From: Octopus bimaculoides
Taxonomy: Eukaryota
Direction of reading: 5' to 3'
Length of the DNA stretch: 64,000 nucleotides
NCBI RefSeq assembly: GCF_001194135.2
Contig: NC_068981.1
Span: 2,582,242 to 2,646,241 of the forward strand
Below, one piece after another: positions 1 to 64,000 of the stretch. Each line of letters starts with the position of its first letter. Positions within the stretch are counted from its first letter, which is position 1. The notes under the pieces were generated by a model that saw only the letters and a list, made by a program, of their open reading frames with translations, had not been told where the DNA came from and ran no database searches. The position numbers and the translations under genes were made by a program.

Positions 1-172
1 CACCACCACCACCACTACCACAACCATTATACTTCCATATCCTTTAATACTGTACCCAATTCAGATTCATCGTGCTTGCATGACTGGTCAGGTCTTCTTC
101 AATACAGCTTATTGTCAATTAAGGACAAACCTCATTCTTTGTCAACTCTTATGTGAGATACATTATATTGAT

Positions 173-400
173 TTCTTTATTGGCCCACAGGGGGCTAAAC
201 ATAGAGAGGACAAACAAGGACAGACAAAAGATTAAATTGACTACATCAACCCCAATGTGTAACTGGTACTTATTTAATTGACCCTGAAAGGATGAAAGGC
301 AAAGTCGACCTCGGCGGAATTTGAACTCAGAACGTAACAGCAGATGAAATACCGCTAAGCATTTCACCTGGCGTGCTAACGATTCTGTCAGCTTGCCGCC
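173..400 (-). mobile_element. tRNA-derived SINE family A (tail type 1)
   Basis: Head ggcggcaagctgacagaa...gagttcaaattcc; similar copies at 25359 and 45738. Confidence 0.85.
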
Positions 401-844
401 CTGAGATCAGTCTGCACTCCTTTATCCCAATTCTACCTTGGTTCCCCACTCAGTCGAGGTGTCTTGTCTTCTAGGCATTTGGTGACCTCAGCAGTGCTGA
501 TGCCATGACAAAAAAACCCTGAACATTCTGTGAAGTGGTTGGCATTAGGAAGGGAATCCAGCAGTAGAGACCGTGCCAAAGTAGGCATTGGAGTTTGGTG
601 CAGTCTTCTGACTCATCAGTTCATGTTGAGCCATCCAACCCATGACAGCATCGAAAAAGAGATGTTAAATTATGATATATAAATATATAAATACGGGGTC
701 CTTTCTTCCTCCATATTCTAGAGAGGCCACTTGCTAGAGAGGCCCTTAGCCAACAGGTTTTGGGATCTGCTGATACACCATAAAGCCCTTTATGGATGCA
801 AAACCTAAGATAGTCCCATAAACTGGCTTTATCTAACTTTAATA

Positions 845-905
<61 letters not shown>

Positions 906-1017
906 TACATATATTTATATTTATATATTTACTTATATATATACATATGTATCTATCAATCTCTCTATATGTGTGTGTGTATATGCTGGTGAGTATTTTA
1001 GAACTTTGTATACATAC

Positions 1018-1062
1018 CTATTCTTGGTCTCCATTCTGGTTCACTTTTCGGATAATATCTCC
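1018..1062 (-). CDS. Coding exon 11, 45 nt, G-type: (G)RYYPKSEPEWRPRI
   Basis: Acceptor ccttttaaatttctttag, donor G|gtatgt; no stop is reached, so the gene continues downstream. Confidence 0.85.
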   Translation of the reverse strand, partial: GDIIRKVNQNGDQE

Positions 1063-1483
1063 CTAAAGAAATTTAAAAGGTAAAACAATTAGCTAATCAG
1101 CTATTTAATTAACACATGTAAATCAATTGTTAAATCATTTCAGACCATCATGTAAACATAACTGTATCTAATTTATACACAAAGCAAGCAATGTTTGAAG
1201 TGAAGCACTTAGTCAATACTGACAACCCCAGTACATAACTGGTACTCCATTTTATTAATGTTGGAAAGCACATAATGATAAGCATAATGATAATTTGTAT
1301 TTCACATTTCATATTTTAAAAAAATATTCCAACATTGAATATTTCAAAAGAAAAGCAGGCTTAGTTTACCAGGAGATGATCAGAAATGAGTAACTCAGAG
1401 CCTTTCAGTTATTAATGAATACACTACAGTTGTATTGAGTCCTGTAGTCCTGTAAATTATAGCTTATGATGAATCAATAGAGA

Positions 1484-1524
<41 letters not shown>

Positions 1525-2315
1525 TAGTCATGAGATCGTAGTTGTGGCCAATGCCAGTGTAGCATAACTGGCCCATTAAAAGTACCTTTCTATCGTTGAG
1601 TAATATGCCAAGCTTGTGAAGACCTGTTGAAATGAGTGAAATCGTAGTTGTGGCTGATGCCAGTGTCATCTGAATGGCACCCATGCCGGTGGCACGCAAA
1701 AAGCATCGTTTGAGTGTTGGGCCTCATGGAGGCAGTGACAGGTGACTGAGACCCTTGGTGATATACTGTACTTGTGTTGACCTGTCAAGTCAAATGAGAC
1801 TGTAGTTGTGGCCAGTACAGGTGGCACATAAAAAGCACCTACTACACTCTCAGAGTGGTTGGTGTTAGGAAGGGCATCCAGCTGTAGAAACCTTGCCAAA
1901 TCAGATTGGAACTTGATGCAGCTCCACTGGCTTACCAGTTTTCAGTCAAACCGTCCAACCCATGCCAGCAAGGAAAGCAGACATTAAAGGATGATGATGA
2001 TGATGATGATGATATATATATATATATATGATGGACTCTCCCATCAAGGATAACATATGAGCATTCAGCTTTTGCAGAACGACCTGCATAAATGATTTGT
2101 TTATAATAAACAAATATTTGTGCTGTACATTAGTTCACTCTCTCCATCAACAGGGGCATGGTGTGCCATGCGTCAGGTTCCATGTGCCAAAGTAATCGCA
2201 GAACAGTGAGAAATGAAGTGCTTTGCTCAAGAACACAATGCACCACCCGGTCTAGGGATTGAAATCACAATATTGTGATTGTAAGTGCAACACCTTAACC
2301 ATCAGGCCAGCACCC

Positions 2316-2370
<55 letters not shown>

Positions 2371-2374
2371 TCAC

Positions 2375-2430
<56 letters not shown>

Positions 2431-4662
2431 ATGTGTGTAAAGTTAAACAAATCAAAAATTTTCTTTACCTCTCAACCAATTCTCTGGTATTGGAAACGTT
2501 GGTTTGTATTCTGAAAAGTTAAATTCCAAAATGAATTCCTTCAATACAATTACTTTAATATATTAATACTTTAGTTTCTCATTCTAATTATTGGGGTTCA
2601 AATGTTAGGATAGTTATGTAATTCATTAAAAGAGGCCAAATTATTTCTGGAGAATGTCTCATATTCTCTCATATTTGCATTCAACAAATCTTACACACAC
2701 ACATATACAAAGAGATCATGTGTGTAAATACTTTATTTGTGTGTTAACAAGTCTACCAATGGTTTCATGACAAGAGAAATCTTTACAATTGTCCAAGTGT
2801 ACACTGCATATCACCATTCAGGATGTGAATACCAAGATAGGAATATTAGTACTTGTCTTAATTTTTGATGAGAATAGCATATATATCTGTCTATATTTAT
2901 CTATCTGTCTATATATAAAATGAAAATGCACTTGGAATCTTTAAGATTTGTTTACATTTATTTAACTAGTTTCACAATTTCATGATTTTCAAAAGAAACT
3001 CTACTGGAGTTTGAAAATTGACTCCTTTTTTAAGGAGAGATTATGGCTTTAAATTACCATCAGCCAAGCTACAATTTGATTGGTTGATGGTGGTCAAAAT
3101 ATTAAGCATAAAATTTAGTTCTCCATAAGATCCATGTATTATCATACCTTCTATGACAGTATGTATAACTGCACCAAAAAAAAAGGCTGCATTCCCCCAG
3201 TGAACATGTCACGTGACAGTATGAATAACAATTGTATGTCATATCCACATGTTAGGCCACATGACATTATAGACGAAATTACACCAATAGACAACACTGT
3301 GCTATTCCAGTAAATATCTAAATGCATTGTTTTTAATACAGGAAAAAAAAACTTCTCTAAGCAAAGGGAAATAATTCCTCAGGACATATATCTGAGTTGT
3401 CTCCAAGCAAACATTTTACACAACTTTCAGTTTCTCACAAGACAAGTACTGTGCAACTCTTGCAGAACTAGAAGACACAGGCTATGGCTACATGGAATTT
3501 CAAAAACTAACTACAATACATTAAATGCTCCAAATCTGCTACTGAGTGCTCATACATGTCTTATACATGTTCAACTCTTTTCTGTTTTATACACACACAC
3601 ATACATTGTTTATTCAAGTATTGAATTGTGTCAAATGTGAGAGGAGTGCTCAACACATTGTACAGCTTATAGTTTATTGAAACTGAATTTTCATTTCATA
3701 TCCCATGACTTGAGTTTCATGCCACTGCAATCTTTGGGTAGGAACTATTACAACTTATATTCACATTTGTCGATGTGGATATGGCTTCACACCTTTTTTT
3801 ATTCACTGGTTTGTGTTTTGCATTTGTTGATTGGCTGTTGTTTGTCAGCCTCTCTGTTGGTTATTTTTGCTGAGAAGGTAAGAGGTGTGTTTTTAATTTG
3901 GCAATTCCTTCTAGATTTATTAAAATAGATAAGGCTGTTCATTTGTTATGTTGTTAGAGGATTTTTAAAGATGTTTGAGAGTATGTGAAACCAGTGATGG
4001 CTTGTAGATAAAATTAATGGGAGTGCTGCTTCAGAAATTTTTTAGACATTATTTTAGTAGTATGTAAAAGGAAACAAACAAAAAAAAAAAAGAAAATTTA
4101 TACATAATCTTGATCAGTTCACATTTTAGCCACTGCTAGGTAGTGTGTTTAATTTGCTCACTGAACACCACCGCAAATTTCCCCTTGTTTTTCAAAAGTC
4201 CCCCCTAAATCACAAAATAAAGGGAAAAAATTTGCCCTATTTTTCAAATCCTGGCAGCAACACTGAAGCTGGAAGCAGGATAATAATCTAATTCTACACT
4301 TTATCACATTCAGGGGTCGATTTGTTCAACTAAAGGTGGTGCTCCAGCATGGCCAGTCAAATGACTGAAACAAGTAAAAGAATAAAAGAAAAAAAGAATA
4401 TAAATATATATATATATATATATAAATAAATACACACACATATATGTGTGCATATGTATTGTTTAAGGCTATATATGTCTGTGTAGGTTAGTGTATATGC
4501 ATGTTAAATACCATTTATTAAATCCATACCTGGTTTAGGTTTCCATCCTGATTTAACTTTTGAATTGATGATCCCTAGAGTGAAAACAATAAAATCTTGT
4601 AAATATATGTATGTAGAATGGTAGTATTCCAACAACATATCCAAAAGAATGTCATCTAATTA

Positions 4663-4695
<33 letters not shown>

Positions 4696-5044
4696 TGCAT
4701 ATATATATATACACACACACACACATTTGGTCATGATGATGATGATGATGGTGATGAAGATATTCATACATGCACACACACACATTTCATTGCTCGTTCT
4801 CTCCTAAATTCTCAGTTCGGTTACGAAGCAGTCATCACTAATGATTGTATCACAGAGTAGACCTTGGTGCATGACACAGTTCTCCCCCCTCATCAGACCC
4901 ATCAAACCACTCAAGCCATGCCGTGATGATGATGATGATATTTAAGGGTGTCTGTCTTCAATAGGATTTGGAGTAGTTGCTGCAGAAATACCACTAAATT
5001 ACTGCTATAGAGATATAAGTTGCATTGGGTGTCTGTGCATATCA

Positions 5045-5114
<70 letters not shown>

Positions 5115-7590
5115 TGATCACCATGATTTAACGTCCATTGTCCATGCTGGCATGGGTTGGACAGTTTGACCGAGGCAGGCAAGTTGGAAGGCTGCACCAG
5201 ACTCCACTCTGATTTGGTATGCTTTGGATGTCTTTCCAAATGTCAACCACCCAGAGAATGTAATGGGTGCTTTTATGTGCCACTGGCACTGGTGCCATTT
5301 GCGTGACACCAGTATCTGCCACGACTGTGATTTTGCTCAGCTTGATGGGGCCTCTTCTCAAGCACGACATAATGCCAAAGGTTTTAGTCATTGCCTCCAT
5401 GAGGCCCAACACTCGAAAGGAACTCAGCTGCTTGCCTCCATGAGGCTCAATGCTCAAAAGGAACTCAGCTACTTTATATATACATAGATAGATAGAGAGA
5501 GAGAGAGAGCGAGAGGGAAAGAGAGACTGAAAGAGGGAGGTTTAGTGGAACAAACATGAGAAATAGAACTCAATACATGTGTTTACAGTAATCCCTTGCC
5601 ATATCACAGTTCACCTATCGCGGTTCACCTATCGTGGTTTATTATTTCAGCTTACGCCAATTCCTCTGTGGTGTTGTTTTGCATTTATAATAAAATAAAT
5701 ATATACAAATTATGAAAATAATCAAAAAAAATATACAGCATAGTACTGTTTCTACTTTGCAGATTTTCACCTATCGTGGGGGAGGCGGGGGTTGAATGTA
5801 ACACCCGTGATAGTTGAGGGATTAATGTATTCTTTTTCATTGGCTGAAAAGTTACAAGATTTCCTGTATAACACTTACAAAACTTTAAACACACACACAC
5901 ACACACATTGATATTCTTTTCTACTCTAGGCACAAGGCCTGAAATTTTGGGGCAGGGGGCCAATCAATTAGATCAACCCCAGTACGCAACTGGTACTTAA
6001 TTTATCAACCCTGAAAGGATGAAAGGCAAAGTCAACTGCGGCGGAGTTTGAACTCAGAACGTAAGGCAGACGAAATACTGCTCAGCATTTCGCCTGGCAT
6101 GCTAACCACTCTGCCAGCTCCCCCCACCTTAAAACACACAGAGATATTATAAACATTATTGTGTATATATGAGTGTAACTGAAATAGTGCAATGATAAAG
6201 ATGTCATAGACTAGTTTACCTGTTCTCATCCACCAAGGTGGCAGTTGAGGTCTATATTCTGAAAAAAAGAAAAAAAGGAAAATTATTTAATTTACTTGAC
6301 CACATCATATTGTTGTATTTTCCATTAATTTATTTATCGATAAAACATATTGTTAGAAAATTACTATTTGTAAATCTGACAATGAGAGATATTCAGCAAC
6401 AGTACTTTGGAGTAAAGATTGTTTGCCAACATAACATGGCAGTCCTGGTTTAGACAAATTATGTTAGCAGACAATCTTTACTCCAAAACATATTGTCTTA
6501 GAAATTCATTGAACTCTGCACTCTTAAAAGAACTGGAGTACTCTGGCTTTCCTTTCTTTCTTTAAATGCTTTTCTGTTCTTTTATTCTTTTACATGTTTC
6601 AGTCATTTGATTGCGGCCATGCTGGAGCATCACCTTAAATGGTTTTTAGTCGAAGAAATCAACCCCAGGACTTAATTCTATAAGTCTCTTTTGTCGAATC
6701 TCTAAGTTACAAAGACATAAGCACTCCATCAAGTGATGACAGGGGAACAAACAGAAATACACAAATATATACATACATACACACATACATACATACATAC
6801 ATAAATACATATGTGTGTGTATGACAAGCTTCTTTCAGTTTCCATCTACCAAATCCAATCACGAGGCTCTGGTCGGCCTTAGACTATAGTAGAAGACACA
6901 TGCAGCTTCATCAGAGCTTCAAACATGAAGTGAAACAGCAAAGTGTTATTCAGGCACTCAACGATGTCTCTGCCGTATCTTATAGTGAAAATAGCTGTGA
7001 GCTAATGAAATTCATAAAATAATCTGATATTCCTTTGCCATGTCTTTTCTTATTACCGCTCTGTACTTGACTAATACTTCATTCAGAAACATACGTATAT
7101 TGAGTTCTACACCATGGTATAAGCATTGCATTGCACACTCAAACGCATGTGTATATGTGTGTGTATGTGTATGTGTATGTGTGTGTGTGTATTGCTTTGT
7201 TTAAGGCTGTATATGTGTCTGTATAGGTTAGTGTATATGCATGTTAAACACCATTTATAAATCCATACCTGGTTTAGGTTTCCATTCTGGTTGACTTCCT
7301 GGAATCAAGATCCCTAGATTGAAAACAATAAAATCGTATAAATATATGTGGAATGGTAGTATTCCAATAACACAAAGACATATATTCAAAGAACATATCC
7401 AAAAGATTGTCATCCAATTAGCAAAGATTTACTAATGAACATGCAATTGTTACTTGTTGATAAATCTGAATACTGTAATATAATATATGACAATTATTCA
7501 GTTGCCATAATAAAACTCCGAGTTTCGAATGTCGGGGTGGAAATCTGCTCTGGCAACTTGTCAGTTATTAAGACAAACAAAGATTGATAA

Positions 7591-7623
<33 letters not shown>

Positions 7624-10383
7624 ATATATATATATATATAACCATCATCATCATCAGCATCATCAATTAACATCTATGATCCATGCTGGTATGGGTTAGA
7701 CAGCTTGATAGTAAATGATGTGTTGAAGAACTGCATCGTATCCCAGAGTCTACTTTGGCATGGTTTCTACAGCTGGAAGCAACCACTTTACTGTGCATAA
7801 TGGCTGCATTTTATTGTAATACCATCACTAATGAAGTCACCATGCACCTTACAATATATATAATCAAATACATGCACACCTGGAGAACAACGTTGCATGG
7901 AAATAATTGTAATGATGAAAAATTAATGTCCAACTGTACGCCTTCTTGTTGAATCCAATTTTTTCAATTACCTATTCACATTTGACAGACGTCCAAATGT
8001 AAAACTGGAAGTACGTTTAATACTACAAGTGGATAGCACAGGGTAAATCTGAAAGTGAATGAGCTTTACTCTGTACTCTGCTACGTTCTTTACAAAATAT
8101 ACCATAAAAGTATGTATGTATTATGATGATATACACAGCATGTACACACACAAACACACAGATATGTTATAAATGCTATTGTGTACATACGAGTGTAATT
8201 GAAATTGTGTAAAGATATAGATGTCATAGACTGGTTTACCTTTTTTCATCCACCAAGGTGGCAGTTGAGGTCTATATTCTGAAAAAAAGAAAAATTGCAA
8301 AATTATTTAATTTACTTGACCATATTATATTGTTGTATTTTCCAATATTTAACTTATTTATCAATTAAATATATTGATTGTCTCAGAAATTCATTGAGCT
8401 CAATTGATTGTTTTACAAATTCATTGAGTTCCCAGCTCTAAAGACAATTGGAGCACTCTGGCATTCTTTTCTTTCTTCCTCTCCTGCTCTTTTTTTAAGT
8501 GTTAGTGTAACTAATATTTATCAGTTCTAAACTTAACTGATGTAGAGGCACATGGCCTAGTTGTTAGAGCAGCAGACTCACAGTTGAGGCATCATGGGTT
8601 CGAATCTAAGACCAGGTGATGTGTGNNNNNNNNNNNNNNNNNNNNNNNNNNNNNNNNNNNNNNNNNNNNNNNNNNNNNNNNNNNNNNNNNNNNNNNNNNN
8701 NNNNNNNNNNNNNNNNNNNNNNNNNGAATCTGAGACCAGGTGATGTGTGTGAAGAATGGGGCGTGCCACTGAGCTTGAACTTTGGTTACGTGTACTTAAA
8801 AGCACATGTTCTGTATATACATATCTGTGTGCAGAAATGTGCATTGTTGAGGGTAGATGTATGAGTTTGTTCTGTTTATGTGTTGAAGTTTGTTTGTTTA
8901 AAAACACATACCTGGTTTAGGTTTAGGTTTCAATTCTGGTTCTCCTCGCAGAGGAAACAATCCTAGATAAAAAGAAGAAAGATTCATTAATGCCTGTTAC
9001 ATTTTTGAAATAAAAACATAAATAAGAGAATGTATCAAAAGTATGACATGCTACTAAAAAAATATTATACGCAGTGTGTAAGAGAAGAGACTGCACTGGT
9101 TTGGTCACATGATGTGGATGGATGAAGACAGTTGCATAGATAAGTACCTATCAGTTAAAGTGGAGGGAAATTGTTGAAGAAGGAGACTCTGGAAGTTATT
9201 AGACAAAGTATGGAAGGCTGGTCTCAAAATACTGAACTTTATGAAGGAGATGACAGAGGACAGAGCTATGTGGGTGTATTGTTGTATTCAAGAAGACCTG
9301 ACCATCACAACAGAATTGATATCCTAAAATCAAAATGCTACATAAAACGCATTGGTGTTGGTATTGGTGCCATGTAAAATTGACTGGTGTTGCTTCTATG
9401 TAAAAATCACTGGTGATGGTGCCATGTAAAAAGCACTGAGTACACTCTGTAAAGTGGTTGGCATTAGGAAGGGTATCCAGCTGTAGAAATGAAGCCAAAA
9501 TAGACTATGGAACCCAATGCAGTCCCTGGCTTTGTCAGTACCTGTCAAGCTGTCCAACCCATGCCAGCATGGAAAACAGACGTTAAATGATGATGATGAT
9601 ATATATAATTATTATTATCATTATTATTATTTGACTTGAATCAGGTTTAGTGTTATTCCTGGTAGAATTTATGTAGGTAACGGGCTACTACCTGTAACTT
9701 TAGATATCTACATGTTTTCAATAATCTCTCAAGTACTCAAAACCCTTCTGATAATTTTTCCTGTTCCCATGAAGCAAACTTCCTGTAGAAGCTCTACAGG
9801 ACAGTCTGTTCCAATCTCCTTCAGCCATTTCTCTACATCATTACTCACAGTCCCTAATGCAGAACCTTTACAGCTTTCATATTTCAAATTCTCTCAATTT
9901 CAAAGTTTAAGGAATTGTATACTTCTAATTTTTCATCTTTCTTTACAATCCTGGAATCTAACAAGCATGAAGGATCAATTAGTAAGCAACATTGCCTTTT
10001 CCTTGACTGTTAATGTTATATCTGGTTTATTATTTTCTATCTTTGTACTTGTCTGAATTGGAAAACCCCATAAAACTTTGCATTTCTCTGACTCGAGTGC
10101 TCTTTCGACTTGTTGATTACAACAAGTGCTTCCAGCTTCAAACTCTCATTTCTGACATGGCACATTGGGCAAGTGTCTTCTACTATAGCCTCGGGCTGAC
10201 CAGAGCCTTGTGAGTGGATTTGGTTGACGGAAGAAGCCGTCATATATGTGGTATATATATANNNNNNNNNNNNNNNNNNNNNNNNNNNNNNNNNNNNNNN
10301 NNNNNNNNNNNNNNNNNNNNNNNNNNNNNNNNNNNNNNNNNNNNNNNNNNNNNNNNNNNNNNNNNNNNNNNNNNNNNNNNNNN

Positions 10384-10416
<33 letters not shown>

Positions 10417-12516
10417 TGTATGTATATGTATGTGTGTGTGTATATGTTTGTGTGTCTGTATTTGTCCCTCCAACATTGCTTGACAACTAATGCTGGTGTG
10501 TTTACGTCCCTGTAACTTAGCAGTTTGGCAAAAGTGACCGATAGAATAAGTACTAGGCTTACAACAAATAAACTCTGGGGGCGATTTGCTCGACTAAAGG
10601 TGGTGCTACAGCATGGCCGCAGTCAAATGACTGAAACAAGTAAAAGAGTAAAAGAGTATATCTGTTAAAATGAAGTGTCAGTATTATTTTCATTTTTGTG
10701 CAATTTAGATGACAATTTATTCACTGCACCCTGTATAAATGGTAGTAAGCTCTAGGAAAAGCTGAACAGCAGATGATCTTTGGAGAAGATGTGCCACTTT
10801 ATGCAAGTGTTTTGACCCTTAGTTGTTTACACTCTAAGGGGTCCGGGCTGCATCCAGGTCCTGACTCCTGGATACCCCTTTGCAGCTATATTATGTGACC
10901 ATGTCTGCATTGTAGTCCTCCTGTGTTTATATAGGTAAGGAGATGGTTGATATAAGCAACAACTTAACTGGCCTAATGAGTGTGCATGCATGTGTGTATG
11001 TGCATGTACATGTGTGTGTGTGTGTGTTTGCCTGCAATTATGTAAAGATATATATGTCATAGTGTGGCTTACCATTACTTTTCCACCAGAGTGGTGATAC
11101 GGGACGTATTGGTTTATACTCTGAAAGAGAAACATTTGTAAGTTATTTAATACACTTTATTAATATCATTTAACTTATTTACCAATAAAATGCAATGGAT
11201 TTTACAGAAACTTATTGAACTTCATATTCGTAAAACAAACTACAAAATCTGTGATTACATTGTAAAGAACTATATTGCATGGGTAGAGCAGTTTGACAGG
11301 ACCTGTCATACTCCAATGTCTGCTTTGGCATGCTTTCTACAGTTTGATGTTCTTCCTAATGCCAGTTACTTTACAGAGAGAACTGGATGCTTTTCTTCAA
11401 TGGCACCAACACTAATGAAGATTGCATTATAATTTGCAAGACAAAGGGCCTGTTAAAAAGAGGTTATTATAACCACTTATTGTTGTTGTTGTTGGCACTC
11501 CGTCGCTTACGACATCGAGGGTTCCAGTTGATCCGATCAATGGAACAGCCTGCTCGTGAAATTAACGTGCAAGTGGCTGAGCACTCCACAGACACGTGTA
11601 CCCTTAACGTAGTTCTCGGGGATATTCAACATGGCACAGTGTGACAAGGCTGACCCTTTGAATTACAGGCACAATAGAAACAGGAAGTAAGAGTGAGAGA
11701 AAGTTGTGGTGGAAGAGTACAGCAGGGTTCGCCACCATCCCCTGCCGGAGCCTCATGGAGCTTTAGGTGTTTTCGCTCAATAAACACTCACAACGCCCGG
11801 TCTGGGAATTGAAACCGCGATCCTATGACCGCGAGTCTGCTGCCCTAACCACTGGGCCATTGTGCCTCCACCATAACCACTTATAAACACTCCTAAAACT
11901 GTTAAATTAGTTTTCAGGTATTTATCTAGGTGTGAACATTCTTAAGACACTTGTCCCTGTCCCTCAGTCATACTTTAATCCATCATCACCTGGCATAAGG
12001 TCACCTCCCTCAATACTACTCCTCATTCAGTTTGAGAGGTCTTGTCTTGTGAGTTGTTTGGCGACCTCACTAGTGCCAGTACCAAGTAAAAATCAGCCGG
12101 TGTGCTCTGTGAAAAGATCTGGGTTAGGAAGGGCATTCAGCTGTAGAAACTATGCCAAAGCAAACACCTCTGATTCTTCAGCTCCTGCCAAACTGTCTAA
12201 TCCTTCACTTGCATGCATGCACACACGTGCGCACACACAGACATGAAATGATTACAAATATATTAGAAACAATTAGAAAGTGGGTTTTCATCAAAAATAT
12301 GGTAATGAAACAGCTTGAAGTGGAGATAATTAAGCATGGAATGTATGGCTGAATGATTAAGAAGCTTGCTTTGTAACCATGTGTTTTCAGGTTCAGTTCC
12401 ACTGCACGGCACCTTGGGCAAGTCTCTTCTACTATAATACCAGGCAGATCAATGCCTTGTGAATTAATTTGATAGATGGAAATTGTATGGAAGCTCTTTG
12501 TCTTTATATATATATC

Positions 12517-12581
<65 letters not shown>

Positions 12582-15500
12582 CTCCCTCACTGCTTGACAA
12601 CCAGTGTTGGTTTGTTCATATTTTCATAACTTAGCAGTTCAGCAAAGGAGACCAATAGATCAAGTGAGCATCAGGCTTTAAAAAAAGCCACAACTAAGTG
12701 GTGGAGTCAATTTGTTTGACTAAGACTTTTCAGAGTAGTACCCAGCATGGCCCCAGTCCAGTGACTGAAACTAGTAAAAGAAAAGAGCTGCAAAAAATGC
12801 AATGGATGAATAAAAATGTTACTTGCTTTGATTAACATCCGAGGCCGGTCCAGAGCTAGGCGGTAATATCCCTTTAAGAAAATAGAAACAGTAAATATTA
12901 GCAATTCATTTATTAATATTTAATTAGTCAGTGTAAATGGAACAGTTACCATTCAAATAGTTTATGTAAGTGTAAACATTAAAATTCAGCAACTGAAAAA
13001 ATAGCTTGCTTTGTCTTTCTTGGTCTAGGGGTATGGTTTTTGCTTAGGGTGCGAGGGGTCCTGGTTTTGAATCCTGGACAAGCTCAATGTCTTATCTGGC
13101 ACATGAAAAGCACCTTTTGAATGCTGGGCCTCACGGAGGCAATGGCAAATGACCAAGACCTTTGGCAATATGCTGTGCTTGAGAAGAAGACCCATCAAGC
13201 CAAGTGAAACCATAGTCATGGCTGATACTGTTGTCACACAACTGGTGCCCATGCTGGTGGCATGTAAAAGCACCCATTACACTCTCAGAGTGGTTGGCAT
13301 TATTAGGAAGGGCATCCAGACGTAGAAACCATGCCAAATCAGACTGGAGTCAGGTGCAGCTCCTCAGCTTACCAGCCCTGGTCAAACCATCCAACCCATG
13401 CCAGCATGGACAACAGAAGCTAAATGACGATGATGATGATAATGATGATGATGATACATATCTTGTGCTTTATTAAAGAAAACATAGCATAAAGCTGAAT
13501 AGAGGTGGGAAGTGATGAGAGGGAAGAGGTAAAGGAGTAGGTCTATTTAGGGCCCACAGTGAATGTGCATCAAGTCATGGATGCTGAAATCTCGGAGAGA
13601 ATAAGAGCAAGATGGATGACGTTTACCTCGGCCATATATGGATATGTTCAAAGCAAAGCTGGACAAGACCATACGTGCCAAACTCCTCAATAGCACTGAC
13701 CTACTTGAACTCTTGTATGCAAGTGAGATGTGGGGTACTTATGAAGATTGAAGAATGAACAGCAATTGGCTTTGGACCATGGAAAGATCTATGCTATGGA
13801 TGTTATTATGAGCGCATGTCCGAAATGAGATAATCTGAGAATGAGTAGAGAGAATGAAGTGGATGCAGAATACTGAAAGCACAATTCCCACAGGGCAGGA
13901 CGGCAGGACACACCACAAGCTTCACGGACAACAGATGGAGCTGTGCAGTTACTGAGTGGTATCCATGAAAGCCTCTACAGCTATGGGAAGACAGTTTAGT
14001 TAAATGATTAGGGCCAAGATAGAAAAAGAATGGTACAATCAAGAAAGAGTTGGAAGCACACTGTGACCAGTGATGTGTAACATTGAATAGTCTGGTCGAC
14101 ACAGTGATATTAAAGAAATATGTGTTGCATACATATACACATATATATATGTTATATATATATATTATGTATCTGTTGTATACATATACAAGTGTGCATG
14201 TGTCTATGTGTGTGTGCATATGTATGTATATTTGTGTGTATGTGTGCCTGTGTGTGTTTGTGTCTGCATGTGTGGATACCGTGTGCTAATTGTGCAGAAA
14301 CAGTGATGCTTGTTTGTAATCTTCCATGAAAACATATCCATAAATCACGCCGTTCAAATTCAAAAGACTAAGCTAAATATTCCCTTCCTTGGAGACAGCC
14401 GAGGGTTGGTAACAATAGTATCTGGTGATAGGAAATCTGCCTTGACAAATTCCGTCTGACCCAGACTAGCATGGAAAAGTGGATGTTGAAACGATGATGA
14501 TGATGTTGATAAGTCATAAGAAATACAAGTATCAAAACATACACATGCACACATACAGAACCATACACACACAATGCACATACATGTATACATACGCACA
14601 TGCACACATACATACACCATAATGATATGTAACAAAAATACTCACCATTCAAATACCAAGGATATCCAAGATATTTCTGGATTCCTTGAACTTCAGAAAA
14701 GGCAATAACTGAAATTGGAAAAAACACCAAGAAATGATTGTTTATAAAACCCCAAAATGATATATTAACGATAAAAAAATTTTACTTGGTAAAACAAAAA
14801 ATGGAAATTATGAACAACAAAAGCAGTATTAGTTTAAAATAGCCATTTATGTATCATACTCAATGCAAATACATCATTGAAAGCTAAATTAACTGTGGCA
14901 TTTGTTTGGTAATATCTGTTAAGGCTGTGTTATGTTAAATGACGTAAAAATGTATCAGTGGCTGACAAAAATTGTCCAGCAGTAGAGATGGGCACCACCG
15001 CTGCAGGACAAAATTGTCTGCTACTGACATATTTTTGTGTTACTAGACATCATGCATTCTCACTTTTTCATAACTGGTGACAAGGAAAAAGAGAAAAAGA
15101 AAAAACAGGAAAGAAAATACTTAGTCAAAACAGTTTTGTATAAATGTGATGAAATTCACCCGTCATTTTATTCAGGGTGCAACATTAGCAATTCACAAAT
15201 ATATTCGTTCCAATGCTTTTTGAGGACTGGAAGTGTAGTAGAGTCAGAATATTTTCTGAGAATGTGCACTTTCAGGTGTTCTTCAAAATCACAGCTGTTT
15301 GATGTAAAATGTTCAGCAATTTCCATCGAACAACTGCTATTGTGCCTGATATCACACCCACTGAATCTTTTATTTTATTGTTCTGTTGCACAACCAACAT
15401 AAATTAAATTGTGTTTGGTGCATTCTGCTGTGTACACCAAATGGTAAACTTTACATATCCCACCTTTCATATAAATCCTTATATTTCTGTGATGATTCGT

Positions 15501-17528
15501 GATGGAATTCACTTGAATCATGTTGTTGCAAAATAAACAGAGTTTACCTCTCTTTTGGCTGTTTTTCAAGGAGCAGCATTCAAAAACTCCAATGGTAGTT
15601 TTCTTGGGATTAGAGATAGTGGTTAATAGGTCTCTTATATTTTTATTGCATCTAAAGTCTACAATAGGCCGCTGAGCAAATATTTGTTTGAAACCAAGAT
15701 ATTTTTCTGAAATATACTGGCAACTTTCATGCAACACTTTTGAAAGGCCAGTGAAATTTCAGTGCCTAAAGGAATTTGATCACAAATTTTATTTTGGCTA
15801 CTAAAATTATGAGTGAAAGTTTGACTTTCCTTGCTAATTTTTGCTATGTCATTTGCAAGTTCCTTAACTGCGTTTGACATAATGCATTTGCATATTTCCA
15901 GTGATCCCAAAGGCGGCGAGCTGATAGAAGCATTAGCATGCCAGACAAAATGCTTAGCGGTATTTCGTCTGTCTTCACATTCTGAGTTCAAATGCTGCCA
16001 GGGTCGACTCTGGTCGACTCTGCCTTTCATCCTTTCGGGGTTGGTAAAATAAGTACCAATTGAGCACTGAGGTCGATGTAATCGACTTACTCCCTCCCCC
16101 AAAGTTTCAAGCCTTGTGCTTACAGTAGACAGGATATTTCCAGTAATCCCTTATATCAGTACAAATCCATTTTATCTTCAAAAACTAGGATTTCGGATTT
16201 GATCTAATTATACCATGTGGATGATCAGAGTGGCAGTGGAGGTAAATGTGGGATGATGTGGGCTGGTGAAATAACTCTGACCCTATTCTGCCTTCTGAAA
16301 ACTTAACTTTTGTGTCCAAAATCTCAATGGTAGGTTTTGAAAAACCTGTGTAAGCATTTAACTTGTTTGGGCACGCTTACGTTAAAAAACTATTTTAGAA
16401 TGACTTTTTTCTGTTAAAACGCTAAAAATAACTGACCAACAAAAAAAAAAAAGAAAAAGATTCAACCAAATCCAAAAATAAACCCAAATACTAAGCGAAC
16501 AAAGATGCAAAACAACAGAAACATACATTAAAAATAAAACAAATTAAAAAAAAAATAGGTAAAAAATCTTTTAAATTTTCAAAGGTGAAGTCAGATGGGT
16601 TTTATTTAGGCATATCATAAAAGTAAGTATAAAGAATTGCTAAATATAAAGAAAAGTATGTTTTTTCAAGCAAATACGGTTAGAAAAAGTATTTGCCATT
16701 TCAAGTCATCATTAAAAACAAAGCTTATCAATTTTTGAATGAAATAATAATTTCATTCTTTTATTGTAAGTTGTAAATTTTGCTCGAGAAATAAAGCAAA
16801 TAATCACCGAATGCATTGTTAAAAATCTGCAACTTGATAGCAAATATCTTCGAATTGATTAGAAATGCATTAATTTAATGATAATGACGCTAAATAAAAT
16901 ATGGTTGAGAATTACCAAAGAAATTACTCTATCTCAACAAAAAAAAACAGCACGTACCTTTATAGAGAACAGATTGTATTCAAGTGAAACATACCAAATA
17001 CACAGAGTTGAAACACTGTTTGATTATTCTTTTCAGCGTTGAATGTTAACCATCACACGTCCATTGCACTTGCACACACACACACACACATTCATATACC
17101 CCAACCATCCCACTTCCATTGCGCTTGCACACGCACACAAACACACACACATTCAGATACCCCAAGTTTAAACGTTGTTTGATTTATTCTTTTCAGCGTA
17201 CAATTTTCATCATCCCACTATCGAGTATGACATCATCCCATCCTTCCTTATTCATGTATCACCCCTTCCTTTCTCATTCATAAACACAAGATTATGATTA
17301 TAGTAGATTATCTCGGTAACCATGGGAGCTATGAAAAAATACAAAGCCCAGCATCACCACTGGATCATTCTACATATATGTATAGGTCTTCGCACAATTC
17401 CACCCAGCCGTTTGACCGTGAATCCCAAGACAAGAAAGAATCGCCCGTGTCAAATTTATATGTATAGATATTTCAACATGTAACTTACCCGCCAGCAAAG
17501 CTACCAAAGCAAAACAGGGTTTGCTCAT
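1018..17528 (-). CDS. Spliced micro-exon gene (3'-incomplete) encoding a secreted Pro/Trp/Lys-rich repeat protein: MSKPCFALVALLAVIAFSEVQGIQKYLGYPWYLNGILPPSSGPASDVNQKYKPIRPVSPLWWKSNGLFPLRGEPELKPKPKPEYRPQLPPWWMKKGILIPGSQPEWKPKPEYRPQLPPWWMRTGIINSKVKSGWKPKPEYKPTFPIPENWLRGRYYPKSEPEWRPRI... (167 aa visible)
   Basis: 11 exons, each with an AG acceptor after a pyrimidine tract and a GT donor (one GC). All junctions are phase 1 and join into one stop-free frame of 502 nt. The N-terminus is hydrophobic, and two paralogous exon types alternate strictly. Confidence 0.88.
1520..2010 (+). mobile_element. RTE 3'UTR fragment with internal tandem units and (GAT)n tail
   Basis: Matches the RTE 3' family seen at 13100, 34945 and 60660. 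Confidence 0.8.
2469..2510 (-). CDS. Coding exon 10, 42 nt, E-type: (E)YKPTFPIPENWLR
   Basis: Acceptor tttaacttttcag, donor G|gtaaag. Confidence 0.87.
4530..4574 (-). CDS. Coding exon 9, 45 nt, G-type: (G)IINSKVKSGWKPKP
   Basis: Acceptor ttttattgttttcactctag, donor G|gtatgg. Confidence 0.87.
5112..5465 (-). mobile_element. RTE 3' fragment
   Basis: Reverse copy of the same 3'UTR family. Confidence 0.8.
5586..5827. mobile_element. Tigger/pogo-type MITE
   Basis: TA|cagtaatccct ... agggattaatg|TA terminal inverted repeats. Confidence 0.7.
5917..6120 (-). mobile_element. SINE family A (tail type 2)
   Basis: Same head and core, with tail cccccaaaatttcaggccttgtgcc. Confidence 0.85.
6220..6258 (-). 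CDS. Coding exon 8, 39 nt, E-type: (E)YRPQLPPWWMRT
   Basis: Acceptor ttttttttcag, donor G|gtaaac, 37 of 39 nt identical to exon 6. Confidence 0.88.
6578..6900 (-). mobile_element. SINE family B, 5'-truncated
   Basis: Reverse family match. Confidence 0.8.
7269..7313 (-). CDS. Coding exon 7, 45 nt, G-type: (G)ILIPGSQPEWKPKP
   Basis: Acceptor ttttattgttttcaatctag, donor G|gtatgg. Confidence 0.88.
8240..8278 (-). CDS. Coding exon 6, 39 nt, E-type: (E)YRPQLPPWWMKK
   Basis: Acceptor ttttttttcag, donor G|gtaaac. Confidence 0.88.
8912..8962 (-). CDS. Coding exon 5, 51 nt, G-type: (G)LFPLRGEPELKPKPKP
   Basis: Acceptor ctttcttctttttatctag, donor G|gtatgt, has one extra KP unit. Confidence 0.88.
9075..9600 (+). 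mobile_element. RTE LINE 3' fragment with (ATG)n tail
   Basis: ERRLHWFGHMMWMDEDSC...VEG then the shared 3'UTR ggttggcattaggaagggtatccagctgtagaaa...gacgttaaatgatgatg. Confidence 0.8.
9610..10135 (-). mobile_element. R4/Dong-like non-LTR retrotransposon 3' end (restriction-like endonuclease) with (TAA)n tail
   Basis: SEKCKVLWGFPIQT...NKPDI...ALGTVSNDVEKWL...GTGKIIRRVLST* followed by taataataat. Confidence 0.8.
10155..10657 (+). mobile_element. SINE family B with internal TA/TG microsatellite (contains a gap)
   Basis: ggcaagtgtcttctactatagcc...tttgtccctccaaca...ggtggtgctacagcatggccgcagtcaaatgactgaaacaagtaaaagag. Confidence 0.85.
11073..11120 (-). CDS. Coding exon 4, 48 nt, E-type: (K/E)YKPIRPVSPLWWKSN
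   Basis: Acceptor tttctctttcag, donor G|gtaagc, paralogous to exons at 8240, 6220 and 2469. Confidence 0.88.
11481..11872 (-). mobile_element. Full-length tRNA-derived SINE (family C) with 12-bp TSD
   Basis: tRNA-like head tggaggcacaatggcccagtggttagggcagc, (CAA)n tail, TSD ataaccacttat at 11469-11480 and 11873-11884. Confidence 0.9.
12335..12787 (+). mobile_element. SINE family B, near full length
   Basis: tRNA-like head (gttcagttccactgc), internal (TG)n, shared tail. Confidence 0.85.
12827..12871 (-). CDS. Coding exon 3, 45 nt, G-type: (G)ILPPSSGPASDVNQ, predicted GC donor
   Basis: Acceptor tttctattttcttaaag. Starts GG ATA TTA like its paralogues. The donor gcaagt gives 45 nt and keeps frame, whereas the next GT (4 nt further) would shift it. 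Confidence 0.68.
13100..13455 (+). mobile_element. RTE 3' fragment (end of ORF plus 3'UTR and tail)
   Basis: GLTEAMANDQDLWQYAVLEK then the shared 3'UTR and (GAT)n. Confidence 0.85.
13530..14090 (+). mobile_element. RTE-clade LINE RT/C-terminal fragment (second RTE subtype)
   Basis: VYLGP...EISERIRARW...LLYASEMW...MERSML...AGHTTSFTDNRWSCAVTEWYP, with stops. Confidence 0.8.
14646..14708 (-). CDS. Coding exon 2, 63 nt: (V)IAFSEVQGIQKYLGYPWYLN
   Basis: Acceptor ttttttccaatttcag, donor G|gtgagt; completes the signal peptide with a VQG-type cleavage motif. Confidence 0.88.
15120..15780 (-). mobile_element. Penelope-like element fragment (GIY-YIG endonuclease region)
   Basis: PIVDFRCNKNIRDLL linker, Cys pairs, LVYTAEC...LIYVG motif, downstream IAEHF. 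Confidence 0.8.
15911..16136 (+). mobile_element. SINE family A (tail type 2)
   Basis: ggcggcgagctg...gagttcaaat...aataagtaccaattg. Confidence 0.85.
17489..17528 (-). CDS. Coding exon 1 (ATG plus first half of signal peptide, MSKPCFALVALLA); whole exon is 17489-17557 including 5'UTR
   Basis: Acceptor ttttcttttttctctag, start context GGCATCATGA, donor G|gtaagt, phase 1. Confidence 0.85.
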
Positions 17529-19337
17529 GATGCCTGGTGTTTGTTAACAAGAGAAATCTAGAGAAAAAAGAAAACATAGAATTATATGGTTACAGAAAAA
17601 ATTAATTTGACTTCTCTTTCTCTTCATCCCATGGAAGTTAAAATTTAAAAAAAAAACCCCTTATACTATCGACCCATGTGAAAGTGCCTCTGGTTCCTTC
17701 ATCAAAAACTACCCATTCATTCTAAACCGTTCAATATTTTTGCAAGTCCCTTCCTGTTAAGTTGTTTCCAAAACAACATTTTAATATACATGTTTAATAA
17801 TAAGCGAAAGTGGAACGAAAGTCGGTGATGTTGGCCTGACAAAAATCTGCAATATTTTGGCTGTGTTATCAGAGACCAGAACTTGGGTACTAAGTGGATG
17901 GAATCATGTTCTTGGGAGACAAAGACGAAGATGAAGCAATGACAATGAGGACTGAGGGGTAAGGACCCTGGTGGAGTTTATGGTCGCAGCATAAGATCGC
18001 AGTGTGTGGCAAGGAATAATGGTTGCATCAGAAGCACCCTAACCTTTAACCATGGTGACAGGCATAATCATTCACTAATAAGATTATTTTAGTAAAGCCC
18101 TTCAAATCCTTGGATGTTGTTAAAAAGAAAACACAAGCAATGTCTATCGTTAGAAATGACCCCGTGAAAAGGACGAAAATGTATTTGAGAGACAAGAAAC
18201 ACATAAATTCAATTGATTCATGTGAAATACAAATGGCATCTTGACAGGATTTGAAATCAGAAATATATGTAAGGAAAGCTGACACCAATAAACATTCAGG
18301 TATTTCTATCATCTGGTTTCAGTCATTTAGCTGAATTATATCATTTAACTCAGTGTTTTTCAAACCCTTTTGTACTACTCCCCACTTGATTTTCGAACAA
18401 AAAGTGCTCCACCATAAATAGACAAAGTATATATGTATATGTGTGTGTGTATGTGTGTGTGTGTATATATATAAGTTGGCATATAATAACACGTATATAT
18501 ATATATATATATTATAATGAAATTGTGGATTTTTAAAATTCGCCCCCCCTTGAAAATGTGTTTTTTTTTAATGGTGATGGCTGTCATGAAGATGCGAGGA
18601 GGTGTTGGGGGGGGGGGGACATTTAAAAGTTACAGATTAAAATTTTTTTCTTTTTAGAAAAGGCTCTTCCAACTTGATCATTTTGAAGTGCATGGTATAT
18701 AAAAAAAAATTGTAACATTCCCATCAAGACGGAGAAAATCAAACTTATGTAGGATAACAATTCTGAAAGTCAGTCGAAATTAAAAACTTTATTGTGAGTT
18801 TTATCCATTTATTACTTACACCCGACTTTGAAGTAACGGACACCCCAGCTCAAGAACCATTGATCTTATCATTCGACTTGTTGTGGGACACATCATTAAA
18901 AATTCTTCTTGTTGTTTAGCCACAGGTCACCTCTGATTGAGCAGCCAATATTCAACATGTCTTATCTATGAACACAGTCACCAATGTATCATTCCTTCTT
19001 TTAATAATGTAGAGTGTAATTTGAGTCAGATTCAGCTGTTGTTTCTCGCAAGTTGAATGATTGTGTAAACAATGATGAAACACCGTTTTTTTTTAATAAA
19101 TATTCATTTAATATAAATTAATAACCTATGAATTTGTAAAATTAAAGCTTCATTATTTTTCTCAGAACATATGTGTCCTCAAGAGGTTTTATTTTTAATT
19201 ACTGTTTTGTCATTTTAAAGCTTCATTTGTTTTACACAAAAGGTTTTGGAGATTTGGTCAGCAGGGTGATTCCAAGCATAATTGCATGCGAAATTTTATC
19301 TGCAGGCAAACGGTTTCCTACCCATGATAGAAAGAAT

Positions 19338-20090
19338 NNNNNNNNNNNNNNNNNNNNNNNNNNNNNNNNNNNNNNNNNNNNNNNNNNNNNNNNNNNNNNN
19401 NNNNNNNNNNNNNNNNNNNNNNNNNNNNNNNNNNNNNNNNNNNNNNNNNNNNNNNNNNNNNNNNNNNNNNNNNNNNNNNNNNNNNNNNNNNNNNNNNNNN
19501 NNNNNNNNNNNNNNNNNNNNNNNNNNNNNNNNNNNNNNNNNNNNNNNNNNNNNNNNNNNNNNNNNNNNNNNNNNNNNNNNNNNNNNNNNNNNNNNNNNNN
19601 NNNNNNNNNNNNNNNNNNNNNNNNNNNNNNNNNNNNNNNNNNNNNNNNNNNNNNNNNNNNNNNNNNNNNNNNNNNNNNNNNNNNNNNNNNNNNNNNNNNN
19701 NNNNNNNNNNNNNNNNNNNNNNNNNNNNNNNNNNNNNNNNNNNNNNNNNNNNNNNNNNNNNNNNNNNNNNNNNNNNNNNNNNNNNNNNNNNNNNNNNNNN
19801 NNNNNNNNNNNNNNNNNNNNNNNNNNNNNNNNNNNNNNNNNNNNNNNNNNNNNNNNNNNNNNNNNNNNNNNNNNNNNNNNNNNNNNNNNNNNNNNNNNNN
19901 NNNNNNNNNNNNNNNNNNNNNNNNNNNNNNNNNNNNNNNNNNNNNNNNNNNNNNNNNNNNNNNNNNNNNNNNNNNNNNNNNNNNNNNNNNNNNNNNNNNN
20001 NNNNNNNNNNNNNNNNNNNNNNNNNNNNNNNNNNNNNNNNNNNNNNNNNNNNNNNNNNNNNNNNNNNNNNNNNNNNNNNNNNNNNNNNNN
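19338..20090. other. Assembly gap (others: 8626-8726, 10262-10383, 22509-22888, 28664-29395, 39731-40122, 41536-42268, 50042-50298, 54431-54614, 57109-57234, and four 10-N gaps)
   Basis: Runs of N. Confidence 1.
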
Positions 20091-21004
20091 CACCACCACC
20101 ATCATCATCATCATCATCATCATCATCACTTTTTAATTTATAATTTACAGTAATTTACTTTACAATAACAATGATTTGTTTCTCAGAGAATGAATTTCAA
20201 CTTTTATTACATCTTTGAAAATAAAAGAAGTTTGAATTTAAAGAGACGCATAATTTAATTTGTATTATTGACAATTATATTGAATACAATGAATACAATG
20301 GAATGACTTTGAAATTTCATTCCAGTTTGTGAGAATTACAGCCGGCACCTTGTAAGAACAGTAGTTCCAAAGTGTTGAGTACATTTATCTTGTATTGTCC
20401 TTGAGTCACTCCATTACAATAACATTGCATTTTATTATTGTTTATTATGATGGCTTAGTCAGAGAAAAAAGCCAAGTAGGTAAAGCAATGCATGGAGACT
20501 CCTACGTATACAACCATAGCATGCATAGTAACATTGAACCCCTACACCAGGCATGGATAACCTTTTTTTCAAGAACCAGGCTGCATGAAACAGAGCCCAT
20601 CATCTGGCAGACCACGCTGTTAAGAAAAATTTGTGATAATTTTTCGTGAGGTGTGCCATTCAGAAAGTCCTGCGGGCTGCAGTTTGTCAGTGACTGACCC
20701 CGACCCAGTAAATAACCAGTGTGCCTATGTCTTAAGATGGCACTGAAAGGTTGTGCCCCTGATTTTATTCCAGAACCTCCAAGACTGGTGGTTAGATGAG
20801 GGAAGATGTCGTTCATCCTCAGATTGGAAACTAGTTCAAATTCTGTCAACAGAATGGGGTCTGTTAAAGGCTCTAAACACCAGATGGTAGTGTTAAACTG
20901 GCGTGAAGGGTCAAACCTACGACCCCCAAACAAAAGCAGTCCTTCCGAGGTGATTCCATGCTATTTCTGTCTACCAAATTTCACTCATAAACTTTGTCCG
21001 ATCT

Positions 21005-21310
21005 TAGTGGTTAGGGTATTCAGCTCACGATCATGAGATTATAAGTTCAATTCCCTGGTGGCACATTGTGTCCTTGAGATAGACACTTTATTTCACATTG
21101 CTCCAGTCCAATCAGCTGGCAAAAATGAGTTGTGCCTCTAACTCAAAGGTCCAACCTTGTCACATTCTATGTCGCACCGAATCTCTCTAAGAACTATGTC
21201 AAGGGTAAGCATGTCTGTGGAGTGCTCAGCCATTTACACATTAATTTCACAAAAAGGCTATTCCATTGATTGGATCAACTGGAATCCCTATCATTGTAAC
21301 TGATGGAGAG
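21005..21310 (+). mobile_element. Older SINE family C copy
   Basis: Diverged match to the 32958 copy. Confidence 0.7.
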
Positions 21311-23510
21311 CAAGTGAATTACAAGAGTAAAAATTTGGCATTAATTTGCACCAATGTGAAGCGAATTTTGTCAAACACAACAGTCTAGGTTATAAACATT
21401 AATTCAAGATCTAAAATTTTTCCTTTAATACATTCATCACCCCTGTCCATGTAGGGTTCATGTAATTAACCAAAACATAAAAGAAACTTCCCCCAAGGTG
21501 TGCATTTCAGACTAAAATTCATATATCACTGTCTGAATTAAACATTGCTTAATGGTTAACAAATACAAATTTATTCAATTGACACGACTATTTATTTAAC
21601 ACACTCTAAAAGGTAATATTGTATTGGCTTCATTGCTCGCAGCAGCCAAATACAATGGGAAAGGGGATTTTTTCTTTTACTTTTGTTTTCATTTTTCATT
21701 TTACTGTTATTCAAGAAATGGATGTATTCTAATACGAAAATTGTAAATTTTGGGGTTCTAGAGAAACAAAGAAAAAGTGATTTATATATTCAAGTCCCGT
21801 TCGTTTCTCTCCAGTTTTCTTGTTGTGTATGCACCTAAGTGTACATGAGGTATGAAAGAGAGTTCTTCCTCACCTCTCCTCTTACTCCACCTTTTTCTTC
21901 TGCAACACTAGGACAGCCCTGTTGGAACAGTCTTTTGACCAAATATTAATATTTTCCATTTTCTTTTACCATTATTCAATGTATCATTCCTGTTATAAGA
22001 CAACAGGCTGTGATTTGTGGAAGATTTAGCTGTTATTTCGAGCAGATACAGGAACCACACACAGGCACCCTCAATGGTTAGTAAGCCTTCTGCGTGAGGG
22101 TTATGGTTATGTAGTTGCTGTTTCAGATAAAACTCAGATAATCAGTATTCATATTTTTTTTATTCCTTTACTATTTTATACTTGTTTCAGTCATTGGATT
22201 GTGGCCATGCTGGGGCACCACATTTAACGTTTTAGTTGATATTTGTGTATTAATATAAAGGGATGCAATTCAAAGCACATGTCACACAAACATACACTCC
22301 TCCCATCATCATCATCATCATCATCATCACCATCAGCAGTAGCATCATTTAACGTCCACACACACATCATCATCTTCAGCATCACCATCATCAGCATCAT
22401 TTAACGTCCACCTTTCTTTGCCTTCATGGATCAAATGGAATTTGTTGAGGCATATTTTCTACAGCTGTCACCTCTTTCTAGGCAGTGAAATTTTTTTTTT
22501 CCCACAAGNNNNNNNNNNNNNNNNNNNNNNNNNNNNNNNNNNNNNNNNNNNNNNNNNNNNNNNNNNNNNNNNNNNNNNNNNNNNNNNNNNNNNNNNNNNN
22601 NNNNNNNNNNNNNNNNNNNNNNNNNNNNNNNNNNNNNNNNNNNNNNNNNNNNNNNNNNNNNNNNNNNNNNNNNNNNNNNNNNNNNNNNNNNNNNNNNNNN
22701 NNNNNNNNNNNNNNNNNNNNNNNNNNNNNNNNNNNNNNNNNNNNNNNNNNNNNNNNNNNNNNNNNNNNNNNNNNNNNNNNNNNNNNNNNNNNNNNNNNNN
22801 NNNNNNNNNNNNNNNNNNNNNNNNNNNNNNNNNNNNNNNNNNNNNNNNNNNNNNNNNNNNNNNNNNNNNNNNNNNNNNNNNNNNNNNNACCCACATTTTT
22901 CCCAGCCACATCTTTACCATATGGGGCCCTAACAAAATATGATAATAGGTATAGAAGCAAATCTATCTAATTACTTGTCTCCTTCTAAAATCAGGCAAAA
23001 CATGGCGGTCGGTCGACTTATAACACCGTTCTTCATCTTGAGTTTACTTGGTAGAGTGTGTTTGTTAACTTGACAACCAGGTCAAGGTGATCTCTCTTGG
23101 CTGTATGCAAATGAGTTCATTACTGGGGTCCTGAACTCTTGTGGGAAAAAAATTTCACTTCCAGGTACGCCAATATTTCTCCATGGCCAACATGAGTTTT
23201 ACAGAAGACTGGAAACAAACAACAATGCTTGTACGACTGTGATGGTCATTTACAATCTTCATGGGATCTCAAGACAAGAATCCACATACTAAATCCACTC
23301 ACAAGGCCTAGGTCGGTCTGGTGCTAAGACACATGCCCAAGGTGTCGTGCAGGGGGACTGAACTCGAGACCACATGGTCGGGAAGCAAGTTTCTTACCCA
23401 CGCAGCCATGCCTGCACCTATACATAAACACACACACACAAAATATTATGTAGGTAGGTAGGGTAAAATCCTGGTGGAGGTAAAGAATATGTACGTTTTC
23501 AGCATACTCA

Positions 23511-23607
23511 TAACCCTAACCCTAACCCTAACCCTAACCCTAACCCTAACCCTNNNNNNNNNNAACCCTAACCCTAACCCTAACCCTAACCCTAACCCTA
23601 ACCCTAA
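23511..23607 (-). repeat. Interstitial (TTAGGG)n array with a 10-N gap
   Basis: Perfect taaccc units on the plus strand. Confidence 0.95.
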
Positions 23608-24019
23608 ACACCGGAAATAGGTGGTGTGCATATTCTTTACCTTTGCCAAAATCCCTACTGTTTCCTCTTGAAGCACTTCTGCTTATTCCATTATTACAAT
23701 CCAGTATGTAATTACTGGATTGCAATGTTGTTGTATTGATGAAAGGTTCTTTGTCTGAAGAATTTCTCATCAAATTCCTTACATGTCTATTTAACATGTA
23801 AAGCTTTGTAATTCCTATTAGCAAATGAAACATGTGTAATGGTGAATAAATAATACACCAACATTTTTCAATTTCCTTTTTCATTATACACAAAAACATA
23901 TAAATAAATAAATGGATCTCAGAATCTCTGTCCACATGTATTCAAATGATTGATCAACTTAACTACCAGGCTAGTCAAATTAGTGTATAAGTACTTGAGT
24001 ATTGTATGGAAAAAAAAAA

Positions 24020-24540
24020 GTCTACTTCCCTACTCCATGGTTCCAGGTTCTGTTCTCTTGCATGGCACTTTAGACATGAGTCTTCTACAAAAGCCTTGAG
24101 ATGCCCAAAACCTTGTGAGTGGATTTGGCAGATGTAAAGTGAAAGAAGCCCATTCTGTGTGTGTGCGTGCACATGTCTGTGAATATATGTATGTGTGCAT
24201 ATGTGTGTGTGTGTGCACGTGTGTGTGTGTGCATGTGTGTGTGTGCATGTGTGTGTGTGTGCATGTGTGTATGTGCATGTGTGTGTGTGTGCATGTGTGT
24301 GTGTGCATGTGTGTGTGTGCATGTGTGTGTTAATGCATGTGTATGTGTGTGTCTACCCACCACTTGAGAACTGGTCTTGGTTTATTTATGTCTCCATAAC
24401 TTAGCAGTTTGGCAAAACAGACTGATAGAATAAGTACTAGGCTTACAAAAAAATATCTGTAGTGGGTCATTTTGTTTGACTAAAATCCTTCAAGGCAGTA
24501 CCTCAGCATAGCTTCAGTCCAATGACTGGACTAAGAAAAA
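24020..24540 (+). mobile_element. SINE family B with expanded (GTGCAT/GT)n interior
   Basis: Family match. Confidence 0.8.
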
Positions 24541-24704
24541 CACAAATGTTACTAACAGAAAAATAGACCTCTTCTGATCTAGTTTGTAGAATGATGCAGT
24601 AATCACTACACAGCACTCAGTTTATAAATACAAATGGAAACGGGACAACCTCCAGCATGACATATATAGCAAATCTTAGTTTAAAAGATCAATGAACACA
24701 AATA

Positions 24705-25005
24705 TTGCCATCAGGATACAGGACCAGATACTGCTTGGGTTTCAAGGGCCTACAGCTCTTCAATATCCTCCTGAAAGACCTACATGGGGTAGATGTAGGT
24801 GTCTTCAAAACAAAACTGGATTTCTTCCTGTGAAGAGTTCCAGATGAATCTACCTAATGCATATGAGAGTAGCAGCATCAAACTCCCTCATTTACCAAAT
24901 ACCACATATCAGAAGAGGTTTCAATTTGTGGAATTGTAGCAAAACTAACAGTGGTGCCCCAGCATGGCCATGACTTTCAAGCTGAAATTAGTTAAAGAAA
25001 GTAAA
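24705..25005 (+). mobile_element. CR1/L2-clade LINE 3' end
   Basis: LGFKGLQLFNILLKDLHGVDVGVFKTKLDFFL*RVPDE...AASNSLIYQ followed by the tail ggtgccccagcatggcc...gaaagtaaaag. Confidence 0.75.
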
Positions 25006-25358
25006 AGAAAAAATATTGCATTAAAATGTTTGTGAGAACGTACGTAGTTATTGCATGTTTTTCAATTGCATAATATATGCAGAAATGTTCAGGTCAGTGG
25101 AATAATTTCTGTTGAAGAGTTAAATGAATGCCAGCAAATAAAAGGCTGACAGTAGAGAGAAAAGTCAGATAACCTATTTGTATTTAAACTGGTGGAAATT
25201 ATTCCATCGAGGTTAAATTATGGACTAATTTCTAACAAAGAGAGATCGCCATATAAGGCAGCTTATCATGACTACTGGTGGTCATCAAGAGAGCCAGCAC
25301 AGACATTTTATTTCTGTTTAAATAACCAAAAGGTGGCTTAACAAACTGTTAGTTTCTT

Positions 25359-25585
25359 TTTTTTTTTTTATTGCCCACAAGGGGCTAAACATAGAGGGGA
25401 CAAACAAGGACAGACAAAGGAATTAAGTCGATTATATTGACCCCAGTGTGTAACTGGTACTTAATTTATTGACCCCGAAAGGATGAAAGGCAAAGTCGAC
25501 CTCGGCGAAATTTGAACTCAGAACGTAATGGCAGATGAAATACCGCTAAGCATTTTGCCCGGCGCGCTAACGTTTCTGCCAGCTC
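25359..25585 (-). mobile_element. SINE family A (tail type 1) with poly(A) and 15-bp TSD
   Basis: TSD aaactgttagtttct at 25344-25358 and 25592-25606. Confidence 0.9.
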
Positions 25586-25800
25586 AAACAGAAACTGTTA
25601 GTTTCTGTTTGATCAAAACTTCTGATTGACTGAAGTTGTGTGTGCATTAAAATGGTGACAGTGAAGTGCTGTTTGCATAAATTTGCTTCTTAGATTGCTA
25701 AGAAGTACCAGTCAATAAGGACGTACATAGAATAACAGATAATACAGGTAAGAAAAACCAAGTGAAAATGCAAAATTAACTTTTGTGAATGATTAAAATA

Positions 25801-26645
25801 TTAGGTTGTCCAGAAAGTTCTGAGCGTTTTTAAGCTAAGTCTTTTAACACGTTATTGAACACACCTGAAACGTAACACAGTTAAAACTTTGGCGTCGCTT
25901 GAAGTGGAAGTGCATCTCTTCTTTGTTCCTGACTGAAAATAGATTTATCTTTCATTCCAGTTACCCTTTATTGACATTTGAAATGGATAACCAAAAATTT
26001 CATATTCGCATTGTAATGCTTTTCTTTCTTAAAAAAAAAAGGAGAAAATGCTGCAAAGACTTGTAAAAACATTTGGGAAGTTTATGGTGATGATGCTGTA
26101 GGTAAATCAACTGTTCGAAGGGGGTTTGCAAAATTTAAGCCTGGAGAGTTTAGTTTGGGAGATGAAAGTCATAGTGGAAGACCTTCAAAATTGGATGAAG
26201 ATGTTCTGAAGGCAAAAATCGAAGAAAACTCAAATATCACGATTAGAGGACTTGCAGAGTTGGAAGTTTCTAAAAGTATGATTCATGAACACCCAGTGAA
26301 GCTAGGATACATTTCTCGCTATAATGTATGGGTCCCTCACAAACTCTCAGAAAAGAATTCCTTGGACCGGTATTCCGTTTATGATATGCTTTTGAAACAG
26401 AATAAAAGCATGCCTTTTTTGAAACAACTTGTGACTGGAAATGAACAACAAATAGTGAACAAAAATGTAGTGTGGGAAAGATCATGGAGTTTGGATAAGG
26501 ATCCTCCAAAACAGCAACCAAAGACAAATATCCATGTCAAAAAAGCTATGCTTTGTGTTTGGTAGGATAATAAAGACATTATTTATTATGCGCTTCTCCC
26601 ACAAAACCAGACCATTAATTCTAATGTGTATTGTTGTCAGTTGGC
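25801..26645 (+). mobile_element. Mariner transposon, decayed (5' TIR plus N-terminal two thirds of transposase)
   Basis: TA followed by TIR ttaggttgtccagaaagttc. ATG 25983 reads MDNQKFHIRIVML..., with WVPHKL, VTGNE (first catalytic D mutated) and KAMLCVW* motifs. Frameshifted, and truncated at a SINE. Confidence 0.92.
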
Positions 26646-27224
26646 ACACACACAATTACATTCGTAAATAAATATACGATGGGCTTCTTTCAGTTTCCAT
26701 CTTCCAAATCCACTCACAAGGCTTTAGTTGGCCTGAGGCTAGAGTAGAAGACACTTGCCAAAGGTGTCACGCAGTGGGACTGAACCCAGAAGCCATGCAG
26801 TTGGGAAGCAAGCTTCTTACCACACAGCAGCAAACAAAGAATGTATAAATTCAGAATTCATCTCCAAGAAGAAAGTAGTAGAATGATGACAGTGATATAC
26901 ACAAAGTTGTGCAACAAACAGAAGGAAACGAAATACAGCACCATGCAATCTTTAAGAAAAATATTTCAACTTCCAGAACTGATATTATGAAAATCAAATT
27001 TAATTTATTTCATTTTCTTATTCCATTTTATTCCAGCAGGAAGAGGTCATTTTAAGACCTCTTCATGCTGGAAAAAAACAGTCAAAAGAATTAAAACCTA
27101 AAAGGTGGTGCACCAGCATGACCGCAGCCACTTGGCTGAAACCCATAAATAAATAAATAAATATATATAAGGAACGAAGCCAGTATGCTCCACTGGAAGC
27201 TTGCAAGGAATGAAGCCAGTATTC

Positions 27225-27540
27225 TCCGATGGATGTGTAATGTCAGTGTGCATACTAGACAGAGTGTAAGTACCTTGAGAGAAAAGTTGGACCTAAGAAG
27301 CATCAGATGTGGTGTGCAAGGGAGACAACTGCACTGGTATGGTCATGTGTTGTGAATGAATGAGGACAGCTGTTTGAAAAAGTGTTACACCCTAGCGGTT
27401 GAGGGAACCTGTGGAAGAGGTAGACTCAGGAAGAGCTGGGATGAGGTGGTGAAGCTTGACCTTCGAACATTAGGCCTCACCGAAGCAACGACTAGTGACT
27501 GAGACCTTTGGAAATATGCTGTGCTTGAAAAGACCCGGCA
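27225..27540 (+). mobile_element. RTE LINE ORF C-terminus
   Basis: LREKLDLRSIRCGVQGRQLHWYGHVL...EGTCGRGRLRKSWDEVVKLDLRTLGLTEATTSD*DLWKYAVLEKTR. Confidence 0.88.
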
Positions 27541-27806
27541 CTTTCTTCCTGTTTCTGTTGTGCCTGTATTTCAAAGGGGCCAGCCTTGTCACACTGTGTC
27601 ACGCTGAATATCCCCGAGAACTATGTTAAGGGTAAATATGTCTGTGGAGTGCTCAGCCNNNNNNNNNNGCTGAATATCCCCGAGAACTATGTTAAGGGTA
27701 AATATGTCTGTGGAGTGCTCAGCCACTTGCACGTTAATTTCACAAGCAGGCTGTTCCATTGATTGGATCAACTGGAACCCTCATCTTCGTAACCGACGGA
27801 GTGCCA
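27541..27806 (+). mobile_element. 5'-truncated SINE family C copy (spans a small gap)
   Basis: Matches the 3' half of the 32958 copy. Confidence 0.8.
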
Positions 27807-28294
27807 TGATGTATGTATGTGTGGGTATGTATGTGTATGTATGTATATATATGTGTGTATGCGTGTGCATATATATATGTATATCAACATATATATGCAT
27901 CCACATCCACGTGCCTAATTCATATGTGCGAATTTTGTGAGGTTTATTTTGGTGTATGTGTGTGTGTGTGTATGTGTGTGTGTGTATGTGTGTGTGTGTA
28001 TATGAGTGTGTCTATGTGTGTCTAATGACATGCACAAGATTTATTTTTTTCTTTTTCCCTCTTTATTTCTTTTCTTATTTATATATATATTTGCTTATTG
28101 AACACCATAACAGGCGAAATTTTTTAATTATCCATGCGACATTATTATAATTCATTCTAGAACATTCCATAGGGAAATATATTTATTTATCAACAGCTAT
28201 ATAAACTAACAGGCCTTTAACCCGCGACTAGTTTGATAAGTGCCAACACATGAAACTCTCGGACCTTGAGTCTCTCTTACTTCTGCTAAATATT

Positions 28295-28486
28295 CGTTTC
28301 TACTCTAAGCAGAAAGCCCAAAATTTGTGGGGAGTGGGCCAGTCGATTAGATCGACCCCAGTATGCAACTGGTACTTAATTTGTCAACCCTGACCTTGGT
28401 GGAATTTGAACTCAGAACGTAAAGACAGACAAAACATCGCTAAGCATTTTGCCCAGTGGGCTAATGTTTCTACCAGCTTGCCGCCT
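28295..28486 (-). mobile_element. SINE family A (tail type 2)
   Basis: Family match. Confidence 0.8.
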
Positions 28487-29421
28487 TCTCATCATCATCA
28501 TCATCATCGTTTAACGTCCGCTTTCCATGCTAGCATGGGTTGGACGATTTGACTGAGGACTGGTGAAACCGGATGGCAACATTAATGAAAATATACATAT
28601 ACTCATATTTTGAGTTCCATTTTTCCTGTTCGCATCAACATACTTATATATACGTATTCATATNNNNNNNNNNNNNNNNNNNNNNNNNNNNNNNNNNNNN
28701 NNNNNNNNNNNNNNNNNNNNNNNNNNNNNNNNNNNNNNNNNNNNNNNNNNNNNNNNNNNNNNNNNNNNNNNNNNNNNNNNNNNNNNNNNNNNNNNNNNNN
28801 NNNNNNNNNNNNNNNNNNNNNNNNNNNNNNNNNNNNNNNNNNNNNNNNNNNNNNNNNNNNNNNNNNNNNNNNNNNNNNNNNNNNNNNNNNNNNNNNNNNN
28901 NNNNNNNNNNNNNNNNNNNNNNNNNNNNNNNNNNNNNNNNNNNNNNNNNNNNNNNNNNNNNNNNNNNNNNNNNNNNNNNNNNNNNNNNNNNNNNNNNNNN
29001 NNNNNNNNNNNNNNNNNNNNNNNNNNNNNNNNNNNNNNNNNNNNNNNNNNNNNNNNNNNNNNNNNNNNNNNNNNNNNNNNNNNNNNNNNNNNNNNNNNNN
29101 NNNNNNNNNNNNNNNNNNNNNNNNNNNNNNNNNNNNNNNNNNNNNNNNNNNNNNNNNNNNNNNNNNNNNNNNNNNNNNNNNNNNNNNNNNNNNNNNNNNN
29201 NNNNNNNNNNNNNNNNNNNNNNNNNNNNNNNNNNNNNNNNNNNNNNNNNNNNNNNNNNNNNNNNNNNNNNNNNNNNNNNNNNNNNNNNNNNNNNNNNNNN
29301 NNNNNNNNNNNNNNNNNNNNNNNNNNNNNNNNNNNNNNNNNNNNNNNNNNNNNNNNNNNNNNNNNNNNNNNNNNNNNNNNNNNNNNNNNNNNNNNTATAC
29401 AATATATAATATATATAAATA

Positions 29422-29470
<49 letters not shown>

Positions 29471-29939
29471 TATATGCCAGGCTTCCTCATAATTTCTGTC
29501 ACCAAAATTCATTCACAAACATTTGGTCAGCCCAAGGCTATAATAGAAGACACTTGTGTAAGTTGCCATGCATTGAGACTGAACCTGGAACCACATTTAT
29601 AAAAAGAAATTATGACAAAATAGAGAAAAGCCTGAATTCTATAATAAAATAAAATAAGATAGAAAATACAGAGGCAATTTGAGGAGTGCAAAGCACACAC
29701 ACACTCACACATACACTCATGAACACACAGACTTACATGCACACACATATATCACAAAGAGAAAAAATAGGTTGGAGAGGACAAATAGAAAAGTTTTATG
29801 AGCAGTTTTGGCTGGAAGTAGTTTCTTTTGTCTCCTTTCCCTCCTAGTCTTTGTTCTGTTTTGTGAATATCATTAGCAAATGTCCACGTTTCAGTGTGGA
29901 CACGTGGTGAATAAGATTGACAAAGAGAACAAAATGTAT

Positions 29940-29980
<41 letters not shown>

Positions 29981-30240
29981 GATGGGGAAGAAAGAAATAC
30001 AAAAAATATTTAGATAAAGGAAAGGAAGAAATCTCAGCACTGACGTAAGCAAATTGTTTGACAGATTTCTTTTTCAACCACCAATAACATGACTTAAAAT
30101 AAAAGATATTTTGTAATTGCATCGATTAGAATCAGCTAACTTTATTTATGACAAGGCATTAGGAACTCTGTATTTAGAAGAAATGGAAGTTGTGATGTGG
30201 TTTTTCTAAGGTCATTAACAACAAAGGCATAGTGTACCGC

Positions 30241-30455
30241 AAGCCAGTGAGCTGGGGGGAATCGTTAGCATGCTGGGCAAAATGATTAACAGCATTTCAT
30301 CCAGCTTAACATTTTGAGTTCAAATTCTGCCAGGGTTGACTTTGCCTTTCGTCCTCTCAAGGTGAATAAAATAAGTTCCAGTTGAACACTGGAAGTCAAT
30401 GTAATTGGCTCATCCCCACTTCTCTAAAGCTGTCCTTGTGGCAAAAATTTGAAAT
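30241..30455 (+). mobile_element. SINE family A, diverged
   Basis: Family match; further partial copies at 30733-30900, 31155-31280, 40230-40320 and 59545-59635. Confidence 0.75.
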
Positions 30456-32599
30456 AATAATAATAATAACTGGGCCCCACCTGCGAGGTCATGCGCTGTT
30501 TATCTTGATATGAGATCACCATGTTGCACACATATGGTTGGGATGCATGTACCTGGTGTACCCTTATCAGACGAGTAGTCATGATGGGTATAATGGGCTT
30601 CGGATATTTTACCCCAGTGTCACTTTGATGGCATGCACTGCTATCTCACTCAATAATAATAATAATAATAATTATTATTATCATTATTATTATTATTATT
30701 ATTATTATTAGTAGTAGTAGTAGTAGTATTGTTAGGGTGGTGAACTGGCAGCATGTCATCCATCTTTACAATCTGAGTTCAAATTCTGCTGAGGTTGACT
30801 TTGCCTTCCGTCCTTCCAGGGTTGATGAAATAGGTACCAGTTGCGTACTGGGGTTAATGTAATTGATTTACTCCCTCCCCCGAATCTGCTGGCCTCGTGC
30901 ATCCTTATACCTTGAACAGGCTGAATGGGGACACTAGCTTCCTTGTTCAAGGTATAAGGAAGCATTTGTGCATCGGTAGCCAGCTGGAAAAGATGTTTTC
31001 CTGAGGCTAAAAGAAGGTAGTGACATTGTCCTAATTAGGACTGCCACTTTACGTTGGCAACTAGATTTTACTCTGTTGTACTGTTACTACTTGCTTCTCA
31101 CTCAGAGATTTAAAACTAATTGTTTTCCTCTTTAATATTTACAGTTTTAGTTGCTGATATCGACTTTGCTTTTCATCTTTTGGGGTCGATAAATTAAGTA
31201 TCAGTTGCATACTGGGGTCAATCTAATCGACTGCACCACTCCCCCAAAATTTCGGGCCTTGTGCTTAGAGTAGAAAAGAATATGTACAATTTTATCAAAA
31301 AATGCTACTGGTTTCAATATGTTTAAAAAAGATTTAGTCTTGAAGAAAACCACATGAACTTCTAATATATTTCAATTCATTTTCCCTTCTCATAGCATGA
31401 CAAAATTGATTCAAAAGCAATTGAAACCAGTGGCAAAGGAAGAATTTGATGGGGATGCAAAGGTCGGAGGAATCGGAACAGCTGGCAAGGGTGAATGGGG
31501 GGTGTTGGCATGGGCATGTGTTGAGGAGGGATGAGGAGAAAGTTCTGAGGAGGGTGCTTGTATATGATGTAAATGGAGTGTGAGAGTGAGGTAGACCGAG
31601 GAAAAAGTGGAGGGGACAGGTGGAGGAGGAGATTGGGAAGGTTGACTTGAGAAGGGAAGATGCCCAAAACTGGCAAGATGGCGAGATGGTGTAAGGGCAG
31701 TTGCTATGGCACCCCCATTAACAGGGACAAAATCCAGATTTAAAATACTGGATGATGTGATGATGATGATCTCCAGGTGTTGTTCAAATTGTTTGGCCCA
31801 AGTTTACCCAGATACAAGGTGACCATCCCACCATTATTTCTAGACTTAGCATATGACACTACATTGTGCAATGTACTCTTCTTTTGTTAAGATAGCAGCT
31901 AGAGTGTAATTTGAGAGAGATTTGACTGTTGTTTCTAGCAGAAACTCTTGTCTTTAAGTGAGTAAGTAACGAGGAGTCTCATGCAGTTGAGAAGGGTCAC
32001 CATAGATTTGAAGACTCTAAAGACTCGTCATGACCACGGGTTCATACCAGAACCATGACTAATTGAGGAAGCAGAAATAAAGCACATATGATTCATAAGA
32101 GAACAGGAAATTGAATTGTTGTAGCTGTGATAGCATGAGTCACTTAAGAGCTCTTTGCTGAGAAGAGCTGGAGAAATGGAGGAGAAATAAAGGAAGTGGA
32201 AAGCGGTCTGCAGAGAACCATTGACTATGGCTCCAAAGGTATGTGATTCCAGTAACATTACTTCCTGCCCCACCAACTGCAACTCTGAGAGTGGCTGGAA
32301 AAATATTCTTCACGTTCCCAGAAAAGAACAATGATGAGCTTCTCCCACCTTCGGTATTACCACTTTTTTGTCCAGTGATGAACATCAGGTGACTGGAAGA
32401 GAACAAAAAAAGGGCAGCAAAAAAAAAGAAAACCAGCAAAAAAGAAGAATGACTTTCAACAGAAGGTCCTCAAAATGAGTGAAGAGATCTCACCCTTCTT
32501 GAGACATTGTCAAAGATTCAAACGCATTAACAATGGGTATATAATGAGAAAGACCATAAGTGTGGGTTTCATGTTTAAGAATGAAATGTTATCTTGTTT

Positions 32600-32935
32600 C
32601 GCTGCCTCATTGTTTTGCCACAACTTATAATGGTTTTGGGAAAGTCTAGGGTATTCGTTGATGATATGGATAATGGTTTTATCAACTTTGTTACAAATTT
32701 GGCACAGTGGAGCCACTTGTTCATTCCTAAGGTCGATCCTCTAATTTATGGCCAAAGCTTGGTTTTGTGTTGCCAGTCTCTTTCTTCAGTGTTCCTTTCT
32801 TTACCTGGTCCCACCTATGTTCTCCAGCAACTTCAGTTGTGGTTACATGGAATTGATTGTGCATTTGTGTAGTCCCTTCTTACATAGTACTTCTTCATGT
32901 CCTCCTTGTACTCCTTGTTTAGTTCTTTTCTTTTT
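32600..32935 (-). mobile_element. R4/Dong-like fragment (CCHC zinc-knuckle region)
   Basis: KKGTLKKETG...QAL...PLCQICNKVDKTIIHIINEYPRLSQNHYK, matching the C-x2-C...H-x4-C then YK..RHD pattern in decayed form. Confidence 0.7.
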
Positions 32936-32957
32936 TCCTGCTTTAAATATGTCTTCA

Positions 32958-33344
32958 GTGGAGGCGCAATGGCCCAGTGGTTAGGGCAGTAGACTCGCGG
33001 TCATAGGATCACTGTTTCGATTCTCAGACTGGGCGTTGTGAGTGCTTATTGAGCGAAAACACCTAAAGCTCCACGAAGCTCTGGCAGGGGATGGTGGCGA
33101 ACCCTGCTGAACTTTTTCACCACAACTTTCTCTCACTCTTACTTCCTGTTTCTGTTTTACCTGTATTTCAAAGGGCCAGCCTTGTCACACTGTGTCATGC
33201 TGAATCTCCCCAAGAACTACGTTAAGGGTACACGTGTCTGTGGAGTGCTCAGCCACTTGCACGTTAATTTCACGAGCAGGCTGTTCCGTTGATCGGATCA
33301 ACTGGAAACCCTTGTCGTCGTAACCGACGGAGTACCAACCAACC
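32958..33344 (+). mobile_element. Full-length tRNA-derived SINE (family C) with TSD
   Basis: A-box tggcccagtggttagg, B-box-like gtttcgattc, TSD aaatatgtc(t/c)tca at 32945 and 33345. Confidence 0.9.
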
Positions 33345-33587
33345 AAATATGTCCTCATCTCTAACTGCCCCTAATAATGTTTACTCACTTTGATTTAGAT
33401 ATCTCAGCAAGTCCCCAAGTTTGATATGCATGCTGTCTTCCACATTTATCAGTCCCCTTGCTCCATTTGCTCTCTTCATGTAAAGGCAATCAGTGTCAGC
33501 ACATGGAGGATGGGCTCCATGCATTGTTAGAAGCTTCCTTGCCTTCCTCTCTAACTCCTTTAGCTCCTCCTCTGTCCACTTCAGAAT

Positions 33588-33735
33588 GCTGCTGATGCTG
33601 CTGTTGTTGTTGTTGTTGTTGTTGCTGCTGTTTTTGCTGCTGCTGCTGCTGTTGTTGTTGTTGTTGTTGCTGCTGTTGCTGCTCTTGTTGTTGCTGCTGT
33701 TGTTGTTGTTGTTGTTGTCGTCGTCGTCATCATTA
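33588..33735. repeat. Compound (CTG)/(TTG)/(TCG)/(TCA) trinucleotide tract
   Basis: Direct reading. Confidence 0.95.
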
Positions 33736-34176
33736 TGATTACAGAAATGAATATTATTGTGAAATGGATTTTCATTATTTAAAAGATAAAAATTATTCTA
33801 CATTAAATATTGAATGAAAAATGATAAAACTTCTTCATTAATGCACATTTACTTTTTACAGTCACAATTGCTTTATTCGAAACAGGTCAAGCAAGTTTGT
33901 TTTTTTTCTAAACCATTTTCAATCATTTTATTTTTACATGTCTTTTTCTCACCACCTTGATTTTTCTGTCTGGAATTTGATCTGCACTTCCCAGCACCCT
34001 GCATTGACGTAACACTGACTGAAATATGACTGGTTCTGGGCTCCCAGGTGGCTGAGTTTGTTTCACTATTAGAAAGTGTCCAAAAGATGTAGTTACAGCA
34101 CTCAACAATATAACACACAAATGAATGTATGAGACATTACGAACCCTGGGAGATGGTTTGACTGATGGACAACAGA

Positions 34177-34222
34177 CAATGACAGATGACAGATGACAGA
34201 TGACAGATGACAGATGACAGAT
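34177..34222. repeat. (ATGACAG)n heptamer tandem repeat
   Basis: About six consecutive units. Confidence 0.9.
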
Positions 34223-34345
34223 GGTGTCTGAAGTACAAACAACAGCAGCTGCTGTCTTTACGAACTTTGAGCTGTTGTTGTTCAACCCTTTGTCTGTCTT
34301 CATCATGCATTTCAATAATCAAAGGCATTTTAATATGGCTTCTCT

Positions 34346-34690
34346 CATCATCATCATCATCATCGTCATCGTCGTTTAACGTCCGTTTTCCATGCTGGCA
34401 TAGGTTGGACGGTTCAACTGGGGTCTGGGAAACCAGAAGGCTGCACCAGGCTCCAATCTGATCTGGCAGAGTTTCTACAGCTGGATGCCCTTCCTAACAC
34501 CAACCACTCTGAGAGTGTAATGGGTGCTTTTTACGTGCCACCGGCACAGGGGCCAGAGGAGCTGGCAACGACCATGATCGGATGGTGCTTTTTACGTGCC
34601 ACCGGCATGGAAGCCAGTCAAGGCGGCACTGGCATCGGCCACATTCAGATGGTGCTTTTTACATGCCACCAGCATGAGGGTCACAACTAC
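34346..34690 (-). mobile_element. RTE 3' fragment with three internal ggtgcttttacgtgccaccggca units
   Basis: (CAT)n-gtttaacgtccg start on the plus strand, family match. Confidence 0.85.
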
Positions 34691-34944
34691 AATTTCAATT
34701 TGATAGTAATTTGATTTGATTTGATTTTGATATTGATGTTGATGTTGATGTACTTGACTCAATAGGTCTCCTCAAGCTACAACTATATTACCTAATGTGT
34801 CCTTCCATTTTTTTATGAGGGTGGATTATAATTAAAAGAGATTTGGTTACTATTTCTAGCATGTCAAGTAATGATGTAGAGGTTCCCTTATTGGTCCAGC
34901 AGTTCATATCTTTGTTGAGTAGATATTGTTCAATGAACTGAGTG

Positions 34945-35107
34945 GTTGCTACACTCTCTGAGTGGTTGGCGTTAGGAAGGGCATCCAGCTGTAGAAACTC
35001 TGCCAAATTAGATTGGAGCCTGGTGTTGCCATCCGGTTTCACCAGTCCTCAGTCAAATCGTCCAACCCATGCTAGCATGGAAAGCGGACGTTAAACGATG
35101 ATGATGA
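34945..35107 (+). mobile_element. Young 5'-truncated RTE 3' end
   Basis: Near-identical to the 60760-60930 and 51363-51515 copies. Confidence 0.85.
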
Positions 35108-35375
35108 AACAGAATTAAGTTAGATATAAATACAGTAATCCCTCGCCTTGTGCACTCAGTACATCGTGATACTGTCATTTATTTAAGAAGTTGCAATCAC
35201 ATGGTTCCAGGTTTGATTCCATTGTGCAGCACCAATGTCATAAACTTGGGTTGATCCAAATTTTTCAAGTGAAATTGGAGTGACATAAACTGTGGAAGCC
35301 AGTCGAATGGACTGCACTTGTTTTTGAGTAGTAAACTGAACACTATTACCTGGCTTTTGAGCTGGACCAGCTTAA

Positions 35376-35595
35376 CCCTTTCGTTACTATATTTCTGTTG
35401 AGATGCTCTGTTTCTTTCAATTAATTTTAAATATAACAAAGAATTTAGTAAAATAACTTAGTTATCATTAAGCTAGTGTTAGGAACATAAATTGAGACTC
35501 AGGTTTGCTGGAAGATTTTAATTCAAAACTTATGAAAACAAGACACTTGTACTACAGAGCCAGAGACAGTTTCAGTCGGGTTGGTATCGAAAGGG
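35376..35595. mobile_element. piggyBac-type MITE with TTAA TSD
   Basis: TTAA|ccctttcgttac ... gtatcgaaaggg|TTAA; second copy at 48362-48590. Confidence 0.75.
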
Positions 35596-36503
35596 TTAAG
35601 AGCAATATAGGACCCTGGGCAAAGTTATGTACTGGCACTTATTGCATTTATTTATTTATTTATTGACAACAAGCCACAGCTTACATAGATTAGCACTGGG
35701 CCCCTAAACCTGTGCCCACCTCCTAGTAAATGTCCAGTATACCCCTGCTTTAACACAATACTGACTTGGGTGTATCTTTAACAGAATACCTTCTGTTGCA
35801 AGCATTCAGTACACCTCTCTGACTTAAGATTTATTCATAATTTTCCTTAATTAGTCTTGGAGATCCTGCAATCAAAGTCATAGGTGCCCTTCCTTCTCTG
35901 AATAAGCCTTAACAATGAAAAATGATGGAGGCACTTAAACTACCAAATTGTCTATGGTTATTGTATATTTCCACCGAAGCAATCACTTAGTAAATCTCAT
36001 TTATTAACCTCTCTCACATCCAATAAACTTCTTCCCCTTTTCTTTACAAAATCATCATCATCATTGTTTAACATCTGCCTTCCATGCTGGCATGGGTGGG
36101 ATGGTTTGACAGGAGTCAGCCTGCCCCAGACTTCTGTATCTGTTTTGGTAGGGTTTTTACAGCTGGACGCCCTTCCGAACACCAACCACCCANNNNNNNN
36201 NNCACCCAGCAGAGTGGACTTAGTGCTTTTTACATGGCACAAGCACAGGAGAGGTCAGTTTTGGTTAGGTTTTTACAGCTGGACGCCCTTCCGAACACCA
36301 ACCACTTTACAATATGGACTGGATGCTTTTTAAGTGGTACCTGCACTGACAGGGTCACCGAGTAACTTGCAAGACAAAAATCTTTTGAGAAGAGATGGGG
36401 CATTGGAGGAGGTGATCTTGTGTCTGATAATGAAAGGTTATAGTGTGACAGAGGGACAGAAACAGGTGTCTTGCTGTAGAGGAGGTACAAGGTTACTTGG
36501 TAG

Positions 36504-36565
<62 letters not shown>

Positions 36566-37864
36566 GGTGTGTTGCTGTAAAGGAGATACATGGTTACTCA
36601 ACCTGAAGGAAGAGCAGGAGAATGTGAGAGAGTGAGAGACAACAGGATAGAGATGGTGGCAAGGTGCCAGGGCATACCCTTGAGGTTCGAAGGTCAAAAC
36701 ATAAGTAGCAGGACATTGCCAAAGAAGCATGATTAGAGAGTGGTGGGGGGAGGGCTACTGGATAACAATGATAGAGAGAAAGAGGGGCAAGAGGACAAGA
36801 CTGCGGATGAGAGGTAAGTATAGTGCATGAAGGAGGAAATGAAAGGAAGAGAAGAGATGTAGAGGTGTAATTTGCTTTGTTGGGGTGGAATGTGTGAAAA
36901 GTTTTCTTATGTTTGTTTTTATGCTTTTGTTTTTCTTTTCGCACTTTATTACATTTTTTTTGAAAGGTTTGTTATTAAATCCTAATCTTCCATATTGGAA
37001 CATTCGATGTCACCATTTCACATATCCAGTCAACATGTCTTTATTCCCACATTTGGCATCTTCTGTCCATTGTGTTTTATTCATCATACCTGTAGCAATA
37101 CAATGCTCTGACATTGATCAGATATTTTTCGTTGGATTTTCGGTTAGGTAAAATTATTCCATGTCTTGTTGAACCAGTTTCTGCAACCCACCACATTTTT
37201 CACAGCTCTTTCTACCAATGTGTTTTCATAAATCAAGTCTTTTCTTGGTCAATGATCTCTTTTGAACCCAACTCCTTTGTTGATTCTCACAACTAAATGT
37301 TTCTTAAAATCAATTCTAAAGCTTCACCATGGTAACAGTCCACTGTTGTATTACGCAACTCTTCCACCTATGCTGTCATCTCAACAATGTTTAATGACCT
37401 TCAAAAATTCGAGATGTGTTGATTGTAATGTTGGTTTTATACATTTATACATTTAAGGACTGGACAATGGATGGATAGATGGGAGGAAGAAACAGTGATT
37501 AAGTATTTCTGCTTCTGAAGGAGGAGTCATGTCTTTAGAACGCTGTCTTGTCTTTGTGTAGAATTGTGATCACCATGTAATGTTACCAAGGATAGCAGAA
37601 CCCAACATTTGTTGTAAGTTTGAATGTTTTAAATCTGCGTCATTGATGAATATTGAAGGTGTGGTGTTGTAAGAGTATTTCCTTTTCTCATGAGTAGTAA
37701 TTGGTTCTATTGAAACGGATTAGGCTTTCATGTCCTTATTGGAACACGAGTTCGTGGTTTCCTTTTGTAAGAAACCATTTATGTCAGGTGTGAGACTTTT
37801 TGGTTGCATATGCAGGTGGCATTTAGGTGCTGGAAGGTAAGAAGAAATAGAAGTTGGTCTCATA

Positions 37865-38130
37865 TATCATCATCATCATCATCATCATCATCATTTAACG
37901 TCCGCTTTCCATGCTAGCATGGGTTGGATGATTTGACTGAGGACCGGGAAGCCAGAAGGCTGCACCAGGCTCCAATCTGATCTGGCAGAGTTTCTACAGC
38001 TGAATGCCCTTCCTAACGCCAACCACTCCAAAAGTGTAGTGGGTGCTTTTACGTGCCACTGGCACGAGGGCCAGTCACACGGTACTGGCAACAGCCGCAC
38101 TCAAAATGGTGTTTTTTACATGTCACCTGC
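37865..38130 (-). mobile_element. RTE 3' fragment
   Basis: Family match with (CAT)n at the left end. Confidence 0.85.
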
Positions 38131-38860
38131 ATATATGTAAGAGCATATTGTTGGTGGCAAAAGGGGATATGTCTGTAATGTGTAGGCGCAGTTGCCCCCT
38201 CCCCCCCACACACACACCTTGACTGCAGGTCAAAGAAGCTGGCCAGATACAGAGGGCGTTACCAGCATTAAGGTTCAGACACTCATCTCTTTCTCTTTCT
38301 GCACTGACACACGAGCTGTGAAGACGCAACCAAGCTGGTTCTCTCTCATATCACACGCCCGCTTGCAGATAGGAGTAAAGCACAGAAGACCGTGGCTTCT
38401 GCACACCAACCATTCTATTTATCATTCCATTTTGTATATACATGTGGCCACAATAAATGTGTTTGAAGTTACAACCTAGTCCATATGTTCTTCATCCAGG
38501 TCTGTTACCAAGTAAGATCACAGCTTTCTGAGTGAGTCATATTAGGTGGCTCAACAACGACCTACACCCGTCTAGAAAAATATACAGATGAATGTGAGAG
38601 ATACAACTTAATCATGAGGTATTCCAGAATTGTTAATATCTGAGTTGGGTTCAGATTGAGTGGAGTGGGCTCAGATTGAGTGGAGTTGGGCTCAGATTGA
38701 GTGGATGGGCAAAAGTAGGCATACAATTGCTTAATATAAGCAGAATGTTCTTCCCATTTCTCTAATATTTTTTCAGGATAAGAATTCTATGGTTTTATAC
38801 TCTTTTTAGCTAATTCTTTCTGTAATAAAATAATTATTCCTAATCTCAGATATTAATTAT

Positions 38861-39200
38861 ATGGCTGGAAATTTGACCAGTGACGAATGAAAGTGAATCA
38901 TCAAGCAGTACTGGAAAAAAGAGAATGCGAAAATGGTTAGACAGAAATGGATTAAAGAATTTCAAAGACTGGCTCCGTCAAGTTTAACAGTTTTCAGTAT
39001 ATGTGACCAATCTGAATAGACTTGGTCCATTTGCAATGGACAGAAAAATGATCAACTGGTCAATGTTACGACTGAAGAACATGAAATTCTTATGACTCAG
39101 GCATTCACTTGAAACTAAATGAACAGTGTTTCTTGAGACCATCAGGATATGTGGTGTCCTTCCAAAGGCTTTTTTAAACCAATGAATGCTAGGTATAATG
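38861..39200 (+). mobile_element. Tc1/mariner-superfamily transposase N-terminal fragment (DUF4817-like HTH), pseudogenised
   Basis: MAGNLTSDE*K*IIKQYWKKENAKMVRQKW...VTTEEHEILMTQAF with several in-frame stops. Confidence 0.6.
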
Positions 39201-40345
39201 GCTTTCTCTTTACAAATATGTTCTATAATTACCAGACTTGGAAGAGAGCATCAGTAGTACACTATCATGGCACAAAACTATACTGCATCACATTTGAGTT
39301 AATTAGTTGTGATTCCTAATTAATTAATTGTGCTATAGCTTTTCCTGTGACTTTCATAACTTGGTCCAACAATTTGATACCTCTGTAGTTACTTCTTTTT
39401 GAGGTATCTTTTTGGCTCTTGTAGCAATTTTTGATGACACTGCTGTACCAGTCATTGTAGTTTGCTATTTCTTGTATTACATCATTGATTCTATAAATGA
39501 TTGGCCAGCATCCAACCTCACAGATGTTTTCAGAAATTGAAATACTATTACAATAATGATAAGGATGATGATATCAGTATTAAACAAGAGCACACACACA
39601 TATATATATACATATATATATATATATCTGTGTGTTGATACATATAAATATGTATATGCATGTATGTATGTAGCTATCTGTGTGTGTGTGTGTGTGTGTG
39701 CGTGTGTGCGTGCGTGCGTGCGTGCGTGTGNNNNNNNNNNNNNNNNNNNNNNNNNNNNNNNNNNNNNNNNNNNNNNNNNNNNNNNNNNNNNNNNNNNNNN
39801 NNNNNNNNNNNNNNNNNNNNNNNNNNNNNNNNNNNNNNNNNNNNNNNNNNNNNNNNNNNNNNNNNNNNNNNNNNNNNNNNNNNNNNNNNNNNNNNNNNNN
39901 NNNNNNNNNNNNNNNNNNNNNNNNNNNNNNNNNNNNNNNNNNNNNNNNNNNNNNNNNNNNNNNNNNNNNNNNNNNNNNNNNNNNNNNNNNNNNNNNNNNN
40001 NNNNNNNNNNNNNNNNNNNNNNNNNNNNNNNNNNNNNNNNNNNNNNNNNNNNNNNNNNNNNNNNNNNNNNNNNNNNNNNNNNNNNNNNNNNNNNNNNNNN
40101 NNNNNNNNNNNNNNNNNNNNNNAACTCAAGGAGGCTTGATTTTTAGGAAAAGCGTCTGGAGTTGATATTATGAAACCACGAATCATTAGTTAAAAAAATG
40201 CAGTGCAGTATTTTCCAGGTTCTCTACGCCTGGAGTTCAAATTCCAGTGAGGTCGATTTTGCCTTTCGTTCCCCCGAGGGCAATAGAATAAAGTACCAGA
40301 CAAGCACTGAGATCGATGGTGTTGCTTAAACGTACGCACTTACGT

Positions 40346-40380
<35 letters not shown>

Positions 40381-41119
40381 TCCTGTCAAACCGTCCATCC
40401 CATGCTAGTGTGGAAGATGAATATTAAATGATGATGGTGATAATTTGCTATAAGGACATGAAGCAGCAATAATGCAAATAAATAAGTGTATATTTATTTT
40501 CTTAGCCCATTTTTTTACTCTAGAAGCTGCAAGATTTTGTGTCAGAGTGAAAAACTTCTCTTAGCAACCTTTGTGCGTAAAATCTCATTGAACCAAATGA
40601 TGTCACTCGGAGCACAGCTCAATGTGTTTTTAGATACCTAGTTATCATTGCTACTTCATGTACTTCTACAAAAATATGGTCATCACCGGCATCATCATTT
40701 AATGTCCCTCTTCCATTCTTGCATAGGCTGAACACTTTGACAGGGTCTGACAGATCAGAAGACCACCTCATGTTCCTTGTCTGTCTTTGCATGGTTTCTA
40801 GAACTAGATGCTCTCTCTAATGACAACCATTTTACAGAGTATACTGGGTATTTTTTTTTATGTCACCAGCATTTGTGATATCACTATGCATCTCATAAGA
40901 CAGAGATCCCTTTCAACTTAGTGGGGTTACAACAGAGAGAGAGATGGCTTTATGCAAGGATATAAGATGTTAAATCATAAAAGAAGGAATCAGAACATAA
41001 TAGATTTCTTGCTGTAGAGAAGCTACACATTATAGAGGTGTGGGCTTAGAAAGAGAGATAAAACTAGTAGTGATAAGGAATCAGAGGGACCCTCAGTGTA
41101 CAAGGTGAACCCCTGTCAC

Positions 41120-41535
41120 TAATGGATCTTGTATCAAAATGTTAAACGTTGTAAACAATGGTTTGGTAAAAGGGAAAAAGCTCAACCACAACAGAGAAGG
41201 GAACTTCATGGAAAAAAGGTTCTTCTCTCTATCTGGTAGGATTGCAAAGAGGTAATTCACTTTGAATTGTTACCACCTAATGCAACAATCAATGCTCAAG
41301 TCTACTGTCAGCAATCAGAGCGTTTGAACCAAGCTTTGAAGAAAAAAAGATCAGCTTTAGTGAATCGAAAAGGAGTGATGTTTCATCAGGACAATGTGTG
41401 ACCCCACACTGCGAAGATCACATCACAGAAGATTGAAGAGCTTGGTTGGGAAAAAAATTCCTCATCCACCTTATTCTCCCGACCTGGCTCCTTCAGACTA
41501 CCATTTGTTTCATAGTTTACAGAATCATTTGAGGG
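41120..41535 (+). mobile_element. Mariner transposase catalytic-domain fragment (runs into gap)
   Basis: KKVLLSIW*D, FHQDNV*PH and PHPPYSPDLAPSDYHLF motifs of DD34D transposases. Confidence 0.93.
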
Positions 41536-42268
41536 NNNNNNNNNNNNNNNNNNNNNNNNNNNNNNNNNNNNNNNNNNNNNNNNNNNNNNNNNNNNNNNNN
41601 NNNNNNNNNNNNNNNNNNNNNNNNNNNNNNNNNNNNNNNNNNNNNNNNNNNNNNNNNNNNNNNNNNNNNNNNNNNNNNNNNNNNNNNNNNNNNNNNNNNN
41701 NNNNNNNNNNNNNNNNNNNNNNNNNNNNNNNNNNNNNNNNNNNNNNNNNNNNNNNNNNNNNNNNNNNNNNNNNNNNNNNNNNNNNNNNNNNNNNNNNNNN
41801 NNNNNNNNNNNNNNNNNNNNNNNNNNNNNNNNNNNNNNNNNNNNNNNNNNNNNNNNNNNNNNNNNNNNNNNNNNNNNNNNNNNNNNNNNNNNNNNNNNNN
41901 NNNNNNNNNNNNNNNNNNNNNNNNNNNNNNNNNNNNNNNNNNNNNNNNNNNNNNNNNNNNNNNNNNNNNNNNNNNNNNNNNNNNNNNNNNNNNNNNNNNN
42001 NNNNNNNNNNNNNNNNNNNNNNNNNNNNNNNNNNNNNNNNNNNNNNNNNNNNNNNNNNNNNNNNNNNNNNNNNNNNNNNNNNNNNNNNNNNNNNNNNNNN
42101 NNNNNNNNNNNNNNNNNNNNNNNNNNNNNNNNNNNNNNNNNNNNNNNNNNNNNNNNNNNNNNNNNNNNNNNNNNNNNNNNNNNNNNNNNNNNNNNNNNNN
42201 NNNNNNNNNNNNNNNNNNNNNNNNNNNNNNNNNNNNNNNNNNNNNNNNNNNNNNNNNNNNNNNNNNNN

Positions 42269-42300
<32 letters not shown>

Positions 42301-42885
42301 TGTGTGTCTGTGTTCGTGTGTCTGTGTATATATATGATGAGCTTCTTTCAGTTTCCGTCTACCAAATCCATTCACAAGGCTTTGGTTGGCCCGAAGCTAT
42401 AGTAGAAGATATTTGCCCAAGGTGCCACGCAGTGGGATTGAACCCAGAACCATGTGGTTGGAAAGCAAGCTACTAACCACACAGCTACTCCTGCGCCTAT
42501 ATATATAAGTGTATTTGGGTGTTTAAAAGTTTTTTTGTGTAATCAATTTCACAGTTGGCTGTACTCCCTTGCAACTCTAAAATAATGTATATGCACATGC
42601 ACACACTCATATATATAACTATGAATGTATGATGGTATGTATGTATTCATGTATGTGAGTGTATGTATTTTATATGCATGAATGCATGTTTATATAACAC
42701 CTGCTTTATTTATTTTTCTACGATTGCAATGTGAGAATATGTTTCAATAGGCAATTGATTTTAAAGGTATACAATTATTTCTGGGTAGTTGTGAAGTAGC
42801 TACGAAAGCTGAATTTGTGAACAAAGTAAACTGGAACAAGCATAGTTATCTACCTTACACAATACTATGGTTTCTCATGCATATA

Positions 42886-43269
42886 TAGTGGTACCTCACA
42901 GTACAAGTTTAATTCGTTCTGTGACCGAGCTTGTTTTACAATTTACTCGTTTTACAAATTAATTTTCCCACTGGAATTAACCAAAATATAATTAATCCGT
43001 TCCAGCCCCCCAAAACCACTCAAAAATAATTTTATATGGGTTTTAAAACAGAAAAGGTGAAGTTACAAGTAAAATGACAATTATAAAAGAGAGAATGTAA
43101 AAGAAATATGGAAACTGGTTTTATTAACTGAATTACCTTAAAGATGGGACGATTTGTGTGCTCGTACTGCAGATTTTCACTTGTACTTCAAGACAAAAAT
43201 TCACATGAGTCTCAGCATGTACAGAAAATTACTTGTATAATGGGGCACTTGTACTGCGAGGTTCTACTG
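42886..43269. mobile_element. Tigger/pogo-type MITE
   Basis: tagtggtacctcacagtacaag ... cttgtactgcgaggttctactg|TA inverted ends. Confidence 0.65.
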
Positions 43270-43782
43270 TACGCATGTATATGTGTAACTAGTACAGCAG
43301 TAGTCCACCACTTTAGCATTACACATAACATGTTTTATATATACAAGTGTAGATGTATAGTTGAGAAGCTTGCTTCCCAACCATGTAGACTCAAGTTCAG
43401 TCCTACTGTATGGTATTTAGGGTCGGTGGTTTTCTTCTACCACAACCTTGGGCCCAACAATAGCCTTGTGAATGAATTTGGTAGATGGAAACTGAAAGAA
43501 GCTCATTACATATATTTTTATGCATGTGTGTAATTTTGTTTTGACATCACATGAAGGTTGTAAATGAGCATCACCATCATGTAGGCAGTGGAGTTCATAT
43601 CTAGTCTTCTGTGCAAACCATGTCTGTTCACGAAGAAATATTATTTTACTTGGAAACAATTGAGAGTTGGTGATAGGAAGAGCATCCGACCATTGAAAAT
43701 CCACCTCAATGAACTCTGTCTGATCCATGCAAACAAAGAAAAGTGGACGCTAATAGAATTGATATATTTTTGTATTAGGTTT

Positions 43783-43829
<47 letters not shown>

Positions 43830-43839
43830 NNNNNNNNNN

Positions 43840-43884
<45 letters not shown>

Positions 43885-44107
43885 CAGAGCCTTATATACA
43901 TATATGTATGCATGTACATATATATGTATGTGTAGGTGTGGTATGGAGTGGTTAAGGGGGTCACTTTCCAAACACATGGTTTCAGGTTTAGTCACACTGC
44001 ATGGCATTGTAGACAAATGTCTCCTATGACTTCTGGCTGACCAAAGCCTTGAGAGTAGATCTAGTAGATAGAAACTGAAAGAAACCCACATATATATATG
44101 TATGTTT

Positions 44108-44148
<41 letters not shown>

Positions 44149-44169
44149 CGTGTGTGTGTGTGTGTGTGA

Positions 44170-44476
44170 GCCTGCAACAGCTGGACGTATTGCATTACAA
44201 CTGGACTCATGCCAGTTCTGTGGTCTTATACACTGTCACAAACTTCCTGGTAATCCAAGCACTACCCTCAACTGCTTTCTCCCCACATTCCTTGATGTTC
44301 CTCCTCATAGCAGATACACCAATCACCTTCAGAAACCTTCTGAGAGAAGCTGCTGGGAAACCCCTGCGGCCTACCTCGAATGCCACCAGCTCACAGAAAG
44401 GTTTATATAATGGTCTTTTATAATGGTCTTCTATAACGGCAAGTAAGGCATCCTTTCAGGAGCCAATAAAAAATAG
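44170..44476 (-). mobile_element. HERO/NeSL-like non-LTR element 3' fragment, copy 1
   Basis: Minus strand translates to an AFEVGRRG F...ECGEKAVEGSAWITRK-type C-terminus; near-identical to the 46573 copy. Confidence 0.5.
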
Positions 44477-44880
44477 CAATGTTCCACCTTCGAATGAGAG
44501 CATGTATCCCTTCACCGTAAAATTCTGTTGACTGTTCCTTGAACCACTTCTTCACTACTACAGTTTTCACTTCCTCATCACTGTTTGCTTCTCAAACCCT
44601 CTTTCATGGGGTCGAAGAGAGATGATAGTCCAGTGACAAGGAAGTGAAAACTGTAGTGAAGAAGTGGCTCAAAGAACAGTCAACAGAATTTTACGAGGCA
44701 GGGATACATGCTCTCATTCAAAGGTGGAACATTGCTATTGAGAGAAACGGTGACTATGTTGAGAAGTAGGGATGTGATCCACAGGGGACCAGCTTCATTT
44801 TGATGTATGATACATGTTCCTGTGTTGGTAATTATACCTGTCCTAAACAAAATGGCATTACTTTTTGACTCACCCTTGTA
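44472..44880. mobile_element. Mariner 3'-end fragments in inverted arrangement, ending in a 3' TIR
   Basis: Plus strand reads SDKEVKTVVKKWLKEQSTEFYEAGIHALIQRWNIAIERNGDYVEK* then ends ...tttttgactcacccttgta. The same region occurs on the minus strand at 44472-44630, preceded by a DYHLFDPMKEGL-like stretch. Confidence 0.8.
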
Positions 44881-45060
44881 CATACACACTTATGTACACA
44901 CACACATACACGCATATGCTTACACACACACGTATATACATGCTTACACATACACATACATATATGTGCTTAAACATACACATACATATCCATGTCCACC
45001 CCCACAAACGTGTTTGTCATTCGTCCATGCTATCAGGATTGTTTTTCTATTACAAAACAG

Positions 45061-45128
45061 TTAAATACGATTTACCAAAGCGTTTTCACAAGTGGATACT
45101 CTTGAAAGGTTTAATAACTCACCTGTGA
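45061..45128 (+). CDS. Candidate terminal coding exon A: (x)KYDLPKRFHKWILLKGLITHL* (exon 45061-45156)
   Basis: Acceptor ttgtttttctattacaaaacag, phase-1 open frame to TGA, donor AG|gtaaag at 45157; paralogous to the 49590 copy. Confidence 0.45.
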
Positions 45129-45535
45129 CTTAAGACTAATGACTGTTTTCATTAAGGTAAAGCTGAACTATCAGATTAACATTCTCTGTCTTCATATGAA
45201 ACAAGTGGTGATTTAGCAGAGTCATTACTGTGTTGGGTAGTAATGCTTTGCTTAGATTTCTTGAGCTTTGAGTTCAAATCTCATCAAGGACAACTTTGTC
45301 TTTCATCCTTCTAGAGTTGATAAAATCACTGTTGTTCATTTGCGTTCTTTCTGGAAAACATGTCTCGCTTTAGGGAAATATTACTTTGCATGGAAACAGG
45401 TTAGGGTCAGAAGCAGGAAGAGCATCCAGCAGTATAAAATCTGTCTGAATGAATTCTGTCTGACCCGTGGGAGCATGGGGAAAAAAGGACTTTCAAACAA
45501 TGGTCTCATGCACGCATGCACGCATGCATGCGCGT

Positions 45536-45574
<39 letters not shown>

Positions 45575-45737
45575 ATTGTAGTGATTAATAAAAATTCTCA
45601 AATCTTCCATTTTCTGTCTCTCATTATTTACCATATCTGCCATGTAAAAAACACGAAGTCCACTCTGCTGATGGTTGGTGTTAGGAAGGGTGTCCAGCTG
45701 TAAAAATCCTGCCAAAACAGTGACAGAAGTCTGGTGC

Positions 45738-45964
45738 GGCGAACTGGCAGAAACGTTAGCACGCCAGGCAACATGCTTAGCGGTATTTCATCTGTCTTTA
45801 CATTCTGAGTTCAAATTCCGCTGTGTTGACTTTGCCTTTCATCCTTTTGTGGTCGATAAATTAAGTACCAGTTACGCACTGGGATCGATGTAATTGACTT
45901 AATCCCTTTGTCTGTCCTTCTTTGTTCCCTCTATGTTTAGCCCCTTGTGGCCAATAAAGAAATA
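45738..45964 (+). mobile_element. SINE family A nested in an RTE 3' fragment (45612-46070), with 13-bp TSD
   Basis: TSD agaagtctggtgc at 45725-45737 and 45965-45977; the RTE sequence resumes after it. Confidence 0.88.
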
Positions 45965-46039
45965 AGAAGTCTGGTGCAGGCTTCTACTTGGCCAGCTCTT
46001 GTGAACCCGTCCCACCCATGCTAGCATGAAAGGCAGCAC

Positions 46040-46070
<31 letters not shown>

Positions 46071-46489
46071 ATATATATATATATATATATCAGTTGAATA
46101 AAATTAAAACATGGTCTGGTTTTCATGTTTTTTATTATAGCATTTTAATATTAAAAAGAGATATATTTTGTAATGCTCATAAGGTTAAATTAGTACTTTC
46201 ATACATTGAGTAATCAAATGTGTTTAACTAACAGTTGAGTTCTTGACAACTTTAGTACCTCTTAGAATGCTTCGACATGCACCTTCAAACCGTATTCTAA
46301 AAATTCAAGCATTGAAGTCAGATTTCCAGTTGGAAGATATTTAACTTTCCCATGACCGTCGATCTTAGAGGTCTTTTAAAAGGTCATGGACACTGTCCTT
46401 CCCTCCTGACTAGTTCTCAACTCAGTTTTCATTGGTGAGTTGTACAGTATCGACCAGGAAAGTAGAAGATAAACACCAAGTGCTCCCTT

Positions 46490-46880
46490 TCTCGTCCGGC
46501 TGCAATCATCAGCTGAGTACCATACTTCGCTGAGATTTCAGCCTATTATGCTCAGTATCTCTCCACACAGTGGGCCCGCAGCAGCTGGACGTATTGCATT
46601 GCAACCGGACTCATGCCAATTCTGTGGTCTTATACACTCTCACAAACTTCCTGGTAATCCAAGCACTACCCTCAACTGCTTTCTCCCCACATTCCTTGAT
46701 GATCCTCCTCAAAGCAGATACACCAGCCACCTTCAGAAACCTTCTGAGAGAAACTGCTAGGAAACCCCTGCGGCCTAACTCGAATGCAACCAGCTCACAG
46801 AAAGGTTTATATAATGGTCTTTTATAATGGTCTTCTATAACGGCAAGTAGGTCATCTTTTCAGGAGCCAATAAAAAATTA
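46490..46880 (-). mobile_element. HERO/NeSL-like non-LTR element 3' fragment, copy 2 (with more 3'UTR)
   Basis: KPFCELVAFELGRRGFLAVSLRRFLKVAGVSALRRIIKECGEKAVEGSAWITRKFVRVYKTTELA*. Confidence 0.5.
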
Positions 46881-48361
46881 TATTGATCCAGGATTGGTGT
46901 ATCACTGTATCATTGTATTGAGCAGACTATCAGATGTCGTTATACACCACTAGTCACAATACACTTCCTCACATTGTTGTAGCTTTCAAATGATGCTACC
47001 CTGCTGGCTGGGCATGCGTGCCAACATTCCCCCTGAATGTAATGCCAGTCCATCACAGAGTTTCTCCTTTACAGCCAAGTGGACTGGAACAATGTGAAAT
47101 GAAGTGTTTTGATCAAGAACACAATGTTCCATTGGTCTGGGAATCAAAACCATAACCTTGTGATAATGAGTACAACAGCTCAACTTCTGGGTCATGTGCC
47201 TCCACAGAATGCTGTAAGTGTAAGAATACCAGACCAGATAGATACCTTGTGTTATTTGCTCTGTCTGTTTGGAGTTCAAATACCGTCGTGGCTGACTTGG
47301 GTAGTAGACCTAATGTGTATAGGAGGAAAAGTGAAAAGAGAACTTTGAGACATGCCAGAGTCAATAGGGTGTGGATCAGACAGAGCTCCATTTGTACACA
47401 CTATGATATGCAAAATCGACAGGATGCTATGAAGTGCCACGAAGACGCACACGGATGTATATCCATCATCATCGTCGTTGTCATCATCATTGTCATTTTA
47501 CATTCGCTGTCCACACTGGCTTGGGTTGGACAGTTTGACCAGGGAAGAGAGAGAGAGAGAGAGAAAGTATATACAGAAAAAGGTATAGTCAGGAATTATA
47601 TTTGGTACATCTAATATAAACTAAGGAGACACAATAAGTGTAGCTGAATCAAAGGTAGACTGACAGAGAAGGCAAATTTTGGGGGCTGCTTCATGCATTT
47701 ACACCCACTTCATATCCTGAGAGTCCATTATCACTTTCTGACCCCACCCTGCTACCCTCTTTTCTAAAATGTGAGTAATCATGTTGCTCCTATACAACAA
47801 AAAACCCATTCCGCTCCATCCCTTTCTCTCATACTTTACACCTTTCTACTCCTTATTTTCCTGGCATAAAGTTCCCTCTTCACTCTTGGGAGACTTGTAG
47901 CCATGCAAGCTATAAGCAGATTTCACTAGTACTGGCAGTATGCAAAAAGAGCACCTCGTACACACTGTAAAATGGTTGGCATTATGAAAAACATCCAGTC
48001 ATAGAGACCATGCCAAGCAAACACTGGAGCATGATGAAGTTCTTGGACCCACCAGATCTTGTTAAATCCATGCCAGCATAGAACATTGCTGTTAAATGAT
48101 GATGATGATGTTGATGATGATACACAGGAGGAGTGGATAGTTAGCAGTAAGATTTTCAGTGAAATAAATTCTATAAAATGCCTAGAAGGCCTCTAGCATG
48201 TATATGGCAGCTTTTGTTATCCAGTGTCCTAATTAGTAGCAAAATGGGTTGGTCTGGGAGCATAACAGCAGAGTTAGAACAGAGCGAAAATGTTTAGAAG
48301 CTATGAATTCTCTGAATCTCTGTTGACTGTGAAGGGATTCTTACTCAGTGTGAAAGGTAGG

Positions 48362-48590
48362 TTTACTCTTTTGTTACCATATTTCTGTTGAGACACTCTG
48401 TGTTTATTTCAATTAATTTTAAATATAACAAAGAATTTTGTAAAATAACTTAGTTATCATTCAGCTAGTGTTAGGAACATAAATTGTGACAAAGGTTTGG
48501 TGGAAAATTTTAATTCAAAACTTATGAAAACAAGACATTTGTACTCAAAGCCAGAGGCGGTTTTAGCTGGGTTGGTATCAAAAGGGTTAA
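48362..48590. mobile_element. piggyBac-type MITE, copy 2
   Basis: High similarity to the 35376 copy, ends aaaggg|ttaa. Confidence 0.72.
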
Positions 48591-48594
48591 ATGA

Positions 48595-49075
48595 GCTTGC
48601 ATGCAAAGTGTAGAGACATATGATAGTGAGGTGTAGGTATTGGAGGTGAAGGATTTACAAAGGCTGGAAAGAAGTGAGATGAGTACATACCACTGGATGT
48701 GTAGTGTTAGTGTACGTGTATGACGGAGCTAATATGAACTAAGAAAAATTGGGTACAACACAAATTGGAAGTAAGTGGCAAGTGAGGGAATCGACTACCT
48801 TGGTATGAGCATGCAATACTTAAAAGGATGACAGTTGGGTAAAATAGTGTTAAGTGATTTAGGTGGAAGGAACCCCTAGAAGAGGTCGATTGAGGAAGGC
48901 ATGGAAAGAAGTGATGGGAAGAAGGCGAATCTCAAAAGGCCAATTCTCATGAAGGAAATGACAAAAGACCGTGACAAACGTCAAGACAACCGTACTAGGA
49001 AAGACCTATCCAAATCATGCAAGCATGAAGGAGCAGGTTCAGGAATTATGATCATGGTGATGATAATGATGATGA
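48595..49075 (+). mobile_element. RTE LINE ORF C-terminal fragment, decayed
   Basis: YDSEV...LQRLERSEM...WMCSVSV...VEGTPRRGRLRKAWKEV...EMTKDRD. Confidence 0.75.
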
Positions 49076-49462
49076 TGTTGGCGGTGGTGGTAGCGGAGGA
49101 GGAGAAGAAAGGTGGCATGAAAAGCCCACACACCTCTACACTTACACTCAAAAGACTACACACTTATGAAACATACTCATAGAAAGACAACTATAATACA
49201 TACACACATTATACATACACTTGCTCTCACATGCATACACACATACACGCGTACACACAAGTATGCACATACACATGCACATATGACAGCTATTTCACCA
49301 AATAAGAAATACCTGCCCACCCACTGTGACAACTCATCTAACCCACACCAGCATGAAAAATGGATGTAAAAATGATGATGATGATGAAGACGTGTGTGCG
49401 AGACACACACAAACTCATACACATATATATACACATACACACAAACTCATATACATACACAT

Positions 49463-49543
<81 letters not shown>

Positions 49544-49589
49544 AATGATACATTTGTCAATGCTATCATGTTTTTTTTTGACAAACCAG

Positions 49590-49657
49590 TTAAACATAAA
49601 TTACCTAAGTCTTTTCACAGTTGGATGCCCTTGAAAGGTTTAACAACTCACCTGTGA
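49590..49657 (+). CDS. Candidate terminal coding exon B: (x)KHKLPKSFHSWMPLKGLTTHL* (exon 49590-49686)
   Basis: Acceptor tttttttttgacaaaccag, same frame and stop as copy A, the only indel lies after the stop, donor AG|gtaaaa. Confidence 0.45.
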
Positions 49658-50005
49658 CGCAGAAGTAATGTCTGCTTTTCATTAAGGTAAAAACTGAAGT
49701 ATCACATTGATGTTCTCTTGTCTTCAGACATGATACAGCAGTCCATCACACTAGTTTTGAACACACTTCGTTTTTCACTTAATAACCAGGAAAGGTTCTA
49801 ATAAACAACTCTACCTAAGAGTATATTTCATTTTATTTGTTTCAGCCACTTGACTGTGGCCATGAAGTGTTTTAGTCGAACAAATCGACTTCAGGACTTA
49901 TTCTTTGTAAGCCTAGTACTTATTCTATCGGTCTCTTTTGCCGAACTGCTATGTACATAAGTACACCAGCATCAGTTGTCAAGTGATGGCTGGGGGACAA
50001 ACACA

Positions 50006-50041
<36 letters not shown>

Positions 50042-50298
50042 NNNNNNNNNNNNNNNNNNNNNNNNNNNNNNNNNNNNNNNNNNNNNNNNNNNNNNNNNNN
50101 NNNNNNNNNNNNNNNNNNNNNNNNNNNNNNNNNNNNNNNNNNNNNNNNNNNNNNNNNNNNNNNNNNNNNNNNNNNNNNNNNNNNNNNNNNNNNNNNNNNN
50201 NNNNNNNNNNNNNNNNNNNNNNNNNNNNNNNNNNNNNNNNNNNNNNNNNNNNNNNNNNNNNNNNNNNNNNNNNNNNNNNNNNNNNNNNNNNNNNNNNN

Positions 50299-50335
<37 letters not shown>

Positions 50336-51362
50336 GGTGATAAATTGAATATTAATTCAATTTAAAACCAAGTGGCCTAGCATATAAAAAAATCTGAAAA
50401 TTCAGAAAAAATTGTATTACACGTGTATAACAGATGACCACTAGGTGGACATCCAATATGCTAGAAAGAAGTCATCAACGACCCAGCCACAAAGAAAAAT
50501 AATGTTCTCCAGAATGTTCTTATGAACTTCATTAGCTTACAGCTGTTTCCACTAAAGATGCAGGGGATTCACAGTTGAGTGCTTGAGTAACATCTTACAG
50601 TTTCATCAGAGCCTCAAACATTAAGTGCAAATGGAGGTGGGATGTTCATGCCTAAATTTGGCTCAAATGGAGGTGGACTATATAACAGGCTCCTTTCAGC
50701 TTTTGTCTATTTTAAATTCAAATAATATTTGTTTTTAAACCTACAATAATAATATAAATGTTTGCAAAAGCCTTTGAATAATGCAGGTGATAAATTAGGA
50801 AAAATATAGAAGGCAATGTCAAGAAATGAAAACAAATAGAAAAGACATTGTATTAAATTACATAGGTTGTTTAATGATATAATATTTTGGGGGAGATTCC
50901 CCTTTTCAAATACTAGAAAGAAAATAAAGAGTTCACAGAAATATGTTGTTCCCAGCAGGCTATTCTCCAAACTCTTTGATTATTTTATTCCTTGTATTTT
51001 AAAAGGGAAATCTGTCTGCAAATATTATGGAGTCATTAAAGAAGCTATGTAATTTAATACATTTTTCTCCCCTTTCTTTTCATTGACACCATCTTACATA
51101 TTTTGCATAATTTCTTACCCTGCATAGCTCAAAGGTTTTTCAAACATTTCATTTACAGTCATTACACTGCTTCAGGCAAATTACTACATTGTTTTATCTA
51201 TAATAACGTTTTAAAGAATATTCCTAAAGGCTGGTTAGTATCTCATTAGTGCCACTGGTAATTTTGCACTTATGCGAGGGTAGTAATTAGGAAGAAACAG
51301 TAGTAAATATGTCCTGATTTTAAATCTCACCAGTGTCAGCTTTGTCTTTCACCTTGATTGGG

Positions 51363-51535
51363 TTCATCATCATCATCATCATCATCGTTTAACGTCCGCT
51401 TTCCATGCTAGCATGGGTTGGACGATTTGACTGAGGACTGGTGAAACCGGATGGCAACACCAGGCTCCAGTCTGATTTGGCAGAGTTTCTACAGCTGGAT
51501 GCCCTTCCTAACGCCATGCCCTTCCTAATGCCATA
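51363..51535 (-). mobile_element. Young 5'-truncated RTE 3' end
   Basis: Family match, with a small duplication (atgcccttcctaacgcc) at the truncation point. Confidence 0.85.
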
Positions 51536-51782
51536 AATAACAAACAAGCAATGGCGAATTTTAATAAAATATATCCTTTAAGAACTGACAATTTGACAAT
51601 GTAAGAAAGCCAATATTCTGTATGAAAATATGATAGCATTTTCTTTTTTTAGAACTGAATTATTCAGATTGAGATTGCAACTCTTTTGGACAGATAATTT
51701 GTATTTTGTATTCTTTGGTATAATCACCATAATAGTGATTATAGTGAATAGAAGGAAAAAAAAATTCAGCATTGAAATTTTC

Positions 51783-51813
<31 letters not shown>

Positions 51814-51919
51814 ATGAATTTGTTCTTAAACCAAACTTTTGATTAGGAAATACATCAGTTTTTGATGTTTTTCCAATTAAAGAAGATATAAAACTCTCAA
51901 ACATTTCTAGTCAACAATG

Positions 51920-52296
51920 TAAGCCAATTATTACCTCCACCTTCGCTAGGATGGAGGTATTTTCAGTCATGTTTGTTTGTTTGTTTGTCTGCAGACAAGA
52001 TATCTCAAGAATTGCTAGATGGATTCGGATGAAACTTTTAGAGATGTTTGGCCTCCTGACTGGCACAAACTGACTAGATTTTGGGATCGATCTGGTTCTG
52101 GACAAGGATTCTGGATTATTTTTCCTGTTTTTTTACTTAATTTTTGAGAGCGGATGGGTTCATTTTTAATATTCTCGTTTGTGAGAGCAGTCGAGTTAAT
52201 TTCAGATATTCTCATTTTAAAAATCATCTCCGGCTAATCATTGAGAGGATGTTGGTGTTGCCTTGGCAGAGGTTTGTACTCTCTGAGTGCTCTTGT
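51920..52296. mobile_element. Helentron-associated non-autonomous (HINE/DINE-like) element
   Basis: tattacctccacc start, internal (TTTG)n, ttggcagagg...ctctctgagtgc end; resembles known rolling-circle non-autonomous elements. Confidence 0.5.
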
Positions 52297-53299
52297 TCAT
52301 ATTCTATTTTTCTTTTATAAGCATGTTAAAGAAAGCCAGTTGTCAATATTTTCTGATTATAGATATCATTAATAATTGATTAGCCCTGATGAATTGAATA
52401 GAGGAGTTTTCAGTCTCTATACATTAGCTGAAGGGAGAATTTTAGCCCTTAAGGTGTCCATGTTTAGTTCTTAAAGGGAAATGAATTGGGGTCATTGAGA
52501 GTTAAGTGCCTTTCTACTGGCAAAGCACAAAATACTCCCTCTTTGGATAGTAGAATGATACCCTGTCAACATAGGAAGTCTCTGATTTACAAAGCATATA
52601 TCCTGAGGATTAAAGGCCACTGTGTTTTTTTTTTTTGTTTAGAAGTCATAAATGGCTATTATATAGGGCTTGAAAAAATTACATGAATTTAAATAATTCT
52701 CTATATTTTGAGTGCCAAACATTCTCAGAACAAATAATATTTTGTTTTCATTAATTTATTATCAACTAATTAATTTCACTTAAGTAAATGACATTAAATG
52801 GTATTAAAATTTGTCAATGTGTTAATTTTCTTTTGAAACATAGCTGTTCCAAGTTCAATAGAAAATTACAATTAGAGATAGTAGAAAAGTAATTAATTAT
52901 AGAAAGAGTTAAATAAATAAATAAAAACAAATTAATATTTCAAAAGTGAGAGATAAGTTATGAGTGAATAATTTATATTTTCTTCGGGTATTTCGTTTCA
53001 TTTCTTTTGTTAGAAGTTGACGAGACGAACCCTAACAAATTCATTTCACCTCTTGCCTATACCCTACTGTTACTGTCCAGGTACATCTTAACATGGACAA
53101 ATAAACAAATAAATAAAACAGCAATTGGATAAAAAAAAAAAAATAGCCGAAAGGAAAATTTTAGATATGTAGAAAAATAATAAAAACTGGACAGTGATGT
53201 ATGGATTTTAAGAAAGAAAAATGTTCGTTCAATAAAAGGACGTATATTTATGAGTTATTATTTGTTTTCTGTGTTGTTGCTTTCAATAGTTTTGTAGAC

Positions 53300-53830
53300 A
53301 TGTTGCTCCTGTCGTCTGCTTCGTTCAATATAAGCCCCTCCTCCTTCCACTCCCACAAACTGCCTGACCCATTCAACATGGCGACAATGTTCATGTCACA
53401 TCAACACTAACACCTTCCTTTTTTTAGCCCACGAATTAGTTCCGAAAAAATGGCTTTATGAAGAAAGGAAAATGCCACCTTAACCAGAAATAAATACTTT
53501 CAAGTAAATTTTCATTCTTTTTCTAACAATACCCACCTCGTTCGGTCTAATTTTTCAAATGATTTTCACCTGAAAATATGTAACGCACCGTCAGTCAATG
53601 AAGGCAAGAGACAGCGAGATAAAACCGAAGTTAAATGAAGTTAACTGCTGGATTTCTATGGAAAGTGAGCGCACGGGATTTTTACAATGATGGCATGGAT
53701 AGATTTACATGTGAAAAAAACTGTTGTGAGAATGAAGACGGCAGCGATAGCCGGCAACGAATGGTAAATTGTGAAGGGTATGGACATCGGACAGGCGTTG
53801 GTCACCTGTCGGATCAAAACGGAAAAGGTG
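53300..53830. promoter_or_regulatory. CpG-rich, TE-free promoter-like island with YY1-like AACATGGCG motif and candidate first-exon donors
   Basis: Many CpGs against a depleted background. AACATGGCG lies near 53375, there is a plus donor AAG|gtgaga at 53828, and a minus donor GAG|gtgggt near 53538. Confidence 0.4.
53780..53827 (+). CDS. Possible first coding exon MDIGQALVTCRIKTEK of an unidentified plus-strand gene
   Basis: ATG at 53780, 16 codons to a phase-0 donor. A candidate next exon at 60589-60622 (DDIAYDILSSL) has a good acceptor and a gtaagc donor. No family recognised. Confidence 0.25.
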
Positions 53831-54884
53831 AGAAGACACCAGTTTACTTTAAAAAACTCTATTAAAAAAAACCTATAAAGTTGTACATGTTGGTCGTATA
53901 TGTCACTTTTAGCCTTTCTATTCATCTTCCATTTCCTATATTAATATCATTATCAACACTAATTTGATTGATTTTAGTTACCTGAAGCCTAATTAATCAT
54001 TTTATTGATCGCCAATAACCAACCCCCATCTTCAGGTGGACGGAGCTTGATCGACATAAATAATATTAATTTTCTTGTTTGTTTCTCATGTAAATCTAGT
54101 TTTAGTCATGTTTATCTAAGAAAACATAGATAGTTTGTATATTATAACTTTAGTGGAGGGGAACCTGCAAGCACTTCATATAAACTCTCTTTTTATTTTT
54201 TTCTCTATATTAATTTCTTTACGAAAACTAATTAATAAATCATTTATTAGGAAGGTAAATAGAGTAGGTGAGAATTAACTATTATTGATAATAATGCTAA
54301 CAATAACAAACTGAAGGTACGGGGAGCATTTTTTGTTTTGTTTTATATTTCCATAAATTTATTAAAGTGTTTTAATGAGAAGTTTTAGCGTTTATGCCTT
54401 TCTCTTAGAATTATTTGGAACTTAATGAAGNNNNNNNNNNNNNNNNNNNNNNNNNNNNNNNNNNNNNNNNNNNNNNNNNNNNNNNNNNNNNNNNNNNNNN
54501 NNNNNNNNNNNNNNNNNNNNNNNNNNNNNNNNNNNNNNNNNNNNNNNNNNNNNNNNNNNNNNNNNNNNNNNNNNNNNNNNNNNNNNNNNNNNNNNNNNNN
54601 NNNNNNNNNNNNNNTATACGGGCATACACTAACATACTATACACTCGTACTGCTGGAAATAGCAGCCAAATCTTCCTCAAATCACTTCTTAACACCGTCT
54701 CACATATATATGTAAGCGTAACTACACAAGTGAGCCCCGCCCCTCTCCGACTTTGTTTCTTCATAACTTTCAAAAAAATGGATATATTTTAATGAAATTT
54801 TCTACAAGGATTAATTTCAATAGAAAATTTCATTAGGAAAAATATCCATTTTCAGGAAGTTATGACGAAACAAATTTGTATAGG

Positions 54885-55273
54885 TGTATATATGTGTATA
54901 GGTATATATCTGTCTGTATGTATATAGGTATATGTGTGTGTATGTATATATGTGTATAGGTACATGTATGTGTATGTATATATGTGTGTGCGTGTATGTG
55001 TAGGTATATATATATATATGTGTGTGTGTGTGTATGTATATGTCTATAGATATATATATATGTGTGTATAGATATATTTATATGTGTGTATAGATATTTA
55101 TATGTGTGTATATATGTGTATAGATATATATATTTGTGTGTGTGTGTATGTGTATAGATATATTTATGTGTGTATATGTGTATGGATATATATATGTATG
55201 TGTGTGTATGTATAGGTATATATATATGTGTGTGTGTGTGTGCATATATGTATTTAGCGTGTATATGTATGTA

Positions 55274-55330
<57 letters not shown>
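54885..55330. repeat. Long compound TA/TG/CA microsatellite
   Basis: Direct reading. Confidence 0.95.
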
Positions 55331-55332
<2 letters not shown>

Positions 55333-55680
55333 GTGCCGCATTGGCTAATATAGTCTTAGCTACAGTATGTCAGAAAAAAGATGCGATGGCCACATTTGGA
55401 AAGATTGTCGGTACATGTGTTATCAACCCTGGCGGGGTAAACGGATTAAATTAACCACGAAGGATTTGATCTTGGAACTTGACATAACCATATAATACAT
55501 GCATTTGACAAATTCACCACATCTGTAAGATTTGTCAAATTAACATATGTATTACGGACGCGTGCACGCGCATATATACATATAAACACACACACACTTA
55601 CAAATATATGAATATGTACTCTACAAAAAGTTTTGAGTAATCCTTCAGGTTTAATGTAAAGTTTGTTTTTATTATAACTC

Positions 55681-55713
<33 letters not shown>

Positions 55714-55998
55714 CGGAGTGATGTTTCATAACTTAGTGTTTTATTGGTATTATACCATTTTCTAAAAATGAAACATAAAATTTAATTAACTGTTCAAATC
55801 CTCTTGTGTTCAATAACAAAAACAACCCCCCCCCCCCAGTTATGTGTAAAGGTAGATTTAATAGTCTGTACACTCATCCAACGCACCTGTTTTTGAAATC
55901 CCTTAAGAGCAGTAGAACACCTTGTCTTTAGTTAGATCTTGTGTTTTCGAATTCATGTAACACTGATGTCAATTTTACCTTTCGCTCCAGGAGAATCG

Positions 55999-56043
<45 letters not shown>

Positions 56044-56292
56044 ACTCTGTTGTCCATAAGTCCTCTAGAAAAAATAAAAACACTCAAAAATTTGAGCCGT
56101 AATATAATTTCCTAAGAAGTTATGTGCCTCCGGCCTGATGACTCACCTATATTGCCAAGTGCAGTACCAGACGTAAAACCATTGGTAACTTTCTAACTGG
56201 CCATAACCAACAACTACATAACACACACATACATACACGCATATATATACATAGATATACATATGATGATGACATATATATATATATATATA

Positions 56293-56553
56293 TTTTTAGT
56301 CATTTTGACTGCAGCCATGCTGGAGCAACGCATTTAGTCGAGCAAATTGACCTCAGGTCTTATTCTTTGTGAGCCTAGTACTTATTCTATCGGTCTTTTT
56401 TTGCCGATCCGCTAGATTACGGGGACGCAAACACACCAACATCGGTTGTCAAGCGATGTTAGAGGGACATATACAAACATATACACACACATACACACAC
56501 ACACACACACACATACATGCATACACTCACACATACACACACACACATACATG

Positions 56554-56615
<62 letters not shown>

Positions 56616-56800
56616 ATACAAATGATATATGAGCATATGATATGGACGGGCTTCTTTCAGTTTCCTTCTATCAGATCCATTCACAAGGCTTTGGTTGGCC
56701 CGAAGCTATAGTGGAAGACACTTGCCCAAGGTGTCACGCAGTGGGACTGAACCCGGAATCATGTGGTCAGTAGCTACTTACCACACAGTCACTCCTGCTT
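56293..56800 (-). mobile_element. SINE family B, near full length
   Basis: Reverse family match; further copies at 23285-23420, 26683-26830, 29487-29595, 42335-42498, 43360-43505, 43934-44090 and 49828-50041. Confidence 0.85.
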
Positions 56801-57370
56801 ACCACTCCTACTTACCACACAGTCATTCCTGTATAAAGATGCATATATCTATATATATATATATATATATATAAGTAAAAATAAATACAAAAAAGGGGTT
56901 TTGTATGATCGTGTATAGAGGAATATATTATTTTATTTAAAAGAATTCCAACTCTGTCTGTTTTTTATGTTTTATTTATATTCTTGTAAAATTAATGTGG
57001 GATATAGAATATGGAATATATAATATATAATATAAAAATGGATGGTACAATGAAATGAAGTATTGAATGTCTTATTGGATATATGGAATATGTCTTATTG
57101 AATATATGNNNNNNNNNNNNNNNNNNNNNNNNNNNNNNNNNNNNNNNNNNNNNNNNNNNNNNNNNNNNNNNNNNNNNNNNNNNNNNNNNNNNNNNNNNNN
57201 NNNNNNNNNNNNNNNNNNNNNNNNNNNNNNNNNNTATATATATATGATTACATACACTCATACAATTATAATTAAGGGTGGTACCGAAGAGGCACCACCA
57301 TGCCAGGATAGCATATATAGACTTATGCACACACACACACACACACATCCATACATATACATTTCATATG

Positions 57371-57413
<43 letters not shown>

Positions 57414-57799
57414 CTTAAAATTTCTAACAGGTGTATTTTATGTGGGTACAGTCTATGAAATCTACCCCTACATATGACTGGCGTCTGATTACTTTTTATG
57501 TGTGGTGATGTATTTTGGGGGAAATAACAATATTTTCGTGCTTTGTGGGCATAAAACTCAAAGGATATTGAAAAGAAGTATGTGTATATTTTAACCTAAA
57601 ACTGCAAATGATTTAAACTACAAATTAAAAATAATTATGAATATTTAGAATTTCTGGTTGTAATTTTTCACATTTTAAAAATATTTTGTTATTTTCTCCA
57701 CCCTAGTGGGGCCGCTAGCTATATCTTGATTGTGTATATGTTAATTGCAGGAAACTCATTAAAATGTTTTACAAATTTTCATTGTACCATCACCAACCA

Positions 57800-58240
57800 A
57801 TTGGATTTAGATACTCGCCAGAGTCAAATTGTGTTGTTCTTTCTTGAAGAACTCCAACATTTCATGGTTTTTATGACTTGGCCCAGTCCACTTTTGATAA
57901 TAGTATAAATGAAAATCCAAGATATAAGGGCTAAGAGCTCTACAGACATTCACCATTAATGTTCTCTTTTTGCCACAACTTCAGGTGAGGTATTTTTTCA
58001 CATTTGCTGGACAGCTGACCTCAACAATAGTACATGACTTTTGTTCCCTGATGGATCAGCTTTGTTATGTCTCCACGGAATTGCAATTTTTAGTGGAATG
58101 TTTCAGCAAGAACCCCACCACTCCTTTTTAAAGGTAGTTCTGGTGTGTCTTCGGTACGACCGCCAAGACAATTTTTCTTACAGATAGCACAATTCTGCCA
58201 ATCCTTTGGTATCGTGAATATTACCTGAATGCAGTTTCAG
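57800..58240 (-). mobile_element. RLE-clade non-LTR retrotransposon fragment
   Basis: Frameshifted W..NIP...HNKAD...CTIVEVSCPA...KENI motifs typical of the PD-(D/E)xK RLE domain. Confidence 0.55.
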
Positions 58241-60659
58241 GTTATTGCAAAAAAAAAAGAAAAAAAAAGAAGACAAAGTAAGCTTCTCTAATTTTCCTCA
58301 ACTCTGCAAATTCTAACATGTAACCTTGTTATTTCCGCATTAAAGATAAGGCGCACCCACTGCCAAAACAAACACCAGTGCAGATAAGCTGCCCTCTTGG
58401 AATATTCTCGTTGATAACTAAAATAACTAAATCTGTTTCTGACTATAATACTTGCTAAGTCTAATCATGTTAGGAGACTCCAGCAGCACTGTTTCACTTC
58501 TTTAAGTTCAGCTTTGCTCAATAAGTTGTCGGGCATAGCTCTCAAGCCCCACCCCCTTTTGCCTGTTCATTAGTAACCAGCCCTTTTTGTTTGGCAGTAA
58601 TCTTGAACACACATTCAAGTAACCAGTGTATAGTTTATACATAACATTTAAGCATGCTACTATCCATGTTGGCCTGTAGTTTCTTTGTTTTTGTTTTTTT
58701 CCCCTTCACTTGTGTCTCCTAGTACTTAAACATATTGCCCCTACAACTGTCAGCCAGATTGGCACACTAAGTTCTGCGTCCAGGTTCTTGTTTTTTTCTT
58801 TTATGGATTGACAGTTTTTTGTTTTAGAACTTGGGTTTCCCACACCAATATCCTTTAATGTGACGCGTGTGTATGTATATAATCCATGTATAAAATACAT
58901 ATGCAATACGTAAATGTATGTATGTGTATTGAAAACAGTATGTTCTAAGTTTATAAAATAAGTTTTCAGTAATACTTTTGGGGTTTACATCTTGTTTGCA
59001 GGAGAGCTAATACGTTTGAAACAAAAGGATGAACATCACACAGTCTCACTTCACTTTCAAGTGATATATTAGGGTAGCACCATCACATTTCTTTCCTTCG
59101 TTAAACGTAGGCCCTTATGACTAACAAGTTCTAAACCAGACAGTAATAGAATGCTTCAAATGCATCAGAGTTATATTTTCATCCGTTTCGATTCTAAGAC
59201 GTTCAAATGCCTTTGGGTTAACTTACCATCTATATTTACCATGGTGTCTGTTAATTTTATGTAATTGGTAGTCTAACACTTCCTTGTTAAATGACAATAT
59301 AAATAAAATAGAAACTCAATGAAATTACAAGTAATAAGTGGTTTTTAACGAACCAGTTTCACTGAGTTCTAATGTCAGTTTTTGTCAAATAAGGAAGTTC
59401 TATTTTATTTAATGTAACTTCAGAGAAAGAATTTATCTTATTGTGTACACAATGTCTTGTGTAGTGTTGTATCTAACTGCAATTTCATTACTGTTAATTA
59501 TAATGTTTAACTTAAGCACAAAGACAACAGTTTTTGAGGCGAGGGAATTAGTTGAATGTTTAACTGGTACTTTTTATCGACTCTGAAAGGTTGAATGACA
59601 AAGTTAACCTCGGTGGAATTTGAACTCAACATAAAGTGCCTAAACAGCTGTCTGTCGTCGGGCATTCCCCCCCCCCCGTCATTCTAAAGATAAGGGGACT
59701 ATTCACTCCTTGTGTGTGTGTTTTAGTCATATGGAAGGAAATAACAGCATGTATGTCTAACCAATGAGCCTGTTATGAATTGTCATAGCAAGCTAAAAAA
59801 TCTTTTGAATGTATAAGTTTAAATTTGTATGGCAATAGCTGTGTGTATAAGTGTATAGATGTATGTGCCTATATGTCTGTTTTGTATGCATTTAAATTCA
59901 GAAAGGGAGGCAGATAAATTTCCTTGTAGATTACTGGTATAGAGTGGGATAGGGGTTATTGACATAGGTAAGCAGACTGATGCAGTTTCAATGTATCAAT
60001 ATTTCTTTCAGTATGTTTTATATGTATGCAAATATACGTGTATATTTGTCCAAAACTAAAGTACTGGAGTTGACGAGGTCAGCTAAATCCTTCAGTGTGG
60101 CCACATCCAATGAATGAAACCAATGAAAGAATTATATAATAAAATTATATATCAGTACAAATTACTGCTGAAATGCTATCTTTAAGATAGCATTTTAGCA
60201 CTAGTCTTAATTTAACAAGTACTTTGCTTTATTTCTTTTGGAAGTTGAATTTACATGATTTTATAAACTGTATGTGTAACTGATGAAGAGTAGGAAGATA
60301 GGCACACTCAGGGACTAATAGACTAATGGTATATGTGCCTTAGAAATCATGTAAAAAAATTATCCATGCAAGTGGAACTTGGACTCTGCAAGCTGCATTG
60401 CAGGCTACTCATCTTTGAGGTCAGTACCTCTGAATAAGAAGCAATACAGGATAGAGAACACTCTTTTGTACTCCAGCATAGTAAGATAGTGATTACTGGT
60501 CAGATTGCTTGGCAAAGTGCATCTAGTATGTACTGTAAGACTTAGCACAAAAATTGTGTTATTTTTCTCTTTTGCTGTGTGTGTACAGGATGACATAGCC
60601 TATGACATTCTCTCTTCTCTATGTAAGCATGACAAAATGGGTGTCAGAATAATTATATA

Positions 60660-60930
60660 TATATCGTTGCCAGTGCCCCTGGACTGGCTTGTGCGGGTGG
60701 CACATAAAAGACACCATTTCGAGCGTGGCCGTTTTCGTGCGGGTGACACGTAAAAGGACCCACTACACTCTCTGAGTGGTTGGCGTTAGGAAGGGCATCC
60801 AGCTGTAGAAACTCTGCCAAATTAGATTGGAGCCTGGTGTTGCCATCTGGTTTCACCAGTCCTCAGTCAAATCGTCCAACCCATTCTAGCATGGAAAGCG
60901 GACGTTAAACGATAATGATGATGATGATGA
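60660..60930 (+). mobile_element. Young RTE 3' fragment
   Basis: Family match with (GAT)n tail. Confidence 0.85.
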
Positions 60931-61774
60931 TATGTATGTGTGTTAATAATTCGCAAATCAAAATATACAAAAATACAGCCAAACAATAGATGTAAAAAAA
61001 AAAAAAAAGCAGTGAACAGATACAAATGAGACCAATAGATATCATTCAACTACGGTAGTAGTTGAATAATATTCTTAAAGCCACAATTTACTCACAGTAG
61101 CATCTTTCAGAGCTTGTCACTAATTCAGTTCTTAACCTAATAGAAAACTGTTAACCTTTTTGAAGAGGACTGGCATAAAAAATTGAGATTTGGTCTTGTA
61201 GAAAAAAGTTTACATCAAAATTTGTAGCAACATTATAGAGTAACTCTACCAATGAAGTTTAAATAACTTTTTTATTTTAAAAGCAAAATATATTTATCTT
61301 AGCTTCAATGATAGAAGAAAGCATGTGGAATTTCATAGTTTTGGTCTCATACAACAAAAATTTCTATCAAAAAAGGTGTGAGGTAAAATATCATGAAAAA
61401 ATATAAGTAAGGCAAAAAATTGGATTTAAGTATAATTAATTTTTTTTATTTTAAAAAGAAACTATATTTTGATTAAGCTTAAATGATAGAGTTCAGTTCG
61501 AGGAATTTCATGGTACCAATCTCATGCAATGAAGTTTTAAAAGAAAAAAAAATTATGAGTGTTTTTTTTCTCAAATTTGAGGGTGATAATATAGTTCTAT
61601 ACTTTTTATGAATATAGTTCTAGGAGACTTTTAATATATGTCACCAGCATCATTGAGGTAAGGAAAAAATTATCAACAGCATTACTAATTGACACATTTG
61701 ACGATGATGACACATTATTAATTAGCATAATAGCATAGCCTGGAAAAAACATGGATTACATAGGAAAATGTATG

Positions 61775-62092
61775 GCACCTTGGGCAAGTGTCTTCTACTA
61801 TAACCTCTAGCCTTGTGAGTGCATTTGGTAGACGGAAACTGAAAGAAGTCTGTTGTATATATTTATATATATATATATATGTATGTATGTATGTGTGTGT
61901 CTGTGTTTGTTCCCCCCAACATCGCTTGACAACTGATGCTGATGTGTTTATGTCCCTGTAACTTAGCGCTTTCAGCAAAAGAGACCGATAGAATAAGTAC
62001 TAGGCTTACAAAGAATGTCCTGATGTCGATTTGCTCTACTAAAGGCGGCACTCCAGCATGGCCACAGTCAAATGACTGAAACAAGTAAGAGA
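61775..62092 (+). mobile_element. SINE family B, 5'-truncated
   Basis: Family match. Confidence 0.85.
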
Positions 62093-62364
62093 ATACATAT
62101 AAATCTGAAAGGTTGTAAAGGTAGTGATAATAAATTTCATAGAAAGTCATAGGCTGTCTCCTGAGCATTCATCACTCGCAATTGGGAGAGTAGAAAACCA
62201 TGCTGTGTTTATTCAACAGTATGCTGTTCCCTACCTGCCATCACTTTGAACCTTACCAGATAGATAATGAGACATTTTATGGGTGGATGAATGCAAAATA
62301 TCATGTTGTGGACATTTGGCATGGAATATTAGAATAAATCAAAACACTTTTATTGTGTATGTAT

Positions 62365-62396
<32 letters not shown>

Positions 62397-63199
62397 GATA
62401 TAAAACTTTTGCATGCCAAACAGGTGTGTATTTTCTTTTTGGACTGATTTGATTACAGCTGAGTTGGTTAAAAGCATAAAGTTACTACAAGCAGAAAGAA
62501 ACAGTTGTTATCAGTTGCAAGTGTCTAAATGTCCACTTTTCCATGCTGTTATGAGTTGGACAGATCTATTGATATTGCTATTCGGTTTTATCTTTTGTCA
62601 TCTCTGCTGTGAGACCCAACATCCCAAGAGCTCTGATCTTATCACTTTCCACTCATTGTTGGTCTTTTTTTTTTATTGGTATAATCCTAGTTCAAAACAC
62701 TTTTTCATATAGTACTTTTGATCCATTCACTTCACATGTTCATATCAACCCTGTGATATATTTATTTATTGGTCAGTTTTGTTTTAATCAAATATGCATT
62801 GCCAGACTGATGGAATCTTGTGTCAGAGGAACACTCTGGAACTTCTGGAATTCTCACAGTCTTATCCAACCCCTGAAATTTGGATTTATCCTCAACTCCT
62901 GTTATTACACAACATGCTTCACGTTGATGATGATGATGATGATGATGATTGCTGTTTGCATAGAAATTCATGGCCTAATGTTTCTTTTTTAATTTTATGA
63001 TCACTTGCTGTAAAACTGACTAATTTATAATGTAAGCAAGAATTTATTATTGAAACTTGAGACATAGTTATTTGCTTCAGGCCATTTAACTGATATCTTA
63101 AGAGAAAATGCTATATATGCTTTCAGTAACATAATTCATTCTGTTTTGAAATGATGTAATTATTATTTTGAGTTTTTTTTTTTGTTTCCATTTTTTGCT

Positions 63200-63410
63200 G
63201 AAGGAGAAAATGTAATGATTCTTTGGGACTTTCCAGCACATACAGACAGAACCATCAAAGCTAATAAACTATATATTGTTGGAAAAGACTAAAGTAATGT
63301 CTGTTTACTGATTGACATAAATATCCCTTGTGATTACATTTTGGTAAAAGAATTTGACAAGCTCAGAAAATATAAAGATTTGCGCACTGAAAAAAAATGT
63401 GTTATCTTAA
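63200..63410 (+). mobile_element. R4/Dong-like RLE fragment
   Basis: ENVMILWDFPAHTDRTIKANK...CLLIDINIPCD...KEFDKLRKYKDL. Confidence 0.78.
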
Positions 63411-63443
63411 AGTCATTTCATTTATTATTATTACTATTATTAT

Positions 63444-63665
63444 TAAGGCAGTGAGCTGGTAGAATAGTTTAACAGACTGGACAAAATGCAAAATGCTTAG
63501 TATTTCATTAGTCTTTATGTTCTGAGTTCAAATTCTGTCAAGATCAACTTTGCCTTTCGTCCTTTCGGGAGTCACTAAAATAAGTACCAGTTGAGTACTG
63601 GGGCCAATGTAATTTACTATCCCCCCCACCCAAATTCTAGACCTTTTGTGCCTATAATAGAAAAG
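63444..63665 (+). mobile_element. SINE family A (tail type 2)
   Basis: Family match, preceded by (TTA)n. Confidence 0.8.
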
Positions 63666-64000
63666 AAAGGAATATTATCATGATGATTTCAATTTTATGT
63701 AGATTTCTACTTCTCTATGTGCACCTGTGTCCTTCAGCATTGTCTTTTGGTAAAGTGTAGAATTCTGATCATAGAGAGGAGGGAATAATTGTAGTTATTG
63801 TAGTGAACACAAACTTAGACCTAACTTGGTCTGCCTTAATTTGCATAACATTGCAAGTATGAAAAGTAACAGAATTAATAGCATCATTACTCAGTATTAG
63901 AGATGTATATTAAAGTGTGTTTTTAGTAATTGCACATTTCGACCCCACCGTGAAAAGTTATTGGCTACAATTCTCCCTGTAATCATTCACTGTTTATCTG

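What the first reader, a model, noticed from the sequence alone, without database searches (positions are those of the whole stretch)
1018..14708. All ten internal exons are symmetric phase-1, a MEG-like modular architecture
Seen: lengths 63, 45, 48, 51, 39, 45, 39, 45, 42 and 45 nt are all divisible by 3 with phase 1-1 ends, so any subset can be skipped in frame. Established: schistosome micro-exon genes (MEGs) use signal peptide plus short symmetric exons to generate variant secreted proteins. Inference: this locus may produce a combinatorial isoform set, a convergent micro-exon system in a mollusc.
Basis: partly seen in the sequence, partly recalled or inferred. Interest (0 to 1): 0.72.

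Follow-up and report, generated by a model that had tools for sequence, protein, structure and literature searches.

The report
Octopus repeat-protein gene of duplicated short exons
This is an Octopus bimaculoides gene, already in RefSeq, for a secreted proline/lysine/tryptophan-rich repeat protein whose ten short in-frame exons arose by tandem duplication of an exon pair; this layout resembles the elastin gene more than schistosome micro-exon genes, and nothing yet shows that the exons are skipped.

Summary
On the minus strand, ten short exons (63, 45, 48, 51, 39, 45, 39, 45, 42 and 45 nt) lie between 14708 and 1018. All have AG acceptors. Nine have GT donors and one has a GC donor. All are phase 1-1 and join into one open frame. 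Both assembly gaps are intronic.

RefSeq already models the gene as XP_052830051.1, "adhesive plaque matrix protein-like", Octopus bimaculoides, with no isoform label.

The exons alternate between two types: A (EY[KR]P…WW) and B (G-I…PEWKPKP). Their intron flanks are homologous, so the gene grew by tandem duplication of an A+B pair. The uniform phase is therefore inherited, not ten independent events.

The product has a signal peptide, 20% Pro, 12% Lys, 7.5% Trp, no Cys and pI 10. It looks disordered and has no detectable homologue.

The MEG reading is only partly supported:
- Every exon exceeds the ≤36-bp MEG limit.
- The exons are repeats of each other.
- There is no homology to any MEG.

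Tropoelastin is the closer architectural analogue. The gene may also continue beyond the window.

The parts
17489..17528 (-). Exon 1: ATG plus the first 13 1/3 codons (MSKPCFALVALLA-). It encodes the first half of the signal peptide. Donor CGG|gtaagt, phase 1.
   Evidence: Matches the N-terminus of XP_052830051.1.
14646..14708 (-). Exon 2, 63 nt, phase 1-1: (V)IAFSEVQG|IQKYLGYPWYLN. It encodes the second half of the signal peptide, the predicted cleavage site after G22 and the start of the mature protein.
   Evidence: AlphaFold2 helix at residues 3-27.
12827..12871 (-). Exon 3, 45 nt, phase 1-1, degenerate B type (G)ILPPSSGPASDVNQ. GC donor (AAA|gcaagt).
11073..11120 (-). Exon 4, 48 nt, phase 1-1, A type (K)YKPIRPVSPLWWKSN.
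   Evidence: 69% identity over 127 nt to the exon 6 region.
10262..10383 (.). Assembly gap in intron 4, inside a (TA)n microsatellite.
8912..8962 (-). Exon 5, 51 nt, phase 1-1, B type (G)LFPLRGEPELKPKPKP.
8626..8725 (.). Assembly gap in intron 5. Its flanks repeat the same 24 bases with one mismatch, so it is probably an overlap of contig ends.
8240..8278 (-). Exon 6, 39 nt, phase 1-1, A type (E)YRPQLPPWWMKK.
   Evidence: 87.6% identity over 225 nt to the exon 8 region.
7269..7313 (-). Exon 7, 45 nt, phase 1-1, B type (G)ILIPGSQPEWKPKP.
   Evidence: 84.6% identity over 195 nt to the exon 9 region.
6220..6258 (-). Exon 8, 39 nt, phase 1-1, A type (E)YRPQLPPWWMRT. It is a duplicate of exon 6.
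4530..4574 (-). Exon 9, 45 nt, phase 1-1, B type (G)IINSKVKSGWKPKP. It is a duplicate of exon 7 with a diverged 5' half.
2469..2510 (-). Exon 10, 42 nt, phase 1-1, A type (E)YKPTFPIPENWLR.
998..1062 (-). Exon 11. The 45-nt B-type exon (G)RYYPKSEPEWRPRI occupies 1062-1018 and has a consensus donor TAG|gtatgt. The RefSeq model reads through this donor to a TAA that ends at 998 (…GMYTKF*). An ATTAAA lies at about 843.

Best explanation
The locus is one lineage-restricted Octopus bimaculoides gene (RefSeq XP_052830051.1). It encodes a secreted, strongly cationic, cysteine-free, intrinsically disordered repeat protein rich in Pro, Lys, Trp and Tyr.

How the gene grew: a genomic unit holding two short exons was duplicated in tandem.
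- Type A exons encode E-Y-[KR]-P-x(3-6)-P-x-W-[WL]-x-[KR]-x.
- Type B exons encode G-[IL]-x-x-P-x-S-x-P-E-[WL]-[KR]-P-[KR]-P.
- Each exon is bounded by phase-1 introns.

The signal-peptide exon ends in phase 1, so only 1-1 units could be added without breaking the frame. The uniform 'symmetric phase-1' pattern is therefore inherited by descent. It makes cassette skipping possible, as in tropoelastin, but is not evidence that skipping happens.

Shown: the exon structure, the duplication, the protein composition, the signal peptide and the lack of homologues.

Inferred: the mature protein acts as an extracellular cohesive or adhesive matrix, or as a coacervating material. The proposed basis is Lys/Arg-Trp/Tyr cation-pi contacts on a proline-stiffened backbone, analogous to mussel foot protein 1 and its tryptophan-based relative Pvfp-1. 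By default the gene is spliced constitutively to the full-length form.
For: - Exon coordinates, splice sites, phases and the open frame.
- An identical RefSeq protein with a single name and no isoform label.
- Self-BLAST and alignments show homology that extends into the intron flanks: exon 6 vs exon 8, 87.6% over 225 nt; exon 7 vs exon 9, 84.6% over 195 nt; exon 4 vs exon 6, 69% over 127 nt.
- The A/B alternation is unbroken from exon 3 to exon 11.
- The A exon is more conserved than its flanks (94.9% vs 86.6%, not significant). This is the pattern expected if the coding sequence is under constraint.
- Mature protein: Pro 20.5%, Lys 11.6%, Trp 7.5%, Tyr 6.2%, no Cys, pI 10.1, net charge +16, GRAVY -1.05.
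- AlphaFold2 gives only the signal-peptide helix (residues 3-27) and otherwise low-confidence coil (mean pLDDT 60, pTM 0.18).
- No Pfam family, no sequence relative among solved structures, and no credible hit among 1.84 billion representative proteins.
- Motif-level resemblance of WKPKPEYKPTF to the mussel fp-1 decapeptide YKAKPSYPPTY.
- Pvfp-1 uses modified Trp in place of DOPA (PMC4275877).
- In tropoelastin all splice sites are phase 1:1 and two exon classes alternate (PMC12554196).
- Phase-1 introns after signal peptides and 1-1 exon shuffling are characteristic of secreted proteins (PMC7259759).
Against: - There are no expression, tissue or protein data, so the adhesive or matrix function rests on composition alone.
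- The B-exon pair 7/9 has diverged more than its intron flanks (75.6% vs 90.9%, Fisher p = 0.0097). All 11 substitutions change amino acids. This hints at diversification, not simple structural constraint.
- Short 39-51-nt exons in 0.6-2.8 kb introns, plus one GC donor, are features often linked to alternative splicing (my own knowledge, not tested here).
- The 3' end of the gene is uncertain.
Confidence: 0.7

Rival explanations
1. One reading: a MEG-like, convergent micro-exon system. Regulated cassette skipping of the symmetric exons would produce a combinatorial pool of secreted variants.
For: - A signal peptide is followed by short symmetric exons, and all 1024 skip combinations stay in frame with no junction stop.
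- The exons are short (39-63 nt) relative to their introns (0.6-2.8 kb), and one donor is GC.
- B exons 7 and 9 diverged faster than their flanking introns, entirely through amino-acid changes. This recalls the accelerated evolution reported for MEGs (PMC4350168).
- The gene is an orphan, as MEG families are.
Against: - No isoform is on record. There is a single RefSeq model with all exons and no other matching protein in 5.8 billion clusters.
- All exons exceed the <=36-bp MEG criterion (PMC8293314).
- The exons are repeats of each other and their phase is inherited by duplication.
- Exon 2 carries half of the signal peptide and is not freely skippable.
- Apart from the one GC donor, the splice sites are close to consensus.
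- Octopus is free-living, so the immune-evasion rationale proposed for MEGs does not apply.
Confidence: 0.15
2. The ten exons are only the 5' part of a longer gene. Exon 11 would splice onward, beyond the left edge of the window, to further phase 1-1 exons. RefSeq would then have cut one gene into two models.
For: - The exon 11 donor is consensus (TAG|gtatgt), like the other B exons. The annotated C-terminus is just a 6-codon read-through of that donor.
- 4.7 kb downstream, at L001 31253-31297, lies an intact 45-nt B-type exon (cag|GA…CCAG|gt) encoding GSYFPKSEPEWRPTP. It is phase 1-1 and 82% identical to exon 11 over 62 nt.
- A 1840-nt gap between the two could hide an A exon.
- The next annotated gene starts at an ATG inside a 108-nt phase 1-1 exon. 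That exon's frame and Tyr/Pro-rich style continue 12 codons upstream to an acceptor (YPPVYPVYPLPV-MPRYPYPYSYP…), and there is no signal peptide.
Against: - An ATTAAA lies 175 nt after exon 11, so termination there is possible.
- The downstream exon's donor (gtttga) is weak.
- The 223-aa downstream protein could not be retrieved, and the ATG exon could instead end at AAG|gtatcc after 8 nt.
- No transcript evidence is available.
Confidence: 0.35
3. The product is a precursor or carrier of cationic Pro/Trp-rich bioactive peptides (antimicrobial, indolicidin or PrAMP-like) and not a structural material.
For: Net charge +16, Pro 20%, Trp 7.5%, no Cys, a signal peptide, and segments such as ILIPGSQPEWKPKP…PPWWMKK. 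The resemblance to Trp/Pro-rich antimicrobial peptides comes from my own knowledge and was not tested.
Against: - There are no regular dibasic or amidation processing sites between the repeats. There is one KK, and Gly follows the basic residues instead of preceding them.
- 9 Glu are interspersed through the sequence.
- There is no homology to any antimicrobial peptide or neuropeptide family.
Confidence: 0.1

Closest known systems
Tropoelastin (ELN) gene architecture
   Same: [quoted passage not shown]
- The coding sequence is made of many small exons amid much longer introns.
- Two exon classes alternate strictly. In elastin these are hydrophobic and Lys-rich cross-linking exons; here they are the A and B types.
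- The gene expanded by exon replication.
- The product is a secreted, disordered, Pro- and Lys-containing matrix protein.
- The architecture allows cassette-like exon removal without a frameshift (PMC12554196).
   Different: - There is no sequence homology.
- The composition differs: Trp, Tyr, Lys and Pro here, against Gly, Val, Ala and Pro in elastin.
- There are no KA/KP cross-linking motifs.
- This gene is much smaller (11 or more exons, about 170 aa).
- Alternative splicing is documented for tropoelastin but untested here.
- This is an invertebrate orphan gene.
Schistosome micro-exon genes (MEGs)
   Same: - A signal peptide is followed by a string of very short symmetric exons separated by long introns.
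- The genes are orphans.
- There is a hint of faster-than-neutral change in part of the coding sequence (PMC4350168).
   Different: - MEG exons are mainly <=36 bp, mostly 15 bp. Here they are 39-63 bp.
- MEG variation through exon skipping is demonstrated. Here it is not.
- These exons are repeats of one another and encode a periodic protein.
- MEGs are reported as restricted to platyhelminths or schistosomes and are tied to the host interface (PMC4350168, PMC8293314).
Mussel foot protein 1 ('adhesive plaque matrix protein') and Perna viridis Pvfp-1
   Same: - All are secreted, basic, Pro/Lys/aromatic-rich tandem-repeat proteins.
- The motif [aromatic]-K-x-K-P-x-Y-x-P-T-[aromatic] is shared at the level of style.
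- Pvfp-1 relies on Trp instead of DOPA (PMC4275877).
- This similarity is the source of the RefSeq name.
   Different: - The similarity is not significant (E = 0.07).
- The repeat here is a two-part unit of about 28-33 residues split over two exons, not a decapeptide.
- There is no WxxW C-mannosylation motif.
- No adhesive role or modification has been shown.

Membership tests
Schistosome micro-exon genes (MEG) | Most of the coding region is made of very short symmetric exons. The criterion is <=36 bp in PMC8293314. A 2023 re-annotation gives 6-81 bp, with most exons 15 bp. | tested here: inconclusive
   462 of the 522 annotated coding nt lie in symmetric exons, but all are 39-63 nt. This fails the <=36-bp criterion and falls inside the broader 6-81 bp range.
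Schistosome micro-exon genes (MEG) | N-terminal signal peptide and a secreted product. | tested here: met
   MSKPCFALVALLAVIAFSEVQG|IQ has an n-region with Lys, a 14-residue hydrophobic core and V-x-G at positions -3/-1. AlphaFold2 predicts a helix at residues 3-27. No dedicated signal-peptide predictor was available.
Schistosome micro-exon genes (MEG) | A pool of protein variants produced by skipping of the micro-exons. | not testable with these tools
The only indirect evidence is a single RefSeq protein with no isoform label and no shorter variants in the protein collection.
Schistosome micro-exon genes (MEG) | Sequence membership of one of the MEG families, which are restricted to platyhelminths. 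| tested here: not met
   phmmer against 1.84 billion representatives found only one spurious repeat hit (E = 2.4e-4). There is no Pfam hit. The organism is a cephalopod.
Tropoelastin-type modular matrix gene (architecture class, not a homology family) | Every intron/exon border is phase 1:1. | tested here: met
   Exon 1's donor and all ten following exons are phase 1.
Tropoelastin-type modular matrix gene (architecture class, not a homology family) | Two classes of small exons alternate, and the gene expanded by exon replication. | tested here: met
   The order is B-A-B-A-B-A-B-A-B from exon 3 to exon 11. Homology extends into the intron flanks.
Tropoelastin-type modular matrix gene (architecture class, not a homology family) | Sequence homology to elastin (hydrophobic PGVGV-type domains and KA/KP cross-linking domains). 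| tested here: not met
   No homologue of any kind was detected. The composition is Trp/Tyr/Lys/Pro-rich with only 3 Val and 1 Ala.
Tropoelastin-type modular matrix gene (architecture class, not a homology family) | Documented cassette-like alternative splicing. | not testable with these tools
Mussel foot protein 1 / adhesive plaque matrix protein | Long tandem array of the decapeptide consensus (AKPSYPPTYK type). | tested here: not met
   The repeat is a two-part unit of about 28-33 residues. BLASTP against ten copies of the decapeptide gives E = 0.07, which reflects composition or motif only.
Mussel foot protein 1 / adhesive plaque matrix protein | Modified aromatic residues and hydroxyproline (DOPA, or hydroxy-/mannosyl-Trp in Pvfp-1), and location in an adhesive secretion. 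| not testable with these tools
   This needs protein chemistry. PMC4275877 describes the modifications in mussels.
Neuropeptide / processed cationic peptide precursor | Repeated peptides flanked by dibasic cleavage sites, often with Gly before the basic pair for amidation. | tested here: not met
   There is only one KK (…WWMKK-G), and Gly follows the basic residues. No regular KR or RR sites are present.

The most novel reading that the evidence does not exclude
An octopus-specific orphan gene for a tryptophan-rich secreted protein uses its phase 1-1 exon pairs as cassettes. Its transcripts would encode a graded or combinatorial series of repeat numbers. The N-terminal half of the B exons would be under diversifying selection. 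That would make it a MEG/tropoelastin-style variant generator in a free-living mollusc, possibly tuning an adhesive or matrix material.
Probability: 0.12. Interest if true: 0.6.

Novelty: new member of a known kind. Interest (0 to 1): 0.3.

Why it matters
If the conservative reading is right, this is one more case of a well-understood route to secreted repeat proteins: a signal-peptide exon in phase 1, followed by tandem duplication of 1-1 exons. Its main value is as a candidate cephalopod biomaterial protein with an unusual composition (Trp 7.5%, Pro 20%, Lys 12%, no Cys). That composition could interest people who study cation-pi based underwater adhesion or coacervation.

It also flags a probable mis-annotation. 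The RefSeq model ends by reading through a consensus donor, while further in-phase exons lie downstream.

Only direct evidence of exon skipping would make it a notable example of a micro-exon-style diversity system outside flatworms.

Tried and rejected
- Homologues: the word-indexed search found only the RefSeq protein itself. Exhaustive phmmer found one hit (P0002), which on inspection is a translated repeat and not a relative. Pfam gave 0 families. PDB sequences gave only noise, E >= 0.35.
- Downstream gene: a 72-aa query built from my reading of its first two exons found no candidate. Its sequence, and the rest of that locus, could not be fetched.
- Literature: no paper mentions XP_052830051. 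The only paper holding both 'adhesive plaque matrix protein' and 'octopus' is an unrelated study of vent animals. No paper reports micro-exon genes in molluscs; the hits were all schistosome papers.
- Hidden exons: tblastn of every exon peptide against the 36.5-kb locus at permissive settings found no decayed extra copies in the sequenced introns.
- Paralogues in the window: motif and composition scans of all six frames found none upstream of the gene.
- Non-coding RNA: no Rfam family and no tRNA gene was found in the window.
- Structure: single-sequence AlphaFold2 gave low confidence, so I made no fold search.
- Rejected as explanations: chance (the splice sites, the open frame and the independent RefSeq model all agree), and an artefact of the assembly gaps (both are intronic).

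Full report
**What is there.** Reading 1-17000 on both strands shows the feature is a gene on the minus strand. Ten short exons lie at:
- 14708-14646
- 12871-12827
- 11120-11073
- 8962-8912
- 8278-8240
- 7313-7269
- 6258-6220
- 4574-4530
- 2510-2469
- 1062-1018

Each follows a pyrimidine tract and an AG. Nine are followed by GT. The 45-nt exon at 12871-12827 is followed by gcaagt, a GC donor. Every exon begins with two bases that finish a codon and ends with one base that starts the next, so all are phase 1-1. That frame is open in all ten exons and is the only open frame in six of them. Joined, they give an uninterrupted 153-residue reading.

**Independent confirmation and identity.** A protein search returned one hit at 100% identity and coverage. 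It is a 173-aa protein named 'adhesive plaque matrix protein-like [Octopus bimaculoides]', XP_052830051.1. It is the only member of its cluster, is seen on one contig and carries no 'isoform' label. Its gene lies on chromosome record CM046601.1 of GCA_001194135.2. Exon 1 (ATG…, 40 nt of coding sequence, donor CGG|gtaagt, phase 1) is at window 17528-17489, outside the finding's range.

**Assembly gaps, tested first.** Both gaps are intronic.
- Gap 8626-8725 lies between the 51-nt and 39-nt exons. The 24 bases before the gap are repeated, with one mismatch, directly after it. This is what overlapping contig ends look like, so the gap is probably empty.
- Gap 10262-10383 sits inside a (TA)n run, between the 48-nt and 51-nt exons.

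Frame continuity therefore does not depend on either gap. The strict alternation of exon types is kept across both, and a permissive tblastn with every exon peptide found no extra decayed exon in the sequenced introns. A hidden exon pair cannot be formally excluded, because gap lengths are only estimates.

**Why all exons are symmetric.** From exon 3 on, the exons alternate between two types.
- A type: (E/K)Y[KR]P…P.W[WL]… This covers exons 4, 6, 8 and 10.
- B type: G[IL]..P.S.PE[WL][KR]P[KR]P. This covers exons 5, 7, 9 and 11, with exon 3 a degenerate copy.

A self-comparison of the locus shows that the similarity runs into the introns:

| Pair | Identity | Length |
|---|---|---|
| exon 6 region vs exon 8 region | 87.6% | 225 nt |
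| exon 7 region vs exon 9 region | 84.6% | 195 nt |
| exon 4 region vs exon 6 region | 69% | 127 nt |

The gene therefore grew by tandem duplication of a two-exon genomic unit, now 2.0-2.7 kb after SINE and microsatellite insertions. Exon 1 ends in phase 1, so only 1-1 units can be added in frame. The 'ten out of ten' pattern is one inherited property, not ten coincidences.

This is the ordinary way secreted modular and repeat proteins are built. Phase-1 introns follow signal peptides, and 1-1 exon shuffling is typical of extracellular proteins (PMC7259759).

**In-frame skipping.** The arithmetic claim is right. All 1024 subsets keep the frame and create no junction stop, because exons end in G or A. 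There is one limit. Intron 1 splits the hydrophobic core of the signal peptide, and exon 2 supplies its second half and the predicted cleavage site (…AVIAFSEVQG|IQKY…). Exon 2 is therefore unlikely to be dispensable.

**The protein.** The signal peptide is clear by inspection, and the only confident helix in an AlphaFold2 model covers residues 3-27. The rest of the model is coil at pLDDT 50-70, with pTM 0.18. The model was made from a single sequence, so this is only consistent with disorder and does not prove it. The mature in-window part (146 aa) has these properties:
- Pro 20.5%, Lys 11.6%, Trp 7.5%, Tyr 6.2%
- no Cys
- pI 10.1 and net charge +16
- GRAVY -1.05

There is no Pfam family, no sequence relative among solved structures, and no credible relative among 1.84 billion representative proteins. 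The single hit, P0002, is a translated repeat. The gene is an orphan as far as these collections show.

The RefSeq name reflects a motif-level likeness to the mussel fp-1 decapeptide (WKPKPEYKPTF against YKAKPSYPPTY). A tryptophan-based relative exists in mussels: Pvfp-1, in which modified Trp stands in for DOPA (PMC4275877).

My functional proposal is a cohesive or adhesive extracellular material held together by cation-pi contacts. It is an inference from composition only.

**A hint of diversification.** For the youngest duplicate pairs, I compared each exon with about 190 nt of its flanking intron:

| Pair | Exon identity | Flanking intron identity | Test |
|---|---|---|---|
| A exons 6 and 8 | 94.9% | 86.6% | not significant |
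| B exons 7 and 9 | 75.6% | 90.9% | Fisher p = 0.0097 |

For the B pair, all 11 differences fall in the first 28 nt and all change amino acids (8 of 14 residues). The WKPKP end is identical between the two. The numbers are small and the choice of sub-region is post hoc.

**Comparison with MEGs.** MEGs are defined by a signal peptide plus a coding region made mainly of symmetric exons of <=36 bp. Their skipping yields pools of variants, and they are reported as restricted to schistosomes or platyhelminths (PMC8293314, PMC4350168). A recent re-annotation gives 6-81 bp, with most exons 15 bp (bioRxiv 10.1101/2023.06.21.545858).
- Here the signal peptide is present and the exons are symmetric.
- Every exon exceeds 36 bp.
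- The exons are repeats of each other.
- There is no homology to any MEG.
- The only indirect evidence on splicing is that RefSeq lists one product with all exons, and the protein collection holds no shorter variant.

No paper in the library reports micro-exon genes in molluscs.

**A closer analogue.** In tropoelastin all splice sites are phase 1:1. Small hydrophobic and cross-linking exons alternate, parts of the gene arose by exon replication, and this architecture permits cassette-like removal of exons (PMC12554196). The octopus gene shares all the architectural points but no sequence homology. So the locus 'works like' a tropoelastin-type modular gene. Whether it also splices like one is open.

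**Unresolved 3' end.** In RefSeq the last of the ten exons is terminal. The model reads through the consensus donor TAG|gtatgt for six codons (…RPRIGMYTKF*, ending at 998). An ATTAAA lies 175 nt further on.

The fetched locus extends 9 kb past the window. In that stretch, after a 1840-nt gap, there is an intact 45-nt B-type exon (cag|GA…CCAG|gt) encoding GSYFPKSEPEWRPTP at L001 31253-31297. It is 82% identical to exon 11 over 62 nt.

Further on, the next annotated gene (223 aa) starts at an ATG inside a 108-nt phase 1-1 exon. That exon's open frame and Tyr/Pro-rich style continue 12 codons upstream to an acceptor, and it has no signal peptide. The two models may be one longer gene. I could not retrieve the downstream protein, so this stays a hypothesis, which I put at about 0.35.

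**Verdict.** The locus is an already-annotated, lineage-restricted gene for a secreted Pro/Lys/Trp-rich repeat protein, built by exon-pair duplication. It is a new member of a known kind of gene architecture. Combinatorial splicing is possible but unsupported.

Noticed in passing
L001 31253-31297 (about 4.7 kb beyond the left edge of the window, minus strand of the chromosome): An intact 45-nt B-type exon copy (GSYFPKSEPEWRPTP), phase 1-1, with a good acceptor and a weak GT donor. It is 82% identical to exon 11 over 62 nt. It is a possible unannotated twelfth exon. A 1840-nt assembly gap (L001 27529-29368) lies between it and exon 11.
   Followed up: partly
L001 33996-34103 and 35668 onward: The next annotated gene (223 aa) begins at an ATG inside a 108-nt phase 1-1 exon. 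The Tyr/Pro-rich reading frame of that exon continues 12 codons upstream to an acceptor (YPPVYPVYPLPV-MPRYPYPYSYPSFPLSGQPGFPY), and there is no signal peptide. It may be the 3' part of the same gene. The protein could not be retrieved.
   Followed up: partly
window 8602-8625 and 8726-8749: The 24 bases on each side of the 100-N gap are the same sequence with one mismatch (GAATCT[A/G]AGACCAGGTGATGTGTG). The gap is probably an unmerged overlap of contig ends inside a repeat.
   Followed up: yes
window 634, 1954, 5142, 7681, 9553, 13390 and ten more sites up to 62541: A dispersed repeat with the core CCATGCTGGCATGGGTTGGA occurs 16 times in the window on both strands, against 0 expected by chance. 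Five copies lie in the gene's introns and one lies just past its 3' end. It is probably an octopus SINE, and it explains why only about 200 nt around each duplicated exon still aligns.
   Followed up: partly
window 26155-26565 (+) and 41394-41535 (+): Mariner/Tc1-type transposase fragments. The first matches Pfam Transposase_1 (E = 1.9e-5). The second carries the PHPPYSPDLAPSDYHLF motif next to a gap.
   Followed up: partly
window about 15380-15660 (-), inside intron 1: A Cys-rich open stretch (…CSLKNSQKRGKLCLFCNN…YHLVYTAECTKHNLIYVG…) that looks like a relic of a mobile-element endonuclease. There is no significant Pfam match (best E = 0.008, below the cut-off).
   Followed up: partly
window 12827-12826 boundary (donor of the 45-nt exon 3): The only non-GT donor in the gene is AAA|gcaagt, a GC-AG intron. 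From my own knowledge, GC donors are often associated with alternative splicing. This was not tested.
   Followed up: no
whole window: There are fourteen runs of N (10 to 753 nt) in 64 kb, and the sequence is dense in microsatellites (CA, TA, CT, GAT). No Rfam family and no tRNA gene was found. No paralogue of the gene occurs upstream in the window.
   Followed up: yes
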